DNA of 64,000 bases from Ignavibacteriota bacterium (GCA_963776275.1 CAVZMI010000007.1:39681-103680); one strand, 5' to 3'. Numbered from the stretch's first letter, positions 1-64,000 are shown. Notes: generated from the letters alone by a model not told the origin. Translations and numbers: made by a program.

Positions 1-260
1 TCCAACCACAACAATTTCATTTAGTCTTTCGACACCATCCCTGGTGTCTTTGAAAGTATTTGATTTATTGGGAAGAGAGGTTGCGACAATCGTTTCCGAA
101 GAACTATCGGCTGGTGATCACTCTCGGCAATGGAATGCAGCGGGTTTTGCGAGTGGTGTATATTATTATAGACTCGAAGCTGGAAGTTTTGTTGGAACAA
201 AGAAACTTGTTCTACTTCGATGAGCGGGCAACTGTACATAACGGCGAAGCAGTACTTTAG
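1..260 (+). CDS. 3' end of a probable cassette ORF (hypothetical, truncated by the window edge)
   Basis: Plus-strand ORF ending at 260 inside the attC-like site 236-358, as is typical of cassette genes. No recognisable domain. Confidence 0.35.
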
Positions 261-358
261 TACAGCGGGCACTACGACCCGCCTCCGGCGTGTCAATCCC
301 GCAGTCATTTTTAAAAGTTTTGGTATGCGGACTTGCGTAATGCCCGTAGATGTTAAGT
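236..358 (+). mobile_element. attC-like integron recombination site
   Basis: ACATAAC (236-242) and GTTAAGT (352-358, GTTRRRY). Internal arms CGGGCACTACG/CGTAATGCCCG. Flanks CAACTGTACATAAC and GTTAAGTGCAGTTG are 12/14 complementary. Confidence 0.7.
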
Positions 359-407
359 GCAGTTGTTTTACATTGACATCAGATATGACAATAAGTGACA
401 TTACATC

Positions 408-1079
408 ATGAGCTCTGTATTTCTCACAATCGTCCGTTTTGTTGGCTTCCTTTTCACGATATACATCTGGCGAATAATTCAATACGGACAATTTTCTGAA
501 CTCACGTCATTGATCATAATCATCGGGTCAATCCTGCTGGTTTTCCCGGTAGTTTGGATCGGACGGAAAGCGATCGAGGTCAAACCGTCAATCCAACGTC
601 TCGCCTGGATAACAAGCTTTATTCACATAATACTGATGATTTTCTTTGGCGCTTCTATCATCGAAGCCATAAAATATTTCCAAGTCTCACGCGGCATAAC
701 AATACCGCTGCCGGTTGAAGCCGGAACGGTACTGCTTTGTATTACGGGTGCATGTTTGTCGTTGACCGTCGTAAATCTTGCATTAAGCGGACTCGGTGCA
801 CCCTTTGCTATTGCGTTGAGCAAACGCCTTGCAGATCGCTGGATGTACAGATTGACAAGAAATCCGATGGTCTTGTGCACTCTCGCTACACTTATTTCTA
901 CTGGCCTATACTTACAGTCTTTTTATTTTATTTTCTGGGTTTTTATGCTTGTAACACCGGCGTGGATTTATTTTCTCAAAGCATATGAAGAACGCGAGCT
1001 TGAAATCCGTTTTGGCACATCATACCTGGACTACAAAGCCAAGACTTCTTTCTTCTGGCCAAGAAAGCCGAAGAATTAG
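408..1079 (+). CDS. Isoprenylcysteine carboxyl methyltransferase/PEMT-family membrane protein (cassette gene)
   Basis: Multiple TM segments. Motifs YRLTRNPM and EERELEIRFGTSYLDYK..TSFFWP. Confidence 0.8.
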   Translation: MSSVFLTIVRFVGFLFTIYIWRIIQYGQFSELTSLIIIIGSILLVFPVVWIGRKAIEVKPSIQRLAWITSFIHIILMIFFGASIIEAIKYFQVSRGITIPLPVEAGTVLLCITGACLSLTVVNLALSGLGAPFAIALSKRLADRWMYRLTRNPMVLCTLATLISTGLYLQSFYFIFWVFMLVTPAWIYFLKAYEERELEIRFGTSYLDYKAKTSFFWPRKPKN

Positions 1080-1102
1080 AATCAAGCCGCAGTACAACGA
1101 AC

Positions 1103-1219
1103 GCACAACAGGAAAAAAATTATCCGTCCCGAGCTCCACCTGCGTGCTTCGCACTCCGTTGGACGAGTAATCGGGACGGGCGCTGGAAATGGCGTGCATG
1201 TTTTATCCGGACGTTAGAG
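1103..1219 (+). mobile_element. attC-like site containing a palindromic insert
   Basis: GCACAAC...GGACGTTAGAG, with the same GGAC-GTT right end as the attC at 6267-6386. Contains a CCGTCCCGA...TCGGGACGG hairpin. Confidence 0.55.
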
Positions 1220-1232
1220 CTCATTTTAAGAA

Positions 1233-2036
1233 ATGAAAAAATACTATAACTTTAGTTTTGAAATTACACATTTGTGTAATAAATATTGTGACGATTGCAG
1301 TCATAGAATAAAATATAGCAACTATAAATATCTAACTATTTATGAATACGAAATAATACATCAGGCAATAAAACATCTTCCAATTATTGAAATTAGAATA
1401 ATTGGAGGAGAACCGTTAATGCATCCTCAGTTTAAAGAATTGATGAACAGAATATTTAATGATTTTATTTCTTCTCGAATAATCTTGATAACCAATGGGA
1501 AATTGCTTCCAAAACTCAATAAATGCGACAGAAATCGTTTTGATAGAATATATATTACCTGGTATAAGGGATTTAATGAAGAAGAAATAAAAGAAGTTAT
1601 AAACGAAGATAATGTTTTTATCAATCGTGATAACTTCATAAAAATAGATGATTCTAAAAAGTTGAAAGATGCGCAAGCAAAAAAAATATTTAAATATTGT
1701 TCACAGAAAATATATAGATTTATTGGCACAAGGCTATATATTTGTTGTAATGCAGAGAGTATTGAAAGGATGTTGTTAAAATATAAGATTCATGTAGATA
1801 TACTCGAAGATAATAATTGGCAAAATACCATTAAAAATAATTCTCACTACAAAGCATGTCGATATTGTATATTTGCTAATTCAATATCGAATAGAAAAAG
1901 ATTGAGATGTTATATCGATTTGATTAAGCAAAAAATACTGTTAAATAGTCCTCTGGCAAAATACGACTTTAAGATTATTTGGCAAATATGGAGATACATT
2001 AAAAATAAGAGAAATTGGTATAAGTTTCAAAACTAG
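1233..2036 (+). CDS. Radical SAM protein (AT-rich cassette gene)
   Basis: CNKYCDDC (CxxxCxxC), IIGGEPLMHP and ITNG motifs. Further C-terminal cysteines (CCN, CRYC). Confidence 0.85.
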   Translation: MKKYYNFSFEITHLCNKYCDDCSHRIKYSNYKYLTIYEYEIIHQAIKHLPIIEIRIIGGEPLMHPQFKELMNRIFNDFISSRIILITNGKLLPKLNKCDRNRFDRIYITWYKGFNEEEIKEVINEDNVFINRDNFIKIDDSKKLKDAQAKKIFKYCSQKIYRFIGTRLYICCNAESIERMLLKYKIHVDILEDNNWQNTIKNNSHYKACRYCIFANSISNRKRLRCYIDLIKQKILLNSPLAKYDFKIIWQIWRYIKNKRNWYKFQN

Positions 2037-2090
2037 TCCTAACCGCCACTATTCATAGCGGCAAACCATTATGTGCAATATGCGTTAGAA
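2037..2090 (+). mobile_element. Degenerate/short attC-like site
   Basis: TCCTAAC directly after the stop codon and GTTAGAA at 2084. Internal pairing is weak. Confidence 0.4.
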
Positions 2091-2120
2091 GGCCAATATG
2101 AAGAAAGGTATCGGTATCAA

Positions 2121-2408
2121 ATGACCAAAAAGAGATTTACGCTAATGGCCCGCATAAGCACGGACAATCGTCGGGCGATCAAGCAGGTCTTGGAAGAGCT
2201 CGTTGCAAAGAGGTCGATCACCTCAACAGAAGAGGGGTTCATTGTGAAGGCGACGATGTACGGGGATAGCGCGCGTGAGCTGAACCGATCGTTACTCTCT
2301 GCACTGCGCCGGGTCGAGCGCAAAACCCGTCTCCGCTCAGAATGGAAGTCAGGCGGTACAACGGAGCGTTTCTTCGACTATGTTCCAAAGGGTTCGCATA
2401 AAGCCTGA
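2121..2408 (+). CDS. Small basic hypothetical protein (cassette gene)
   Basis: ORF 2073-2408. ATG at 2121 lies downstream of the GTT site and a purine-rich RBS-like stretch. Confidence 0.6.
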   Translation: MTKKRFTLMARISTDNRRAIKQVLEELVAKRSITSTEEGFIVKATMYGDSARELNRSLLSALRRVERKTRLRSEWKSGGTTERFFDYVPKGSHKA

Positions 2409-2514
2409 TGCAGAATTCGTGCTTGCATTGGCATACTTCGACCTATGTCATTTCCAACTCATAATGTGACGCGCACACTGCACATGACACTTAACTAAGA
2501 AGTGATACTGCCGC

Positions 2515-2650
2515 GAAGCGGGCTCGTCTCGCTTCGCTCAGCGAAGCGAGAGATGAGACCATAATTGAAAAAATATAGAGCCACCCGGACTCATAAATCA
2601 TCAATCCGCCTTCGTTCCACTCCGGCGGACAGGTCATAAATCATCAATAT
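2515..2650. repeat. REP-like palindrome cluster
   Basis: CTCGCTTCGCT-C-AGCGAAGCGAG hairpin. Direct repeat TCATAAATCATCAAT flanks a CCGCC...GGCGG hairpin; the same motif recurs near 47588. Confidence 0.6.
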
Positions 2651-2673
2651 CAATGGCCATTTTATACTTTGGT

Positions 2674-2850
2674 TTGCATTTCCCTTCGTATTTTCTTACG
2701 TTCTTACAGAAATTACACATACTTCCTTCAGTCGATAGCAGAGGGGCTTCGATTACGAAATTGTCTGTGCCGCGTAAAGATGCGCGGGACGGATAACCCG
2801 AAGACCATTAAAGCATACAGAGGCTATTCGGGTATATTTAAAAGAAATAA
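2674..2850 (+). pseudogene. Collapsed tyrosine-recombinase (integron-integrase-like) remnant with promoter, copy 1
   Basis: TTGCAT-N17-TACGTT, then FLQSIAEGLRLRN[30-bp hairpin]NPKTIKAYRG, which resembles the LRLRNYSPKTIKAY motif of integrase N-terminal SAM-like domains. Near-identical copy at 5322-5615. Confidence 0.6.
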
Positions 2851-3052
2851 AAATATACCGAAACGCATCTAAGGCGAAGTGCGATGAATTCATCGGATTG
2901 CTCTAATGTGTCATGCAGTGATTAATTCAAAGAGCCCGGTATGAAAAAACTGCACACAGGTATCTATAGCAAGACTTGAAGGGAACAACTAATTCTATAA
3001 CTGTGATATTATTTGGTAGCATCAATATGAATACAATGGAGGAATGTGAAAC

Positions 3053-3751
3053 ATGAAGAGTAGAGTAGATTTTTTTAGAAATATTGGGCGCATTGGAGCA
3101 TTTATTGCTCTCTTTATATCTTCGATAGTGTTAATTTTTTGGTCATATATAGAAGTTTTATTACCGAAATTTTCTGGTATACAGTTATTGGGAATAATTA
3201 CAACAGCAATAAGTATTCTTGCAATAGATTTTTATGCTCAACTCAAACGAACACATACTAATGAAGTAGTGCAACTTTCACATCATACAATAAAAGATAG
3301 TATTTCTCTAGCGAGTGCGGCAGAACAAAGGATAAAGATATTACGAATATTTGCGTCTACATCTGAGATGATACTTCCTGTAATAAAAGAGACCGATTTG
3401 TACATTGAACAATGTAAATTATTACTGCAGGAACTAGATGAAACAACCGGTGATAAAAAAGCTATTGAGATGAACCGAAAGTGTGAAACATTTATCAAAA
3501 ATTGGGAGGAACTTATTAATGTAAATAAAATTGATAAACTGGATATAAAAAGATATAGGTTTGTGCCCAACCATTTTTATATAATATTTGATAATAAACA
3601 TCTTGTATATGGTTTATATTATCCAACAGATTCTGCCGTGCATTCTGTCCGTTTTATTGATCCGATACTTGTTGAATCAAGCACAATATCAGGACAAATG
3701 TTGATTGAAAAACATATTGAACAATTCGAAAATATTTTTAGGACCTTATAG
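3053..3751 (+). CDS. Two-TM protein with uncharacterised C-terminal alpha/beta domain
   Basis: Two N-terminal hydrophobic helices. C-terminal pattern IKRYRFVPNHFYIIFD..LVYGLY...FENIF is reminiscent of degenerate PLD-fold domains (inference). Confidence 0.75.
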   Translation: MKSRVDFFRNIGRIGAFIALFISSIVLIFWSYIEVLLPKFSGIQLLGIITTAISILAIDFYAQLKRTHTNEVVQLSHHTIKDSISLASAAEQRIKILRIFASTSEMILPVIKETDLYIEQCKLLLQELDETTGDKKAIEMNRKCETFIKNWEELINVNKIDKLDIKRYRFVPNHFYIIFDNKHLVYGLYYPTDSAVHSVRFIDPILVESSTISGQMLIEKHIEQFENIFRTL

Positions 3752-3811
3752 AAACATCTTATTAAAGTACGGGGAAGAAACTATTAATAATTCGAAAAGA
3801 AGGATACTGTA

Positions 3812-4564
3812 TTGAGCAATAATATTGAGGTTAAATTACTACAGTGGAACATCTGGTATTTAGAAAAGGTTGATGGTATAGTAGATGTTCTTCGTGAATT
3901 GGACGCAGATATACTATGCTTACAGGAGCTTAGTGGGAATACGGAAATTAATAAAAAAATAGAGACTGATTCTTATATCCATAAAAAGTTGGGATTGCAC
4001 TACTATAGTGCTAAATCACAAGAATGGATAAACTGGCATAAAGATTATCAAGCTAATGGGATATTCAGCAAATACACAATAAAAAAAGGGAGGAATATAT
4101 TTATAAAGAAACCTCATTCAAAGAAAGCGAGAGATTATTCAAACGAAGGGAGAATATACATAGAGGTTGAATTGAATATTAGTGGGAAAACACTTTTTGT
4201 AGGGACAGCCCATCTTTCTTACATACACAAATTTGAAATAGGCGATAGGCGATGTGCCGAAGAAAATAACTTATTAAAAGCACTAACTAAAAGAAAAAAA
4301 TTTTTATTTTGCGGCGATCTTAATGCACCGCCGGATTCAAATATCTATAAAGCATTATCAAAAAAGTACAGACATTGCGGCCCAGAAATTACTCAAAAAA
4401 CCTGGACAACAAAACCATTCAGTCATAATGGTTTTATAGAGAATGATTTAAATTGGAGATTAGATTACGTATTTGCTTCAAGAGATATAGAAATAATCGA
4501 AACAAGGATAATACAAACAGATGTTTCTGATCATCTTCCTATAATGGTAAGAATAAGGTTATGA
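3812..4564 (+). CDS. Endonuclease/exonuclease/phosphatase (EEP) family protein
   Basis: QWNIW, DILCLQE, HL, GDLNA, RLDYVF and SDHLP catalytic motifs. Confidence 0.9.
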   Translation: MSNNIEVKLLQWNIWYLEKVDGIVDVLRELDADILCLQELSGNTEINKKIETDSYIHKKLGLHYYSAKSQEWINWHKDYQANGIFSKYTIKKGRNIFIKKPHSKKARDYSNEGRIYIEVELNISGKTLFVGTAHLSYIHKFEIGDRRCAEENNLLKALTKRKKFLFCGDLNAPPDSNIYKALSKKYRHCGPEITQKTWTTKPFSHNGFIENDLNWRLDYVFASRDIEIIETRIIQTDVSDHLPIMVRIRL

Positions 4565-5235
4565 TAAAAAATAAAATAGACGATTATTTGAAGATAACAA
4601 TAGAGACGTATGAAAAAAATGCAGAAGAATATAAAATACATAGAAAAGACGCTAGTCCTATAGCAGAATTAGAAAAATTAATCTCTTATTGTAATGGTGG
4701 TTATATTCTAGATGCTGGATGTGGGCCGGGAAGAGATACTATATGGCTCTTAAATAAAGGAATTAAAGCCTTTGGAATAGACCTTTGTGATTCTTTTTTA
4801 CGAATTGCGAGAGAAGATTCAGGGATTAATGTTTTTGCTAAAATGAATCTTTTAGAAATGTCATTTCTACAAGAAACGTTTGATGGCATTTGGTGTTGTG
4901 TAGTTTTATCTCATTTAAAAAAATCACTGTTAATAAATGCATTGATAGAACTCAATAGAGTATTGAAACGAGGTGGCGTTTTATTTATTGCTGTGAAAAA
5001 AGGTAGTGGAGAAGGTTTTCAGGTTGAAAAGGAATTTGCCGATAGTCCGAGATATGTATCATATTTTTCAGATGAAGAAGTATTAATTGCCATAGAAAAA
5101 TCAGGATTTAAAACCCTAGAGCAATACTATTATAATGAGTATAAACGACATAGAGGAACTCATAGGGATATTGACTATATATTTAATTTTTCTAAAAAAG
5201 TAAAACAGCAATTGACAGCTGATATTGCTGCATAA
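4561..5235 (+). CDS. Class I SAM-dependent methyltransferase
   Basis: ILDAGCGPGRD motif I, FDGIWC, RVLKRGG. ATGA overlap with the EEP gene stop codon. Confidence 0.9.
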   Translation: MIKNKIDDYLKITIETYEKNAEEYKIHRKDASPIAELEKLISYCNGGYILDAGCGPGRDTIWLLNKGIKAFGIDLCDSFLRIAREDSGINVFAKMNLLEMSFLQETFDGIWCCVVLSHLKKSLLINALIELNRVLKRGGVLFIAVKKGSGEGFQVEKEFADSPRYVSYFSDEEVLIAIEKSGFKTLEQYYYNEYKRHRGTHRDIDYIFNFSKKVKQQLTADIAA

Positions 5236-5321
5236 AAAGGTCATAGCCTTCTCCTCCTTATTTAAGGAGGGGATACCGGGGAGGTTCTAAACAGCCCTCG
5301 AAACTCATGAGCTATCGAAAC

Positions 5322-5628
5322 TTGCATTTCCCCTCGTAATTTCTTACGTTCTGACAGAAATTACACATACTTCCTTCAGTCGATACCAGTGTCAAGTACC
5401 AAAAATAACTTGAAGAATTCAATTGAGTGAATTCAGTCGATTCCGCTCGGAAATGCAAATTATTACGCTCCGACTTATTCAAGTTATTTTTGAATCGAGA
5501 CACCAGAGGAACTTCAGTTGCGAAATTATCTGTCCCGCGTAAAGATGTGCGGCACGGATAAGTCGAAGACCATTAAAGCATACAGAGGCTGTACAGGTAC
5601 ATTTAAAAGAAATAATTACGCAATATAG
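5322..5628 (+). pseudogene. Collapsed integrase remnant with promoter, copy 2 (MITE-interrupted)
   Basis: Direct repeat of 2674-2850. Removing the MITE and hairpin gives FLQSIPEELQLRNY..KTIKAYRGC...NYAI-stop (TAG 5626-5628). Confidence 0.6.
5390..5502. mobile_element. 113-bp MITE
   Basis: TGTC...GACA ends with 25-bp imperfect TIRs (20/25). CCAG duplication at 5386-5389 and 5503-5506. Absent from repeat copy 1. Confidence 0.8.
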
Positions 5629-5651
5629 CGTCTATACAGATGTTATGTGAA
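5616..5651 (+). mobile_element. Putative attI-like site
   Basis: GTTATGT core at 5642, just after the remnant's stop codon and with no upstream attC hairpin. The sequence after the G is complementary to the end of the following cassette. Confidence 0.5.
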
Positions 5652-5705
5652 AATGGCGGCACGCCATTTTCCGCCTCAAGGTATCTCAATTCATCGGAGA
5701 TAGCA

Positions 5706-6309
5706 ATGTACGAACAATTTATAAACTGGCTTAAGACCAACTGGATCACGGCCGTTCTTCTTCTAGCTGCTGCTGGCCTCATTGCACTTCCGAAAGTCAG
5801 GGATGGCGCGGTGCTTTTATACTCCTGGGCCAAACGGCCTTTTAAAAAGGGAAGTCAATCACGTGAAGAAGGACCAATCGCTTACGAGGTCTCAGGTGAG
5901 AAAGTTAGCTTCACGGAGTTGATCCGTAGCATTGATTTTGATGCTGTAAAGGTTCATGCAATTACACATCGTGTTGGCATTAGTGCGGAATACGAGTGGC
6001 TGAAGCGGAGGTATCCTGGCTACAAACTCATCACACAGCAACTCACATCGCTTCAAGCACTGGCTGGTGACGTTAACTTTTCCCTTGATCAGATACCTTT
6101 TGATCTTCTCACAATAAATCTGCCAGACGGAAGGGCCGAAAGAGATATACTTTGATATTTCAAGTTTCTTTCATGGCTTGGCTCTTACTCAAATCGACTC
6201 GAAAAGTGTCATTGCGTATAAAATTTCGACTTTCTATGAAGAACAACTTGGGCGTGCCGCCACTTCACATAACACGCGTAAAAATGATGGCGATGTAGGA
6301 GGCGGTTGA
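5706..6309 (+). CDS. Hypothetical membrane-anchored cassette protein (frameshift near 6135)
   Basis: GGAG RBS before ATG 5706 and an N-terminal TM helix. The reading continues in another frame as EIYFDISSFFHG... into the attC. Confidence 0.6.
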
Positions 6310-6386
6310 ACATTGCGCCGCTCACAAAAATAAATGGATCATTAATAGTTCGCGTCGCAACGTCATTTTTACGCGGGACGTTATGC
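6267..6386 (+). mobile_element. attC site
   Basis: ACATAAC-ACGCGTAAAAATGA ... TCATTTTTACGCG-GGAC-GTTATGC: R''/L''/L'/R' arrangement with a 13-bp perfect stem. Confidence 0.85.
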
Positions 6387-6473
6387 GCCACGTGGCTTGT
6401 TATCTAGTCGACCAAATTCGTCATACCGACAAATGGCGCGTAGCTTGCCCCTAGAAATAAAAGGAGGAAAACC

Positions 6474-7421
6474 ATGAAGAGCTACATGAAGCTCGGAATT
6501 CTTGCGCTCGCACTTGCGTGCTCAGTGCGAGCTCAATCGGTGCAAGGATCAGCAGAGGGAAAGCAAGCATTGGAAGTACTCCCCCGTGCCACAGTCACCG
6601 TGCTGGTGGACAACATGGTAGGTCGCGGAGATGTGCTCGGCGAATGGGGTGCCGCATTTCTGATCAACACAGACCAGCACCAGATTCTCTTCGATACTGG
6701 TGGGGGACAAGTCCTCAGCGGAAATTCCCGAGCCCTTGGTGTGGATCTCGCCAAAACTGAAGCCATTGTCATCAGCCATGGGCATCCGGATCACACAGGG
6801 GGACTCGATGCTGCTTTGAATGTCTGCAAGTCTGTGGATTTATTTGTTCACCCAGCCGTTTTCGAGACTAGATATTATAAGGGAGATTCCGGCGCGGTGG
6901 CTTATAGCTTCGTTTTCACCAGACAACAACTGCTTCAACGAGTTCGCAATCTGGTTGAGACGAAGGGACCGACTCTCATTCGTGAAGGAGTAATGGTCAC
7001 GGGCCAGGTTCCCCGACTAAACGATTTTGAAGATACTGGTTTGCGCGGGGACGTTTTCCTTGACAGCAGTTTGACAATAGAAGATCCAATCCCGGATGAT
7101 CAAGCCGTGTTCTTCCGTGTTCCAGAGGGAGTCGTTATACTGCTCGGATGCGGCCACGCCGGGCTGGTCAATACAATGGAGTATGTAAGCAAGCTAACGG
7201 GTGAGCAGCACATCTACGCGGTCATTGGCGGCACTCATTTGCTTAATGCTTCTCCCTCGCGAATGCAAAAGACCATCGAAGCATTGCGGATGTACGACAT
7301 ACAGAAGATCATGCTGTCGCATTGTACCGGCCTTCGCGCATACGCACAGCTGGCAAATGCTTTTCCAGGTCGTTGCAGCTGGCCGGCTAGTGGAACCACA
7401 TTGAAGTTCGGCTCTCAGTAA
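6474..7421 (+). CDS. MBL-fold metallo-hydrolase with signal peptide (last cassette)
   Basis: SHGHPDHTGG, GCGHAG, GGTHL and SHCTG motifs. AGGAGG RBS. N-terminal signal peptide. Confidence 0.85.
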   Translation: MKSYMKLGILALALACSVRAQSVQGSAEGKQALEVLPRATVTVLVDNMVGRGDVLGEWGAAFLINTDQHQILFDTGGGQVLSGNSRALGVDLAKTEAIVISHGHPDHTGGLDAALNVCKSVDLFVHPAVFETRYYKGDSGAVAYSFVFTRQQLLQRVRNLVETKGPTLIREGVMVTGQVPRLNDFEDTGLRGDVFLDSSLTIEDPIPDDQAVFFRVPEGVVILLGCGHAGLVNTMEYVSKLTGEQHIYAVIGGTHLLNASPSRMQKTIEALRMYDIQKIMLSHCTGLRAYAQLANAFPGRCSWPASGTTLKFGSQ

Positions 7422-7566
7422 TCTGCGACGTGAAATGCTGGAAGATATGATGCAATTGTCCATCATTGAATGGTTATTATGGTCAGACTAATTCGTTGGC
7501 AAAAATATTTTGCCGTCATAGTTATCAGAATAAACTAGAAAACAGGAAAAATATTTACTGAGAGGC

Positions 7567-7607
7567 AAGTCGACTCTATGTAGGTCGACTCGGCGAGTCG
7601 ACCTACA
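7567..7607. repeat. Palindromic repeat downstream of the nuoN remnant
   Basis: TGTAGGTCGACTCG-G-CGAGTCGACCTACA hairpin. Confidence 0.6.
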
Positions 7608-7618
7608 GGTGGTCATTC

Positions 7619-7825
7619 CTATCGCAACCCTAACATTTTCACAGATGCAACTGCAGCATTGACGATCGGCGAGAAATACAAACCGAATCCCAATGTCGGG
7701 ATTACAAGCAGCATAACGATCGCAATCTGCCACACACTGAAATAAATAGGTTCTTTTGATTCTTCGGCTTCTCGCAGAAAGAGATTACGCAATATTCTGA
7801 CATAATAATAAAGCGAGATTACACT
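7619..7825 (-). pseudogene. nuoN: C-terminal remnant of NADH-quinone oxidoreductase subunit N
   Basis: Hand translation (absent from the ORF track): SVISLYYYVRILRNLFLREAEESKEPIYFSVWQIAIVMLLVIPTLGFGLYFSPIVNAAVASVKMLGLR*. No start codon; in-frame stop just upstream. Confidence 0.8.
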
Positions 7826-7899
7826 TGAGATTTAAGAAGATAAGTATAAAAGAGCATCTTTTAGTTCGATGAAGATTGCACAAGATTTTTTTAAAAATG

Positions 7900-9885
7900 C
7901 TACTGAAGTCCTGAGGCAACGATCTCGGCAATATCTTTAACGCGAATTATCTTTGCCTTCTCATCCTTCAGCCCATCCTCGAACATGGTCAGACAATAGG
8001 GACAGGTGACACACACCGTATCAGGGTTTTGGACAAGAGCTTCTTTAATCCGGGTGAGGTTGATCCGGGAACCTAAGCTTTCTTCCATCCACATCCTGCC
8101 TCCACCAGCTCCGCAGCAGAATGAGTTTTTCCTGTTTCTTTTCATCTCGGCAGGAGCCATACCTGTGGTGATTTTTATCGCCTGGCGCGGTGCATCATAA
8201 ATTTCATTGTGCCGCCCCAAGTAGCAGGAGTCATGAAAAATAACTTTTCCAAGTTGTGTCACTTTTTCATTGACCCTTAATTTCCCTTCCTTAAGAAGAA
8301 TGTTAATCAACTCGCTGTGGTGGACAACTTCGAGATTTAGGCCATACTGCTTGTAATCGTTTTTCAGAGTACTGAAACAGTGGGGACATTGGGTGATAAT
8401 TTTCTTGACTCCTTTTTCCTGGAAGAGTCTGACATTCTCTTTGGCTATTCTATCAAAAATGAATTCATTGCCGAGCCTTCTAAGGCTGTCCCCGCAGCAT
8501 TTCTCGTCTTTGCCTAAAATTCCCCATGAGATACCGGCTGCATTAAGGATTGTGGCCAGGGCCAGGGTCACTTGTTTGTTACGGGAATCAAAAGCGCCCG
8601 CGCATCCTACATAAAAAAGGTATTCTGTATCGCCGGCCGAAAACTGCTTGACATTATGTCCGGATGTCCATTTCGAGCGCTCCGCCGGGGCAATGCCCCA
8701 AGGATTACTCCGCTGTTCCATGTTTTCAAAGAGATTGAGAAGCTCCTCAGGAAATTTTGCCTCCAATTCCACCAGATGGCGTCTCATCTTGACGATTTTA
8801 GGCATGTGCTCGATGAAAACAGGGCAGACCTCCATGCAGGCACCACAAGTCGTGCAAGACCAGATCGCGCTCTCCTGATTGATGCCTTCGCCGCCGCTTC
8901 CGATAAGAGGGAGTGTGGGAGTTCCGTCTTTTTTCAAAATCGGACCGTTTCTCAAGAGATTAATCTTAATATCATGAATAACCTGCCGTGGATTGAGAGG
9001 CTTTTCCGTATTCGTTGCAGGGCAGACATCCTGGCATCTACCACATTCTGTGCAGGAGTAAGAGTCGAAGAGGTCTTTCCATGTGAAGAGGTTCACCCTT
9101 CCCACACCAAAAGTATTCCCTTTTTTAAATTCCTCCCTGGGCTGAGTATTCGGCTTTTCAAGGCTTTTGAAATAGCAATTAGGAATTGATGTCATGATGT
9201 GCATATGTTTGCTGAGGGGGAGAACATTGATAAAAGTCAGAAGCACGAGAGCATGGAGCCACCAGAAGATATCCTCCAAGAATTCTAGCCTGGAAGGAAA
9301 AACGCCAGCCAAGTATCCCGCAGCAAAAGAAGAGATAGGTCTGTAATTGCCGGCAGCTTCTTTGCCTGAAGCAATTTCAACCGTATGCATCCCGAAGAAA
9401 GCAATCATCAGCAGGGCTATGAAGGTCAGAATAAGAAAAGCCTCGAAGCTCTTGGCCTTTACATAGGGAGTGCTCAAGTAAGCAGGAGCAAAGAAGATCC
9501 GTCTGCTAAACGCGATGAGGATGCTGATGAGAGTCGTGAGGGAAATGATCTCGAAGATAAATGAAATAGGATAATAGACATCTACAGGGAGATGGGAGAG
9601 ACTGATTGACGGGAAAAGGCCATGCATGAGGAACTCACCATTGGCGATGATCAGTATGATGAACGACCAGAAAATGACAAAATGGTTGAGACCGAAAACA
9701 CGGCTCACGACCCTTTTTTGACCAAAGGCATAGAAGAGCATAGCCCAGATTCTTTTGAAGAAATGACTAAAACGGTCTTCGGGTTTCCCGAAGGTGATCA
9801 AACTGAAGCGTCTATAGCAGCTCCATACAAATAAAGCCATAGAAGTTGCAAACAATAAGCCGAAAATAGTCGTATTATGTGACAT
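7900..9885 (-). CDS. Membrane-bound Fe-S oxidoreductase (FadF/HdrD-like, NarI-like membrane domain + 2x[4Fe-4S] + CCG domains)
   Basis: TM region with WWLH and SKHMH. CTECGRCQDVCP and CTTCGACMEVCP ferredoxin motifs. Two CCG motifs. Confidence 0.9.
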   Translation of the reverse strand: MSHNTTIFGLLFATSMALFVWSCYRRFSLITFGKPEDRFSHFFKRIWAMLFYAFGQKRVVSRVFGLNHFVIFWSFIILIIANGEFLMHGLFPSISLSHLPVDVYYPISFIFEIISLTTLISILIAFSRRIFFAPAYLSTPYVKAKSFEAFLILTFIALLMIAFFGMHTVEIASGKEAAGNYRPISSFAAGYLAGVFPSRLEFLEDIFWWLHALVLLTFINVLPLSKHMHIMTSIPNCYFKSLEKPNTQPREEFKKGNTFGVGRVNLFTWKDLFDSYSCTECGRCQDVCPATNTEKPLNPRQVIHDIKINLLRNGPILKKDGTPTLPLIGSGGEGINQESAIWSCTTCGACMEVCPVFIEHMPKIVKMRRHLVELEAKFPEELLNLFENMEQRSNPWGIAPAERSKWTSGHNVKQFSAGDTEYLFYVGCAGAFDSRNKQVTLALATILNAAGISWGILGKDEKCCGDSLRRLGNEFIFDRIAKENVRLFQEKGVKKIITQCPHCFSTLKNDYKQYGLNLEVVHHSELINILLKEGKLRVNEKVTQLGKVIFHDSCYLGRHNEIYDAPRQAIKITTGMAPAEMKRNRKNSFCCGAGGGRMWMEESLGSRINLTRIKEALVQNPDTVCVTCPYCLTMFEDGLKDEKAKIIRVKDIAEIVASGLQ

Positions 9886-9921
9886 GTGTTTTTCTATCTA
9901 CAAAATTCAATGGTCTCTTAA

Positions 9922-11244
9922 CTAGCGATTCCTTTTAAGTTCTCGAATGCGGTTCGTAAGAGCAGGGACAACTTCAAAAAGGTTTCCCACGATTCCGTAA
10001 TGGGCGATCTGAAAAATGGGCGCGTCTTTATCACGGTTAATAGCGATTATTGTGTCGGAGTTTTGCATCCCAACTAGATGCTGGATGGCTCCGGAAATTC
10101 CGCATGCGATGTACACCTTTGGTCTTACCGTCTTTCCAGTCTGGCCGACCTGGCGTTCCAGAGGCATCCAGCCCGCATCCACAGCGCTGCGTGAAGCTCC
10201 AACAACTCCTCCCAGCTCATCCGCCAATTCCTGGAGGAGCGCAAAGTTATCCTTGGCCATCATCCCTCGGCCGCCAGAGATGATGAAATCAGCGCTGGCA
10301 ATGTCGACGAGCTCTTTATGTTTGGCATCAGAGAGAATCTCGAGGACTTGGGCCAAAACATTCTCCTCTTGAATGGGGCAGGTCTCTCTGATTATTTCCC
10401 CCTGCTTTCCAGTTTTATATTCTGGCATTGGCATAACGTGGGGACGTACTGTTGCCATCTGCGGTCGAAACTTTTCGCAGAGAATGCTGGCCATTATGTT
10501 GCCGCCGAAGGCCGGTCGGGTTTGAAGCAAATGTCCCTTATCCGTTATGGAGAGGCCGGTACAGTCTGCCGTCAGACCAGTTTTTAGCCTGGTTGCCACA
10601 GCCCCAGCCAAATCTCTTCCTAACCCTGTGGCTCCCATAAGCAGGATTTCGGGTTTATATTTCTCCACAAGATAGACAACACCTTCGAGATAAGATACCG
10701 TGCGGTAATTCTTAAAAATCGGTGCATCAAGGAGATAAGCCTGCTGTACGCCATAGGCGAATGCTTCCTGACAGAGGTGTTCGACTCCATGACCGATGAC
10801 AACCGCGGCAAGCCCCACATTCAGACTCTTGGCCAGGTTGGCACCCACTCCAAGCAGCTCCCAGGATACCTTAGCCGACTCCCCTTCTGTCTGTTCGACG
10901 AAAATCCACACTCCCTTATAGGGAGCAATTCTCTGAGCTACAGTCGCTTGCTCTTCATCAACTTCTTCGACAGTCGCGGCAGGCTTGGCTTTCTTTTTGA
11001 ACTCTTCTAGAATTTTCAATTCTTCAGGAGTGAAGAACATTTCCAAGGCATCAACAGGGCAAACTTTCAGACACTTGATGCATCCGATACAATTGGGGAT
11101 AATAATGATAGGCTCGCCCCGATCATTCATCTCGATAGCATCTGTAGGGCAAACAACCTGGCAGCGCGCTCCGCAGGCGATACATTTACCCTCAATTAAC
11201 CTGGCTTTGCCTCGAGGTTTTTTAATCGGTTTCTCCACCGTCAA
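9922..11244 (-). CDS. etfA: Electron transfer flavoprotein alpha subunit with N-terminal 2x[4Fe-4S] ferredoxin
   Basis: CIACGARCQVVCP and CIGCIKCLKVCP. GLTADCT, RPAFGGN, QVGQTGKTVRP and GISGAIQH motifs. Confidence 0.95.
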   Translation of the reverse strand: MTVEKPIKKPRGKARLIEGKCIACGARCQVVCPTDAIEMNDRGEPIIIIPNCIGCIKCLKVCPVDALEMFFTPEELKILEEFKKKAKPAATVEEVDEEQATVAQRIAPYKGVWIFVEQTEGESAKVSWELLGVGANLAKSLNVGLAAVVIGHGVEHLCQEAFAYGVQQAYLLDAPIFKNYRTVSYLEGVVYLVEKYKPEILLMGATGLGRDLAGAVATRLKTGLTADCTGLSITDKGHLLQTRPAFGGNIMASILCEKFRPQMATVRPHVMPMPEYKTGKQGEIIRETCPIQEENVLAQVLEILSDAKHKELVDIASADFIISGGRGMMAKDNFALLQELADELGGVVGASRSAVDAGWMPLERQVGQTGKTVRPKVYIACGISGAIQHLVGMQNSDTIIAINRDKDAPIFQIAHYGIVGNLFEVVPALTNRIRELKRNR

Positions 11245-11259
11245 TCCTCAACATAAAAG

Positions 11260-12072
11260 TCAAAAATTAAGAATTTCCTTCTGAATGAGCTTCTGAACCA
11301 GAAGCTCAACCGCTCCTTCAGGGTCTTTGATTCCATCTCCGAGAATTTCCCCCTTCTCGCGCTCGGGGGAAAATATTTTCGTGACCCACGTGGGTGATCC
11401 CCTTAGGCCGACAGAGAATGTATCCAGATTCAACACCCTATTATCCCAGATTTTAACTTCTGCTTCCTCTGAGAGAAGTCGTCTTGGAACGTTAGGATAG
11501 CGGGGGCGGTTTATTTCTCTGACGACTGTGAGCAGTACCGGGAGTGGGGCTTCGACGATCTCATGCCTTCCTTCGAGTTTCCTTCTTACCCTGATCTTCT
11601 TGGCTTCAGAATCGAGATGCTCAATCCTGTCTACAAGGGTGAGCTGGATATAATTGAGGCGGGTAGCGATTCCAGGCCCAACCTGGGCGGTATCCCCGTC
11701 TATCGTCTGTTTACCGCAGATGACAAGTCCAACTTCCTCTTTCTGGGAAAGTTTTTGGATGGTTGCAGAGAGGACGTGACTTGTGGCCAGGGTATCCGCT
11801 CCAGCAAAAACGCGGTCAGAAAGGAGAATCGCCTCATCCACTCCGAGGGCAAGGGCTTTTCTCAGAGTTGCCTCCGCATTGGGAGGGCCCATCGAGATCG
11901 CTACCACTTTGAATCCAAACCTGTCTTTTAGCCTTAGGCTTTCTTCCAGAGCATGAGTGTCATAAGGATTGATGATAAATGGAATTCCCTCGCGCACCAG
12001 AGTATTGGTCACAGGATCCATTTTCACCTGCGTAGTATCCGGGACTTGTTTGATGCAAGCTACGACTAACAT
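11260..12072 (-). CDS. etfB: Electron transfer flavoprotein beta subunit
   Basis: CIKQVPDT, INPYD, GADTLATS and GKQTIDGDTAQVGP motifs. Confidence 0.95.
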   Translation of the reverse strand: MLVVACIKQVPDTTQVKMDPVTNTLVREGIPFIINPYDTHALEESLRLKDRFGFKVVAISMGPPNAEATLRKALALGVDEAILLSDRVFAGADTLATSHVLSATIQKLSQKEEVGLVICGKQTIDGDTAQVGPGIATRLNYIQLTLVDRIEHLDSEAKKIRVRRKLEGRHEIVEAPLPVLLTVVREINRPRYPNVPRRLLSEEAEVKIWDNRVLNLDTFSVGLRGSPTWVTKIFSPEREKGEILGDGIKDPEGAVELLVQKLIQKEILNF

Positions 12073-12140
12073 ACTTCCTTTCTTCCTTTCCCGAAGCTGT
12101 CTAAAAAGTAATTTTCCCCCCGATAACCTGGCAGAAGCAA

Positions 12141-12185
12141 AATTTCAATGTTACTTTTTCCGAATTGTGCATCAAGTAAACCCAT
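12141..12185 (-). pseudogene. nuoB: N-terminal stub of NADH-quinone oxidoreductase subunit B
   Basis: ATG 12185 with AAGGA RBS just after nuoA. MGLLDAQFGKSNI resembles Chlorobi-type NuoB starts; similarity ends before the conserved W..ACC motif. Confidence 0.6.
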
Positions 12186-12256
12186 ACGGGTGTCCTTCAA
12201 ATAAAAACGTCCCAAAAAAAATAAGGAAGGAGAGCACCGGCTCTCCTTCGCACATT

Positions 12257-12688
12257 TCAAACAGATATTTCTTCTTCGGATGGCGCAACGACACCGACGC
12301 CCGGCTCATAATGAGGCAGACAAGGGGCCGGTTTGTCCCAGTCCAGATCACCCTTCGTCCATGCATAGACGAAACCGACGCCAAGGATAACAATGAAGAC
12401 AACCATCTCGAGAAATGCGAACATCCCCAACTGTTTGAATACCAACGCCCACGGAAAGAGGAAAACTACTTCCACATCAAAGATGAGGAAGATGAGAGCA
12501 ACTACATAGAAACGAATGTTGAAGCGGATCCACGGACTACCCACAGGCGATTCGCCGCATTCATACGTTGTAAGTTTCAGTGTTGACGGCCTTTTAGGCC
12601 GCAGTATCCATGTTGCTAAAAACCCCAGCGCTACAAAAACCCCACCCACGATAAAAAACAGAAGAACTCGCCCAAAGTCGGTAAACAT
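12257..12688 (-). CDS. nuoA: NADH-quinone oxidoreductase subunit A
   Basis: TYECGE and [23 protein letters not shown] motifs, [10 protein letters not shown]. Confidence 0.95.
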
Positions 12689-12963
12689 CAGGCTTTTTAT
12701 CTCCAGAGAAAATGGATTGTCTTGAAATAAAATTTAAGCTATAAAAATGTACGAAGAGATGGAAGAAGAATCAAGATAAAAAAATGATCTATGAAAGCTC
12801 TGAACATTTTCGATTTCGGATTTATGATTTCCGAGTTTACTGTATAAATGTAATTTTGAAGCTACGTTATACCCTGAATGGATAGAGGATAATCCTTAAT
12901 ACAGAATAGTATCAACAACAAACACTGATATTTCTCTCTTTATGCATCGGTGTTCTGTCATAA

Positions 12964-13914
12964 TTATTTTTTCTGCATCGTTAAATACTTATCAAAAAAG
13001 GCAATAACCCTCACAAAAAATTCGGGATAGTTGTACATATCCGGACCATTTCTGCCGCCATGTTCTGCGCCGGGGACAATCCACAATTCTTTCGGTCCTT
13101 TGAGCATCTTGAAAATATTTTCGGACATCCACGCCGGCGTACGAACATCTTTTTCACCGACGATCAAATACGCCGGTTTATTCATGCTTTTTGCACCATT
13201 TATCGGCAGTAATTCTTCCGGATAATCCCCCGGTGCCTTAAATGTTCTTGAAGAATCAAGCTTATTCACTATTGGAATTAAGTCATTGAACAACGTCATT
13301 AAGGCCCTACCGCAATAGACAGCTATATCGTTTCTTTTCACCGCCATGCCGAATGAAAGATATGCACCCGTGGAAAAGCCAAGGACGCCGATTCTCGAAG
13401 TATCGACTTCAGGGCGTCGCTTTATATAATCGATTGCGGCATCATAATCTTTAAGAAATTCACTGTAACAGAGAAGATCCTGATCGACCGGCCAATCCGA
13501 GCTGCCGCCAAATCCGCGCCAGTCAAAAGTAAAGACATTATATCTTTTCGAAAAAAAATGATATGCATAGAAGATGAAGTAGGTCATATTCCCGCCATCG
13601 CCATCGCAAATGATGATGGTTGCACGTTTTTCTTGATATTTAGCGGCATACTCTCTCGGTTTACATTTTAACTCTTGCGGAACGGGAATAACTCTCCCAA
13701 TGAGACTGTTGGCAATACCGCTTGTATCCTGTGCAGGGAAGAACCAGCCTTTTAAGTTTAAGCCGTCTGCAGTTTTGAAAGTAACCTCTTCATAAATTAT
13801 TCCATAATCAGATGGAATAGCCTTGTACTCTCTTTCAGGTTTGAGGCTATATGAGATCGATGCAGTCAGGCATATGAGTGCAACTAACACGGGAAAAAGG
13901 ATTGATAATTTCAT
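12964..13914 (-). CDS. Secreted alpha/beta hydrolase
   Basis: Signal peptide, FDWRGFG, GFSTG nucleophile elbow, GEKD and GAEH. Confidence 0.85.
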   Translation of the reverse strand: MKLSILFPVLVALICLTASISYSLKPEREYKAIPSDYGIIYEEVTFKTADGLNLKGWFFPAQDTSGIANSLIGRVIPVPQELKCKPREYAAKYQEKRATIIICDGDGGNMTYFIFYAYHFFSKRYNVFTFDWRGFGGSSDWPVDQDLLCYSEFLKDYDAAIDYIKRRPEVDTSRIGVLGFSTGAYLSFGMAVKRNDIAVYCGRALMTLFNDLIPIVNKLDSSRTFKAPGDYPEELLPINGAKSMNKPAYLIVGEKDVRTPAWMSENIFKMLKGPKELWIVPGAEHGGRNGPDMYNYPEFFVRVIAFFDKYLTMQKK

Positions 13915-14009
13915 TTTAATTTTCTTTCATTAAACTGACTGGAGATGAAAATTATCTCCGGGCTGCATCCCCTTAGATGCGCAGAAGCTCCCGTTACTCT
14001 CCTATTCTC

Positions 14010-16070
14010 TTATCTTACCAGTACAAGTTTCTTCGTTTCCGAAAATGTTCCTGATTCCAGCCGATAGAGATATACTCCACTTGCAGCGTCTTTTGGACTC
14101 CACTCGGAAGAATACGAGCCTGCCTGAAGATGCCGGGAAACCAGCATCTCGATTTCCTGCCCTAACAGGTTGTAGATTTTCAACGTAGTATAACCCGGCT
14201 TTGGTATATGAAAGTGAATTATCGTAGTCGGGTTGAATGGATTCGGAAAGTTTTGCTCCAGGATGCAGCTCTCTGGCACCGGGGCGCGTAGATCTTCAAT
14301 AGAAGTTGAAAACTCGGTTAAGGGTCTGCGCCACACTCCCTGGCCGTTGGTACCAGCAATGAGTTCGGAGCCACTTACAGTTAAGGCGTTCACTTTCTTA
14401 AACGTCAAGCCTGAATTTACTTCATTCCAGTGACCACCGTTGTCGTCGGTAACGAAGGCACCGCCCATGGTCCCGGTGAAAAGATAGGATCCGCTTATCG
14501 CAAAGGAAAGGATGTTTTGATTAGTTAAATTTGTATTGACATGTGTCCAGCTGTCACCATCATTGGTGGATAGATAGACACCGCCACTGGAAGTTCCGGA
14601 AAAGAGATTGACACCGTTAGCGATAATAGCAACTACGTCTGGAGGCACCAAACCTGAAGATTTTTGTGTCCAATGAGCGCCATTGTCGGTCGATAGAAAG
14701 AGACCACCGCCCCACGTCCCGGCATAGGTATCCCATCCATTGACAGCAAGAGAATAAATAAGCGTGTTTGTCAAACCGGTATTGACCTGTGTCCAATTGC
14801 CACCACTGTTCGTGGTAAGATAGACACCACTCATTGTGCCGGCGAAGAGATTCGTCCCGTTGGCGGCGAGGACAGAGACATACATGTTTGTCAAACCTGT
14901 ACTAACCTGAGTCCAAAAACCGCCGCTGTTGGCTGAAAGAAAGACACCGCCGCCAGCTGTCCCGGCAAAGAGATTTGTGCCGCTAACTGCAAGCGCACGA
15001 ACATCAGTAGCTGTCAGTCCGGTATTGACTTGAGTCCAACTGGTTCCGTTATCAAGAGAGAGGAAAACGCCGCCTGTTGTCCCGGCAAAGAGATGGGTAC
15101 CAATCGTCGCAAGAGCATTTACATTGGAATTCTTCAATCCTATGCTGACCTGGAGCCAGCTGGTGCCGTTGTTTGTCGAAAGGAAAACACCGCCGTAGGT
15201 ACCGGCAAAGAGGTTCCAACCGCTTACTGCAAGGGCACAAACATAAGTACTTGTCAGTCCTGTAACTACCGGAGTCCAGCTGGTCCCGTTGTTTGTAGAT
15301 AAATAGACACCGTTGTTGGTGCCGATGAACGTATTGGTGCCGCTAACCGCAATTGCATAAACAGGATTAATTGGTATTCCTGTGGTTACATTCGTCCAAC
15401 TGGTTCCGTTATCTGAGGTAAGATATATTCCAAACCCAGTACCAGCGAAGAGATTTGTACCGCTGACCGCAAAAGATAAAATGGTGGTATGTGTCAAACC
15501 CGAATCGACCGGAGACCAGCTCGTTCCGTTATCAGTTGAAAGGAAGACTCCTTCGAGGGTACCGGCAAAGAGACTTGTGCCGAGAGCCGCAAGAGCATGA
15601 ACAGAAACACTTGTCAGGCCTGCACTAGCGGAAGTCCAGCTATCGCCGTTATCGGTCGAAAGGAATACTCCATTCAAAGTTCCGGCATAGAGATTGCCGC
15701 CGCTGACCGCAAGCGAGTACACAATACTCGTTGTTATACCTGTACTGACCTTGGTCCAACTGTCCCCGTTATCTGTGGAAAGAAAGACGCCGCCATCAGT
15801 CCCGGCAAATATATTCGTGCCGCTGATTACTAAAGCATTAACATAACTATTTGTTAAACCGGTATTAATAGAAGACCAACTACTCCCATTATCAGTGGAA
15901 AGAAAGGCACCGCCTCCTTCTGTCCCGGCGTATAGATTCGAACCGCTGATTGCCAGGGTATTCACAATACCGCCATACGGTCCGCTGGTTTGTATCCACT
16001 GAGCTTTAATTGCGCGTTCGGGAAATATGAGAATCAGTATGACCGCGAGCAGGGAAATAAAATGTCTCAT
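14010..16070 (-). CDS. BNR/Asp-box repeat beta-propeller protein with T9SS C-terminal sorting domain
   Basis: About 14 repeats of LFAGTxGGVFLSTDNGxSW. C-terminal QNFPNPFNPTT...SGVYLYRL...KKLVLVR. Confidence 0.9.
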   Translation of the reverse strand: MRHFISLLAVILILIFPERAIKAQWIQTSGPYGGIVNTLAISGSNLYAGTEGGGAFLSTDNGSSWSSINTGLTNSYVNALVISGTNIFAGTDGGVFLSTDNGDSWTKVSTGITTSIVYSLAVSGGNLYAGTLNGVFLSTDNGDSWTSASAGLTSVSVHALAALGTSLFAGTLEGVFLSTDNGTSWSPVDSGLTHTTILSFAVSGTNLFAGTGFGIYLTSDNGTSWTNVTTGIPINPVYAIAVSGTNTFIGTNNGVYLSTNNGTSWTPVVTGLTSTYVCALAVSGWNLFAGTYGGVFLSTNNGTSWLQVSIGLKNSNVNALATIGTHLFAGTTGGVFLSLDNGTSWTQVNTGLTATDVRALAVSGTNLFAGTAGGGVFLSANSGGFWTQVSTGLTNMYVSVLAANGTNLFAGTMSGVYLTTNSGGNWTQVNTGLTNTLIYSLAVNGWDTYAGTWGGGLFLSTDNGAHWTQKSSGLVPPDVVAIIANGVNLFSGTSSGGVYLSTNDGDSWTHVNTNLTNQNILSFAISGSYLFTGTMGGAFVTDDNGGHWNEVNSGLTFKKVNALTVSGSELIAGTNGQGVWRRPLTEFSTSIEDLRAPVPESCILEQNFPNPFNPTTIIHFHIPKPGYTTLKIYNLLGQEIEMLVSRHLQAGSYSSEWSPKDAASGVYLYRLESGTFSETKKLVLVR

Positions 16071-16401
16071 GGTATGGCTCCCTATTTTGTGGGTGAATGA
16101 GATAGGCAAATGCAACCGATGGATGATAAATTACCCTGCGTCAATCACCCCGATTGAGCACGATATCCGTTTTGAATCGTTTGAATATATATTCCATTTC
16201 TATCATCAATTCCCTCGCATAAAAAATCATTGAATGCAAAATGTATCGTTTAGTTATTTCATGAGGGGCGGTACCCCTATTTTACTGTAAGTATAAATAG
16301 AAAATTATCCATGCAATTTTAAGGAATTGCTCTTTGAAATGCAATTAATGCTCAGAAAAAGCCGTGAAGATTGCCGATTTTCGGGTCTCGTATCTAAGAC
16401 T

Positions 16402-17109
16402 TTACTTCTTCTCTCCTATGGGCATAATATATAACGGCCGCTCTTTCTCCGCCATATTCATAATTCTTCTTACGTCCTCATCATGAAAAGCTCCTATAAC
16501 GACTGTTCCCAAATTGAGTGCTACTGCTTGCAAAGAAACATTCTCGGCTGCATGTCCAACTTCAATATGCACATATCGTTCAGTACGTTCTCCGTATTTT
16601 ACACTGGTGCGTTCGTACACTGCAGAGAATACGATGCATGCGGCGGCCTCTTTGATCGAAGACTGGCGAAGTGCAGCATCATAGATTTCGTTTCGTTTAT
16701 CACCTTCACCGACTTTCACCAGTTCATGCCCTACAGGTTTATATTTATATATTCCAGTTGGAAGATCTTTGACATTTCCGGCAACAAGATAGACCTCGAG
16801 CGGATAGAGAGCTCCGGCAGATGGAGCTGTTCTGAGACCATCCTTCGGTTCGGTAATTCCCTGAGCCGCCCAGAGAAGCTGTGATATCTCGGCTATTGTG
16901 AGCGGCACATTGTTGAATTCTCGGACCGATCTTCTATCATGTAAGGCTTTTTCGACCGAGGTTTTACCGTCATATTTCGGCTGTGGTAGTTTTATTATTT
17001 CCGGATCGGATTTCGTTTTCATATCCTGTGGAATTAATTTGGTAGTTAATAGTATGATTACACACATTAGGAGTACAAATATAATTGATGTGTGTTTCTT
17101 TATTTTCAT
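16402..17109 (-). CDS. SagB/ThcOx-family nitroreductase-like protein
   Basis: RRSVREF, LLWAAQG, RTAPSAGALYPLEVY and EVGHAAENV motifs. Confidence 0.9.
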   Translation of the reverse strand: MKIKKHTSIIFVLLMCVIILLTTKLIPQDMKTKSDPEIIKLPQPKYDGKTSVEKALHDRRSVREFNNVPLTIAEISQLLWAAQGITEPKDGLRTAPSAGALYPLEVYLVAGNVKDLPTGIYKYKPVGHELVKVGEGDKRNEIYDAALRQSSIKEAAACIVFSAVYERTSVKYGERTERYVHIEVGHAAENVSLQAVALNLGTVVIGAFHDEDVRRIMNMAEKERPLYIMPIGEKK

Positions 17110-17381
17110 GACAGACCTTAAGAACTACAGCGCGATTGTACGAAATTGTGATTCGAAATGCAACTGTAGGTGATAAACAGCCAATTTTTGGGTTTTATTT
17201 GCTTCTGATTTGTACCTATTCAATCCATTTTGTACATTGAATATGTAACCTTTGAGGCGACTGAAACGCAGACTGAAACTAGAGTGCCGTCAGCGTAAGG
17301 TCTTTGAAGCCTGCGTTTACTACAGATCCCTCCTATTCAGAAATCGGAAATATTATAGTCTTTTCATCGAAAGGGCATTGC

Positions 17382-18761
17382 ATGGCACTCTGGAGCGGTC
17401 GTTTTAAAGAGCCTCTGTCTGAAATCGCATTGCGATTCTCTTCTTCGATAGACCTTGACAAGCAGCTCTATCAGGAAGATATAGCCGGCAGCGTTGCGCA
17501 CATTGAAATGCTTGCCGCTACGGGGATCATCCCGGCATCCGACGCAAGGCACATCCGTACCGCTCTTTATCAAATTAAAAAAGAAATCGAAACCGGAAAG
17601 CTCCAGCTCTCCTGGGATAAAGAAGACATTCACATGGCCATCGAGCAGCGGTTAATACAGAAAATCGGACCGATTGGCGGGAAAATCCATACCGCACGAA
17701 GCCGAAACGATCAGGTTGGACTCGACGAGCGCCTCTATCTCCGGACCGCAATCGGAGAAATTTCAAAGCTACTGGTCAACCTCCAGCGCGTACTAGTTTA
17801 TAAAGCTAAAAAATATTTCGGACTTGTGATACCGGGTTATACTCACCTGCAGAGAGCACAGCCGATCCTTTTTTCACATCATCTACTCGCGTATATTTCG
17901 ATGCTTGAACGCGACCATGAACGGCTCAATGACTGCCTGAAACGTATCAACCGGTTACCACTCGGGGCGGCCGCGGTTGCAGGAACATCCCTCCCTATCG
18001 ATCGTGCCATGGTGGCCAGAAAGCTGGGGTTCACCTCAGTCCTCGAAAACAGCATTGATGCAACCAGCGACCGTGATTACATCATCGAGTTCCTTGCGGC
18101 CGCGAGCATTATTATAATGCACCTGAGCCGACTCGGCGAGGAATTGGTATTGTGGAGTTCGCGGGAATTCGACTTTGCGCAGATAAGCGATGCATATACT
18201 ACCGGCTCAAGCATCATGCCGCAAAAGAAGAATCCTGATATGGCAGAACTAATGCGCGGGAAAAGCGGACGGGTTTTCGGCAACCTGATAGCTATGCTCA
18301 CAATCATGAAGGGGCTCCCGCTGGCATACAACCGCGATTTACAGGAAGATAAAGGTCCGCTGTTCGATACTGTTGCCACAATACGGCAGACGCTCCATAT
18401 CGCGTCGCACATCCTTGTCCATACAAAATTCAATAAGAACCGATTCATAAAAGAAATGGAGACCGATTTTCTTACGGCGACCGACGTTGCCGAGTATCTC
18501 GTTACAAAGGGCGTTCCGTTCCGCGAGTCACATTCAATTACCGGCAAACTTGTTACATACTGCATGGAACACAAGAAACCGATGAGCGCTCTGACTCTCA
18601 AAGAGCTTCACCACTATTCAAAAGAATTTTCGAAAGATGTTTTTGATGCCATCGATCCACAGAAGAGCGTTGAACGAAAGAAATCTGCAGGAAGCACTTC
18701 GCCGCAGGAAGTGAAAAAGCAAATAATACACTGGATGAAGCTGCTTAAAAGCAAAAAATAG
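17382..18761 (+). CDS. argH: Argininosuccinate lyase
   Basis: LWSGRF, EDIH, HTARSRNDQ, PGYTHLQRAQP and TGSSIMPQKKNPD motifs. Confidence 0.97.
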   Translation: MALWSGRFKEPLSEIALRFSSSIDLDKQLYQEDIAGSVAHIEMLAATGIIPASDARHIRTALYQIKKEIETGKLQLSWDKEDIHMAIEQRLIQKIGPIGGKIHTARSRNDQVGLDERLYLRTAIGEISKLLVNLQRVLVYKAKKYFGLVIPGYTHLQRAQPILFSHHLLAYISMLERDHERLNDCLKRINRLPLGAAAVAGTSLPIDRAMVARKLGFTSVLENSIDATSDRDYIIEFLAAASIIIMHLSRLGEELVLWSSREFDFAQISDAYTTGSSIMPQKKNPDMAELMRGKSGRVFGNLIAMLTIMKGLPLAYNRDLQEDKGPLFDTVATIRQTLHIASHILVHTKFNKNRFIKEMETDFLTATDVAEYLVTKGVPFRESHSITGKLVTYCMEHKKPMSALTLKELHHYSKEFSKDVFDAIDPQKSVERKKSAGSTSPQEVKKQIIHWMKLLKSKK

Positions 18762-18833
18762 TGCGACTCCGTATCTTCTGGATCACGACAAACGAAGGTT
18801 CACTGGTATACTAAAACACATTATGAATATATT

Positions 18834-19698
18834 ATGACAAAACTCAGAGTTACCCTTATTGCGATATTTTCTTTTATACAAATACTCTATGCAAAACCCG
18901 ATTCCACTTCAACGACTTGGATTGTGAAACCGGAAAAAGTCTCATTTGTTCCCTTTCAGGCCAGTCTCACCGAACCGCGTCTTGGTTTATCGAAAGCCAT
19001 TACGACAAGCACAATGAAAGTCGATCTCGGGAATTCAATCGATCTTGCCCGTCTTTACATCAGAAAAGACAATGCAGATGAACAATTATATGCAGCCGGC
19101 ATTGATTTTTTCACTTTTGTCCGTGTCACGGGATGGGAAGGACTGCGGCTGCAGGTCGATGCTGCCGATGGCTATTTCGGCGGACATCTAACCCGTACAA
19201 TACCGACGAGTCATAATGAGCTGCAGCTCCGTATCCGATTTCTTCATTTGAGTGCGCATTTCATCGACGGACATTTCGATGAGACGTTCGGGGCAGTGGA
19301 AGATGAATCGTGAGCCAATTCCATTCACCCGTGATCTTTCCGATTTCACCATGGCGTATAAATTTGGCGATATACGATTTTATATCCTTCTTGAGCATGC
19401 ATTCCGGATTCGTCCATTCAATCAACGCCGGACATGGTACCAGGCTGGCGGTGAGTGGTTCTTCGGACATTTCAGCAATCAGAATCTTCATCCCTATATC
19501 GCACAGGATTTCCGTTTTGTTGGATTCGAATCTTATAAGACAAATTGTTCATCGATAATCGGAATGAAATGGGGGGAAAAATACGGCGGCGGGATTAATG
19601 TTTTTCTTCAGTATTATTCAGGCATTGGCCCTTTCAGCGAGTATTCCGATATCCCCACCTATGAATGGAATCTCGGTTTTTCAATTGATTACTGGTGA
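18834..19698 (+). CDS. Putative outer-membrane protein (DUF1207-like), frameshift near 19285
   Basis: Two overlapping ORFs (18834-19313 and 19252-19698). Signal peptide, ADGYFGG, HLSAHFIDG and an aromatic C-terminus. Confidence 0.6.
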
Positions 19699-19729
19699 AA
19701 AAGCTTCACAATCTCATTTGTATAAAAAG

Positions 19730-19768
19730 AAAAAGCGCTGATCGGGCATTTTCTAATCAGCGCTTTTT
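19730..19768. terminator. Bidirectional intrinsic terminator
   Basis: AAAAAGCGCTGAT...ATCAGCGCTTTTT between convergent genes. Confidence 0.8.
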
Positions 19769-19795
19769 ATGAATTTCGGAACAGGTTATCCGACC

Positions 19796-20818
19796 CTATT
19801 TAATCCTGATGCTTTCAAGAACCTTATCATAAGCCCCCATATAGTCTGCTTCCTGCGGTTTATAATAGCTCAGGGTGAGGCGAATGACACGATCGTTCTT
19901 CACGACAAAATAAACACGGCCGTCGACATTCCCCATCGGGGAATAGACCAGATAGAGAGCTTTCTGACCGTCGATTGTTGTCTGACCTGTTGATCGGGCC
20001 CGATATTTTCCCTTATTCTGTTCGAACACTTTATCGACACTTAATTTCTTTGCATCAAAAACATCAAAATGAATTGCACAATCCTGGCGGGCAGAACTGC
20101 GCAGCTCATAGACCATAAGATCGTTCCCAATTGGTACGCCTACCGAGTTATAGTTATCAGGATATTTGAACTCGAGATACCTGTCCGAATGTGTAGCAAA
20201 ATCTGCCGACGGTTTCCCGGGTTCATTGACAGTTCGCACAAGTTTATGAGCGAGACGAATACTGGTCAGAACCGTATCGATGACAACCTTGTAATCATCA
20301 AAAGCTTTCCCGACACCGGTATATTCAATATAGGTGGGAACCTCGTCTTTCAACGCAATGATTTGATAGCCATGGAGGGCAATCTTAGACGTTAGTTGAA
20401 ACATATAACTGATCTTGATTGCATCCGCGTTTGCAAGCTTGACCGTTTCTTCACCTGTTACTTTGAATTTTTTCGTGGCGATTTTATCCTTTTGAATCGC
20501 GGTATACTCCTCAAGGTTCTTTACTTTTGCCGTATCAATACCGATTTCTATCCATGCACCCGGCTTTTTATTCTTGGCATTCGGATCGAGAAGCCAATCG
20601 TATGTATCCTGTGAAGAAAAAACCGTGAGTTTCGAGCCGGGGGTTGAACTCTTCAACCATTGTTTCGGATAGGTGATGCTGAAATCGAATGCCGGATCCG
20701 TATAGGTCTCCAGTTCTCCTATAGTAACAGCATCTTTCTTACCGCATCCCTCGATCATCACGAGCATTCCGAGAAACAAAATAATGCATACGGTGACGAT
20801 TGCTAAACGGTGCTTCAT
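19796..20818 (-). CDS. Lipoprotein with PsbP/Mog1-like domains
   Basis: Lipobox-like IEGC and repeated FSITYP..W / LEFKYPD motifs. Confidence 0.6.
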   Translation of the reverse strand: MKHRLAIVTVCIILFLGMLVMIEGCGKKDAVTIGELETYTDPAFDFSITYPKQWLKSSTPGSKLTVFSSQDTYDWLLDPNAKNKKPGAWIEIGIDTAKVKNLEEYTAIQKDKIATKKFKVTGEETVKLANADAIKISYMFQLTSKIALHGYQIIALKDEVPTYIEYTGVGKAFDDYKVVIDTVLTSIRLAHKLVRTVNEPGKPSADFATHSDRYLEFKYPDNYNSVGVPIGNDLMVYELRSSARQDCAIHFDVFDAKKLSVDKVFEQNKGKYRARSTGQTTIDGQKALYLVYSPMGNVDGRVYFVVKNDRVIRLTLSYYKPQEADYMGAYDKVLESIRIK

Positions 20819-20855
20819 GTGATTTCCTCCATGTATATGATAATGTTGAAACAAA

Positions 20856-21407
20856 TTATAAACCCAGATCATCTGCAGTTGATTTCATCGCATCCAGGAC
20901 AAATTGTATATGTTCATCGAGGGGGATTTGAAATTCCTGCGCCCCGTTTATGATGTCATCCCGGCTCACATTGCGTGCAAAGGCCTTGTCTTTCATTTTC
21001 TTTTTGATGGAACTCAATTCGACTTCCGCTATTTTTTTATTCGGACGTACAAGTGCAACGGCTGTGATGAATCCTGCAAGTTCATCGCACGCAAACAGCG
21101 CCCGTGCAAGCCGTGTATCACGCGGAACGTTTGTATAATGAGCGTGTCCGAGTATTGCATTCCGGATTTCCTCCGGATATCCGCGTTCTTTCAGAATCTC
21201 CGACCCTTTAATCGGATGCCCGGGAATGGTCGGATACATCTCATAATCAAAATCATGTAGCAATCCGGTCATACCCCATGTCTCTTCCGACTCACCATAT
21301 TTCCGTGCATAGGCCCGCATCGCCGCTTCGACGGCAAAAGCATGTTTCCGGAGATTTTCGTTCTTTGTATATTCGAAAAGCAAATCCAGTGCATCCTGTC
21401 GATTCAT
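20856..21407 (-). CDS. HDIG-domain metal-dependent hydrolase
   Basis: LRKH, GLLHDFDYE, ACDELAGFI and KAFARNVSRDDI motifs. Confidence 0.9.
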   Translation of the reverse strand: MNRQDALDLLFEYTKNENLRKHAFAVEAAMRAYARKYGESEETWGMTGLLHDFDYEMYPTIPGHPIKGSEILKERGYPEEIRNAILGHAHYTNVPRDTRLARALFACDELAGFITAVALVRPNKKIAEVELSSIKKKMKDKAFARNVSRDDIINGAQEFQIPLDEHIQFVLDAMKSTADDLGL

Positions 21408-21412
21408 AGTAA

Positions 21413-21613
21413 TTAATTCTTCTTGTCTGTAATATCCGTAAACTCGGCGTCCTTGATATCGTCAAACCTCTGCTGTTCTTGCCGGTTCGACGGCGGTTTT
21501 GCCTGACGCCGTAACTGATGCCCTCCAAATGTGGCGATGATACCTCTGAGAATGATATTGACGATAAACCATGCCAGAATAATCCCTACAAGTAAAAATA
21601 AAAATCTGAACAT
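21413..21613 (-). CDS. Small single-TM protein
   Basis: Hydrophobic N-terminus and DIKDAEFTDI C-terminal motif; fits the operon spacing. Confidence 0.6.
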   Translation of the reverse strand: MFRFLFLLVGIILAWFIVNIILRGIIATFGGHQLRRQAKPPSNRQEQQRFDDIKDAEFTDITDKKN

Positions 21614-21626
21614 TGCAGCCGCTTCT

Positions 21627-22280
21627 CTATTGTTTGATCGGATTATAGTATTCCACCGGGGCCCTTGTCGGGCGCTGGATTTCCTTAAGGAGATTTTCAA
21701 AATCCTCCGGATTATTCACAAAATCGATCTGTGTCGTGTTTACAATGAGCAAGGGCGAAGATTTGTAACGAAAAAAGAAATAGTTATATGCTTCATTCAG
21801 ATCGTGAATATACTCCGCCGAAATGTTCACCTCGATTTTCCGTCCGCGCTTCCTAATATTCGTCATGAGCCGATCGTTGCTGGACTGGAGATAAACCACC
21901 AGATCAGGATTCGGGATATTTTTCTCGATCGAGGACATCAGTGTTTCATAAAGCTTCAACTCTTCATCCTGCAGGTTCAGATATGCAAATATCTTATCCT
22001 TTTCGAATATATAATCGGTAATCAAATACTTATGGAATAGATCGGCCTGGAACAACTCCTGCTGCTGCCGGTATCTATTTAAAAGAAAAAATATCTGCGT
22101 TTGAAAAGCGTATCGCTCGGGATCTTCATAAAATTTTCCGAGGAATGGATTCTCTTCAAACCGTTCGAGAACAACCTTTGCGTTCAGGCGTTCGCCGAGC
22201 ATTTGTGCAAGAGTAGTTTTTCCCGCACCGATGACGCCATCAATGGCAATATACCGTACTTCAGATTCGGCTTTCTGCAA
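21627..22280 (-). CDS. Deoxynucleoside kinase
   Basis: IAIDGVIGAGKTTL, ENPFL..FY and AFQTQIFFL motifs. Confidence 0.93.
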   Translation of the reverse strand: MQKAESEVRYIAIDGVIGAGKTTLAQMLGERLNAKVVLERFEENPFLGKFYEDPERYAFQTQIFFLLNRYRQQQELFQADLFHKYLITDYIFEKDKIFAYLNLQDEELKLYETLMSSIEKNIPNPDLVVYLQSSNDRLMTNIRKRGRKIEVNISAEYIHDLNEAYNYFFFRYKSSPLLIVNTTQIDFVNNPEDFENLLKEIQRPTRAPVEYYNPIKQ

Positions 22281-22299
22281 ACATGCTCCACTTAGTGAA

Positions 22300-22803
22300 T
22301 CATTCCATGAGAAGTGCCAGAGGGTATCTCACGATACGTTCCGTCGAAGAACAGCCGGCCAGAATCGCATCCAACGTTTTATGTTCGATGGGATGAACGA
22401 CCGCCGGATCAAGCTCAACCAATGGCACCAACACGAACTTACGTTCCATCATGTGCGGATGAGGTATCGTCAGCTCATCCAATATAACTACTACATCATC
22501 ATACAACAAAATATCAAGATCAATCGTCCGCGGAGCCCACCGGGTTGCATCCGTCCGCCCGAGGTCGTTCTCGATTTTTTTCAACTTTTTCAACAATTCC
22601 CCGGGATCAAGGGCTGTTGATAGTTCCATCACCGCATTCAGGAACTGGGGCTGATCATACATCCCGACGGGCGAGGTTTCATATACCGACGATGATCGTA
22701 CGACCGTCGTCAGCGTTATCATCCGGCATGCATCAAGAGCTTTCTGCAACTGAGAACTTCGATCGCCGAGATTCGAGCCCATGCCTACAAACGCCCGGGC
22801 CAT
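22300..22803 (-). CDS. folK: 2-amino-4-hydroxy-6-hydroxymethyldihydropteridine diphosphokinase
   Basis: GSNLGDR, SSVYET, PRTIDLDILLY and IPHP motifs. Confidence 0.95.
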   Translation of the reverse strand: MARAFVGMGSNLGDRSSQLQKALDACRMITLTTVVRSSSVYETSPVGMYDQPQFLNAVMELSTALDPGELLKKLKKIENDLGRTDATRWAPRTIDLDILLYDDVVVILDELTIPHPHMMERKFVLVPLVELDPAVVHPIEHKTLDAILAGCSSTERIVRYPLALLME

Positions 22804-23178
22804 TACATACCCCGCTCTTGAACGATCTCCGCCTCGACAGAATCCACGACACCTTTGACGGGCGGATTATGTTTCCGGACCCGTACCACTACACGCTGGA
22901 CTTTTAAAAATTCCTGTAATATTCCTTTTGCGATCCGCGTTCCAAGCGCTTCAATCAGATAAAATTTTTGATCGACAACAAGGTCCTTTCATTTTCTGAT
23001 AGACCTTCGCGTAATCGACGGTTCGCATCAGACTATCGGTTTCTTCGGCTTCCTGTAAATTACAGTACAAATCAACGTCGACTTCAAATTTGCCACCAAG
23101 GTTCTGCTCATCACTCATTACACCATGGTATGCATAAAAAACCGCATTTTTTATCCTGATAACATCGAGTTTTCCCAT
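22803..23178 (-). CDS. folB: Dihydroneopterin aldolase (frameshift near 22985)
   Basis: FYAYHGV..E..LGGKFEVD and TVDYA. Continues in another frame as FYLIEAL...VRVRKHNPP to TAA 22803-22805. Confidence 0.88.
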
Positions 23179-23272
23179 TGGCTGCCGCTATAATGATACA
23201 TTATGAAAATATAGAGAATTCCTTGCGCTGATGCAATATCCTTCTTGCTTCCGGTATTCAAGAACGACCGAT

Positions 23273-24976
23273 TCAGGACTTTTCTATCTTTGCCCAGGTA
23301 TCCCGCAATGTGACTGCTCGATTAAATACAAGTGCGCCTTCCTTCGAATCATCATCCACACAGAAATAGCCGAGCCGCTCGAACTGAAAGCGATCCTGCG
23401 GCTTCGCCGACACCAAACCCGGTTCGACTTTACAGTGTTTTAGAATGTTGAGTGAATCAGAATTGACAAGATCTCTCCAGTTATCACCGCCGGGATCTTC
23501 AACACTAAAGAGCCTATCGTAGACGCGAACTTCCGCATCTGCAGCATGCATCGCAGACACCCAATGAATTGTTCCCTTCACCTTCCGTGCACTCTGGGGG
23601 GAACCGCTCCGTGTCTCAGGATCATATGTGCATCGCAGTTCGATGATATTGCCCGTTTTGTCATCCCTTATAACACCGACACATTTGATAATGTAGGCGT
23701 ACCGCAATCGGACTTCGATACCGGGTGAAAGCCGGAAGTACTTCTTCGGCGGATTTTCCCTGAAATCGTCCTGTTCGATGTATAGGACTCTGGAGAATGG
23801 AATCTTTCGTCTGCCCATTGCGGGATCTTCCGGATTATTCACCGCATCGAGCTCTTCGACGACTCCATCGGGATAATTCTCAATGACCAGTTTCAGTGGA
23901 TGCAGAACCGCCATGACCCGTGCCGCACGTTTGTTCAAATCATCCCGCAAACAATCTTCGAGTAACGCAATATCAATCGTGCTCTCGCTTTTTGAAACTC
24001 CGATGCGTTCAGCAAACAAGCGGACAGATTCAGGCGTATACCCACGACGGCGCAGACCGGAAATCGTCGGCATACGAGGATCATCCCAACCCTGAACATA
24101 ACCTTCCTCGGCAAGCTGTAAGAGTTTCCGTTTGCTCATCACGGTATATGTGAGGTTAAGACGCGCGAACTCTATCTGCTGCGGATGATAGATCCCCAAT
24201 TCATCAATAAACCAATCGTACAGCGGCCGATGATCTTCAAACTCAAGCGTACAGATCGAATGAGTTATTCTCTCGATTGAATCAGATTGGCCATGTGCCC
24301 AGTCGTACATCGGATAAATACACCATGTATCGCCAGTGCGATGATGTGCAGCATGCAGAATACGATACATGACGGGATCTCGCATATTGAGGTTCGGTGA
24401 TGCCATATCTATTTTTGCACGCAGTGTCCGGGAACCATCGGGAAACTCGCCTTTGTGCATACGTTCAAATAAATCAAGATTCTCTTCAATCGAGCGATTC
24501 CGAAAAGGACTATCTTTCCCCGGCTCGGTCAGAGTTCCTCTGTGTTCTCGAACTTCATCGGAGTTCAGGTCGCATACATATGCCTTCCCTTTCTCGATCA
24601 ACCGGATGGCGTACTCATATAACTGCTGAAAATAATCGGATGCATAGTATAACCGGTCTCCCCAATCGAAACCGAGCCACCGGACATCTCGCTCTATGGA
24701 ATCAACATATTCCTGTTCTTCCTTGGTCGGATTTGTATCATCGAATCTCAGATTGTACAATCCGTTGTAATCTCTGGCAAGTCCAAAATTCAGGCAAATG
24801 GATTTTGCATGACCAATATGAAGATATCCATTCGGCTCCGGGGGAAAACGCGTGTGAACTCTGCCTTCAAATTTATTCATCTTCAAATCGTCGTCGATAA
24901 TATCACGAATAAAATTTTTCCGCTCCGGCGATTCTTCGCCTGTCCTATTGTATCCCGGATTCCTATCCTTCTCCAT
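23273..24976 (-). CDS. glnS: Glutamine--tRNA ligase
   Basis: [24 protein letters not shown] and FQFERLGYF motifs. Confidence 0.97.
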
Positions 24977-24981
24977 CTTTT

Positions 24982-26439
24982 TTACCTTATCTGCTCGATG
25001 GCTGATTTGACTCTCCTGATCGTTTCGTCTTTATCTAGAATGACCAGGATATCATAAACACCGGGACCGGCCCCCATGCCTGAAACCGCCAACCGCAGAG
25101 GGTGGATTAAATCAGCATGTTTAATTTTTAATGTCTCCGCTGCACGATGAAGTGCTGCTTCGTAATCTTCCTTCCGTGGCTTTATTAATAGTGAAAACTC
25201 GTTCATCAGAACCTTCAAATGTGAGGGTGTCTCTTCCTTCCATCTTTTTTTTACCACATCCGGATCAAATTTTTCCGGGGGCCGGAAGAAGTAGGGGCTC
25301 TTCTCGATAAAATCCTTTATAAAAGTAATCCTCTCCCTCATTACACCGATAACACTCAGAAGATATTCATCTTCGAAATGCCTGCTGCTGAAGGCCGATC
25401 GCGTCAGGAATTCTTTGAGCATGGCGAGGACTTCGGTATCCGATTTCTTTCTTAGGTGCTGGAAATTCAACCAGTCCAGTTTCTCAACGTTGAAAACAGC
25501 GCCCGATTTCCCGACACGTTCCAGCGAAAATTCCTGTATCAGTTCATCCAGGCTAAATATCTCTCTTTCATCACCCGGGTTCCATCCAAGAAAAGCAATG
25601 AAATTCACAAGGGCTTCCCGTAAATATCCTTTCTTAATATAGTCCTCGACTGCAACATCCCCCTGCCTCTTACTGAGCTTGCTCTTATCCGGATTTAACA
25701 GCAACGGGAGGTGTGCAAAAATCGGAATTTCCCAGCCAAAATATTGATAGAGTAAAATGTGTTTCGGAGTGCTCGATAACCATTCTTCTCCCCTTATGAC
25801 ATGAGTAATCCCCATAAGATGATCGTCAACCACGTATGCCAGATGGTACGTCGGATATCCGTCCGATTTCATCAATACCTGATCATCCAGTTGTACCGAC
25901 ATAAACTCGACATGACCCCGGATAATATCATCGAAAGAAATAGTGCAGGATTCGGGTATTTTCATCCGGACAACAAATGGAATCCCCGCATCCAGTTTTT
26001 GGTTGATCTCTTCAGGAGTCAGATGTAAACAGGTTCGGTCATACTTGGATGCTACCTTATTACGTTCCTGATCCTTTCGCATTGCCTCGAGACGTTGCGG
26101 AGTGCAAAAACATCGATAGGCATTATTTGATTTAAGGAGCAGGTCGACATGGTTCTTATATATTGAAAGGCGTTCGGATTGAATATAAGGACCGTACGCT
26201 CCGCCTTTCACCGGACCTTCGTCGTAATCAATTCCGGCCCAGCGAAGAGTGGATATAAGACTTTCCACGGCTCCTTCGACATAACGTGTCCTGTCCGTAT
26301 CCTCGATGCGCAGAACGAATGTACCCTTGCTCTTTCGTGCAAATAGATAATTATAAAGAGCAGTTCTGAGTCCACCGACATGAAGATATCCCGTCGGACT
26401 CGGAGCAAATCGTACGCGTACTGGTTGAGGCATGATCAT
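24982..26439 (-). CDS. gltX: Glutamate--tRNA ligase
   Basis: [19 protein letters not shown] and KLSKR motifs. Confidence 0.97.
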
Positions 26440-26511
26440 AAGTTAAGCTGTTCCCAGAAATCGATTAAACGCAATTGATTATTTTACAAAAAAAAGATGA
26501 GATTTCAAAAG

Positions 26512-26538
26512 AAAAGCCGGCATCGAATACGCCGGCTT
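26512..26538 (-). terminator. Intrinsic terminator after htpX
   Basis: AAGCCGGC...GCCGGCTT stem followed by a T-run on the minus strand. Confidence 0.65.
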
Positions 26539-26562
26539 AATATTCGAATATTTCAGAAAAAC

Positions 26563-27423
26563 CTATGCTGTTAACTTTTGCCCGTACACCATTTGCTCCA
26601 GGCGGGCGATACGTTCTTCCATCGGCGGATGCGTGCTGAATAATGTGGCTATTCCTCCACCCCTGAGCGGATTAACGATGAACATATGCGCCGTCGCAGG
26701 AGTTGCATTCATGGGAATCTCTTTAGCTTTTACCTCCAGCTTTCGAAGTGCATTGGCAAGGGAAAGAGGGTTTCCTGCGAACTCGGCACCGCCACGATCG
26801 GCTTCGTACTCGCGGGAGCGCGAGATAGCCATTTGAATCAGCAACGCGGCAATCGGAGCCAGGATTATCATTAGTAATCCCCCGATAGGGTTCCCGCCCT
26901 CATCATCGCTGCTGCGTCCACCCCCGAAGATCATCGCAAATTGTGCCATATGTGCGATCATACTCATCGCGCCGGCCATGGTTGCCGCAACCGTTCCGAT
27001 CAGGATATCGCGATGTTTTACATGGGCAAGCTCGTGTCCGAGAACTCCGCGAAGCTCATCGTCACTCAACGAACGTACGATCCCTTCTGTCATTGCCACT
27101 GCGGCATGCTCGGGATTCCGGCCTGTAGCAAACGCATTGGGTTGTTCCGATGGGATCATATAGACCCGCGGCATTGGAAGTCCGGCACGCTGGGCAATGT
27201 CCTGGACGATCCGGAAAATGCCCGGATGTGTTTCTGCCGTAATTTCTTTTGCATGGTACATTCCAAGTACGATTTTATCGCTAAACCAATATGTGCCGAA
27301 ATTCATTACCAGAGCGATCATGAATGCCATTATCATGCCGTTATTTCCACCGAGCAGGTTGCCGATATAGATCACCAGAACTGTCATCAACGCCATCAGT
27401 ACGAATGTTTTCATTGTATTCAA
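26563..27423 (-). CDS. htpX: Zinc metalloprotease HtpX (M48)
   Basis: [24 protein letters not shown] and FSTHPP motifs. Confidence 0.95.
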
Positions 27424-27561
27424 TGCAATTCCCCTTTGATATAACAGTCTTTCTTCTATAATTTACGGAATTTTCTGACCCTTCGCAAATTTTACTTTTG
27501 TCATTCAAGTCTTTATATTATAACAAATTCTTTTATTATTTTAATTCCCATCCGGCAAACT

Positions 27562-28251
27562 ATGCCATACAAGATTCTTCTCGTCGATGATGAAAAAGAT
27601 ATTCTTGATATGCTCAAGTATAACCTTGAGAAGGAAGGATACAACGTTCTGACTGCCCGGAACGGTAAGAAAGCTCTTGAGGAGTCACAAAAACATCCGG
27701 ATATCATTGTTCTTGACGTAATGATGCCCGAGATGGATGGATGGGAAGTATGTCGACAACTCAAACGAAACCAGAGCACATCAACAATCCCCGTTCTTTT
27801 TCTGACGGCAAAAGGATCAGAAATCGATGAGGTTGTAGGGTTGGAACTCGGAGCAGAAGATTATATTGTCAAACCTATCAGCATCAGAAAGTTACTCGCC
27901 CGTATCAGCGTAATACTTCGAAGACAAGAAAAAAGGAATGCCTCTCATGCAGGATTTGAAGACATCATTAAGATAGAGCGCATCGAGATAAATCCCCGAA
28001 ATTACACGGTGAAGATTGATGGGGAAGGAATTTCGCTTACCAGGAAAGAATTCGAGACTTTGCTCTATCTTGCACGTCATCGCGGTCAGGTAATGAGCCG
28101 GGACTCGCTTTTAAATGCCATATGGGGTGAAAACGTAATCGTTGTCGATCGTACAATCGATGTTCATATTCGAAAGATCCGTGAGAAACTCGGCAAATAT
28201 GAGAAATTCATCGAGACTGTCAAAGGAGTGGGATATCGTTTTAAGGAGTAA
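27562..28251 (+). CDS. phoB: OmpR-family response regulator (PhoB/PhoP-like)
   Basis: Receiver domain plus winged HTH (RTIDVHIRKIREK, TVKGVGY). Lies upstream of the pst operon. Confidence 0.88.
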   Translation: MPYKILLVDDEKDILDMLKYNLEKEGYNVLTARNGKKALEESQKHPDIIVLDVMMPEMDGWEVCRQLKRNQSTSTIPVLFLTAKGSEIDEVVGLELGAEDYIVKPISIRKLLARISVILRRQEKRNASHAGFEDIIKIERIEINPRNYTVKIDGEGISLTRKEFETLLYLARHRGQVMSRDSLLNAIWGENVIVVDRTIDVHIRKIREKLGKYEKFIETVKGVGYRFKE

Positions 28252-28254
28252 TGA

Positions 28255-29700
28255 ATGAAAAAAATCCAGACTAAAATTACACTTACGTATATACTCCTTA
28301 CTATAGCAGTCGTGACTTCGGTCGGTGTTATTTCGAGTCTTGAGATTGAGTCTTATTTTAAAAACCGTCTGGCCGACGATCTCAGCACCCAGGCTGATGT
28401 AATACTACTTTCGCTTCAACATGATACGACATTGTCCGTCATTCAATTCGACCGGCAACTTAAAAATCTCGCACAAACAAGCAAAGTACGCATTACACTT
28501 ATTGATTCACAGGGAAGGGTAATTGAGGACTCCGATATCCCTCTAGAGAGATTTCCAAGCATTGAGAATCATCTACAGAGATTAGAGATACAGCAGGCAA
28601 TGAAAAAAGGAGTCGGCGTTGATACACGCCATAGCGCGACTGTCGGAAAAAACTTCATCTATGTCGCAAAACTCATAAAGAGGGAGTCAAAATCAGGTGG
28701 AGTGATGCGGGATGTTCAATTCATTCGTCTGAGTCTTCACCTTGAGGAACTTGAAGCAGCCAATGCAGCTATTCGATACAAAATTCTTATTGCAGCAATA
28801 GTCGTTTTTATTCTTGTGCTTATTGTCAGTCGTTTGGTTTCCCATCAGATCTCAAAACCGATGATCGACATTGCCACAAGTGCCCGTGAAATTCAGTCCG
28901 GGAATCTCGACAAACATATTCCTGTGGAGACTGACGATGAGATAGGCCAGGTTGCACAGGCAGTGAACGAATTGGTTGAAAAACTCAAGACGGATATTGT
29001 GCAATTACGGAAATTGGAGCAAATCCGCAGCGAGTTTCTCGGAAATGTTTCCCATGAACTAAGAACTCCGATTTTTTCTGTTCAGGGTTTTCTTGAAACA
29101 CTCCTTAACGGAGCAATCGATGATCCAAAGGTCAATCGCGACTTCATCAAGAAGGCTTATTTCCATGCCGACCGGTTGAACACCCTCCTTAACGATCTCA
29201 TCAATATTTCACAGATCGAATCGGGTGAAATGAAGTTAAGTTTCAGATATTTCGATCTTGAAAATTTTCTTGAACAAATAATCGACGAGATGCTGCCCGT
29301 AGCCGTCCAGAAGAATTTAACACTCACATTACAGAAATCACCGACATCCGTGCAGGCATACGGAGACAAAGAGCGGTTAAAACAGGCTTTAATAAACCTG
29401 ATCGATAATGCGATAAAATATACATTGTCGGGTGGTTATGTCATCATAGCATATGAACAGACGGACGGAAAGGTAAGAGTCTCCGTCATGGATTCAGGCA
29501 TCGGGATCTCCCAAGAACATCTCCCGAGAATTTTCGAGCGTTTTTACAGGGTTGACAAAGAACGGTCGCGCGAAGCTGGCGGTACCGGACTCGGGCTGGC
29601 TATCGTAAAACATATTATCGAAGCTCATGGCAGTACGGCAAAAGTCGAAAGCAAAGTCGGAACCGGCAGCACTTTCAGCTTCGAACTTAATGTAGGTTGA
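28255..29700 (+). CDS. phoR: Phosphate sensor histidine kinase
   Basis: ENH..R.E sensor motif, HAMP domain, SHELRTP and FERFYRVDK..SR..GGTGLGLAIVKH. Confidence 0.9.
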   Translation: MKKIQTKITLTYILLTIAVVTSVGVISSLEIESYFKNRLADDLSTQADVILLSLQHDTTLSVIQFDRQLKNLAQTSKVRITLIDSQGRVIEDSDIPLERFPSIENHLQRLEIQQAMKKGVGVDTRHSATVGKNFIYVAKLIKRESKSGGVMRDVQFIRLSLHLEELEAANAAIRYKILIAAIVVFILVLIVSRLVSHQISKPMIDIATSAREIQSGNLDKHIPVETDDEIGQVAQAVNELVEKLKTDIVQLRKLEQIRSEFLGNVSHELRTPIFSVQGFLETLLNGAIDDPKVNRDFIKKAYFHADRLNTLLNDLINISQIESGEMKLSFRYFDLENFLEQIIDEMLPVAVQKNLTLTLQKSPTSVQAYGDKERLKQALINLIDNAIKYTLSGGYVIIAYEQTDGKVRVSVMDSGIGISQEHLPRIFERFYRVDKERSREAGGTGLGLAIVKHIIEAHGSTAKVESKVGTGSTFSFELNVG

Positions 29701-29725
29701 TATTCCCATATCTTACCTTTTTTTC

Positions 29726-29779
29726 TTAACAATTTCTTAATACTCCCCTAATTCTAAGGTAACACTTATTCTCTATCTT
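29726..29779 (+). promoter_or_regulatory. Pho-box-like direct repeats and -10 element
   Basis: TTAACA (29726), TTAATA (29737), CTAATT (29748) and GTAACA (29759) at exact 11-bp spacing, then TATCTT (29774). Confidence 0.7.
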
Positions 29780-29831
29780 TGTGCCGACGATGATTCAAAG
29801 AATGTTGACACATATGATCTGCTGAATCCAA

Positions 29832-30017
29832 ATGAAAAAGAAAAATCGAAATAAGGAATCCTTTTTTCTGGCACTCGTCCGTGAATGCCTACCGGAGGCA
29901 GATGACATATCAACCGAGAATGAATATATGAGTGACCGTTCATTTACCATTTTACTCATAATGGTTGCGGCACTCTTCGGATTGATTGCTGCTCTTGATC
30001 ATGTACTATTACGATAA
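29832..30017 (+). CDS. Small membrane protein at the head of the pst operon
   Basis: 61-aa ORF with one C-terminal TM helix. Confidence 0.4.
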   Translation: MKKKNRNKESFFLALVRECLPEADDISTENEYMSDRSFTILLIMVAALFGLIAALDHVLLR

Positions 30018-30057
30018 GAAAAAACTAAAATCACAACTCATAATACTGAGGAACTCA

Positions 30058-31153
30058 ATGAGAAAATCATCAATTCTATCAATTATACTACTTTATTCTT
30101 TTTATACAGCTTTTGCGCAAGACAAGAATCCCGTGAAGTTCTCCGGTTATATGTTCGGCGATTACTTCTACAATGTTACGCGGGATTCAACCATCAATAA
30201 AGTATCCAATAAGGCGCTGAGCGGGACGCGGGACTTCAATGCGTTCCAATTCCGCCGGATCTATTTTATGTATGACGATGAGATATCAGGTTCATTCACG
30301 ACACGGTTCCGCCTGGAAGCAGATCAAGCGGCAAATACATCAAATAATAAAATCGGTGTCGCTGTGAAAGATGCATATCTCAATTGGAAAAACATCTTTG
30401 CCGGCAGCGATCTAATTTTTGGCATTCAGCCGACACCGGCATATGATATATCGGAGGCGGCATGGGGGTACCGTTCACTCGAAAAAACAATCATGGATCT
30501 CCGTGGAATCGTGCCTTCCCGTGACCTGGGTGTGGCACTTCGCGGCAAACTGGATGGAGAGGGAAAAATTAACTACTGGGTGATGATCGGAAATGAGGAT
30601 GGGAATAGTCCTGCATCATCAAAATTCAAGCGTTATTATGTTCATCTTCAGGTGAAGCCCGTCAATAACCTTCAAATTACGCTCTATGGCGATTTGAAAA
30701 CAATGCCGGAGATCAACGACCCGACAAGTCACAATGTCACGCCGGTAACTTTAAGCAATGACGTTTATACAACCGCCATCTTTGCCGGATATAACGAGAA
30801 AGATAATTACAATCTGGGAGTCGAAGTATTTTTGATGTCGACAATGCATGGTGTAAATAAATCGGGGAGCCTGCAGACGAAATCCGGAATGGGCTTATCG
30901 TTATTCGGATCCATTAATCTTCAAAAGGAACTTATCGCCGTTGCCCGGTATGATTACTTTGACCCGAATTCAGATTCAGATTTCAAAGGTGACAGTAGAA
31001 ACTATTTGATTCTCGGCTTGACCTACAAACCCGATCAGAGAGTATCGGTAATTCCGAATATTCAATATGAAACTTATGAAACGCCGGTCAACGGTCACTT
31101 ATGTAAAATCATCACTGACAGCACGGGTAACACTGTACTATGTTTTTCTATAA
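30058..31153 (+). CDS. Putative phosphate-related outer-membrane porin (frameshift near 31100)
   Basis: Signal peptide, FSGYMFGDY, FQFRRIY, RFRLE and ARYDYFDP. An alternative frame ends ARVTLYYVFL*, a beta-barrel-type C-terminus. Confidence 0.75.
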
Positions 31154-31201
31154 TTAAAAAATATATCATCTTTTCACATTCAAATTTTTGAGAGATTAAA
31201 A

Positions 31202-32239
31202 ATGAAAAAAATACTTCTTATTGCCCTCTCCGCGATTGTCCCGGCTCTGAGTTTTGCTCAGCTGCAGCTCAACGGTGCCGGCGCGACATTCCCTTATGTC
31301 ATTTATTCTAAGTGGTTCGATGTGTATAAACAGAAAACCGGCATACAATTCAATTATCAATCGATCGGGAGCGGCGGCGGGATCAAGCAGGTCATCGAAG
31401 GTACAGTCGACTTCGGTGCGACCGACGGTCCGATGAAAGATGAACAGCTGGCCGAAGCAAAAGAGAAGCAGCATACAGACGTCCTCCACATTCCGACGGT
31501 GATGGGCGCTGTGGTCGTTACGTACAATGTACCCGAATTGGGAGCCGATCTAAAACTGACGCCTGATGTCATGGCAGGTATTTTCCTTGGCGAGATAACG
31601 ACCTGGAATGATCGGCGTATCGCTTCTCTGAATCCGGGGAAAAACTGCCCTTCGAAACCAATCATCGTTGTCCACCGGTCGGATGGAAGCGGAACGACTT
31701 TCATTTTCGTCGATTATCTGTCAAAAGTGAGCGAACAGTGGAAGTTAAAAGTCGGAGCAGGAACTTCGGTGAACTGGCCGATTGGATTGGGTGGAAAAGG
31801 AAACGAAGGGGTCGCCGGACAGGTAAAACAGGTTGATGGTTCGATCGGATACGTTGAGCTAGCCTATGCGGTAAAAAATAACCTGCCGTATGCGCAAATT
31901 AAAAATAGGGCCGGTCAATTTGTGAGACCGTCTCTTGAATCCGTTACTGCAGCTGCAATTAGCGAGGCGAAGGCAATGTCGGCCGACCTGCGTGTCTCGA
32001 TTACAAATGCAGGAGGGAAAGAGTCGTATCCGATCAGCGGATTCACCTGGCTCCTTGTCTATAAAGATCAAAAAGACGGCCAAAAAGGAAAAGCAATGGT
32101 AGATTTCCTCCATTGGGCAGTAACCGAGGGCGAACAATATGCTTCCGGGCTCCTCTATGCTCCGCTCCCGAAGGAAGTTGTCAAAAAGTGTGAAGAAAAA
32201 ATTCGGCTCATCTCGTATGACGGCAAGCCGATACAATAA
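31202..32239 (+). CDS. pstS: Phosphate ABC transporter substrate-binding protein
   Basis: GAGATFP, YQSIGSGGG, VHRSDGSGTT and GGKGNEGV motifs. Confidence 0.97.
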   Translation: MKKILLIALSAIVPALSFAQLQLNGAGATFPYVIYSKWFDVYKQKTGIQFNYQSIGSGGGIKQVIEGTVDFGATDGPMKDEQLAEAKEKQHTDVLHIPTVMGAVVVTYNVPELGADLKLTPDVMAGIFLGEITTWNDRRIASLNPGKNCPSKPIIVVHRSDGSGTTFIFVDYLSKVSEQWKLKVGAGTSVNWPIGLGGKGNEGVAGQVKQVDGSIGYVELAYAVKNNLPYAQIKNRAGQFVRPSLESVTAAAISEAKAMSADLRVSITNAGGKESYPISGFTWLLVYKDQKDGQKGKAMVDFLHWAVTEGEQYASGLLYAPLPKEVVKKCEEKIRLISYDGKPIQ

Positions 32240-32300
32240 GCTTGTGATTCAGAGGTAATACGAACTGGCCTATAATAATGCGTCTTAAGGCAATATCCAA

Positions 32301-33266
32301 ATGATACAGAGCGAAGGTACAATAATACCAGGACGAAAATCACTCACATCGGCATTGAGGGAAATCAATGTCGGTGATGCTGTATTCAAGACAGTGATGA
32401 AATTCTTCGCCCTTCTTATCCTTCTTCTCATTGTATTGATGACGTATGAAATGTATTCTCGGTCTTCACTCTCGATCGAAAAATTCGGATGGAATTTTCT
32501 CACTCGATCGATTTGGGATCCCGTTCAAGAAGAATACGGCGCCTTACCATTTATTTACGGCACTTTAGTGTCATCGTTGCTTGCGTTGGTCATTGCCCTG
32601 CCGCTGAGTATCGGCATTGCTGTATTTCTCTCCGAGCTCGCTCCGCGATGGATCGAAGTGCCAATGTCATTTCTTGTCGAACTCCTTGCCGGAATTCCCA
32701 GCATTGTGTACGGGCTCTGGGGTTTTTTTGTGATGGTCCCCTGGCTTCGAACCACTATCCAGCCATTGCTGCTTAAATATCTCGGTTCGTTGCCTTTGTT
32801 TTCGGGACCGCCGTACGGTATCGGCATGCTCGCTGCCGGTCTGATACTTTCTATGATGATTCTTCCGATAATAGCCTCGATATCGCGTGATGTGCTCCGC
32901 GCTGTACCGCGAGCACAACGCGAGGCGGCACTGGCCCTCGGATCGACTCGGTGGGAATCAACCCGCGTTGCGATCAGTTATTCGCGATCGGGAATCATCG
33001 GGGCAACGATTCTCGGACTCGGCCGTGCACTTGGCGAGACGATGGCCGTAACCATGGTAATCGGCAACAGGCCTACAATATCGGCGTCACTTCTTGAACC
33101 CGGGTACACGATGGCGAGCGTACTGGCAAACGAGTTCACCGAGGCAACATCGCAAATGTATCTCAGTGCGCTGATCGAGATCGCACTTGTCCTTTTCGTC
33201 ATAACTATTATCGTAAACTCGTTCGCCCGCATTATGGTATGGAGTGTTACACGAAAAACAGAATAA
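32301..33266 (+). CDS. pstC: Phosphate ABC transporter permease
   Basis: ELLAGIPSIVYGLWG and LGRALGETMAV motifs. Confidence 0.95.
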   Translation: MIQSEGTIIPGRKSLTSALREINVGDAVFKTVMKFFALLILLLIVLMTYEMYSRSSLSIEKFGWNFLTRSIWDPVQEEYGALPFIYGTLVSSLLALVIALPLSIGIAVFLSELAPRWIEVPMSFLVELLAGIPSIVYGLWGFFVMVPWLRTTIQPLLLKYLGSLPLFSGPPYGIGMLAAGLILSMMILPIIASISRDVLRAVPRAQREAALALGSTRWESTRVAISYSRSGIIGATILGLGRALGETMAVTMVIGNRPTISASLLEPGYTMASVLANEFTEATSQMYLSALIEIALVLFVITIIVNSFARIMVWSVTRKTE

Positions 33267-33286
33267 CCAATAAAGATGGTATAATA

Positions 33287-34135
33287 ATGCACAATATCCG
33301 ACTCACACTTCGGCTTTTAAAAAGCAAGACGATGTATGTCCTTGCTGCTCTGAGCGCATTAATCGCCATCGTTCCGCTGATCCTCATTTTCTATCATACT
33401 TTGTCGCTCGGGATCTCGGCTCTCAATTGGGATTTTTTTACCAAGCTGCCGAAACCGGTCGGAGAAACCGGCGGTGGACTAGCGAATGCGATCGTCGGAA
33501 CTCTGATTCTCATCGGACTCGGAAGCACTGTGGGTATACCCATTGGTATCGGTGCCGGTATTTATCTCGCAGAATTCGGGAATAACAAATTTGCTACGAC
33601 GGTCCGGTTCCTTACCGATGTCCTGAACGGAGTTCCGTCAATTGTTACAGGTGTCGTTGCGTACTCGCTTATAGTGCTCCCGATGAAACATTTTTCAGCG
33701 TATGCCGGGGGCGCTGCTCTTGGCATTCTGATGATACCTGTGATTGCGCGAACGACGGAAGAAATGTTGATAATGGTTCCTCCGTCGTACCGTGAAGCTG
33801 CTCTGGCGCTGGGAATTCCCCAATGGAAAACCACCATTCGTATCGTTCTTCGTACGGCACTCGGAGGAATAATCACAGGTATCATGCTGTCTGTTGCACG
33901 TGCGGCCGGGGAGACCGCACCGCTCCTCTTCACATCGTTGAATAACCGTTTCTGGCATACGAGACTCGATCAGCCGATAGCATCGCTCACAGTTTTCATC
34001 TATAACTACGGCGTTTCCCCATTTGACGATTGGATTGCACAGGCATGGGGCGGGGCATTTGTGCTTATTGCCATCATATTCGTTCTGAGCATTATCGTTC
34101 GAATGTCGACACAAAGACGATTCCAGGAAAATTAA
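33287..34135 (+). CDS. pstA: Phosphate ABC transporter permease
   Basis: GVPSIVTG and ARAAGETAPLLFT motifs. Confidence 0.95.
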   Translation: MHNIRLTLRLLKSKTMYVLAALSALIAIVPLILIFYHTLSLGISALNWDFFTKLPKPVGETGGGLANAIVGTLILIGLGSTVGIPIGIGAGIYLAEFGNNKFATTVRFLTDVLNGVPSIVTGVVAYSLIVLPMKHFSAYAGGAALGILMIPVIARTTEEMLIMVPPSYREAALALGIPQWKTTIRIVLRTALGGIITGIMLSVARAAGETAPLLFTSLNNRFWHTRLDQPIASLTVFIYNYGVSPFDDWIAQAWGGAFVLIAIIFVLSIIVRMSTQRRFQEN

Positions 34136-34137
34136 TC

Positions 34138-34975
34138 ATGGAAGAACTGCTCGAACAGGAAAAAGTGAAAATTATTACACGCGAACCGAAATTGCATGTT
34201 CCGAAAAAACCGGAACATCCGATGAATTTTAAAATTATTGCACGGGATGTGAAGGCTTATTTCGGAAATACACTCGCGCTGAATGGTATTTCGCTCTCGA
34301 TCCCCAAAAACTCCGTTGTATCGATCATTCGGACCTTCGGGGTGCGGCAAATCGACATTTCTTCGTTCGATTAACCGTATGCATGAAACCGTGCCGGGCG
34401 CCCGAATGACCGGCGAGATCCTTCTGGATGGCCAGAACATTTATTTGATGGACGCTGTGAGAGTTCGTAGACGTATCGGAATGGTATTCCAGAAACCGAA
34501 TCCTTTCCCCACTATGTCGATTTACGACAACGTGGCTGCAGGTTTGAAACTTAACGGGATCCGATCCCGCGCACGACTGGATGAAGTCGTCGAGAAAAGC
34601 CTTCGCCGCGCCGCCCTATGGGATGAAGTAAAAGATGTTCTCGGAAAAGGCGGGATGAGCATCTCCGGCGGGCAACAGCAACGCCTTTGCATCGCCCGGA
34701 CACTTGCCGTCAATCCGGAAGTGATCCTCATGGATGAACCCGCAAGCGCACTCGATCCGATTTCGACGGCTAAAATCGAAGAATTGATACATGAATTGAA
34801 ACACGATTATACAATCGTTATTGTGACACATAACATGCAGCAGGCTGCACGCGTCAGCGACTATACAGCCTTTTTCTACCTTGGGGAATTGGTGGAATAC
34901 GACCAAACAACGCGTCTATTCACTGCTCCAAGTAAAAAACAGACCGAAGAATATATCACGGGACGATTTGGATAA
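34138..34975 (+). CDS. pstB: Phosphate ABC transporter ATPase (frameshift near 34330)
   Basis: [31 protein letters not shown] and YITGRFG. The N-terminus lies in ORF 34030-34374. Confidence 0.92.
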
Positions 34976-34983
34976 GGAGAGAT

Positions 34984-35643
34984 ATGCGAAGATTTTTTGA
35001 AGAACAGCTCGATCAGCTGCGGACAAATATAATCAAAATGGGCAGTGTGGTCGATGAGCAGATCGATTTTGCCATAAAGGCACTCGAAGAATCAAATCTC
35101 GAGCTGGCGCGGATTGTCATAGATCGGGACAACAAGGTCGATGAATATGACAACCTCATTGACCGCCAGTGTGAAAATATTTTCGCAATGACCCAGCCGG
35201 TTGCAGTTGATCTGCGTCTTTTGATGTCAGCGCTGAAAATGAACAACGAGCTTGAGCGTGTCGGAGATATTGCAAAAAATATTGCAGAGCGAGTAACCCC
35301 GCTGCGGGATCATGCCGATCTTATCCGCCGGACAAAAATACTTGAGATGGCTGCTATTGCACGACAAATGGTCAAACATGCAATTGACTCATTCGTGAAT
35401 AATGACCCGGCGCTTGCCCGCGACATTTGCCTTAACGACGATGCCGTCGATGCTCTTGATCGGGAAATATTTCAATCGCTTGTCGCTGAAATGAAAGTCG
35501 ATCCCGAAATCATAGAACCCGCGGCTCATCTCATGATCGTCTCACGCCACATAGAGCGGCTTGCTGATCATGCCACCAACATCGCCGAAGATGTAATCTT
35601 TCTTGTGGACGCAAAAATCATAAAACATCATGCGGAGGAATAG
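34984..35643 (+). CDS. phoU: Phosphate signalling protein PhoU
   Basis: QPVAVDLR, LERVGD and IERLADHATNIAE motifs. Confidence 0.96.
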   Translation: MRRFFEEQLDQLRTNIIKMGSVVDEQIDFAIKALEESNLELARIVIDRDNKVDEYDNLIDRQCENIFAMTQPVAVDLRLLMSALKMNNELERVGDIAKNIAERVTPLRDHADLIRRTKILEMAAIARQMVKHAIDSFVNNDPALARDICLNDDAVDALDREIFQSLVAEMKVDPEIIEPAAHLMIVSRHIERLADHATNIAEDVIFLVDAKIIKHHAEE

Positions 35644-35670
35644 CACTCATCGCGCTCCGTGCTTGGAGCA

Positions 35671-36624
35671 TCAGGTGATGCTGAGGCGTTTCAACCTATA
35701 ACGAAGGGACTGCTGGTTCATCCCTAAGAATGTTGACGCACGACGCTGGTTGAACCCGAAACGTTTGAGCACTCGCTCGATAATACCCCTCTCAATAATA
35801 CCGAGTGAATGACGGAGAGTAAATTTCTGTCCGCTCTTTACATTATCGAGCATTTTAATAATTTCTGTTTTTTCATCTACCATCTCGGGCGGCAGCGTGA
35901 ACCCACCATCTTTTAAATACAGAATGCATTGATCGGTGACCGCCTTAAGCTCGCGAATATTCCCGTACCAGGGCTGGTGGACGAGGACTTCGATTGAATA
36001 TGCATCGATATCAACGTCCGGCAGATCAAGATCCTTGCAGAGAGTATCTTTAAAGTGTTTCACAAGCAATGGGATATCTTCCCGGCGTTCACACAGCGGT
36101 GGAATATAAACAGTTTCGAATTTCATAAAAATCTTCTGAAGTTCCTCAAGAAGACTTCTTTTTCTGACAAGCTCGCCGGGATTCTCTTTCATCGTAACAA
36201 TAAACCGGATGCCCGTTGAGAAATTTTTTGCACTATCGCTCTTCTTCGATCTGCTCTCTTCAATAAACTTCGATACCTTCATCTGACACAGAAGATTTCC
36301 CTCTTCTATGTCTTCGATCAGAATAAACCCGCCATGTTCCTTTTGCACAGCACTGCGTTTCTTTGCGGATGGGACATGTCTGGATCGATTTCCGAATAAC
36401 AGGTACTCCAATTCTTTTTCGTCAATTGCCGAAAGATTCAACGATAGAAAAGGGACTGACTCCCTATCGCTCCTGCTCAACTGATAAATACTTTTCGCGA
36501 TTGTCCCTTTTCCAACGCCCGATTCACCGATTATTAAAAGATCCCTTCGGATCGCTGCAATACGATGAATCGTCTTGATAAGCTGTTGAGAATCTTTGCT
36601 CCGTCCGATGATCGGATAGTCCAT
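35671..36624 (-). CDS. Degenerate sigma54-interaction AAA+ domain with Fis-type HTH
   Basis: GESGVGK, PPLCERREDIP, WYGNIREL and a C-terminal HTH. No GAFTGA loop and no sensor domain. Confidence 0.8.
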   Translation of the reverse strand: MDYPIIGRSKDSQQLIKTIHRIAAIRRDLLIIGESGVGKGTIAKSIYQLSRSDRESVPFLSLNLSAIDEKELEYLLFGNRSRHVPSAKKRSAVQKEHGGFILIEDIEEGNLLCQMKVSKFIEESRSKKSDSAKNFSTGIRFIVTMKENPGELVRKRSLLEELQKIFMKFETVYIPPLCERREDIPLLVKHFKDTLCKDLDLPDVDIDAYSIEVLVHQPWYGNIRELKAVTDQCILYLKDGGFTLPPEMVDEKTEIIKMLDNVKSGQKFTLRHSLGIIERGIIERVLKRFGFNQRRASTFLGMNQQSLRYRLKRLSIT

Positions 36625-36848
36625 GATACCTCACTATTTCCATATAATATATTCTCTTCTACATGAAATTCAACTCCACAGATCTATGATCTCATTAATC
36701 CAACAACACCTCAGACTACTCTATGCTGGGGAAAAATAGCTTAAAAATGAAAATTGCAGATCATTTGATTATTTGTTATAATTCATTTCCTATAAAATCT
36801 GTACTGAATTGAAAAATATTGACTACCTCTGGAGTAAGGAGAATTAAC

Positions 36849-38669
36849 ATGTCTTTTAAAGGTCTCTACATCTCTTTGTTTGCCCTGATTGTTTTGTCAT
36901 TGGAGCACGCTTACGCTGACAACAACATCCTGACCAATCCCGGTTTTGAGAGAGGAAAGGAGGGCTGGTTCAACCGGACCTGCGCAATTGAAGCCGTTTC
37001 ATCGCCGGTTCATAGCGGTACGGGCAGCTGTAAGGCAATCCGCAGATTGGCGAATTGGCAGGGGATAAAACAATCGGTATTCGGCAAAATGTTAGATGGA
37101 AAGACGTACAAGGTATCAGGCTGGGTAAGACTTGACAATGCCCATATCGATACGGTTGCTATATCCTTCGAACAGCAGGATGACAGCGGCACCAGGTATT
37201 ATGGCGTGGCCCACGCTGCTGTAACGGACAGTAACTGGGTTCTGCTTTCAGGCGAATTCACACTGCATGTAAAGGGCACATTATCGGTGCTGGATGTATA
37301 CTTTGAAGGCCCTGCACCAGGTGTCAATTTTTACGTTGATGACGCCAAGGTATTTGGACCTGAGGTCGATGCTCCCAAGGTAATCCCTGCAAAACCCAGA
37401 GGGACAGCCCGGATTAATGTCAAAACACGCCACCAAAAAATAGATGGTTTTGGAGCCTCCGGTGCCTATTATACCGCGAATTTGGTTAACCATCAAAAAA
37501 AGAGCGAACTATTCAATCTACTCTTCAAGGAGCTTGGCCTTGATATACTCCGCATAAAAAACAATTACGACATAGAGCCAAATTCATTCCGCGAAACAGT
37601 AGAAATAGCCAAGCGCGGTGAAGAGGCCCTCGGGCGAGACCTGAAGGTTATGATATCATCATGGTCACCCCCTGCCTATCTGAAAAGTAACGCAAACGTA
37701 ATCGGCGGAACGCTTAAAAAAAGCAACGGAAAATATATGTACGATGAGTTTGCAGAATGGTGGTACAATAGCGTGGCTGCTTACACCAAAGCAGGCGTCA
37801 AAGCAGATTATATAAGTATACAGAATGAGCTTGACTACGAAGCCCCATGGAATTCGTGCAAATTCACTCCTAAAGAAGCTTTAGATACAAACCTTGCCGC
37901 TTATAACAAAGCCTTCGAGGCGGTCTGGCATAAGTTGAATACTAAAATGGGTTCGGACATGCCGAAGATGCTTGCCCCCGAATCGTCCGGTTTAGGTAAT
38001 TCCAAGGAGTACATAGAAAATTTAGACAGCCTATCCCATGTCTATGGTTATGCGCACCATCTCTACGATTGCAGCGGCTGCGGCTCGGCACCTGACAGGT
38101 TTATTCCCAGAATGATCAGCTATCATAACCTAACTATGCAGCATGGCAACAAGCCTGTGTTCCAGACAGAGTTCGAGGACGAGCCCGGCACGTGGGCCGA
38201 CGCAATCAATACAGCGCTTGTGATGCATAATGCCCTGACTGTGGAGAACGTATCAGTTTATTTGTACTGGGATTTATTCTGGGGCACGGGTACCGGCCTG
38301 ATCAGTATGGACGATTCATCCTCCTACACGATCAAGCCAACCTATTATGCTTTCAAGCAGTATTCGGCTTTCATCGATGCTGACTGGCAGCGTGTGGATG
38401 CAGTGACCGACAATACCGGACTGAGGATTTCGGCCTATATCAGCCCGGATAACAAAAAACTTACTGCGGTCATCATCAATACAACTGAGGCCACCAATAT
38501 ATCACTCAATCTGTCTATAAAGAATTTCTCTATTTCTAAAGGAGAAGTCTATAGATCCAGTCAGACGGAAAACTGTGTCCGTGTCGGCAGCTACAATAGG
38601 CAGGCTCTGTTGAAAATTCCGGCGAACACCGTAACAACACTGTCGCTCTTTGCCGGCAGAAGAAAATGA
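36849..38669 (+). CDS. GH30 xylanase/glucuronoxylanase with N-terminal CBM4/9/22-type module
   Basis: Signal peptide, NPGFE...FYVDD CBM. QKIDGFGAS, SSWSPPAYLKSN, ISIQNE and FQTEF catalytic motifs. Confidence 0.88.
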   Translation: MSFKGLYISLFALIVLSLEHAYADNNILTNPGFERGKEGWFNRTCAIEAVSSPVHSGTGSCKAIRRLANWQGIKQSVFGKMLDGKTYKVSGWVRLDNAHIDTVAISFEQQDDSGTRYYGVAHAAVTDSNWVLLSGEFTLHVKGTLSVLDVYFEGPAPGVNFYVDDAKVFGPEVDAPKVIPAKPRGTARINVKTRHQKIDGFGASGAYYTANLVNHQKKSELFNLLFKELGLDILRIKNNYDIEPNSFRETVEIAKRGEEALGRDLKVMISSWSPPAYLKSNANVIGGTLKKSNGKYMYDEFAEWWYNSVAAYTKAGVKADYISIQNELDYEAPWNSCKFTPKEALDTNLAAYNKAFEAVWHKLNTKMGSDMPKMLAPESSGLGNSKEYIENLDSLSHVYGYAHHLYDCSGCGSAPDRFIPRMISYHNLTMQHGNKPVFQTEFEDEPGTWADAINTALVMHNALTVENVSVYLYWDLFWGTGTGLISMDDSSSYTIKPTYYAFKQYSAFIDADWQRVDAVTDNTGLRISAYISPDNKKLTAVIINTTEATNISLNLSIKNFSISKGEVYRSSQTENCVRVGSYNRQALLKIPANTVTTLSLFAGRRK

Positions 38670-38783
38670 ACGAGAAGCAAACAGTTATTGGTCGACAAGC
38701 ATCTGTTGATTTGAGGATCGCGCTGAATTAGCAACCGAAAAAGCAAAGCGAGATTTCGACTCCGTCGAACCATCTCACCCAGT

Positions 38784-41171
38784 TTAGTCTACTTTCCATT
38801 TCCATTTTTGAATCTCGGGCATATCCTCGCCATATTTACCGATATATTCTTTATGTTTAATTATTTTATTACGCATATCCTGCTTGACGTATGCTGAAAT
38901 ATTACGTAAAACAGAAACCCGATCCACAACATCAGCTACCAGGTGGAAACGATCCATATCATTCCTCACCAGCATATCAAACGGAGTGGTCACGGTTCCT
39001 TCCTCTTTATAACCGCGGACATGAAGATTTTTATGATTGGTTCTCCGATAGGTGAGCCGGTGAATGAGCATCGGATATCCGTGATAGGCAAAGATTATCG
39101 GTTTATCGGATGTAAAAAGTGTGTCGAACTCCTGATTCGTCAGTCCATGCGGATGTTCTTCCTTCGGTTGAAGCGTCATAAGATCGACGACATTGATCAT
39201 CCGAATTTTCAATTCCGGAGCATAACTCCTCAAAATTTCTATTGCAGCCAGTGTCTCATTCGTCGGTACATCCCCCGCACAAGCCATGACAACATCCGGC
39301 TCCTCTCCCCGGTCGTTGCTTGCCCATTTCCAGATACCGATGCCGTAGGTACAGTGCTTGATCGCCTCGTCCATCGAAAGCCACTGGGGCTGGAGATGTT
39401 TCCCCGCCACGATGACGTTGATATAGTTCCGACTTCTTAAACAGTGGTCGGCAACCGAGAGCAACGTATTGACATCGGCCGGAAAATATACCCGTATAAC
39501 GTCCGCTTTTTTATTTACCACATGATCGATGAAACCCGGATCCTGATGGCTGAATCCGTTATGGTCCTGCCTCCATACGTGGGATGACAAAAAATAATTC
39601 AGAGATGCGATCGGCCTGCGCCACCGGACTTCCTTACTGCTGACCTTCAGCCACTTTGCGTGCTGATTAAACATTGAATCGATAATATGAATGAACGCCT
39701 CATAGGAAGTGAAGAGCCCATGACGGCCGGTGAGAAGATACCCTTCCAACCAACCCTGGCACGTATGCTCGCTGAGGATTTCCATGACCCGGCCGTCCGG
39801 AGAAAGATGGTCGTCTCCCGGAATTCTCTCTCCCATCCATACCCTGTTCGTCGCACCAAATAGGTCACCGAGACGATTCGATGTCAATTCATCCGGAGCC
39901 ATCACACGAAAATTCTTATTCTCTTCGTTTAGTTTTACCACGTCTCTCAGAAAGGTTCCAAGAATTCTGGATGTCTCACTCATGATTTGTCCGGGCTTCT
40001 TGACTTTAATTGCATAATTGCGAAAATCCGGAAGCGTCAAATCTTTCAGTAGAAGCCCCCCGTTCGTATAGGGATTTGCTCCCATCCGTCGGATCCCTTT
40101 AGGAGACAGTTCGGCTAATTCGTGAATAAGTCTCCCATGTTTGTCGAACAGCTTTTCCGGATGGTAACTTTTAAGCCAATTCTCCAGAAGCTTAAGATGC
40201 TTTGGATTTGTTTGAACTTCCGCGAACGGGACCTGATGCGAACGCCATGATCCCTCGATTTTCAAACCATCGACCTCTTTAATGCCCGTCCAGCCTTTGG
40301 GAGTCCTCAGAATAATCATCGGCCATTGGGGACGTTTGACAGTTCCCTTTCTTCTGGTTTCATTCTGGATCGATTGTATTTCTGAAATGACAGAATCGAG
40401 CGTCTCTGCCATAAGCCTGTGCATTTTCTTCGGCTCCGAGCCCTCGACAAAATATGGTTTATATCCGTAGCCAATGAATAGACTTTCGAGTTCCTCATGG
40501 CTGATACGGGCCAGCACAGTCGGATTGGCAATTTTATAGCCGTTCAGATGAAGAATAGGCAGCACTGCCCCGTCATGGACAGGATTTAAGAATTTATTTG
40601 AATGCCATGCCGTAGCGAGAGGGCCGGTCTCGGCTTCACCGTCGCCGACGACGCAGGCAACAATCAGATCCGGATTATCAAATGCCGCCCCGTACGCATG
40701 GGAAATCGAATAACCAAGTTCACCCCCTTCGTGGATGGAGCCGGGCGTTTCCGATCCGGTATGACTCGATATGCCGCCGGGGAATGAAAACTGTCTAAAG
40801 AGCTCCTTCATTCCCTTACTATCGGAAGAGACCTGTGGATATAGCTCGCTATATGTTCCTTCCAGATAGGTGTTGGCGACTAAAGCAGGACCACCGTGAC
40901 CCGGTCCTGTAATAAACATCATGTTGAGGTCTTGCTCTTTTATAATCCTGTTCAGATGCACATAGATAAAATTCAAACCGGGTGTGGTGCCCCAGTGACC
41001 CAACAGCCTCGGTTTTGCATCTTCTTTTCGTAACGGCCTTTTTAAAAGCGGATTATCAAGCAGATATATCTGTCCGACAGACAGATAATTAGCGGCACAC
41101 CAGTATCGGTGCATCCGGTTCAGGAGATTATCCGATATCTTTTTTGTCCCATTTATTCTTGATTTGCTCAT
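38784..41171 (-). CDS. xfp: Xylulose-5-P/fructose-6-P phosphoketolase
   Basis: [31 protein letters not shown] and [13 protein letters not shown] motifs. Confidence 0.96.
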
Positions 41172-41353
41172 AAAACCCTCCAAAAGATAATTCTGTAAAA
41201 GATAAATAAAACTCTTCGCTATTTCTATAGTCTATTTATTAATTTGATCTTTCATAAGTGCTTTTCGTACAAGCATGTACGAGAATACGGCAGAGGGCTT
41301 ATGTCGATGACCCGCTCTAATCCATATCGAACTCCGTAGTACATTATAATATT

Positions 41354-41401
41354 ATGTAAGATTATTTTTTACTTGACTTACATCTGATAATTTCGTATTA
41401 T
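41354..41401 (+). promoter_or_regulatory. vapBC promoter with inverted-repeat operator
   Basis: TTGACT-N17-TATTAT. ATGTAAG...CTTACAT inverted repeat overlaps the -35 element. Confidence 0.55.
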
Positions 41402-41421
41402 AAAGAAAAAGGAGTAATACA

Positions 41422-41652
41422 ATGGAAACGTCGGTAGTAACAACGAAGGGACAAGTTGTGGTTCCATCCAAAATCCGCCAGAAGTTCAATATCAAAAAGG
41501 GAACGAAGGTTGCCTTCATAGAACAAAACGGTAAACTGATCATACAGCCGCTCAATCAAAATTATTTCGATACATTAGCCGGAATACTCGGAACCGACGG
41601 TGATATGTTGAAATCGCTTGTAGAAGATAAGAAACGTGAGCGTGATATATGA
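41422..41652 (+). CDS. AbrB/MazE-family antitoxin
   Basis: VTTKGQVVVPSKIRQKFNIKKG swapped-hairpin motif. Confidence 0.9.
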   Translation: METSVVTTKGQVVVPSKIRQKFNIKKGTKVAFIEQNGKLIIQPLNQNYFDTLAGILGTDGDMLKSLVEDKKRERDI

Positions 41653-42047
41653 AAACGACCGTTCTCGACAGTTATGCCGTTATAACATATTTACAGCGTC
41701 AACCGGGCTACGAAGAGGTCTCAAAAATCTTTGAAGAGTGCGTCTCGAAGAATCGCGAGATCTTTCTTAGTGTCGTCAATTGGGGAGAAGTAATATATAC
41801 AGCGCTGCGAACAGGTGGCGAACAAAAGGCCCGACTTGCGGAGGATGCGATAAGAGCTCTTCCTATTCAGATCATCGATGTTACTAAAGAACTTACACTC
41901 CAGGCTGCACAGTTAAAAGCCAATAACCGCATGTCATACGCAGATTGCTTCGCTGCAGCACTTGCGATAAAGAAAAAAAGCAATTTGGTTACAGGTGATA
42001 AAGAGTTCAAACAGATTGAGAAGATTGTTAGGATTAAGTGGATTTAA
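41649..42047 (+). CDS. vapC: VapC PIN-domain toxin
   Basis: VLDSYA, SVVNWGE, SYADCF and LVTGDKEF motifs. ATGA overlap with the antitoxin gene. Confidence 0.9.
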   Translation: MKTTVLDSYAVITYLQRQPGYEEVSKIFEECVSKNREIFLSVVNWGEVIYTALRTGGEQKARLAEDAIRALPIQIIDVTKELTLQAAQLKANNRMSYADCFAAALAIKKKSNLVTGDKEFKQIEKIVRIKWI

Positions 42048-42213
42048 CAATAGCGATTATTATTAGTCAATCTAAAAGATATGATTTATCGCATCATAAA
42101 TAACAAAAAAAACCAGTTCTTTTCTGATCTGGCTTTCTTAGCGGAGAGGTTCGACTACGCTCCTGCGGAGGCTTCGTCGACCAGGGCTTGCCAAACGAAG
42201 CCTTGGCGTAGTT

Positions 42214-42341
42214 TGGCGGAGAGGGAGTCCCGTCCCGTGGAGCGGGACGGGAGAACTCTCGGTAGAGCTATACACCCTACGGCGGTTTAGTCCCGTTCCG
42301 ACTTCATCGGGACGGGACTGGTTTGAGCCACTCACCCACCT
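42214..42341 (-). pseudogene. tRNA-Ser pseudogene disrupted by two hairpin inserts
   Basis: Colinear with the adjacent tRNA-Ser(GCT) and ends in CCA. T-loop and anticodon are replaced by TCCCGT.CCG...CGGGACGGGA palindromes. Confidence 0.75.
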
Positions 42342-42344
42342 AAA

Positions 42345-42380
42345 ATAAAAAAGCCAAACCTAGATAGGAATTGGCTTCTA
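42345..42380 (-). terminator. Terminator after tRNA-Ser(GCT)
   Basis: AGCCAA...TTGGCT stem with a T-run on the minus strand. Confidence 0.65.
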
Positions 42381-42382
42381 AG

Positions 42383-42473
42383 CGGAGAGGGAGGGATTCG
42401 AACCCTCGGTACAGGTTGACCCCGTACGACGGTTTAGCAAACCGTTGGTTTCAGCCAACTCACCCACCTCTCC
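42383..42473 (-). tRNA. tRNA-Ser(GCT)
   Basis: GGAGAGG acceptor, ACGGT-TTGCTAA-ACCGT anticodon arm, long variable arm, GGTTCGAATCC. CCA not encoded. Confidence 0.95.
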
Positions 42474-42559
42474 GGGTATTTAGCTGAATTAAAATTGCAT
42501 TAAAATTTACCTGAAAAACTTTTCAGAAGCAAGCGCAATAATATTTCCGGGTCAGGATG

Positions 42560-42976
42560 CTATTTTATACTATTTTTTATTTCTATGAGTAATTTCGCAT
42601 ATGTAATATCTTTTTTACTTTTATAGGTAACCGTTATGCCTCGAATCTTACCGTACTTTTTCCCATACCTAAATTGTTTTTTCAAATCATCCGAAATAGC
42701 ACTACTCATAATTGCTTCTTTAGCCTTTTCAGTGAAATAAAACGTAGTTCTAAAAGAATTTTTAACAGTAGAAAGCCAGAATATAGTTTTTGTTTTTCTT
42801 GATACTTTTAAGAGCCAACTTTTCCCGTCATTGTAATATCTCCATGTTTCAGAAAAGTCAGGATGATGATCATGGATATAATCAAACAGAGATTGCCATA
42901 GCTTTTTGGATTTTCCCAGATGAGAATAAATGACATCTTCAGAAGGAAATTGATTTTTATCGGACATGATATTCAT
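42560..42976 (-). CDS. DUF3788-like protein
   Basis: WRYYNDGKSWLLK..KTKTIFW motif. GGAGG RBS before ATG 42976. Confidence 0.75.
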   Translation of the reverse strand: MNIMSDKNQFPSEDVIYSHLGKSKKLWQSLFDYIHDHHPDFSETWRYYNDGKSWLLKVSRKTKTIFWLSTVKNSFRTTFYFTEKAKEAIMSSAISDDLKKQFRYGKKYGKIRGITVTYKSKKDITYAKLLIEIKNSIK

Positions 42977-42989
42977 ATACACGAACCTC

Positions 42990-44051
42990 CTATACCAGAC
43001 TGGCAATGAGGTCGCCGACTTCGGAAGTACCCATGCCCATCTTACCGGCAGCGAGACTCTTTATCTTGCCGCTGCTGAGTGCTTCAATTACCGCCTGTTC
43101 TACATCCTGACCGGCCGCCTGTTCGCCGAGGGTTTCCAACAACATCCCTCCGGCACAGATAGCCGCCATCGGGTTGATGACATTTTTTCCTGTATACTTC
43201 GGGGCGGAACCGCCTATCGGCTCGAACATTGAAACACCTTTCGGGTTGATATTGCCGCCTGCCGCAATCCCCATGCCGCCTTGAATCATTGCGCCCAAAT
43301 CTGTAATGATGTCGCCAAACATATTATCAGTCACGATAACGTCGAACCATTCCGGATTCTTCACCATCCACATCGTTGTCGCATCGACATGAGCGTAATC
43401 GGTTTGTATATCCGGGTATTCTTTTGCGACTTCATAGAAGGTACGTTCCCATAAATCGAAGGCGAATGTCAGTACATTTGTTTTTCCGCAGAGGGTCAGC
43501 TTTTTCCGTTTGTTGCGTTTCTTTGTCGCTTCGAAAGCATAGCGAACGCAGCGCTCCACTCCCATGCGCGTATTAATGGATTCCTGTACCGCAACTTCGT
43601 TTAACGTACCCTTGCGAAGCACACCGCCTGCTCCGGTATATAATCCTTCAGTATTCTCCCGGACCACTACGAAGTCGATATCCTGAGGCCGTTTATCCTT
43701 GAGCGGAGTGTCCACATTGGGATACAGCTTCACAGGGCGCAGGTTAATATATTGATCCAATTCAAAGCGTAGACGGAGCAGCAGTCCTTTCTCCAGGATT
43801 CCGGGTTTCACGTCCGGGTGGCCGATGGCGCCGAGATAAATGGCGTCGAGTTTACGCAGCTCGGAGATAACGCTGTCAGGCAAAATCTCGCTTGTGCGTT
43901 TATAGCGCTCGCCGCCCAGATCGTAATGAACCCATTCGAGCTTGATCGAGTGTTTTTTTGCCGCAGCTTCTAAAACCTTGATTCCTTCACGGATAACTTC
44001 CGGACTGGTACCGTCGCCGCCAAGAACTGCAATGTTATATTTCTCTGACAT
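42990..44051 (-). CDS. leuB: 3-isopropylmalate dehydrogenase
   Basis: [22 protein letters not shown] and FEPIGGSAP motifs; context in the leu operon. Confidence 0.92.
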
Positions 44052-44181
44052 TGTCTTCGCTACTCCTTCATGATTTTATTTTGTAATTCGAGTTGTAAAT
44101 ACATTCAAAAGAATGAATGCGGTTTCCCGAAGCTTTTGAATTAAATTTCCTTTTTACTTTTGCTTTTTTACTGTTATTAAT

Positions 44182-44510
44182 ATGTCGCTCCTAACGGAGC
44201 TCTTTCCTTTTTTTAATTATGCCTTTCTACCAATATTCCGTCCCCCGACGGTCTTACGACCCGTCGGGATCGTAGACCTACGGGACTCTCCACCTTTGGT
44301 ATTATTAAAATTCTTCTCACTCTCGATCTCTCTTGTATCTTTTTCCCTTTTCTTAAGAATAGTTTTTTTAGCATGCCTTCCCGCCCGAAGGGCGGGACTC
44401 GGCATGACGAGGAGCGTTTCCCTCTCTATTTCATTTACTTTTTAATTTTTCCCCCTCGACTCCCCCTTGTCTCGCTCACTCCGTTCGCTCGCTCGGGGTC
44501 GCTCGGGATA
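44182..44510. repeat. Cluster of REP-like and nested palindromes between proC and leuB
   Basis: GCTCCTAACGGAGC, CCCGACGG...CCGTCGGG nested in GTCCC...GGGAC, CCCGCCCGAAGGGCGGG and others. Confidence 0.65.
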
Positions 44511-44528
44511 AACTTTTTACTTTTCTTT

Positions 44529-45377
44529 TCAGTGTTTGCTCACGATCCGGCTCAGCTCTTCTGATCGGCGGGTAGCTATAGTTACTGCATTAATAAGCAT
44601 TGAACGAAGCCCATGGGATTCCAGTTCATGGATCGCATTTATGGTTGTGCCGCCGGGTGTTGTCACCTGATCCCGGAGGATTGCAGGATGAAGACCCGAG
44701 ACTTTTACCAGTTTTGCCGAGCCGAGAACAGTCTGGATTGCAAGCTTCGTAGCAATATCCCTGGACAGTCCCATTTTCACGCCGCCGTCGATCATCGCCT
44801 CGATGACCATATAAATATATGCCGGACCGCTGCCGCTTAAGCCGGTAACCGCATCGAGATTTTCTTCTGAAACGACTACTACTTCACCTACGGCCTCAAA
44901 AATTGCTATCGCGATCTCATGAAGCTCGGGAGATACATGTTCTCCGAATGAAATCGCCGCCGCTCCCTCGTCGACAGTCGCCGCTATATTCGGCATGGTA
45001 CGGACGATGGCAATTTCCTTCCCGAGACTCTGCTGGATATAGGCAATCTTCACACCGGCAACAATCGAAATCACCAGATGTTTCTCGGTAATCACACTCT
45101 TGATCTGTGAAAGTATTTTCGGAAGCGTGACCGGTTTAACGCAGAGCAGGATTACCTCGGACGCCTCGACAGCTTTCGCCGGATCGGAGGTCGTGTTTAT
45201 TTTCCACTCCGCCTTCAGCTTGTCCAGTTTTTCTGTGTTGACATCGCAGGCACAAATATTTTGAGGCGGTGTGAGCTGCGCATTGATAATCCCCTTCATT
45301 AAGGCTGTTCCCATATTACCGGCACCCAGGATTGCTACAGTGCGCTGATTGAATCGCTGACTTTGACGTTCGCTCAT
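44529..45377 (-). CDS. proC: Pyrroline-5-carboxylate reductase
   Basis: GAGNMG, RTMPN, GLSGSGPAY and VTTPGGTT motifs. Confidence 0.95.
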   Translation of the reverse strand: MSERQSQRFNQRTVAILGAGNMGTALMKGIINAQLTPPQNICACDVNTEKLDKLKAEWKINTTSDPAKAVEASEVILLCVKPVTLPKILSQIKSVITEKHLVISIVAGVKIAYIQQSLGKEIAIVRTMPNIAATVDEGAAAISFGEHVSPELHEIAIAIFEAVGEVVVVSEENLDAVTGLSGSGPAYIYMVIEAMIDGGVKMGLSRDIATKLAIQTVLGSAKLVKVSGLHPAILRDQVTTPGGTTINAIHELESHGLRSMLINAVTIATRRSEELSRIVSKH

Positions 45378-45381
45378 AAAA

Positions 45382-45975
45382 TTATTTCCCATTATGATTA
45401 TTTTCGTATTCCTTAATTGCTTTTTCGAAACGTAGAATATATCCGAGTTCATCCACTCCGTTCAATAGACATGTTTTTGAAAACTCGTCGATCGGAAAAC
45501 TAAATTTTGTTCCGCCCGGAAGTGTCACTGTCTGCGAAGCAAGATCGATGCTGAGCTGCAGGGCGCCGTTGATCTCGACCAGGTTGCAGAGCTGCTGATG
45601 GATTTTAGGTTCGACAACAATCGGCAGTAATCCGTTTTTCAACGCATTGTTTTTAAAAATATCGGCAAACGAAGTACTGATAACGGCCTTGAATCCGAAC
45701 CCGGTCAGTGCCCACGGCGCATGTTCGCGCGACGATCCGCAGCCGAAATTATCGCCTGCGAGAAGAATTTGCACTCCGGCAATTTGAGGCCTGTTAAGAA
45801 TAAAATCAGGATTGGGCGAACCGTCCGGCAGGTAACGCCAATCGTAGAAAAGGTTATCACCCAGTCCCTTCTTGTCCGTCACCTTTAAAAACCGGGCAGG
45901 GATGATCTGATCGGTGTCAATATTATTCGCTAATAATGGAACAACACGAGATGTAAAAGTAACAAATTTTCCCAT
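45382..45975 (-). CDS. leuD: 3-isopropylmalate dehydratase small subunit
   Basis: [13 protein letters not shown] and [15 protein letters not shown] motifs. Confidence 0.96.
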
Positions 45976-46015
45976 GGCAATAATCACATTTTTATTTAGA
46001 TTATGAATTTCGAAT

Positions 46016-47431
46016 TCAGTTTTTGGTTAACAGAGTCCTCACGTCGGTAACAGTACCGGTTACGGCCGCCGCCGCGGCAGTCAACGGCGATGCAAGAAAT
46101 GTACGTCCGCCTTTGCCCTGCCGGCCTTCAAAGTTACGATTGCTGGTCGAGACGGCGTACTGCCCCGTTTCGAGCTGGTCGCCGTTCATCGCTATGCACA
46201 TCGAACAGCCCGACTCACGCCATTCTGCACCTGCACTTTTAAAAATAATATCGAGTCCTTCTTTCTCGGCCTGTCTCTTCACTTCTTGCGAACCGGGAAC
46301 AACCAATACCCGAACGCCCGATGCAACTTTACGCCCTTTCATCACCATTGCAGCCTGCCGCATATCGTTGATGCGTCCGTTCGTGCAGCTACCGATGAAT
46401 ACGACATCGATATGTTGACCGAGTAAACGCTGACCCGGTTTCAGCCCCATATAGGCAAGCGCTTTTTCAAGAGCCTGCCTTTGAGATAAATCGCTGATCG
46501 AATGAAGTTCCGGGATCCGGCCGCTGATTCCCATTCCCTGACCGGGACTTGTTCCATAAGTAATCATCGGTTCGATCGAGGATGCGTCAAGTACAATACT
46601 TCGATCAAATAGAGCTCCTTCATCGGTTGGAAGCTGCTTCCAGCTCTTCACAGCCTCTTCCCATGTCTTGCCCTTCGGAGAAAATTCGCGACCTGCAAGA
46701 TATTCGAATGTTATATCGTCGGGCGCAATCATTCCGGCACGGGCGCCTCCCTCGATAGACATATTGCACACTGTCATCCGCTCTTCCATCGAGAGGTTCT
46801 TGATTGCCGCGCCGGTATATTCAATCACATGTCCGGTCGCTCCTCCGGCACCTATAGTTGCAAGAAGTTTCAAAATAATATCTTTCGCCGAAACACCGTG
46901 AGCAAGTTTTCCATCGACACGAACTTCAAAGGTCTTTGGTTTACGCTGCAGCAAGCATTGTGTCGCAAGTACATGTTCAACTTCGCTCGTTCCAATGCCA
47001 AATGCGAGCGCACCGAATGCGCCGTGTGTCGATGTATGACTATCACCGCAGACTATTGTCATTCCGGGATATGTGTAGCCCAATTCCGGACCAATCACAT
47101 GAACGATCCCCCGATGTGCATTGTACATATCGTACAGCCGGATACCAAATTCCTTTGCATTTGTATAGAGCTGCTGAATTTGTTTCGCTGCGAGCTCGTC
47201 GTTGATCGGCTGCGAGGGATCCGTCGTCGGAATACTGTGATCCATCGTTGCCACGGTTTTATCCGGATGCCGGACTTTCAATCCACGTTCCCGCAAACCC
47301 GTAAATGCCTGAGGTGACGTCACTTCATGAATTAAATGCCGGTCGATATAAAGCACAGCCGGGGCTTTCGGTTCCTGTATGATGATATGGGAATCCCATA
47401 TTTTTTGAAACATTGTTCGAGGAGAATTCAT
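46016..47431 (-). CDS. leuC: 3-isopropylmalate dehydratase large subunit
   Basis: [33 protein letters not shown] and [12 protein letters not shown] motifs. Confidence 0.97.
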
Positions 47432-47651
47432 ATTAATATTGCTATTGAGATTTTTGATATATGATTGATGAATGATGAAATAAGACGATTAAATGACTTG
47501 AGATATCCGATATTATGACTTGACGATTTACAAATTTATATTAAAATCAATGAAACTAAGTCGGAAAAATAAAAAGCCTCTTCCACTCATAAATCATCAA
47601 TCACAAATCGGCAATCTCATAGCACTCTCAGTTTTGTATTTAGTACTCTTG

Positions 47652-49220
47652 TTATGGTCGACCTTCTGTGATCTTTAGATTCGGTTCTTCTTTTTGTTGA
47701 TCGGATTTTCGCTTCCGTGCAATCAATGCTCTGTTTAGTGCTTCAAGATAAGCCTTCACACTTCCCGTTACAACGTCGGTGCTGATGGCACGGCCGTTGA
47801 AGAATACGCCGTCGAATTCGACGCGAACAAACACTTCACCGATTGCATCGTGACCGAGGCTCACCGATTTTATCGTGTATTCGGTGAGTTTCCCGATTGT
47901 ACCGGTGATTCGTTCGATCGCCCGATAGGCTGCGTCGACCGAACCATCGCCGGTTGCCGAATCGACAAATTTTTAACGTCCCTGCCGCAGCTCGATTGTC
48001 GCCGTCGGGCGTAAATTCGTCCCGGAGCTGATTTGAATCACTTCGAGATGAAATAATTCTTCAACCGTACCCGAGCGATCTTCAAGAATTGCGATCAGAT
48101 CTTCGTCGAAGACCTCTTTTTTCTGATCCGCAATCGTGGAAAATACGCCGTACACGCGTTCGAGTTCCTCGGCTGTAAGATCGTAGCCGAGTTCTCCGTA
48201 TCGCTGTTTCAGTGCATGCCGGCCCGAGTGCTTGCCGAGAATTAAGGTACTATGTTTGATGCCGACGGACTGCGGCGTCATGATTTCATATGTCATCCGG
48301 CTCTTGAGCATTCCATCCTGGTGGATACCCGCTTCATGTGCAAATGCATTCGCTCCGACTATGGCTTTATTCCGCTGGACGACCATGCCGGTGAGACTGC
48401 TCAAGAGCTTGCTCGATTTATAAATTTCTTCAGTATTGACATTCGTCTGCATTTTCAGGAGCTCTTTTCGAGTCTTCAACGTCATTACAACCTCTTCAAG
48501 TGAAGCGTTTCCAGCGCGCTCTCCAATGCCGTTGATTGTACACTCGATCTGCCGTGCACCGTTCTGAACTGCGGCAATTGAGTTCGCTACTGCAAGTCCG
48601 AGGTCGTTATGACAGTGGGAGCTTAGAATAATGCGATCGATGTTGGGAACACGTTCCCGCACCGTCTTGAACATCGCACCATACTCATCGGGTAGCGCAT
48701 AGCCGACGGTATCGGGAAGATTCACTACATTTGCCCCCGCTTCAACCGCCGCCGATACCACCTGACAAAGGAAATCGATGTCGCTTCGTGATGCGTCCTC
48801 GCAGGAGAATTCAACGTTATTGCATAGCGATTTCGCATAGCTCACGGCCCATATAATGTCCTTCAATACTTCTTCCCGCGTCTTTTTCAGTTTATGATAG
48901 AGATGAATATCAGAAGTCGCAATGAATGTATGGATTCGCGGCTTCTTCGCATATTGAATTGCATCCCATGCGCGATCGATGTCATTTTTAAGCGTACGGC
49001 AGAGTGCTGCAATTATACAGCCCTCGATGGTTTTTGCTACGAAGCGAACTGCCTCATAATCTCCTACCGATGCTATCGGGAAACCCGCTTCAATCACATC
49101 CACCCCTAGATGCTCGAGTTGACGGGCCATGCGAATTTTTTCCTCAAAATTCATGCTGCAGCCCGGCGATTGTTCGCCATCTCGAAGCGTTGTGTCGAAA
49201 ACAAATACACGATTTTCCAT
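47652..49220 (-). CDS. leuA: 2-isopropylmalate synthase (in-frame TAA at 47973-47975)
   Basis: [19 protein letters not shown] and [10 protein letters not shown]. The regulatory domain (GDGSVDA) continues in the same frame after the stop. Confidence 0.93.
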
Positions 49221-49281
49221 TTGTTTTATTTCTCCTTCACTGCTTTGTTGTCTCGCCCCGCTCTGTCCGCCTCGTCGAGAC

Positions 49282-50358
49282 TCATCGAGACGGGTTTGTC
49301 GAAACGGGACTGTTTAACTGTATCATTTCTTTGCCTTCAATTTCAACAAGTTTCTGCACCCAGCCCATAAGATCATAAAATTGTTGCGGCGGCAGCGACT
49401 GTGCGCCGTCAGAAAAAGCCTTCTCCGGATTTGGATGGACTTCGACAATCAGTCCATCGGCCCCGACAGCGACTGCCGCTTTCGATACTGGTGTCACAAG
49501 GCTGCGGACACCCGTTCCATGACTTGGATCAACAATAACCGGCAGGTGGCTGAGCTCTTTGAGCGCCGGCACCGCCGAGAGGTCGCATGTATTCCGCGTA
49601 TAATCCTCGAACGTCCGAATACCGCGCTCACATAGAATCACGTCGGGGTTTCCCTGCGACATGACATACTCGGCCGACATCAGCAGTTCATTTAGGGTAT
49701 TTGCCATCCCTCGTTTTAACAGCACGGGCTTCCGGATTTTTCCAACTTCTTTCAAGAGAGCAAAATTTTGCATGTTACGGGCTCCGATCTGCATTACATC
49801 GGCATATTCGGCCACCAGACCGACATCGGCAGGTGTAATAACCTCGGTCACGACTGCCAATCCGGTTTTCTCTCTCGCTTCAGCCAGCAATTTCAATCCT
49901 TGCTCTTCCAATCCCTGGAAGCTGTAGGGCGATGTTCTCGGCTTAAAGGCTCCGCCGCGAAGCACAGATGCACCTGCTTTTTTGACGATCTCGGCACTCA
50001 GAAGAATCTGTTCTCTGCTTTCGACCGAACAGGGACCGGCCATGACAACAAATGTATCCGGTCCGACAATGATATCGGGGCCACCTTTTCCTACACGAAT
50101 TTTGACACTTGTTTTTGTTGCATGGCTCCATTCTTTACTCGCAAGCTTGAAAGGTTTCAGAATCGGAACAACACGTTCGACACCATCGACCGATTCAAGT
50201 TGGTGCAGACCCATCTTCTCGCGTTCATCACCGACACATGCGATAACTGTGCGAAACTCACCGTAAATAGGATGCACACGGAGTCCCAGCTCTTGCACTC
50301 GCTCAATGATATGGTCGATTTGTTCTTTCGTGGCACCGCTATTCATGACAATAATCAT
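49282..50358 (-). CDS. aroF: DAHP synthase type I-beta with N-terminal regulatory domain
   Basis: [24 protein letters not shown] and DPSHGTG motifs. Confidence 0.93.
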
Positions 50359-51965
50359 ATACCAGTCTTGACTCCCTTCTCTGATATGTTATTGTTGTGT
50401 GATTCCAAATGGAGTAAATGATAGTAGATACTGTCGACCATGGCTTTCCAGCTCGCCTCAATGATATCGGTCGAGGCACCAACCGTATTCCACGATGTAT
50501 GTCCATCGGTGGTTGTGATCAGTACCCGGACTTTCGCCCGTGTACCGTCCTTCTCATCGATCACACGGACCTTATAATCGCTCAAAGAGATATTCTTGAG
50601 CACCGGATAGAATTTTTCAAGAGCTTTTCTCAACGCATTGTCGAGCGCATTTACAGGTCCATTCCCATTCGCTGCAGTGTGTTCGACTTCATTACCTACC
50701 CTAACCTTGATAATCGCCTCGGAAACAGGCTTGCTTTCCGATGATTCCTTATGGATAATGAGTTTAAATCCTTCGAGAACGAAAAAGTCCTTCCACCCTG
50801 GGATGCGGCGTTTCACCAGCAGTTCAAATGATCCTTCAGCATCTTCGTAGTAATAGCCGTTATACTCCTGAGCCTTCACGTCATCGACTATATTCTGTAC
50901 TTCGGGAGACGATTGATCAAGATCGATGCCAAGCTCTTTTGCTTTGTACAGAACATTGCTTCTGCCTGAAAGATCGGAAACCAATACACGCCGGCGATTG
51001 CCGACCAGCTCGGGATTGATGTGCTCGTAGGTGAGAGGAGTTCGCATCACCGCACTGACGTGAACACCGCCTTTATGCGCAAACGCACTCTCACCGACAT
51101 AGGCCAAATGCTTCCGATGAATGAGATTTGCCGATTCACTGACAAAATGTGAAAGCGACGTCAGTTGTTTTATTCGCTCTTCTGGAACGCATTGATATCC
51201 GAGTTTCAATTGTAGATTGGGAATCACGGAGCAGAGGTTTGCATTACCGCACCGCTCCCCGAATCCGTTGATTGTTCCTTGAACCTGTACGGCGCCATTA
51301 CGGACTGCAGCAATAGAATTCGCTACGGCGAGCTCACAATCGTTGTGCGTATGGATCCCCAGCGGAGTCGATATATTTTTCCCTACTTCCTGTATAATAG
51401 CCTCGATCTCATTTGTCATTGTACCGCCGTTTGTGTCGCACAGCACGATGATGTCTGCTCCTGCCCGGGCAGCCGTTTCTATCGACTGCAGTGCATATTC
51501 TTTATCGTCCTTGAATCCGTCGAAAAAATGCTCTGCATCGTAGATCACCTCACGTCCCTGTTTTTTAAGATACGAGACGGAATCCTCGATAATCTCGAGA
51601 TTCTCGGGCCCCGTAATATTCAATGCCGAACGAACGTGTAACAACCAGCTCTTCCCGAAAATAGTGACAACAGGCGTTTGTGCTTCAAGTAATGCGCAAA
51701 TATTGGGATCGTCCTGTACACGTTTCTTGGAGCGCCGAGTACTGCCGAAAGCTGCAATTTTTGCCTGTTTTAACTGAAGACTCTTCGCCCTCTGGAAGAA
51801 TTCCATATCTTTCGGATTCGAGCCGGGCCATCCGCCTTCAATATAGTGGATGCCAAATTCGTCTAGCCGTCGTGTAATACGGAGTTTATCCTCAACCGAA
51901 TATGAAATTTCTTCTCCTTGTGTCCCGTCTCGCAATGTAGTGTCGTAAAGAGTGATCTGTCGCAT
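50355..51965 (-). CDS. cimA: Citramalate synthase
   Basis: [29 protein letters not shown] and AFAHKGGVH motifs. Confidence 0.93.
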
Positions 51966-51980
51966 GGATACCTCTGAAGG

Positions 51981-53042
51981 TTATTTTTCTTTTTTCCAAT
52001 TTTCCGGACGAAGCGAACGGACAGCCGCACCGGCCTGCCACATTTCAGAATCATGAATCTCTTTCAATTCCGCATTAAGCATATCTTTATAATTAGGAGC
52101 ACCTGTGGATTCCAGTACACGTTTTGTCTCGGCTCCGATTTTGACCCTTTCGTAAAGTGTTTTAAACACAGGGAGTACCGCTTCTTTGAATTTCGGTTTC
52201 CAATCGAGAGCACCGCGCTGCGCTGTAGCACTGCAATTTGAATACATCCAATCCATTCCTTTTTCGTCGACGAGCCGGATAAGACTTTGAGTCAATTCCT
52301 CCACCGTTTCATTGAATGCTTCACTCGGACTGTGTCCATGTTCCCGTAGAATCTGATACTGAGCTTCCATGATCCCGGCGAGTGCTCCCATCAGCACACC
52401 GCGTTCGCCGGTCAAATCACTATATACTTCCTGTTCAAATGTCGTGGGGAATAAATATCCTGAGCCAATTGCAATACCGATAGCCAGTGTCCGTTCCAAT
52501 GCTTTCCCTGTTGCATCTTGAAAAACGGCATAACTGGAATTGATGCCGGCCCCGGCCAGGTAGTTTCTCCGGACGCTTGTTCCGGAACCTTTCGGTGCAA
52601 CAAGAATGACATCGACATCAGGAGGTGGAATTACACTTGTTTGCTCCTTATATGTAATCGAAAATCCGTGCGAAAAATACAGCGCCTTGCCTTTGGTCAG
52701 ATGAGGTTTCAGCTTGGGCCAGACGGCTCGTTGGGCCGCGTCGGATACTAAATACTGAATGATCGTTCCTTTTTGTGCCGCTTCTTCAATAGGAAATAAT
52801 GTCTTGCCGGGGCCCCATCCGTCCCTCACCGCCTTTGCCCAATCCTCTTTGAATTCAGGAGCCTGACCGACAATCACGGTAAATCCATTGTCCCGCATGT
52901 TGAGAGATTGAGCCGGTCCCTGGACACCATATCCAATCACCGCGATGATCTCGTTTTTTAATGTTTCTCTGGCCTTTGATAACGGAAACTCGTCTCGTGT
53001 CACCACATCTTCAACTACTCCACCAAAGTTAATTTTCGCCAT
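51981..53042 (-). CDS. ilvC: Ketol-acid reductoisomerase
   Basis: GYGVQGPAQ, VAPKGSG, SDLTGERG and EAFNETVEE motifs. Confidence 0.95.
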   Translation of the reverse strand: MAKINFGGVVEDVVTRDEFPLSKARETLKNEIIAVIGYGVQGPAQSLNMRDNGFTVIVGQAPEFKEDWAKAVRDGWGPGKTLFPIEEAAQKGTIIQYLVSDAAQRAVWPKLKPHLTKGKALYFSHGFSITYKEQTSVIPPPDVDVILVAPKGSGTSVRRNYLAGAGINSSYAVFQDATGKALERTLAIGIAIGSGYLFPTTFEQEVYSDLTGERGVLMGALAGIMEAQYQILREHGHSPSEAFNETVEELTQSLIRLVDEKGMDWMYSNCSATAQRGALDWKPKFKEAVLPVFKTLYERVKIGAETKRVLESTGAPNYKDMLNAELKEIHDSEMWQAGAAVRSLRPENWKKEK

Positions 53043-53070
53043 TTGAATCGCTCCTTTTCTCTATAGAAGG

Positions 53071-56000
53071 TTATGCAGGTGAAACTTGCGATTGAGAATG
53101 AATGACTGATTTTCGATGACTTCCCTTCCCCGTATCCGCTTGCATCGGAGGAATATATTTTGGAACGATCTTCCAGAACAACGGCAGATAATCGCTCCAG
53201 TTCGTCAGCACCTTTTGCGCACGGACGCTATGGGTAAGATTCATATGTTTATATATAATCGACTGCAGAAAATGGATATCGTCTGTATTGTCGACCCCAT
53301 GGGCTGTGATAAGTGTGGAATTCAAATTCTTTTCAAAATCACCACGGATATCGAGAACGTATGCTATACCGCCCGTCATACCGGCACCGAAATTTCTTCC
53401 CACCGCGCCGAGGACGACGACGGTTCCGTTCGTCATATACTCACATCCATGATCACCGACACCCTCGACGATAGCGAGCGCTCCACTATTTCTGACAGCG
53501 AATCGTTCTCCTGTTCGACCGCTTGCAAATAATGCACCGCCGGTTGCGCCGTATAGCACGGTATTCCCAATGATGATGTCTTCAGCAGTATTCGTCCCCT
53601 GACGTGTTGGGCGGACAATAATCTCACCTCCGCACATTCCTTTTCCGACATAATCATTTGCCTCACCATCGAGCACCATTTTAATACCAGGGACCAGAAA
53701 CGCACCGAAACTCTGCCCGGCACTTCCGGTAAACCTGAGCTCAATGGTATTTTCCGGCAGTCCTCGGTCACCATAGAGATAGGCGATCTCACCGGAAAGT
53801 TTTGTGCCGACCGAGCGGTGAACATTTTTAATTTTGTATTTTATAGTAACCGGCACGCGTTCACGGATCGCATCCTTGACATCCTGAAGAATTATATCAT
53901 CCAACGGGGTACCGGGCTTATCGTTCCGGTGCCATACCCTGTATCGCTGCTCATTCTCAAAATCACGACGGGCCAGGATTCCGCTCAGATCGACTGTGTT
54001 CGCCCGCGGGTGATCGGTAATGGTCTTCTGTTGCAGTAAATCGGTTCGCCCGATCAGTTCATTCAATGAACGAAAACCAAGGCTTGCGAGAATCTGGCGA
54101 ATTTCTTCTGCAACCGCCGTAAAATATTTTATCAATTCCTCGGGCTTTCCGTCAAACCGCTTGCGCAGCCTCTCATCCTGTGTTGCAACACCTACCGGAC
54201 AACTGTTCAGATGACATTTACGAACATACCGGCATCCGAGCGATACCAGCGTCGCAGTTCCGAAATTAAATTCTTCAGCTCCGAGCATTGCACCAATAAC
54301 AATATCCCGGCCGGTTTTCATACCGCCATCGGCACGCAGTGTCACACGTTCACGGAGTCCGTTCATCACGAGCACCTGCTGTGTCTCTGCGATTCCGAGC
54401 TCCCACGGTCGCCGGCATTTTTAACCGAACTTAAGGGTGACGCTCCCGTTCCACCGTTGGATCCACTGATGAGAATGACATCGGCATATGCTTTGGCTAC
54501 ACCTGCGGCGATCGTTCCGACACCCGCCTCGGAAACAAGTTTCACACAGACACGCGCACGCGGATTCGCCTGCTTTAAATCATAGATGAGCTGCGCGAGA
54601 TCCTCGATACTATAAATATCATGATGCGGTGGCGGTGATATCAAGGGCATTCCCGGAATGGCCCGTCGGAGCTTCGCGACAAGCGGCGTCACCTTATCGC
54701 CCGGAATCTGTCCACCCTCACCCGGTTTCGATCCCTGCGCCATTTTAATTTCAATCTCTTTTGCACTCGAAAGATATTCGGCGGTGACTCCAAACCGGCC
54801 CGATGCGACCTGTTTGATTGCACTATTGGCCGAATCTCCATTAGGCAGGATCCGTGAACGACGCGGATCCTCTCCCCCTTCGCCGCTGTTACTCCGGCCG
54901 CCGATTCGGTTCATTGCAATCGCGATTGTTTCATGCGTCTCGGGTGAAATCGAACCCAACGACATCGCGGCCGTCGTGAACCAACGTCGGATATCCTCAA
55001 CCGGTTCGACTTCCTCGATCGGGATCGGACTATTCACTTTTCGAAATTCGAGCAAGTCTTTGATGCCGATTGGAGCGACGTTATCCAAAGCTTTCCGAAA
55101 CTGATCGTATTCCTCAAAGCCTTCTGATTTTCGTAATTTCTGCATCGCCCGAAGCGTCTCCGCCGACCAGGCATGGCGTTCCCCATTCTTCCGGGACCGA
55201 AACTGTCCTTCATCGAGAAGCTGACATTCGGCCGTCCCATACGCTCGTTGATGCCGTTCTATTGCATCGCGGGCTATTTCTTTCAATCCCACACCGCTGA
55301 TTCGTGACGGAGTATTCGTAAAGAACCGATCGACTACTTCCTTCGATATTCCTATCGCTTCAAAAATCTGAGCACCGCGATAGGAACCGAGGACGAGATC
55401 CCCATCTTCGATATAACTTTCAGCAATCCATCTTCAATAGCTTTCCGGAAATTATTCAAAGCCTTTGCCGATTCAGCCGGGACGATGTCGCCCAATTCTC
55501 CGGCATCTACCATAACCCGCAGCGTTTCAAATGCGAGATATGGATTTACTGCATTTGCACCATAGCCAATGAGTGTTGCAAAATGATGGACATCCCTTGG
55601 TTCACCGGTTTCCGCGACGACACTTAATTTCAACCTCTTATTCGATTTCAGCAGATGATTATGCACCGCACCAACCGCAAGCATGATAGGCATCGGGGCA
55701 TGCTCCGCATCGACTCCACGATCACTCAGAATTATGAGGTACTTGCCTTCGTCTGCGGCCTTCTCAGCCTCCCGGCAGATACTCTCGACGGCTTTCTCCA
55801 TCCCTGTTTCACCTTCCGAAGCATGGAAGAGGATGGAGATCGTGGCCGCCTGAAAAGCAGGATCTTCGAACGATCGAAGCTTCTCAAGTTCAGAATTAAA
55901 CAATACCGGCGATTCCAACAGGACCTGTTTTGCATGCTCAGGCGTCTCGGCAAACCAGTTGCGGCGATATCCCAATTTACTGTTCAGCGACATCACCAGC

Positions 56001-57622
56001 CTTTCACGGATCGGATCGATTGGCGGATTGGTTACCTGAGCAAACTGCTGCCGGAAATATGTCGGCAGAAGCTTCGGTAATTTCGAAAGTACCGACAACG
56101 GTGTGTCATCGCCCATCGATCCAACCGGCTCTTTTCCTCCTTCAGCCATCGGTTTGAGAATCATTACAAGTTCATCAATACTATAGCCGAAGCATAGTTG
56201 TTTCCGGATGAGCTCTTCCTCCGGCGGTGGCGTTATTTCCTCTTTCGACACCTTCGGAACCGTTACAAGATTAGCCTTCACCCATTCTGAATACGGATTG
56301 CGGGACGCAATTTCTTTTTTAATCTCAAGATCCCGTAAAAGTATGCCGCGCGCTGTATCGACGGCGATCATCTGTCCGGGACCGAGTTTTCCTTTCTCAA
56401 CCACGAGTGCATCATCGATATCAAGCGCTCCGACTTCGGATCCAAGAATTATAAGTCCGTCGGCTGTTAGTTTATATCGTGAAGGACGAAGTCCGTTCCG
56501 GTCAAGCGATGCTCCGACAGTGATACCATCGCTGAATATCAGCGCCGCGGTCCATCCCACGGTTCACAAAAACCCGAACAATACTCATAAAAATCCTGTA
56601 CCTGTTCATCAAGATCATTTCTCGCCCGCCACGACTCGGGAACGAGCATCATCATCGAATGAAGTGACCGGACGGCCCGTCAGGGTCATCGCTTCGAGAA
56701 CATTATCGAGATTGGCCGAGTCGCTCCCGCGCGGTTGAATCAGAGGTTTCAGTACACTGACATCTTCGCCCCGGATTTCAGCCGGGATTTCCGCCTCACG
56801 TGCCTGTGTCCAGACCCGGTTTCCCTGGATAGTATTGATCTCTCCGTTGTGCGCAAGCATCCGGAACGGCTGCGCAAGATTCCACGTGGGGAAAGTATTC
56901 GTACTGTATCGTTGATGATAGATTGCAAGGGACGATTCGAACGTTTGTTTTTTCAGATCGGGATAAAATTTATCCAGAGCCGTCGCAATCATCAATCCCT
57001 TATAGACAATGGTCCGACATGAGAACGAGGCGATATAAAAATCTTTTATATCCGTCTGTAAAACATGCTTCTCGATTTCTTTGCGTATAAGGTATAACCT
57101 CCACTCAAATTCGTCGGTGCTGCAATGCCGCGGCTTTTTCATCAAAACTTGCTGGATATAGGGCGCTGTCAATGCGGCGCTTTCACCGATGACGCTCATA
57201 TCAACGGGGACATCACGCCAGCCAAGAAGGCTGAGTCCGCGTCGTGATATACCGTATTCCACAAGTGTTTTACAAAGTATATATGCATCCGAACCGGCTT
57301 TCGGCATAAACAGCATGCCGACACCAAGCTCATCTTCCGATTCGATGCGTGAGCTCAGTCCCTGAACTTCCTCAATAAAGAATTTCACAGGCAACTGTGT
57401 CAGGATTCCGGCTCCATCACCCGTCTGTGTATCTGCCGAGACAGCGCCGCGATGCGTGAGATTGCACACCGATGTTATTGCTTTGCGGACGATATCATAG
57501 CTTTTTTTGCCCGCGATATTGGCGATGAATCCTGTTCCGCACGCATCGTGCTCCCATCGAGGATCGTACAACGGATATCCCGACATTATCTTCTCCACAC
57601 CCGCCTGAACTCCTTCCCGCAT
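53071..57622 (-). CDS. gltB: Glutamate synthase large subunit, split into four ORFs by frameshifts
   Basis: HDACGTGF, HQRYSTNTFP, QVTNPPIDP, KQVASGRFGV, CHLNSCPVG and GXGXG repeats, in the expected order across the fragments. Confidence 0.9.
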
Positions 57623-57624
57623 AA

Positions 57625-58173
57625 TTACACTTCTCCGTGAAATTCCCGCTTCAATGCAACACGCCCTGTCCGGGCAAGCTCTTTAATTACAAACGGTTTA
57701 AGCATCTTAATAAATGCATCAACTTTGTTCTCGCTCCCTGTCGCCTCGAGTGTCATCGTCTTGGCGCTGATATCCACGACTTTCGCCCTGAAGATATCCG
57801 AGATCTGCATGATTTCAGATCGCGATTGCGTCGTACATTGCACTTTTAAAAGCACCAGTTCACGTTCAACGAAACTCTCGAACGTGAGGTCTGCAACCTT
57901 AATGGTATCGATCAGTTTGTTCAACTGTTTAATAATCTGTTCAATGACCTGATCGTCTCCCCGTGTGACAATGGTCATTCGAGATACATCCCCTTCTTCA
58001 GTCGTGCCCACCGTGATGCTGTCGATGTTATATCCTTTTGCCGCAAAGAGTCCGGCAATGCGGTTGAATGCACCGAATCGATTCTCGACGAGAATGGATA
58101 TTGTGTGCTTCTGAATATGTTCTGCACCGTCGCCGCTTCCTGTTTCACGACGTGAAGTCTGTTCATGTGGCAT
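57625..58173 (-). CDS. ilvN: Acetolactate synthase small subunit
   Basis: ISILVEN..G, GYNIDS, KQLNKLID and ELARTG motifs. Confidence 0.94.
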   Translation of the reverse strand: MPHEQTSRRETGSGDGAEHIQKHTISILVENRFGAFNRIAGLFAAKGYNIDSITVGTTEEGDVSRMTIVTRGDDQVIEQIIKQLNKLIDTIKVADLTFESFVERELVLLKVQCTTQSRSEIMQISDIFRAKVVDISAKTMTLEATGSENKVDAFIKMLKPFVIKELARTGRVALKREFHGEV

Positions 58174-58177
58174 TGAT

Positions 58178-59965
58178 TTATCCTTTCCTCATTATCATTG
58201 TCTCAATAACGTCATCTTTTTCCGGCTTAGCCGGGACGCCGGGGACATCTATGATTTCGTTGACCGTCTGTCCCGCCGGGATCATCGGATACACATTCTC
58301 TTCCTGCTCCACGACAAATTCGACAAAGACCGGACCGTCGGTATGAGCCAGGGCGGTCCGGATCGCAGGCTCCACCTGTGACGAGAGTTTTACACGATAA
58401 CCGGGGATACCGTAGGCATCAGCCAGCTTAACGTAATCAGGACTGGTAATCACGACGTGTGAATACCGCCGACGCCAGAATAATTCCTGCCACTGCCGCA
58501 CCATCCCAAGAAAACCATTATTCATCACAAATATTTTTATTGGAAGTTTATTCTGTGCGATTGTAGCAAGTTCCTGAATATTCATCTGTATACCGCCGTC
58601 GCCGCTGAGGGAGAAAACCGGAAGATCCTTCCGTCCGAATGCGGCTCCCATCGATGCCGGCAGCGAGAATCCCATCGTCCCGAGACCCCCGGATGTAATG
58701 TACGACCGCGGATGAATCCACTTGAAAAATTGTGCAGTCCACATCTGATTCTGACCGACATCGGAAACCACGATCGCATTTCCGCCGGTTATTTCACCCA
58801 GCTTCTGAACCACATATTGAACACGAACCGCTTCGCTGTGCTGATACCGGAGCGGATGCTCTTCTTTCCATTGTTGAATCGTTTTCAACCAATCGGCCGT
58901 ATCAAGCGGTTTGACATATTCAAGGAGTTTCTTAAGAATATGTTTCACATCGCCGACGATCGGGACATCCACCGCCACATTTTTACTGATTGCGGTCGGA
59001 TCGATATCAATATGGATCTTCTTCGCCTCCGGTGCAAATCCCTCCACCTTCCCCGTGACACGATCATCAAATCTGGCCCCGACGGCAATCAACAGATCGC
59101 AATAATTCACAGCCATATTCGAATACCATGTGCCGTGCATTCCAAGCATGCCCAGCGCCAGTGGATTCGTCTCGGGAAACGAACCGAGTCCGTGTAATGT
59201 CGTTGCTACCGGACATCGGAGTCTTTCGGCAAGAGTACGCAATTCCACCGATGCGTTCGATGATATCGTGCCGCCGCCGACATAGAGGACCGGACGTTTC
59301 GCCGTATTGATAAGCTCTACAGCCTTTGCTATTTGCTTTGGATGTCCTTCGACGACCGGGTTATAACTGCGCATCGAGACGCTCTTTGGATAATCGAAGT
59401 GCGTCTTATGGGCCATGACGTCTTTCGGTAAATCTACCAGTACCGGTCCCGGACGTCCGGTTGTAGCAATATAGAACGCCTCTTTGATGATGCGCGCGAG
59501 CTCATTCACATCGCGGACAAGATAGCTGTGCTTCGTTATCGGCCGGGTAATACCGACGATATCGGCTTCCTGAAATGCATCATTCCCGATTAATTTCAGT
59601 GCAACCTGTCCGGTAAACACCACTATTGGAACGGAATCCATCATCGCATCAGCGATGCCAGTCACGGTATTTGTGGCTCCCGGTCCCGATGTAACAAGCG
59701 CTACCCCAGGTTTTCCGGTCGCTTTTGCATACCCTTCGGCAGCGTGGGTTGCCCCTTGCTCATGTCGGCAGAGTATATGCTTGATATCGGAGATATCGTG
59801 AAGAGCATCGTAAATGCCGATCACTGCTCCACCAGGATAGCCAAATACGACTTCGACACCCTCTTCGACAAGACTCCGGACAAAAATTTCTGCACCGGTC
59901 ATTAATCGTCGTTCCAGATGTTCTGGCTGTTTGTGCTGTCGCTGCTCTCCTTTTTGCGGTGACAT
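58178..59965 (-). CDS. ilvB: Acetolactate synthase large subunit
   Basis: FGYPGG, RHEQGA, TSGPGATN, GDG and LGMVRQWQ motifs. Confidence 0.96.
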   Translation of the reverse strand: MSPQKGEQRQHKQPEHLERRLMTGAEIFVRSLVEEGVEVVFGYPGGAVIGIYDALHDISDIKHILCRHEQGATHAAEGYAKATGKPGVALVTSGPGATNTVTGIADAMMDSVPIVVFTGQVALKLIGNDAFQEADIVGITRPITKHSYLVRDVNELARIIKEAFYIATTGRPGPVLVDLPKDVMAHKTHFDYPKSVSMRSYNPVVEGHPKQIAKAVELINTAKRPVLYVGGGTISSNASVELRTLAERLRCPVATTLHGLGSFPETNPLALGMLGMHGTWYSNMAVNYCDLLIAVGARFDDRVTGKVEGFAPEAKKIHIDIDPTAISKNVAVDVPIVGDVKHILKKLLEYVKPLDTADWLKTIQQWKEEHPLRYQHSEAVRVQYVVQKLGEITGGNAIVVSDVGQNQMWTAQFFKWIHPRSYITSGGLGTMGFSLPASMGAAFGRKDLPVFSLSGDGGIQMNIQELATIAQNKLPIKIFVMNNGFLGMVRQWQELFWRRRYSHVVITSPDYVKLADAYGIPGYRVKLSSQVEPAIRTALAHTDGPVFVEFVVEQEENVYPMIPAGQTVNEIIDVPGVPAKPEKDDVIETMIMRKG

Positions 59966-60021
59966 AACGCTCCTCGTGTTTGTGGTTAATGGGATTGATC
60001 TCTTCTATATATTTATAATGG

Positions 60022-61714
60022 TCATTCAAGATTCAAATCGGTAACGGCTCCGAGACTGCTTGATGAAACCAGTCGCGCATATTTTGCCAGAACACCCTTT
60101 GTGTATTGCGGCTTCGGGGTTTTCCATTTTTTACGCCGCCGTGCAAGCTCGGCTTTTGATACATTCAATTGCAGCAATCTTTTTTTGGCATCGATGGTGA
60201 TAGAATCTCCCTCTTTCACAAGGGCGATTGTTCCGCCGACAGCCGCTTCGGGTGCGACATGACCGACGACCATTCCGTATGTACCGCCCGAGAATCGACC
60301 ATCGGTAATAAATCCGACGGCATCGCCGAGACCGGCCCCGATGATTGCCGATGTCGGAGCGAGCATCTCGCGCATGCCGGGCCCGCCTTTCGGACCCTCA
60401 TAACGAATGACAATAATATCACCCGCTTTTATTTTACCGGAAAGAATCTCTTTCAAACATTCTTCTTCTGAATCAAATACACGAGCCGAACCGGTGATCT
60501 TTGTACTTTTAATACCGGTAATTTTCGCTACTGCTCCTTCGGTCGAGAGATTTCCTTTCAGAATTGCAAGGTGACCCTGCCGGTACAACGGATTGCTCCA
60601 TGGATGGATCACCGATTGATCTTTAGGCGGCTCCGAAGGAACATCAGCCAGCACCTCGACAATAGTCTGTCCCGTGATCGTCTTTGCATCGCCATGAAGA
60701 ACTCCGTGATCGAGCAATATTTTCATTACCTGTGGAATCCCGCCGGCGGCATGAAGCTCTGTCGTCACATATTGTCCTGATGGTTTCAGATCGCACAAAA
60801 CCGGGACACGAGGCCGCATCTTTTCAAAATCATTTATTTTCAGCGGGCACCTTTGCCGCATGCGCGATTGCCAGGAGATGCAGCACGGCGTTTGTCGATC
60901 CGCCAATAGCCATCACAACAGCCATTGCATTCTCAAATGCTTTCCTTGTCATAATCTGCCGCGGAAGAATCTGCTTCTCAACTGCCGCTGTAAGAACTTC
61001 AGCCGACCGGGCAGTACTCTCTGCCTTCTCTGCATCTTCGGCAGCCATCGTAGAAGAATAGGGCAGACTCATTCCCATCGCTTCGATCGCGGATGACATT
61101 GTATTGGCCGTGTACATACCGCCGCAGGCTCCGGCGCCCGGGCATGAATGACGCTCGACTTCGAGCAGTTCTTCATCTCCGATTTTTTTTGCGCTGTACT
61201 GACCGACGGCTTCGAACGCACTAACGATTGTCAGATCGCGTCCTTTAAGGTGTCCGGGTTTTATCGTGCCGCCATAGACAAATATAGAGGGAATATTCAT
61301 CCGTGCCATTGCAATGATGGCTCCGGGCATATTCTTATCGCACCCGCCAATTGCCAGCACACCATCCATGCATTGTGCCTGACAGACCGTCTCGATAGAA
61401 TCCGCTATCACTTCACGCGAGACGAGGGAATATTTCATTCCTTCGGTTCCCATTGAAATACCGTCGGAAACCGTAATCGTCCCGAATATCTGGGGCATTG
61501 CTCCTGCCTTACGGAGAGCAGCCATGGCACGTTCGGCGAGATCGCCGATTCCCATATTACATGGGGTCAGGTTACTATGAGCGTTCGCCACGCCGATTAT
61601 GGGCTTGCGAAAATCTCCGTCTTCAAAACCGACGGCTCGCAACATCGCCCGGTTTGGTGTCCGTTCGACACCTTCGGTAATCGTTTTACTTCTGAGGTTG
61701 AGTTTCATAGGCAT
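60022..61714 (-). CDS. ilvD: Dihydroxy-acid dehydratase (frameshift near 60846)
   Basis: [35 protein letters not shown] and TDGRFSG across two ORFs. Confidence 0.93.
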
Positions 61715-61919
61715 TCAGCTCGGAATTGTGATTGCAGGGTATTGGATTGATTATAGGAAGGAAAAACCATGGAAGCCGGCGACGTACAGGGGTGGAAGGA
61801 GCGGTCAGGGTGATACGTACATTTTGAGCGTTCCTTCCCGGCCGTTCGGCCCGGCCAACAGGTCGATCGGTACTTCATTCCGTATGTGTATGTCTTCTGC
61901 ATGATTCAACCCTCTAGAG

Positions 61920-62012
61920 CAAAAAAAACTCTTTTTCGCCAGAGGCGAACCTTGCATTACCGTTTTTTCAATGAGTTTCTTTTAGGTGTGTGCTTAGTTA
62001 GCCTCTGGCGTC
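61920..62012 (-). promoter_or_regulatory. Putative attenuator structures
   Basis: On the transcript, CGCCAGAGGC (just after the leader stop) pairs perfectly with GCCTCTGGCG. The latter alternatively forms short hairpins before a U8 run. Confidence 0.65.
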
Positions 62013-62014
62013 CT

Positions 62015-62155
62015 CTAGCCGACGATAAGGATCAGCCCGAGTACCAGAATAAGGCTAATAAGAATAACGAGGAGGTATACCGGGGAATAAGGTCGTATTT
62101 CACCGCTGTTGGCGGCGATCCTTTTGTTGAGCTCGATATTTCTGAAATTCCCCAT
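62015..62155 (-). CDS. Leu/Ile/Val-rich leader peptide (ilv/leu attenuator)
   Basis: Hand translation: MGNFRNIELNKRIAANSGEIRPYSPVYLLVILISLILVLGLILIVG*. Confidence 0.75.
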   Translation of the reverse strand: MGNFRNIELNKRIAANSGEIRPYSPVYLLVILISLILVLGLILIVG

Positions 62156-62183
62156 TGACCTGTAATTTTATAGTGTTATTACT

Positions 62184-62211
62184 AATGTAAAATTTCTAAG
62201 ATAACTGTCAA
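62184..62211 (-). promoter_or_regulatory. Candidate sigma70 promoter of the ilv-leu operon
   Basis: TTGACA-N16-TACATT on the minus strand, about 30 bp upstream of the leader ATG. Confidence 0.5.
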
Positions 62212-62518
62212 GTGTTTTTTGAATTTATTTTTATTAATTCAAATTCTGTGTAAAGACTCAATAACCTGTATATATTGGCTATTATACGCATTGTTGTTTT
62301 CTTAACTTTCCCAACGCAATAGCACATTGCTGATTGCACAAAGTAGAGAAAGGACTTGGATTGAGTGGGCGGTTGGTGTTATTCTTCTTTGTCAGCAGGA
62401 CAGCAATCTCTTGTTTTCTGTAAGAGTTTTTCTTAATTTAACTCAACTATTGCGGTAATGAAATCTGGATAGTCCCGCCCGACTTTTTATAATGTAAATC
62501 GGCGGGATCCTCAAATCT

Positions 62519-62601
62519 GGAGAGCTGGCAGAACGGCTATTGCACCGGTCTTGAAAACCGGCGCCCGCAAGGGCTTGGGGGTTCGAATCCCTCGCTCTCC
62601 G
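62519..62601 (+). tRNA. tRNA-Ser(TGA)
   Basis: GGAGAGC/GCTCTCC acceptor, CCGGT-CTTGAAA-ACCGG anticodon arm, long variable arm, GTTCGAATC. Confidence 0.95.
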
Positions 62602-62604
62602 CTT

Positions 62605-62636
62605 AAAAGCCAACCTGAATTAGGGTTGGCTTTTTT
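62605..62636 (+). terminator. Terminator after tRNA-Ser(TGA)
   Basis: AAAAGCCAACC...GGTTGGCTTTTTT. Confidence 0.8.
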
Positions 62637-62763
62637 AAAGGAGCCCGACAAATACTAAAGTACCATAAAAACATGGAATCGTCGGGATTCTTAACTCTGC
62701 AGTCGTACTATCTAGTAGTTTATAAAAATTTCCCCCTTTAATCAGCCGGATCACAACTGAATA

Positions 62764-63324
62764 TTATTTTTGTTGAATATTACGTTTAATATCCCATCCA
62801 CCCTGAGTAGTTACTCCTGTCGTGCCATCAGGCTCTACGGAAGTGTATTCCCATTTGATTTTTTCATAACTGAAAGTTACCTCTTCGACCGGAAGTTCTT
62901 CCGCTTCATTCTTGACTTTGAAACTCGCGATGCGAACGTCCTCAAGTGTGATTTTATAGAATTCAACATAGGAACCAAGTGAACCAGCCTTCAGGCATAC
63001 CAACTCCACTTTCCCCATTATTTCGCCTTTTGAACAGATGAGTTCCAAAGCCGAACTGGCCAGGTCTACAGACTTAACAATCTTTATGTCCTGAAAAACG
63101 GCCTTAGTCGCACCCAAGCCTGCGGTCGCAACATTCATAGTAACACCCTGCTCAAAAGATATCACCTTAATCCAATCCCTGTAACGACGCTCCACAACCT
63201 CACCTTTTACAGGATTAGTTGCGTTTAAGATGTTAAGATAATATTTGGGTGCCGGCTGTTGTGAATATGTAACCATTGATGCAAACAGAAAAAATGCTCC
63301 TAACGGAACTAGAATTTTTCTCAT
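62764..63324 (-). CDS. hcp: Hcp (T6SS tube)-family protein with N-terminal signal peptide
   Basis: VKGE...DWIKVISF, KSVDLAS, FYKITLEDVRIAS, EEVTFSYEKIKWEY and GWDIKRN, preceded by MRKILVPLGAFFLFASMVTYSQQ. Confidence 0.85.
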   Translation of the reverse strand: MRKILVPLGAFFLFASMVTYSQQPAPKYYLNILNATNPVKGEVVERRYRDWIKVISFEQGVTMNVATAGLGATKAVFQDIKIVKSVDLASSALELICSKGEIMGKVELVCLKAGSLGSYVEFYKITLEDVRIASFKVKNEAEELPVEEVTFSYEKIKWEYTSVEPDGTTGVTTQGGWDIKRNIQQK

Positions 63325-63502
63325 GGTTGACCTCAGTGTTGTGTATGTAGGATACGTTGATAGTAAGCTGTGCTCTCGAACAGATTTAGTATGCGGGGGT
63401 TCTCTCCCGATCTTTCCTGGACTATTTCGATTTACTATCTAAATATTTAGTAAGCAATAAAGAACTCGTACTACGTTAGGAGCGGCATCTGGAAATTAAT
63501 AT

Positions 63503-63620
63503 GGTTCGACTCGTCCCGACTCTGTCGGGACTCGCTCACCACAGGTTCCACTCCTGACGGTGTTCTGAATTATTTTGGCTATTTGAAAATACTAACAAGA
63601 TTCCGTCCCTATCGGGACTC
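63503..63620. repeat. REP-like palindromes
   Basis: GTCCCGAC-TCT-GTCGGGAC nested in TTCGACT..CGCTCACCAC, and GTCCCTATCGGGAC. Confidence 0.6.
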
Positions 63621-63663
63621 GGTAACCGATTGATGATTATGTATTTTAATGATAAAGCGTACA

Positions 63664-63846
63664 TCAGTTTTTTCTATGCTTCGTTTTATCAACTAGAATA
63701 TAAGTATCACCAGACTTTGGTGGTGGTGGAAGAGGTTCACCTTTGGTGACAGTTCTTTCATTACCTGTGTGACCACCACGAGGGCCTATGATTTCGTATT
63801 GACCCGATCTTGGAGCCGTTTCACCTGGCTTGAATTCTTTAGACAT
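63664..63846 (-). CDS. YjzC-like small protein
   Basis: FKPGETAPRSGQYEIIGPRGG..ERTVTKGEPLPP motif. AGGAGA RBS. Confidence 0.8.
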   Translation of the reverse strand: MSKEFKPGETAPRSGQYEIIGPRGGHTGNERTVTKGEPLPPPPKSGDTYILVDKTKHRKN

Positions 63847-64000
63847 TATATATCTCCTTTCATTAATATTTGGATTATCGATGTTTAGACTTTTCTATCG
63901 TCTGGTATGTAACACCCACAACCCTTTGAAATTATTTTATTTCAACTCTTTCATATATTTGCTTTTAATTCTTTTCCGGTCTTCGGTTTCTTTATCCCCT

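Follow-up and report, generated by a model that had tools for sequence, protein, structure and literature searches.

The question raised by this locus is how a minus-strand gene series comes to open with the first gene of a complex I (nuo) operon, close with the last codons of its last gene and hold an ETF system between them, and whether this amounts to a change of respiratory entry point. The window analysed is a 64,000 nt stretch from Ignavibacteriota bacterium (GCA_963776275.1 CAVZMI010000007.1:39681-103680), on contig C7 of the source genome (G000). It was compared with a sister species (G001) and a sister genus (G002), and the search with the NuoN tail covered 40 relatives. We conclude that the locus very probably records an inherited genome rearrangement, in which an 11-gene nuo operon was gutted, a pre-existing ETF cassette came to lie in the gap and one of two NDH-1 enzymes was lost. 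A sequence-only reading had described the series as nuoA, a NuoB-like start, etfB, etfA, a membrane Fe-S/CCG protein and a NuoN tail, and all of these were found where it had placed them. The features of the locus are as follows.

17382..18755, plus strand: synteny anchor, 72% orthologue of the gene divergently adjoining nuoA in G002 (tblastn of G002 flank proteins)
12746..12774, minus strand: candidate for a weak sigma-70-like promoter, ahead of nuoA (TTGATT, 17 nt spacer, TACATT), read by eye
12257..12688, minus strand: intact nuoA (143 aa; PF00507, E 2.4e-38), which headed the former 11-gene NDH-1 operon
12226..12249, minus strand: terminator-like hairpin directly 3' of the nuoA stop, with a T run
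12066..12185, minus strand: chimeric 39-codon ORF, in which the ribosome-binding site, the start and the first 13-17 codons are those of nuoB and the remaining codons are unrelated
12094..12140: left junction interval, from local DNA alignments (NuoB homology stops at ~12135-12140; homology to the upstream region of the G002 cassette from ~12093)
11260..12072, minus strand: etfB, 270 aa (PF01012, E 7.9e-39), similar to bifurcating-type ETF beta subunits
9922..11244, minus strand: etfA, 440 aa, with a 2x[4Fe-4S] ferredoxin domain at the N-terminus (Fer4_7 20-66, ETF 112-286, ETF_alpha 314-394)
7900..9885, minus strand: EtfD/EMO-type ('FadF-type') membrane ETF:menaquinone oxidoreductase, 661 aa, assigned by CCG and 4Fe-4S motifs and alignment with 9OJN
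7793..7862, minus strand: junction-spanning block with 2 differences in 70 nt between G000 and G001, where the surroundings differ by 11.7% (P of two or fewer differences 0.0085 at the local rate), including a weak hairpin at the cassette 3' end
7826..7845: right junction interval (NuoN homology from 7826-7833), placed with the G002 cassette and the intact NuoN tails of P0002 and P0003
7619..7825, minus strand: NuoN C-terminal remnant, 68 codons and stop, by homology to the C-terminal end of NuoN-sized frames
7580..7606, minus strand: near-perfect palindrome of 27 nt beyond the stop of the NuoN tail, lacking a T run

The nuoA product matches Oxidored_q4 (PF00507) with 130.7 bits against a cut-off of 23.3, over profile positions 4-99 of 99, and scores under the stricter cut-offs of the NCBIfam NuoA equivalog models (122.9 vs 163). 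The chimeric ORF at 12185 opens with MGLLDAQFGKSNI, and the NuoB starts found at the same place after nuoA in three relatives with intact operons are MSLLDSRFEKSNI, MGLLDKQFGTSNV and MGILNYKFEKSNI; window DNA also aligns with the nuoA-nuoB region of G002 to ~12135. By these two comparisons the stub holds 13-17 NuoB-like codons, and it is not a NuoB: the Fe-S cluster N2-binding domain (Oxidored_q6, PF01058) has genome matches on contigs C12, C18 and C20, and none at the nuoA-etfB locus. At the other end, the tail was matched in 38 of the 40 relatives, and in 36 of them it corresponds to the C-terminal end of NuoN-sized frames of 491-525 aa (35-64% identity, E 9.5e-9 to 8.5e-22). A full NuoN has PF00361 (Proton_antipo_M), ~14 transmembrane helices and ~500 aa; here only the last 68 codons are present, preceded by a stop codon, with no PF00361, and no Pfam model matched them (7622-7825). 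The tail is a NuoN remnant, not a NuoN.

Synteny supports the earlier proposal that nuoB to nuoN were lost and a 4.3 kb ETF module lies in their place. In the sister genus the 11 genes A B C D H I J K L M N follow one another in this order in an uninterrupted, contiguous operon of 10.9 kb, which runs between orthologues of the window nuoA (70% identity) and of the NuoN tail (62%). Both junctions could be mapped. At the left junction ~45 nt are without a match to either parent in local DNA alignment, and at the right junction ~55 nt past the EtfD stop are still alignable with the G002 cassette. The gene on the nuoA side of the G002 operon has its orthologue at C7:57062-58435 (tblastn against the own genome), that is, at the synteny anchor, and the window nuoA thus still lies near its ancestral neighbour. 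An ancestor of the genus very probably carried a NuoEFG-less nuoABCDHIJKLMN operon, conserved across the order. About 10 kb of it was lost, the missing stretch starting near codon 15 of nuoB and stopping where the last 68 codons of nuoN begin. The 4.3 kb cassette of etfB, ferredoxin-fused etfA and EtfD/EMO now occupies exactly this gap.

An assembly or binning chimera, in which nuoA, the NuoN piece and the cassette would stem from different organisms, had to be considered since the source assembly consists of 38 contigs with 5.3% estimated contamination. The locus lies inside a 104 kb contig, however, and the sister species, at 92% nucleotide identity, carries the same right junction, identical base for base, on a 307 kb contig; the alignment across this junction runs for 4,529 nt at 91.9% identity, and the left side in G001 is a derived form. 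As a different species shares the junction, a chimera is extremely improbable.

The exchange probably took place by illegitimate recombination. The 8/9 inverted repeat reported at the two junctions is present, but its significance did not hold: among 2000 pairs of equally sized segments drawn at random from the window, 324 had a 9-mer inverted match as good or better, which places it within chance. Insertion by a transposon or IS element was rejected on this result and because no transposase or integrase family appears in the Pfam and NCBIfam tables of the scanned ORFs (other small ORFs at 7.4-13 kb were read only); the ends of the exchange thus show neither a mobile-element gene nor a significant repeat. 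The 27 nt palindrome is not a repeat family, its 12-mer arm having three matches in the genome, two of which are its own arms; homology between G000 and G001 stops ~20 nt beyond it, at 7559.

The cassette was not new to the lineage at the time of the swap, for G002 has an orthologue at another locus (EtfB 88.5%, EtfA 87% and EtfD 82% identical), flanked by another etf cluster and hydrogenase-like genes, and there it coexists with the intact 11-gene operon. The next-best EtfD homologues belong to Geobacteraceae (60-68% identity) and Dehalococcoidales (59-64%), and EtfD copies of the Ignavibacteria type, including the genome's own paralogue on C23, are ~40% identical to the cassette EtfD. A phylogeny of 89 EtfD rows placed the window, L039 and G002 together (SH-aLRT 100) within a Geobacterales-dominated group (28 rows at 94; 32 rows at 98) and apart from the Ignavibacteria copies, the C23 paralogue falling among the order's own (16 rows at 99). 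The order etfB-etfA-etfD was kept in all 11 foreign loci examined, out of 80 retained by the scan. The family as a whole very probably obtained the cassette horizontally from a Geobacterales-like donor, and the orthologue at another chromosomal site in the sister genus indicates that it was resident in the family before it moved.

EtfB is 96% identical to its G001 counterpart, and dN/dS of the three genes between G000 and G001 is 0.13-0.19. Against PDB entries, EtfB matches five bifurcating ETFs with E 2.6e-69 to 2.9e-51 and non-bifurcating ones with E 2.8e-26 or weaker; EtfA matches the five with E 1.2e-107 (CarE, 6FAH, the best) to 5e-77, and human and Paracoccus ETF alpha with ~1e-46. By similarity, the cassette ETF groups with the bifurcating (group 2) class, both subunits being closer to characterised bifurcating ETFs. 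In EtfD, Fer4_8 and Fer4_9 (276-357) are followed by PF02754 in two stretches (E 8.3e-37), and the protein can be aligned over residues 10-645 with 9OJN, the M. smegmatis EtfD (E 3.7e-115). Histidines of the window protein (GLNHF, KHMHI) correspond to His78 and His241, the heme b ligands of 9OJN in the numbering given in the available part of PMC13083937, and Phe230 is also conserved; all 13 cassette homologues that were aligned share H68 and H229 of the window EtfD. ETF-dependent menaquinone reduction by EtfD is suggested by homology and by its etfBA neighbours. Electrons would reach the ETF from acyl-CoA dehydrogenases or, should it bifurcate, from NADH/ferredoxin; EtfD would then relay them by way of its Fe-S clusters and heme b to menaquinone, a route that would pump no protons.

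It had been proposed that the cassette came under control of the nuo promoter and stands in functionally for a proton-pumping NADH dehydrogenase, as a new respiratory entry point. The arrangement invites this reading: nuoA and the cassette share a strand, with the cassette downstream; the chimeric ORF preserves the ribosome-binding site and start of nuoB, and its stop codon overlaps that of the etfB start (ATGTTAG); and G001, after two further deletions, retains the nuoA upstream region ~190 nt before etfB, including a near-identical block in which the promoter candidate sits (G000/G001 alignment). This candidate is missing from the scan listing because its score, 8/12, is under the scanner threshold. 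Against the proposal, identity between the two species in the nuoA upstream region falls to 75.6% outside the block. The same holds for the hairpin between nuoA and etfB, the best terminator-like site of the region and first in the scan listing: its predicted 10 bp stem with 6 G-C pairs and 4 nt loop, followed by CTTATTTTTT, has the form of an intrinsic terminator, and the stem is kept in G001, where an extra A on one arm is paired by an extra T on the other. It was not seen in the nuoA-nuoB interval of G026 and G022. The search of the remaining genome, of which 3-4% is unassembled, also went against the swap, as a complete 14-subunit nuo set was found, with nuoABCDEF on C12, nuoGHI on C27 and nuoJKLMN on C32, an outcome that the earlier reading had itself set against its physiological claim; 'complete' needs qualification because nuoM carries a frameshift, at a C run, in the present assembly, where G001 has an intact frame of 540 aa. 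Antiporter-like genes number three in G001, and seven matches in G002 make up two sets. Moreover, the lost operon is of the 11-gene type without NuoEFG (PMC3362086 and PMC3534657, as far as available), which according to the paper on Ignavibacterium album (PMC3362086) should not work as an NADH:quinone oxidoreductase, and in G002 the cassette and the intact operon are found together. A replacement of this kind is thus unlikely; the net change is the loss of one of two NDH-1 enzymes, with no swap of respiratory entry point.

Whether the remaining nuo pieces still serve any purpose is a separate matter. The sister species later deleted most of nuoA and the nuoB stub: of nuoA it has the first ~5 and last ~11 codons, together with the upstream region and the hairpin, and the 39-codon ORF is absent. 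These two pieces are thus dispensable relics. The window nuoA shows no rate acceleration relative to that of G002 (unique changes 8 vs 10 and 9 vs 11 with two outgroups). The NuoN tail is kept in both species. Between them it shows 24 differences, distributed 4/1/19 over the codon positions (chi-square p 9e-6), with 17.5 synonymous and 6.5 non-synonymous differences and a dN/dS of 0.086, as low as in the cassette genes. Lineage-specific residue changes number 5-6 in the window tail vs 9-10 in the G002 tail, and the replacements include radical ones (R to C, G to E, G to R). The tail thus appears to evolve like coding sequence and is, on a rather modest balance, probably translated; its sole canonical in-frame start, TTG at 7792, opens a 57 aa single-helix ORF (7619-7792). 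We tentatively suggest, with somewhat less confidence, that it is a newly independent gene, the last NuoN transmembrane helix being under purifying selection from a new start, and that it may be expressed with EtfD, encoded directly upstream, and serve it. If so, a small membrane protein gene would have been born from an operon remnant.

A competing possibility, only slightly less plausible than that suggestion, is that nuoA, the stub and the tail are all neutral debris and the codon pattern of the tail is due to chance or to recombination with lineages holding an intact nuoN. The loss of nuoA and the stub in G001 fits this, as do the TTG start and the lack of a Shine-Dalgarno-like sequence ahead of it, where nuoA, the nuoB stub and etfB each have one. 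Gene-conversion donors are conceivable, the intact NuoN proteins P0002 and P0003 having tails 81-82% identical to that of the window, and dS between G000 and G001 is uneven along the locus (etfB and etfA 0.12, etfD 0.39, tail 0.50), so that the locus may have a mosaic history. The weight of third codon positions and the low dN/dS argue against debris, and the G000 and G001 tails, each with 13 differences from P0003 (hand count) and with 7 derived residues in common, look unlike an import into one of them. Selection is read here from a single sequence pair, because the junction is common to only one other genome, to which the sole metagenome contig found is identical. For the locus as a whole, the preferred reading remains an inherited exchange of most of an 11-gene nuo operon for a resident ETF cassette.

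Among known systems, the available text of PMC3362086 describes two NDH-1 sets per genome in I. album, of 14 and 11 subunits, and the accessible part of PMC3534657 a dispersed 14-gene set in M. roseus. The window nuoA, nuoB start and NuoN tail are orthologous to the operon ends of the 11-gene NDH-1 of I. album, Melioribacter roseus and green sulfur bacteria; as only these two ends are left, the window locus, unlike the I. album-type operon, yields no NDH-1 enzyme. The best matches of both ETF subunits are the bifurcating CarDE (6FAH), T. maritima EtfAB of EtfABCX (7KOE) and the ETFs of A. fermentans (4KPU), C. difficile (5OL2) and LctBC (7QH2). The Car complex EtfA also has an N-terminal 2x[4Fe-4S] domain (PMC6085437, in part), and the EtfABCX/Fix route likewise ends at menaquinone (PMC10734219 and PMC6085437, as far as available). 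The cassette differs from these bifurcating systems in lacking genes for an acyl-CoA, caffeyl-CoA or lactate dehydrogenase and for EtfC/FixC, and EtfD/EMO is its quinone-reducing partner. The window EtfD resembles mycobacterial EtfD (M. smegmatis 9OJN; M. tuberculosis Rv0338c) and the Syntrophus aciditrophicus EMO, whose architecture and heme ligands are described in the parts available of PMC13083937 and bioRxiv 10.64898/2026.08.18.745454; the family listing also includes B. subtilis BSU37180 (FadF/YwjF). At 661 vs 1042 aa, the window protein is without the disordered C-terminal region of ~260 residues found in mycobacterial EtfD, and its partner ETF is bifurcating-like with a ferredoxin domain, whereas that of S. 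aciditrophicus is, in the available text of PMC8805022 and the same preprint, non-bifurcating with AMP in EtfB. The window EtfD shares with mycobacterial EtfD and the EMO a single-polypeptide layout, in which a membrane domain at the N-terminus is combined with two cubane 4Fe-4S motifs and two CCG (non-cubane cluster) domains, and the adjoining etfBA genes.

The gene arrangement that a sequence-only reading had described was borne out: nuoA, a nuoB-like stub, etfB, etfA, a CCG protein and a NuoN tail were all found at the locus.

Features of the locus (window coordinates)
12774-12746: weak promoter-like pair, in a block nearly identical in the sister species (G001)
12257-12688, minus strand: intact nuoA (PF00507, E 2.4e-38)
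12249-12226: terminator-like hairpin directly after nuoA, the first site listed by the scan
Between nuoA and etfB, minus strand: nuoB-like stub ORF with its own GAAGGA ribosome-binding site, starting MGLLDAQFGKSNI
11260-12072, minus strand: etfB
9922-11244, minus strand: etfA, with a 2x[4Fe-4S] ferredoxin domain at residues 1-70
7900-9885, minus strand: 661 aa protein with two 4Fe-4S motifs and two CCG domains (EtfD/EMO-type, here etfD)
7622-7825, minus strand: 68-codon NuoN tail, 3' of the CCG protein and immediately after a TAA stop

No Pfam model matched the 68-codon tail. It was matched in 38 of the 40 relatives searched, the two exceptions being G006 (99% complete) and G020 (67% complete), and in 36 of the 40 the match forms the far C-terminal end of an open frame 491-525 aa long, at 35-64% identity. 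The frame holding it has 70 aa in G001 and 212 aa in G002, which belongs to another genus of the same family. Database proteins bearing the tail contain PF00361, and their source names are NuoN. Compared with NuoB of three relatives (G002, G022 and G026), which begins at the same place after nuoA, the stub shares 8-10 of its first 15 residues, and the DNA alignment to the G002 nuoA-nuoB region extends to about 12135. The fragments are thus a NuoB start and a NuoN C-terminus, as claimed. P0001, a gene call of 64 aa with 84% identity to the tail, was considered as a third truncated copy and dropped, because nearly the same tail occurs in NuoN proteins that are longer or full-length (P0002, 325 aa; P0003, 498 aa); it most likely represents an intact nuoN cut short by a contig end.

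In G002, nuoA (70% identical) and the tail (62%) lie 10.9 kb apart, and the interval holds nuoB, C, D, H, I, J, K, L, M and N, with E, F and G absent. The available text of PMC3362086 describes the same 11-gene NDH-1 operon for Ignavibacterium album and green sulfur bacteria and holds that it ought not to serve as an NADH:quinone oxidoreductase; a similar point is made for Melioribacter in the accessible part of PMC3534657. The gene adjoining nuoA in G002 has a 72% orthologue at window 17382-18755, 4.7 kb from nuoA, and therefore the nuoA side is still in place; the downstream neighbour of the G002 operon has its orthologue on another contig of the window's genome (G000). A search of that genome with the G002 proteins returned no further nuo remnants at E <= 1e-4. 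The nuoN of the G002 operon is split into frames of 289 aa and 202 aa, with one TAA within the match (L023 12678-14173), which may be a sequencing error or a sign that this operon too is beginning to decay.

At the left junction, NuoB homology stops at about 12135-12140 and homology to the G002 cassette begins about 22 nt before the etfB start codon, the approximately 45 nt in between matching neither the NuoB region nor that cassette. At the right junction, alignment with the G002 cassette continues for about 55 nt beyond the EtfD stop, and NuoN homology begins at 7826-7833. Taken with the G002 operon, these junctions show that the deletion and substitution had been read correctly: nuoB to nuoN was lost and the cassette lies in its place. 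In G001, a stretch of 4,529 nt that begins at the etfB start, crosses the right junction and reaches 60 nt beyond the tail stop is alignable at 91.9%. The left side in G001 is a further-trimmed version of the window's, retaining the nuoA upstream region, the hairpin and, of nuoA itself, roughly the first five and last 11 codons; missing are about 382 nt of nuoA and a stretch of about 116 nt that contains the nuoB stub. One junction common to two species rules out a chimeric assembly and, with the trimming in G001, shows that nuoA and the stub are dispensable. The hairpin kept in G001 has gained one matching base per arm. The stub stop codon overlaps the etfB start in G000, so that translational coupling would be possible there; G001 is without the stub.

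A metagenome scan with a 40 nt junction pattern gave one contig (L119), which was rejected as an independent third case since it is 100% identical to the G001 locus over 6,432 nt. The search for sequencing runs turned up one DNA run, with 0.14 of the sampled words, and none from RNA; at 85% likeness its matches were 20 short pieces from conserved genes of other organisms, which bridge neither junction and bear on neither the junctions nor expression. The 8/9 inverted repeat reported at the junctions is present, but 324 of 2000 random segment pairs did as well or better, and it was rejected as a recombination signal, being at chance level. Direct 9-mer matches from one junction zone to the other reach 7/9 at best.

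A near-perfect palindrome of 27 nt (7580-7606) lies just past the NuoN-tail stop and is conserved in G001; it was rejected as a repeat element, since it does not recur as one in the genome. The homology shared by the two species stops about 20 nt past it. Three extra genes, encoding 467 aa, 539 aa and a cysteine-rich 191 aa ORF (L022 296-4095), sit in G001 between a hydrolase and the nuoA-promoter remnant and are absent from the window. Window 14010-16115 encodes a 701 aa protein of approximately 40-residue 'SxDxGxSW'-type repeats; a relative of 46-49% identity lies across the cassette in G001, showing that the two species differ by shuffling of the flanks. A 224 aa ORF at 4561-5235 has a G+C of 0.30-0.33 versus 0.41-0.53 in its neighbours and may be foreign DNA.

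Orthologues of etfB, etfA and etfD are present in G002 (88.5, 87 and 82% identity) at a different site, with hydrogenase-like genes on one side and a second etf/EtfD-like cluster on the other. Of the 40 relatives searched, 38, among them G001 and G002, have EtfD-like genes; outside G001 and G002 the best EtfD match is 38-51% identical (38-44% for near-full-length matches). The EtfD paralogues within G000 are 41% (contig C23, the type common to relatives) and 31% identical (C34, a third paralogue). After one homologue at 90%, the closest are species representatives titled Geobacteraceae (60-68%) and Dehalococcoidales (59-64%). In a quick maximum-likelihood EtfD tree of 89 rows, with 2 of 88 loci left out as partial, the window, locus L039 and G002 form one group (SH-aLRT 100), nested in a Geobacterales-dominated group (28 rows at 94; 32 rows at 98), and the C23 paralogue clusters with Ignavibacteria-titled and same-order copies (16 rows at 99). 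The gene order etfB-etfA-etfD was found in 11/11 foreign loci checked, titled Geobacteraceae, Dehalococcoidales, Dehalococcoidaceae, Deferribacterales or Deferribacteraceae, out of 80 retained by the scan. The simplest history consistent with these data would be a single acquisition of the cassette by the family through horizontal transfer, followed by its relocation into the nuo locus within the genus. A reciprocal junction at the cassette's former site was sought beside the C34 etf cluster, and no remnant was found there; the adjoining region is 97% identical in G001, and 326 of its 3,370 nt matched G002, on a different contig. The C34 cluster (C34:97378-104401) is a second one conserved in the family (L036 5142-12195 in G002), comprising etfB, etfA, an EtfD-like gene (676-681 aa), a CCG protein (402-415 aa) and a 669 aa protein, and its G002 copy adjoins the studied cassette back to back.

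The proposed change of respiratory entry point is unsupported as stated, a 14-subunit nuo set being present at other loci. Contig C12 carries nuoABCD followed by NuoE- and NuoF-type genes, C27 a NuoG-type gene upstream of nuoHI, and C32 nuoJKLMN; together they make up a dispersed 14-subunit set, the result that the sequence-only reading had itself named as removing its physiological interpretation, with the caveat of a nuoM frameshift in the assembly. This gene (C32:102862-104347) is split over two frames by a one-base shift in a C run at about 103660. Because the G001 frame is intact (540 aa), the shift may be an assembly error; otherwise it may be a recent frameshift.

The 68 codons of the NuoN tail show 24 differences between G000 and G001, 19 of them at third codon positions, 4 at first and 1 at second (chi-square p 9e-6), and all postdate the shared truncation. 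The Nei-Gojobori dN/dS of this pair is 0.086, compared with 0.14 for etfB, 0.19 for etfA and 0.13 for etfD, and the tail has evolved no faster than in G002 (5-6 versus 9-10 unique residues). The sole canonical start is a TTG at 7792, which would give a 57 aa product (7619-7792), and the 70 nt upstream of it differ at 2 sites between the two species. Against a functional ORF count the lack of any Shine-Dalgarno-like sequence for it, the single species pair and some radical replacements. A predicted complex of EtfD (13-row alignment) with the 57 aa tail (6 rows) scored 0.00 against a mark of 0.32 in a run without controls, a score that weighs neither way. On balance, the odds that the tail is translated and under selection are put at even or slightly better.

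The locus offers a clean, datable case of respiratory gene-set remodelling, in which one genus lost the NuoEFG-less NDH-1 that is conserved order-wide, and an apparently horizontally acquired ETF:menaquinone cassette occupies the former nuo slot and possibly its expression signals too. The tail is seemingly still under purifying selection though 86% of the gene is gone, and if confirmed this would illustrate a route by which small membrane proteins originate.

The CCG protein had been labelled FadF-type; B. subtilis BSU37180 is FadF/YwjF. The label fits, as the alignment of EMO sequences in the available text of bioRxiv 10.64898/2026.08.18.745454 includes BSU37180. Residues 10-645 of the 661 aa protein align with M. 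smegmatis EtfD (9OJN, E 3.7e-115), and both heme b histidines and a quinone-site phenylalanine are conserved (numbering from the accessible part of PMC13083937). In excerpts of these two sources, EtfD and the related Syntrophus EMO are single-chain ETF:(methyl)menaquinone oxidoreductases, and the S. wolfei homologue is modelled likewise in the available part of PMC5101538. By PDB comparison, EtfA and EtfB fall far closer to bifurcating ETFs of characterised structure than to non-bifurcating ETFs, and the best match of EtfA is CarE; its N-terminal two-cluster domain is a feature that the accessible text of PMC6085437 gives for one Car ETF subunit. The S. aciditrophicus ETF partnering EMO is reported to be non-bifurcating (available parts of PMC8805022 and bioRxiv 10.64898/2026.08.18.745454). 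Here an EtfD/EMO seems to be paired with a bifurcating-type, ferredoxin-fused ETF, whereas the two structure-known EtfD/EMO enzymes are described, in the texts available, with a plain ETF. A literature search of partial coverage found no description of a bifurcating-type ETF encoded with EtfD/EMO, and one may be published elsewhere. The cassette may be a membrane-bound counterpart of EtfABCX. Its parts are members of known families; the arrangement and the pairing of a bifurcating-type ETF with EtfD are variations on known systems.
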